This document shows, one piece after another, positions 1 to 64,000 of a stretch of DNA of 64,000 nt (position 1 is its first letter; each line of letters begins with the position of its first letter). This DNA is from Zygnema circumcarinatum SAG 698-1b. Taxonomy: Eukaryota; Plantae; Zygnematophyceae. The notes beneath the pieces are model-generated. The model saw only the letters and a program-made list of their open reading frames with translations, did no database searches and was not told the origin of the DNA. The stretch is from contig CM074816.1 in the NCBI GenBank assembly GCA_037447605.1, forward strand, positions 1,330,525 to 1,394,524. The letters run 5' to 3'. Made by a program: the position numbers and the translations under genes.

Positions 1-1472
1 TTTGTTACGCACTTGGTTGTTTGGGACAAAATGCGTTGTCTCGCTAAAAATAGGTACTTATTTGTTGAAACGTTAGTCTTGGAGCAAAACGCAAAAGCAC
101 CCGACGAGTTAGTAGGGCCTACCACTGACGAATTGCGTGACCTACAGTCGCTTGTATAGAAGTCCAAAGGTGTAGATATGATAGAACGCATTGAACCACT
201 ATAAATCTGCGCTAGCTTGTGAGCTGCTCCAGTATAAGTAGTCTCAGCAGAGGATGCTTTCATCTTCTTGAGCTGCGCCACAAGCACTTTTGTAGCAAGC
301 TGCGCTAACTTTGTGTTAATAGCTGATCTACGTTGGGTGGCCTTGAGTCGAATGCGTTTTTTCACTCGTAGTCGCTTTTCTAGTTTATTAGAATGGTTGA
401 ACTGTTGTTGGTTGAATTTGTGTATTTTCACCCCAAGAAATTCCACATTACCTGAATTAATGTGCCTAATTTGAGTGAAGTCCACTTGTATTTTAAGGTT
501 ATATTCTAGAAATTGTGTAATCCGGTTGCAAATATGCTTAACAAGTGCAGCGGAGCCTGCGATGCCCAGCAAAGCTTTGTGGCCATACCGCACGTAACGC
601 ACCTTGATGTAGTCTGTATCGTTGTAGTCAGTCGGTGTAAACCCTAACCGTGTAGCTAAACGCTTCTGTCTTAATAGAACAGCTGATTGTCTATTATTGT
701 TTAGCACATACTGATGTTTAGCATGACAATCCACATTTTGGTTGTATTCCAGACTGAAGTGGCGAGTCTTCTTGTTAGTATCAAATTGTCTACTTATACT
801 GTCAACTTCAAGGTCCACCGCATGAAGGTATATGTTCCACAGCAAGGCACAGAACTCATTGCGTTTGTTGAAATGCGTCAGTTCACACTCAGAGTAATCT
901 GTGTTGTTTACGTCGGAGATGCTAACTAATGAACTTAAGCACTCATTGCTTAAAAGCTGATGCATCAAGTACAAAAAAGCGGGATCATTTATTTGCTTAT
1001 TCATTTCAGCAATAAACCATTTCAACTCAATTGTGCAAAAACGATTACACAAATGAACGCTGCTTTTGCTTCGCTCCTTTGTAGAATTGTTTTGCATGTC
1101 CAATTCTACAAACCAAGAAATTCCACGCCAATGTTGCTTTATTTGTTTGAGTGCCAAATGACTACCTTGATCGACGCAAATATGCGGTGTCTTGAAAAAT
1201 TTACCTTCATATATATGCTCAAGTACCAACCTAAGCGGCCCTCTTGGAAAGTTGGTCGATGTGGTGCCTCTTTTCCGCGCTTGGAGAAGCAAGAGGAGCC
1301 TGAAAGTTGCCGTGGAACCTTCTTGCAGGATAACTCGCACAGATCGGCCGACCACCTTCCAAGCGTGGGTCGCATGGAGCTCGTCTGTGCCTCGGACGTT
1401 TGCCTGCTTCCTGTACACTGCGGATGGACTAAAAGGCCTTAGTAAGCGACCCTTTCCTCGGATTGTAGGTCT
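1..1472 (-). CDS. MatR-like group II intron maturase / degenerate reverse transcriptase (3'-truncated by window edge)
   Basis: Manual translation shows a stop-free minus frame from 1472 to the window edge (~490 codons). Motifs: RLVLEHIYEGKF...LALKQIKQHWRGISWFVELDM (RT2-3), INDPAFLYLMHQLL, LLWNIYLHAVDLEVDSI (RT4), DYIKVRYVRYGHKALLGIAGS (RT5), RITQFLEYNLKIQ (RT6), NVEFLGVKI (RT7), KLEKRLRVKKRIRLKATQRRSAINTKL (MatR-like post-RT segment). Recognisable homology ends near 1232; the start is unresolved. Confidence 0.85.
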
Positions 1473-1828
1473 CTAGGTCGACTACTTTGCTTTTTCTATC
1501 GAATATTGGAATGTGGTTGAATTTTTAGGTTCTCGATCGTGAATCTCAGGGCACCTCTCCATTGCGCACATCCGTTAGGATACTTTTTGGACCCTGGCAA
1601 GGGAGGGAGAGAAGGGAGGAGGCAGAGGAGTGAGGAAGTACACGGAGGATTAAGCAACTGCATTGACGGAATCTCTGAGGTGGTCGGTTGCAGATCCCAT
1701 TAGCAATGTGGGATACGACGCACTGGATGGAATAAATTTCCTGGATCTGTCAGTATCAAGAAGCGTGTCGGATCTTCCTCTCCAATCAAATGTCAACATT
1801 CCTGGAAAGTGGTGCTTCAAGTTGTCAG
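1251..1828 (+). CDS. Putative upstream exons (~1251-1441, 1694-1828) of the LRR-protease-LysM gene
   Basis: Donor A|GTAAGC at 1441, acceptor TTGCAG|AT at 1693, donor CAG|GTAAGG at 1828 and acceptor GTGCAG|TC at 2628 are all phase 1 and give a stop-free join into the Pro-rich exon. No domain recognised and no start codon found. Confidence 0.45.
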
Positions 1829-2628
1829 GTAAGGCTATGCTGCAATTCTTTTTGTTTTGGCTTATCTTCGTCCTAGCAATGCACGTACGGTAACAGAAGT
1901 CAGATCAGAATTACTCTGTGCAGTGATAATTTTCGCTTCTCTTCCGAACATTATATTTTTTTTTGCAATGAAAACGAGATCAGACTTTCTTGCATTATGC
2001 GCATGTGCGGAGTGGGCTTGGATAAGTTTCTAAATGCCGGGAAAGAGTGTAATTCCCACGATGATAAACGGGTCAACGTGAGCACTTGATTGGATGTTCC
2101 CATGGAGTCTGCTTGCGGTTCATTCCATTCTGGACTTGCTTAATATCTCTAGGGAACACTGACTCAGAGTTTTTCAAGGAGAAAAAAATGGTCTCTTTGA
2201 CGTCGTACTTCATTTTAACTCTATCGAGGTAGGAGAAGGATCTAGTCTGTACGCTTACACTTTGAAGGCGTCTGTGACATGAATCTATTCATCCATGTAC
2301 GGATATGGCGTGTCGGATTGCCCTCGTGTCACTTTTCCTCAAGAGAGATCAGATCAGACCAAAATTTTCCTACCTGTAAAACCTCCTCTGATTTCGTAGA
2401 AGTAGGCAAGAGTGCCCCGGAACTACGCAGAACCGTTTTCCTGAAACCAATGTTTCTTTGACGGCAATCTATGTAGGACTAGAAATGGCTTGATTCTTTT
2501 CGACTTAAACTCCGTTTTAATTCTCGGACTTTTAGAACGATATAAGTGGAGCCATACTCTTGAATGGATAGCTTTTGCTGAAGAGTTGTCATTCATTATT
2601 GATTTCTTGTCGTTTCTTTACTGTGCAG

Positions 2629-17158
<14,530 letters not shown>

Positions 17159-17789
17159 ACTCGAGAAGGCGAGCTGCGGCGAGGTGGCGACAGAAGGACT
17201 GCATCGTTTCGCTTCTCGCTTCTTCCTCCGCCGTCGCATTCAAAACCATGCGCGTAGTCGCTTGGTAAGACATGGTTTCTAATGGCGGGCTTTACAACGG
17301 GGCTGTGAACGATGAAATTTTCCGTTACAAGACTTTCGTAACAATAATCAAAAGTCAGTTGAGCTGACAAACGTGATGCTATTCAGTTAGATCGACTCCT
17401 TATGTCTTTGAAGAGCTCTGCTGAATGCTACAATAGCTTTTGAACTACTTTGGCTTTCTTGAATCTCAACACGGAGTTGCTGCTGCGATAGCGGACCATT
17501 TCTTGACATTGATGGCAAATAAGTGCTTACATGTTGACCATGAATGTTTGGAATTTCTGGTTGTTTGTTTGTTTTCGCGTGTACTTAGCACAGCATAAAA
17601 TGTGCATTGTTGATAATCTTGTGCTTCTCTTCTTCTTCCCCTCCTCTCTCTCTTCTCCTCCTCTCCCCCTCTTCTGCTCCCCTCGCCCCATTTTGCCTGT
17701 CTCCCTCTCTCCCTCTACCTCTTCTTCACTACCTCTTCCCCCTCGTCCTCTTCTCCTCACCTCCCCTCCTCTCCCTTTCCCCAACTCCC

Positions 17790-18090
17790 TCCGTCTCTCC
17801 CCCTCTCCGGTCCTCTCATTCTCTCACTCATAAAATAATAAAGAATGTGATTAATAACAATAAAATCGCAAAATGTGACAAAATTTGACAAAATGCGACA
17901 TTCTCATTTTCGGGCTTCAGACAATGGTATGGGCACCACTGCATGACATGCATTGCATCACAATGAGAAAAACAAGACATAGAAAATCAGGCTCACCAAC
18001 AACAATACTTTGACCTATGCTTGCATTTTTTATGCCAATCATGCGGAAGCTCTCCATCTGTAAGTTCCATGTCATGCGCACCGCACGCGT
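17790..18090 (-). pseudogene. Truncated paralogous fragment of RLCK 5' region
   Basis: Near-colinear similarity to 23420-23692 (CTCATAAAATAATAAAGAATGTGATTAAT...GGCTCACCAACAACAATA...CTCCATCTGTAAG) and to 23960-23980. The micro-exon copy has a 1-nt insertion. Confidence 0.7.
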
Positions 18091-19924
18091 CCCAAGACAA
18101 AAAGTCCGTACAGATGCGGACTACGTCCAGCAGGTTAGAAGCAGTAGCAAGCCCGAGTGAAATTCAAAGAAAGCCCCAAACACGCGCTGAAATTACTCCG
18201 AAACAAGAGTCACCTCGTCGAGTGTGCCACCGCTTGGCTGTTCGCCGTCCTCTGCAAAAGGAGCGCGCGGGGGGGAGGGGCTCGGCCGCGTGCAGGTTGC
18301 AGGAGGGGAAGGGAGAGAGGCGGGATCCAGGTTTGCAAGAAAGGGGAGGAGGGATACGAGGAGGGGGGCCGGGGCGAGGAGGGAGAGGGAGAGGCAGGCT
18401 ATGGCGGCTGGAGTGGGAGGGAGGGACGGAGAGAGGGAGAGTGTGGGGCTCGTCAGTTCGGCGCTCGCTGCGCTCGCTTAATCAGTTTAGCGGAGAGGAC
18501 CAATTAGCATGAAATGAAGAAACTGCACGAACCAATCGGGTGAATTTGACGAAAATTTGGGGAATTTGGGGAATTCAGTAAACAGCGCCGGTTCGGTGAA
18601 TTTGGAGCGCCGTGAATTGAGCAGACTAGATTAGATAGATAGTAGTAGATTTTGTTTTCCTTTCGTCCCTCAATTTCGCTCCGCCGCCCCTCTCGCCGCT
18701 GCGAAATGCGCCGCGCCGCGCGCCGCCCGCCGCTCACGAGGCGAGTCTGCTCACGAGGAAACGACAAAACGGTTCACGCCGACCGCGATGCCTGCAGGTA
18801 CCGGCGGTTACCGCGTCCCTGTAAGCGACAAACGTACCCACCCAGCTGGACTGTACGGCTCTAACCGCACAGCTGAAGTCCAGCGTGGCACATTCTGGTC
18901 CAATGTCTACGCTTTGTGGCTGGCGGGCGAGAGGCGATGACGTGGCGCGCTCTTATTGGCCCGATGGCGATGTGCTGGTTTTTGGGGTATGCCCGGAGCC
19001 TCGTGGGAGTGCCGGCAGTCCGGCGCTGCCACTGGTTGGCGACGGTGCAGAGCCCTGCCAAGCTGACACGTGGCGTGCCTATCACACTCTTCTTTCTCCC
19101 TCTCGCTCTCTCTTTCTCTCTTTCTCTCTCTCTCTCTCTTTCTCTCCCTCTCTCTCTCTTCTCTCTCTCTGCTTCCCACTCTCACTCTCTGCTCTGCTAT
19201 GTTCCGATTAACCATGTGTTGTTCGTACGGCTGCTATTAACTGTGAGGTTACACAACGCTTTTGAAACAGCTTTATCCACCAACCGAAGGAACAACCGAC
19301 CGCTCTCTCCAAATGAAATTGTTGTTGATAAAAAAGTAAGAAAAAGGAATTATCAAATAAGTTTATCAAATACCGTGGGCCTTTATTTTTGACACCAGAT
19401 GCTAAAGCCTAACAGTACGAACCTTCACTTTTTTGAAGGCCCTGAGCCCCTAATAAATTATTTTGTTCTTTCAAAGGCCTTCTTTTCACATTGGCTGCCT
19501 AGGAAACCCTAAAACCTTAAACCCTGAACCCTGCTAAGGCGCCTGCTACTAGATAGCAGGGCCCCTAGGGTTGAACCTAGCCTCCTCCGTAGACCACATA
19601 AATGAGGGGCTTTCAAGTAGTTAAGCCATTTAACCATTCAACCAGTAAACCCTTAAACCCCCCTTCCCCCTCCCACAGCAAATTCTCATATCTGTACAAG
19701 GGCTGACCTTTCATATCCTCCCCACCCTCGAATTCAAACTCTCCAAACTCCCTAGCCAAGAGCTCTGAACCCTGCCTTTTGGTTCCTCCCAGAAATCAAC
19801 CCCTTTTTTCCAGCTTATATCCTTCACCCTTCTAAAACCCTAACAATTCCATGTTCCCACATTTGCACTCTCCGCCAAGGAACTCTTCACCCTTCACCCT
19901 TCCGAAACCCTAAAAATCCCCTGT

Positions 19925-22900
19925 TCACACATTTGCACTCTTCACTAAGGGCTTCAAGGTCTCCACAATGTCGCTCATAACGGGCCGCAGATTGGGGTCA
20001 TCTTCTATGCAATGCCGCGCTGAAATCGCGACTTTGTGCCCCGCCCTCTGCGTCTCCTTCATGGAAAATCGGTCCTTCAGAAGGGGGTCAAGCAGGTCGT
20101 TGAGGTCCGGCCTCCTGTGCTGAAGGAAGGGCTGCGCCCATTGGGCCAAACTCTGCGAGTCGGGAGACTCCTGGTCAATGGCACGCCGCCCCGTGAGCAG
20201 CTCCAATAGGAGGATGCCGAAGGCGTAGACATCGCTCTTCTTTGTGAGTTGACCTGGGGGAAAGGGGGAGGGGGGAGGGGGAGGGGGGTGAGGGAGAGGG
20301 GAGGGAGGGGAGTGAGGAGGGAGAGGGGAGGGAGGGGAGTGGGGAGGGAGAGGTGGGGGAGGAGAGGGAAGGGGGTTGGAGGAGAGGGAGAATGGGGGAG
20401 GAGAGGGAGGGAGGTTGGTGGAGAGGGAGAGGTGGGGGAGGAGAAGAGGTGTGCAAGGAGAGGGAATGGTGGGTTTTCTGTCACCACAAACCGCAGCATC
20501 GAAGGGTCGGAAATAGAGAGGAAGGTGGGGGTCTTCGTAACACAAGCTATGACGTGTAAGGTTGGGATAAAAGAGGAGAGGTAAGCTTTCTAACTGCCTG
20601 GACTTTGCTCTATAAGGTTTGGGAATAGAGAGGGAGGGGTGGGCTCTGTATCAGTACTGTGTAAGTCACGAAAAAAGCCGGGGAAAGTCAGATAAGAAAG
20701 AAAGAAAACTGCAACGCAATGCGAGGAAGAGGAAGAGGGAGGGGTCGCAAAAATCCGAACCGAGAAAGTCTGTGATTGGGCAGGCGGACAGTTTTCAACT
20801 TTGATGAAGTAAACTCAAAAATTGAAAAATTGAAAAGGTGATCCTGAGCAGGTGGATAGCTAGGTGTCGATTTACCTGTTTCCATATATTTGGGGTCCAA
20901 GTAGCCTAAGGTTCCCATGATTCTCGTTGTGACATGTGTCATGTCTGTGTCAGCTCCCTTCGCTAGTCCAAAGTCGGTCAGCTTTGCGTTATAGTTCTGT
21001 TGAAAAAAAAAATGTGCAGCCGAGAAAGGAGGAATTACGAGACATCGCATTATGGAGGTACTACTTTAGAAAAATATAAACATTGAAATACGCCAAAAAC
21101 ATAGCAGATTTTCGAATAGTTCCGAATAGTTCCCAAATCATAGCACTTCTCTTATAGGGCTTGTCGATGTTACTTCTGTCTGAATCCCATCATTTGCTTT
21201 CATTCTGGTTTTGAAAATTCATATTTAAAGAAGTTGGGCCGCCTTCGAATGTTCTCACCTCGTCTAGAAGAATGTTGGGGGCCTTGAAATCGCGATGTAT
21301 TACGTTGTTCGAGTGCAGATGTTCGAGCCCTTGAGCAGCATCAAAAGCAATTTTTAACCTCGTCTCCCACGAAAGCGGAGGCACATCCGCATCCGGAGTT
21401 CCTTTTTCAGAAAACGAAAAGGAGGGGGGGGAGGAGGGGGAGGACATAAGGATATGGAGAACGCAAATAGAGAAAAGAAAGAATAGAGCCACACACAGGC
21501 TTCAAATGAAAGGCCGCTTTAAGAGGAGGGCCAACTAGAAGATGGAGTGGACGAGATTTTACTATTCATTTTGATCGCAACTTTCTGAGAGGAGGCTGAA
21601 ACTGAGAAGATGAGGAGTTGGGGAAGAAGGAAAGGGGAAGGAGAGGTAGAGAGCATGTGAAGGACAAGACGAAGTGATAGGGGGGGAGAGAAGAGGGAAA
21701 CAGAGCGCATTGCTGAAAGGCCCAGAAAAGAAAAGCGAAGAAAAGAGACAGAACAGAACAGGAGAGACAAACGAGAGGGAAGCAGGAGAAAAATTACTGC
21801 AGCACATTTTTTGCACTGTGGTTAATCAAACCTGCTCACAGAAACTTTTTTCAGGAAGGAACAGACTAAACTCACTGAAAAGGTGGTAGTCAAGGCTGCC
21901 TCTGTCCAAAAACTCGTACACCAAAAGACCCTCTCCCATCTCCGCACAATATCCCAAAAGACGGACAAGGTTTGGATGGCGGAGACGTCCAAGCACGAAA
22001 ATTTCCGCCTGCAAAAAAGTAAATAAAAATGAAAATGAGAATATGGGAGCCGTTGACTACCGAAAAAACCTACACATTTGAAGACTTCGATAAAATGAAA
22101 AAAATAATTACTTGGTTACGCAGCAGAGGAGCCACATGTGCTTTCACCTACCAAAGCATAAGCACTATAAGTAAGCATCAACTGTGATCTCGAAACCAGC
22201 AATTTCCAAGAAGGAATTCTCCCTCTCTCTTCATATCGGAAGCCTGCAAACTAAAAAATCACTTCACAGTTGAAGTCCGAAAACATCGAATCAAAAACAG
22301 AAAGCAAACCGCGACCTACGGGAGTGGGCGAAGGGAGGAAAGAGAGAGAGAGAGACGGGGCCAAAATTGTATGAGAGAGAGAGAGACACCCACCAGCCAC
22401 TCATTCTGGCCTTGAAAGCTGTCCGGATTTAGTCTCTTGACTGCCACAGGGAACATCTCACCATTCGGACCCCTGAGCCAACCTTTATAGACTTTTCCAA
22501 AACCGCCCTCTCCAAGTAGCATCTCCGGCTCCTTAAACTGCTGCGTTGCCCGTTGTAGATCACGGAACTTAAAGGCTTCCAGTTTTTCCGACAAAGGATC
22601 TGCATTTGCTTATTCAGTCGAGATTCAGCATTTCAGGTGATAAACTTTGTTTTTTTTTCCAGCAGATTTTTGAGGTTTGGTAACGAAGAGCCAGAAAGAC
22701 GAGCAGAATACTAGGGTTAGGGCTACGAGAAAAGACTGGAGGGAGTTAAATTTCCATGTGATATGAAAGCTGCAAAAGAGAGAAGAAGGTAGATTATCGT
22801 AATGAAATCTATTTGAAGTTTTTACTAGCAAACAATCCCACATAAAACGAAGGAAATAAAAATGCATACTAAGTCAGTCAGGGACTTAGATCAGAGCGGG

Positions 22901-24068
22901 GCTCTCACTCCCTGCCATATTTATTCCTCTTTTCCTGCCCCAACTCACCTTTCTCTTCACTCTCCCTCCACTGCTTTACATACCCCTTCCACCACCCTTT
23001 ACATTTCAAGGTTTTCCAACCTTCTAATCCGTCTTCCCTACCTCTCCTTCTCTCTCTTATCTTCCCTTTTTCCCCTGTCAAGTTCTTCATTTCTACCACC
23101 CTGCTCTAAGCCTCTCCCTCTCCCCCTCTCTCGCTCCCCTCTTCCCCTCTCCCCTTGTCTATCTCCCTCTTTTATCTCCCTCTCCCTCTCCCCCTCTCCT
23201 TCCGATCCCCCTCTCCTTCCGATACCCCTCTCCTTCCGATCCTCCTCTCCCCCTCTTCCGCTCCCCTCGCCCCCTTTCCCTCTCCCCCTCTCTCCCTCTC
23301 CTCTCTCCCTCTCCCTCTTCTTCACTCCCGCTCCCCCCCTTCCTCTCCTCCTCTCCTCCTCTCCTCACCTCCGCTCCCTCTCCCCTCTCTCGTTCCCCTC
23401 GCCCTTTCCCCCACTCCCTCCCTCCCCCTCTCCAGTTCTCTCATTCTCTCGCTCATAAAATAATAAAGAATGTGATTAATGATAAAATCACTAGGTGTGA
23501 CGAAATGTGATATTCTCATTTTCGGCCCTCAAACAGTGGCATGGGCACCACTGCATGACATGGATGGAATAGCATCAATGCCATTGCATCACAATGAGAA
23601 AAAGAAGGCACAGAAAAGCAGGCTCACCAACAACAATAGTTCGACCTATGCTTGCATTCCGGTGCCAATCGTCCGGAAGATCTCCATCTGTAAGCGAGCG
23701 ACAGGCCGAAAAAAAAACGACCAACGCAAGGTTAAGAACGAGAAGGGAGACATCACTGAATGAGAACATCAAACAAAAAAAACGAAAGAAAATTTAGAAG
23801 ATGAATTCACAGAGGCATTATTCATTCTCTCAGAAATTCACAAGTAGTCAAGCACAAAAACACCGCTGCTCCTCCAACCCTAACCCTAAAACCCTAAAAA
23901 CCAGGAATCTCTTCTACATTCCATGCATTCAGGTGCATGCATAGAATTGCAGACATCAAGTTCCATGCCATACGCACCGCTAGGGATTGAGACCGCTGTC
24001 GGCAACGGACGCTGTCCCGGGACACTTGGGGGAGGCTTAACCTCCGGTTCAGAAAAACAGCCGCCCAT
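19925..24068 (-). CDS. Receptor-like cytoplasmic kinase, RLCK-VII/PBL-like (paralog 1)
   Basis: MGGCFS N-terminus; [57 protein letters not shown]. Seven exons inferred. Confidence 0.93.
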
Positions 24069-25853
24069 GTTCTTCTCCTGTACAAGATATGGGGATGCAT
24101 AACAAGGTGCAATGTGTCAGGTGTACAGGACTCAGCTGTACACGTGTCAGTTGTACAGGACTCAGAAAACTGACACATGAGCATTCATGCTTTTTTCTTT
24201 TATTATTTTAAGAAAAGGAGGTTTTTCGATCACATCACTTACTTGAATACGGAAAAGAATTCTTCAAGGATTTGTCTCCAAGGTCCAAAAGCCACACGCA
24301 GGTTTCCAGGATTTCCAGGTTTTTTGTGAGAAACCGGCACCCAAAGATGGTTTGCCAGATGGCTCCGGTATGGGTTGATGCAGGGGTGGGGTGATGCAGG
24401 GGTGGGATGATGCAGAGATGGGAGCTGCCGCTGCTACATACGATGATGTCGCTGCGTCAAGATGATGTTTCCAATGTCTGCTCCGTTCTCCCCTGCTCTC
24501 CAAAACCCTAAAACCACGAAACCCAAACCCTAACTCTGTCAGGGTTTAGGAATTCGCTCGCTGTCCGTACTTTCTGTGGGTGGAAATCCGATCGAAGTTA
24601 CAGCTGGAACGCGTCGTCCAGTCACATACCGCCATGTCAGAAAATGTTCATGCGTGGCGGATTATTATTGGTCCACGTCATCCTTTCTAAATGGACGCAG
24701 AATTGTCAGTAGTCCGTCAGCTAAAAACTGTACGGACACTCAGTTCCAGTCCTGTGGACCCTTCTCAGTAATACTGGACGGCTACATGCAGTTTTGTAAC
24801 GGCAAAAAGCCTACCAATGACGGCTTCGTCCATGAAGACATATTTCGTGATTTCCCAATTGAACGGGAAAAACTGAACGAAAGCTGTAAGGCAGAGCCGC
24901 CAACAATGGTAGCCCCGTTCATAAAGTCAAATTTTTACTATAAAAGTACTATTAAAGGACAGGGCTAGGGTGGAAATTAGTTGCAACCTCGTCCTATACT
25001 AAAAAATCTTTACTATGGTCATAACTCGATACTCCAATTGCTAACTGGTTACTGCAATCGACCCCGACTCCTCACGAAACACCCTCACATGGCATTGCCT
25101 ACAACACCGCAATTTTTTTTTTTTTTAACTACAAAAAGTATTTCAAAAACCGGGAGTTTGCAAACTCGCAACGGTGAACCTCCAGACTTACACGGAAACA
25201 ACATTCAGTTCGATCAAGTCGGTTCAGTCATTTTCCTTCTCTATGAAGGAATCAAATTTCTCTCCGACAAACAGTTGGAGTTCACTCCCCTCGAAAAATG
25301 AACGGCTCAGAGGTGCCCCTACGCCGCCTACTGCAAAGGAGTCGACATCCAGTGAGTCCCATTGAACTACTGCCCCCTGAACCCCGCCCCCCCTCGAACT
25401 CACAGGGAGTGGAGTCACCTAAGGGGCTGGGCAGGGTTCAGGGGTAGTCCAACATTTTAAGGCTTGTCGGGGACTTCGCGGCACAGCTAAAAAATGGAAA
25501 AAAAATCGGCATAGGGGGGGACGTGCTCAGTGAACCTCTACTTTGCACAGACCTCCGGCTGGTTCTAGTTTAATCCGACATTAAATAGGATAAATACGTA
25601 TCTCGCAACTCTCAACATATGTTGATACCTATTCTAGCCCCCCTCAGTTTGTACCTGTACAAGGAGGACCTACCTTTCCCCCCCCCCTCTCTCTCCCCTC
25701 TCCCTCTCTCACTATTTCCCTCTCTCTCTCTCTTTCTCTTGCTCTCTCTTTGTCTCTCGACACTCTGTGCGTCTCCGCCCCTCTATCCAGACAACCTCAC
25801 ACCTAAACCGACAAACTGACGACCGAAGAACCGACCAATTGACCGACAGGTGC

Positions 25854-64000: not shown

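Follow-up and report, generated by a model that had tools for sequence, protein, structure and literature searches.

The window, which is the whole stretch of 64,000 nucleotides of contig CM074816.1 of Zygnema circumcarinatum SAG 698-1b analysed here, opens with a maturase-like reading frame on the minus strand that is followed by exons of a gene on the plus strand (Table 1). In the translation of the minus strand of positions 1-1835, a frame of 489 codons runs from 1469 to 1 without any stop and remains open past the window start, in agreement with the original prediction of a stop-free frame of about 490 codons. Its absence from the list of open reading frames, also pointed out there, proved real, since that list leaves out frames running off an end, and this frame runs off the window start. 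However, only the 411 codons of 1235..1 are maturase-like, and the insert, as positions 1-1234 are termed hereafter, spans the RT2-RT7 region and the beginning of the linker.

Table 1. Features at the start of the window, with the evidence for each of them.
Feature	Positions	Strand	Evidence
Very probable NUMT: part of an organelle group II intron maturase ORF	1..1234	-	LtrA match; 50% identity to P0001; organelle-depth contigs
Junction of insert and nuclear DNA	1234..1235		Contig departure at 1234; X1 record 6; GC shift from 40% to 56%
78 further open codons in the same frame	1236..1469	-	Nuclear intron and antisense-exon sequence, outside the maturase
Host-gene exon	1329..1441	+	Spliced 5' to an exon not in the window; contigs of X7, X10 and X17
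Next host-gene exon	1694..1828	+	Joints 1441>1694 and 1825>2626 (cut +3), both GT..AG

Among PDB chains, the sole phmmer match of the frame is LtrA, the Lactococcus group II intron-encoded protein (E 5e-11, in two stretches). The alignment pairs RYVRYGHKALLGIAGS with KYVRYADDFIISVKGS of LtrA, and places YGHK where LtrA has YADD; the same replacement appears in the alignment with relatives, so that the claimed loss of the catalytic motif stands on both alignments. The motifs LEHIYE, WF.ELD, NIYLH, YVRY, and H..S....FLG follow one another in the alignment with relatives, as expected from the predicted order of RT2-RT7, and the stretch PQGSVLSP of a Coleochaete protein (P0012) is missing from the window frame, in line with the predicted loss of PQG. 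Thus, the catalytic YADD and the PQG that together mark an active RT are both lacking, as they are in the closest relative, a protein of Zygnema cf. cylindricum (P0001). Scans of the window frame with Pfam and NCBIfam gave no RT or maturase match, because the frame is too diverged and is devoid of domain X. Pfam RVT_1 stayed below detection on this frame even at E=1 and, therefore, recognition of the RT rests on LtrA and the close relatives. By alignment to P0001, domain X would fall beyond the window start, since the frame ends at about residue 351 of that protein plus 63 unaligned residues. Group II intron domains, proposed as a possible flank of the frame, were not found by an Rfam scan of positions 1-5000 with E up to 1. 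This null result is to be expected, because the intron loses its upstream part at 1234, and domains V/VI, on its downstream side, would fall outside the window.

The 78 codons upstream of the homologous part do not belong to the maturase. They contain no ATG in the translation, and homology to P0001 is absent before query residue 69. They are rich in Arg, Ser, and Thr, happen to be open, have a GC content of 56% (vs. 40% in the maturase-like part), and overlap the first plus-strand exon of Table 1.

Similarity of the insert to a high-copy organelle sequence

Public sequencing runs carrying positions 1-1500 of the window were sought, and contigs from four such runs, each from a different study, were placed on positions 1-3600; identity to organelle sequence was read from these Logan contigs and their depths, and not from a mitogenome record. 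Coverage in run X1 is even across exons, introns, and intergenic DNA, and this run, therefore, represents genomic DNA. Its contigs over 1-1234 show a word depth of 5000-5737, and those over 1205-1784, 1791-2978, and 2999-3600 show depths of 33.9, 26, and 32.1, respectively. The abundant molecule stands about 150-200-fold above nuclear depth, contig depths serving here only for the contrast between neighbouring contigs of one run and giving no exact copy number. The high-depth contigs are letter-identical to the window over 1-1083 and differ from it by G>A at 1084, C>T at 1100, A>G at 1196, and an additional AAT behind 1179. These three substitutions and one 3-base indel leave an identity of about 99.5% over 1-1234. 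The insert is a near-identical copy of a high-copy organelle gene, and near-100% identity to mitochondrial DNA, which the original prediction had named as evidence against a nuclear maturase, is what the high-depth organelle contigs display. The source molecule is most likely the mitochondrial and not the plastid genome, as judged from the relatives of the maturase described below. The alleles of the window at 1084-1196 are absent from all contigs placed, contigs being prone to drop rare variants. Other high-depth contigs share just 31-37 nt with the insert (416-447, 579-615, and 873-903) and diverge on both sides; these shared stretches probably represent short repeated sequences of the organelle genome, or points at which contigs branch because of other copies.

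All three substitutions between the nuclear and organelle copies are non-synonymous, and the indel corresponds to one codon lost from the nuclear copy, which shortens a conserved H-G-F-R-P stretch. The nuclear copy has Phe92 where the conserved "FL" has Leu, and it carries Asp at residue 124, like most relatives, where the organelle copy carries Asn; since Asp124 looks ancestral, at least one of the changes may have occurred in the organelle copy. Four differences do not suffice for a selection test, and are what neutral decay would give. All four lie within 151 nt of the junction (1084-1196) and none in 1-1083, an arrangement with a probability of about 2e-4 under a uniform distribution. This clustering could reflect error-prone end-joining at the time of insertion, or an interior that was polished toward the abundant organelle reads.

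The contigs that cover the insert depart from the window at 1234 with identical letters (TCGCTCTATGGAGAATTTGATTTTGAGGTA) in all four runs. In the maturase frame, this continuation reads PQNQILHRAI followed by RLVLEHIYEG, and matches PRDKIIQSAIKITLEHIYEG of the Coleochaete protein P0012. As the continuation prolongs the maturase frame upstream and bears the RT2-like motif of the relatives, the abundant molecule holds a longer original ORF, and the copy in the window is cut inside it. The nuclear copy thus has neither the N-terminal part of the source ORF nor a start codon, and the idea of a 5' exon with a presequence finds no counterpart: no ATG precedes the homologous part of an ORF that is cut short relative to the organelle copy. 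X1 record 6 (580 nt, depth 33.9) spans 1205-1784, with 30 nt inside the insert and 550 nt in the nuclear flank; its reach into the insert is one nucleotide short of the bridging rule, and its support is good but not long-range. Lying at nuclear depth, this record shows the junction at single-copy depth in an independent data set. Nuclear genes stand on both sides of the insert, whose left end lies outside the window.

The host gene and the transcribed copy

Runs X7, X10, and X17 show exon-only coverage with spliced joints and appear to be RNA runs. In their contigs, exon 1329-1441 follows on 91-513 extra letters lying ahead of 1328 (the longest, of 476-513, being those of X17 and X7), and the last 30 of those upstream letters were not found in the window. 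The exon has a canonical acceptor (cttcttgcag|) and a canonical donor (|gtaagc), and its joint to the next exon occurs in three runs. That next exon is in turn joined to 2629 onward, the extensin-like start of the neighbouring LRR-papain-LysM mosaic gene. Translated one by one and not as a joined model, the exons 1329-1441, 1694-1828, and 2629-3042 have open, phase-compatible frames. In the RNA contigs, at least one exon from outside the window is spliced ahead of these three. The model of the mosaic gene, at 2629-17158, is probably longer at its 5' end, and this extension might reach the NIDO-domain sequence located 4.2-5.4 kb before the window. Assuming a colinear gene, the upstream host exon would lie before the window start; in that case positions 1-1328, including the entire insert, would constitute an intron in which the maturase frame is antisense. 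Some contigs of X7 and X10 depart at 1830 on the plus strand with other letters (TATGCTCGCATGCAACC...) and do not join 2629, pointing to alternative use of another downstream exon or to a related transcript.

Over 1-1234, the contigs of the three RNA-like runs show the organelle allele at each of the four sites and extend for more than 330 nt into the organelle sequence past 1234. None of their contigs bridges 1234/1235 or carries the nuclear alleles, contigs being able to hide rare variants. The proposed check on expression thus revealed organelle alleles followed by the organelle continuation, and not a nuclear transcript: the expressed copy is the organelle gene. RNA editing is ruled out as the source of these alleles, as the same ones are present in the DNA run X1.

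Relatives of the maturase

A word-based protein search with the whole frame gave seven relatives, the best of which, P0001, is a 609-residue protein of Zygnema cf. cylindricum named "maturase-related". The two share 50% identity over 361 aligned columns (query residues 69-426 and P0001 residues 14-351). P0001 has no PQG, carries YGKQ for YADD, and contains domain X at 465-559. A search with P0001 itself added P0012, a protein of 861 residues from Coleochaete scutata in which PQGSVLSP and YVDD are retained, together with a liverwort (Pellia) protein that resembles maturases and several intron maturases from metagenomes. Another relative, P0002, sits among the cox1 intron ORFs of a mitogenome and is uninformative for MatR. 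In a maximum-likelihood tree whose members are algal, liverwort, and metagenomic maturases only, with neither land-plant MatR nor nMAT, the window frame groups with P0001 as its sister (100/100), and Coleochaete branches next (100/99). The branch of the window frame (1.05) is about three times longer than that of P0001 (0.32), which indicates fast evolution of the mitochondrial ORF of Zygnema circumcarinatum. In the RT3 region (frame residues 124-143), the organelle maturase has an insertion of 13-19 residues (NNSTKERSKSSVHLCNRFC) that is absent from P0001 and from Coleochaete.

The resemblance to MatR noticed in the original prediction concerned the segment LEKRLRVKKRI...RSAINTKL. Neither land-plant MatR nor nMAT was recovered by word-based searches with the whole frame, with the whole of P0001, or with frame residues 285-415, the region of that segment. 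The nearest named atlas cluster is a streptophyte "Maturase R (Fragment)" (0.94, 176 shared features), which is a lead rather than a test. Together with the name of P0001, this lead weakly suggests a MatR-like assignment. Feng et al. (PMC11096116) used GeSeq to annotate the Zygnema cf. cylindricum SAG 698-1a mitogenome, and the matR-style name of P0001 probably stems from this annotation; the same article cites MT040698 and OQ319605, organelle genome records of Zygnema circumcarinatum. A long maturase frame has been described by Zumkeller and Knoop in nad4i461g2 of Zygnema circumcarinatum, and this intron belongs, with nad1i728g2 (the host of matR) and cobi399g2, to the F17 family, being a paralogue of the matR host intron (PMC10012718). 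It is also a candidate for the intron that hosts the source gene. The supplements of that article contain no statement of which Zygnema intron carries an ORF of the type seen in the window. The Coleochaete scutata mitogenome contains 26 group II introns (PMC10012718).

Origin of the insert

It is highly probable that positions 1-1234 are a recent NUMT that holds part of the mitochondrial maturase gene of the same alga, truncated at its head, in antisense orientation within an intron of a nuclear gene. A fragment of the mitochondrial gene would have been inserted backwards into the intron of the plus-strand gene, presumably by end-joining, and would be removed together with the host intron, without any role as a gene. 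The RT-dead features (YGHK for YADD and the loss of PQG) belong to the mitochondrial source gene, and the nuclear frame is open only because the copy is young. A NUMT of this type is an ordinary event of an already-known kind, and not a new nuclear splicing factor. The mitochondrial source gene is transcribed, and presumably works solely as a splicing maturase, by analogy with MatR and MatK. Of the two readings offered by the original prediction, that of a recent NUMT agrees with the near-identical organelle contigs that diverge from the window at 1234, and that of a selected nuclear maturase of the MatR lineage does not hold. The argument that an intact frame combined with strong divergence implies selection also fails here, since the divergence is that of the mitochondrial gene and the nuclear copy is young.

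Three other explanations have to be weighed against this one. The insert could be part of a functional nuclear maturase, nMAT-like or derived from a matR transfer of the Pelargonium type, which would be transcribed from the minus strand and imported to splice mitochondrial introns, with its start and presequence supplied by an upstream exon or by the 78 open codons. [quoted passage not shown] However, an identity of about 99.5% to the organelle gene leaves no time for selection to shape the copy, which is truncated inside the ORF, has no ATG, and lies antisense in the intron of an expressed gene, with its 78 upstream codons overlapping an exon of that gene on the other strand. Moreover, no RNA contig crosses 1234/1235 or carries the nuclear alleles, and the differences from the organelle copy are three non-synonymous substitutions out of three and a codon lost at a conserved site, so that a functional nuclear maturase appears very unlikely. 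An assembly artefact, in which mitochondrial reads were wrongly joined to nuclear sequence and no insert exists in the chromosome, is improbable too, if marginally less so. Organelle reads exceed nuclear ones about 150-fold, and the letter identity over 1-1083 is such as filling or polishing with organelle reads would produce, but the independent DNA run contains a contig at nuclear depth (33.9) with 30 nt of insert and 550 nt of flank, and the window departs from the organelle sequence at four places next to the junction. In addition, the assembly carries at least 8.9 kb of further sequence with nuclear genes left of the window, and the splicing of the host gene skips the region cleanly.

It could also be argued that depth alone does not name a compartment, and that the abundant molecule is plastid DNA or a nuclear repeat present in many copies instead of the mitochondrial genome. 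This is scarcely credible, as the closest relatives are the "maturase-related" protein of Zygnema cf. cylindricum, which bears the product name of matR and whose species has the GeSeq-annotated mitogenome mentioned above, and the protein of Coleochaete scutata, with its intron-rich mitogenome, and other relatives are found in cox1 introns. A dispersed nuclear repeat is further contradicted by the single continuation past 1234 observed in every run. Thus, what these observations favour is the recent NUMT, with the mitochondrial genome as its source.

It is hardly to be expected that the insert is the raw material for the first step of a matR-like transfer; separately, and with greater likelihood, Zygnema mitochondria would have evolved an RT-dead, maturase-only protein. 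In such a transfer, the nuclear allele would be transcribed at a low level, in antisense, from within the host intron, and a start and a targeting signal could come from the 78 open codons. PQG and YADD are lost in the mitochondrial maturase of both Zygnema circumcarinatum and Zygnema cf. cylindricum and are kept in the Coleochaete relative, which dates the RT decay in this maturase lineage within the zygnematophytes. An RT-dead Zygnema protein with an RT-intact Coleochaete sister would parallel MatR and MatK independently. The locus also calls for caution, as young organelle inserts show intact-looking frames, and transcription of the organelle original lends them seeming support in RNA-seq. 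Therefore, sequence at least 99% identical to organelle genomes should be masked before gene prediction or scans for nuclear transfers.

Compared with known systems, the source gene is closest to P0001, which shares the loss of PQG and an altered YADD (YGKQ) with the window frame. Coleochaete P0012 differs in keeping PQGSVLSP, YVDD, and the full N-terminal RT0-RT2 region, and the copy in the window, unlike both proteins, is a fragment that lacks the N-terminus and, as far as the window extends, domain X as well. The likeness to land-plant MatR (mat-nad1i728g2) is that of a mitochondrial intron-borne maturase with a reduced RT. Angiosperm MatR keeps YADD. With nMAT1-4 and the nuclear matR of Pelargonium, the locus has in common the presence of maturase-derived sequence in nuclear DNA; however, those genes are expressed and have start codons, presequences, and a long independent divergence, none of which applies to the copy in the window. 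Its features are instead those of NUMTs: near-identity to the organelle copy, an abrupt nuclear junction, a truncated source gene without a start codon, and a location in an intron with which it would be spliced out. From typical NUMTs it differs in nothing essential, although its differences from the source cluster beside the junction and its cargo, a maturase ORF, makes the open frame look gene-like.
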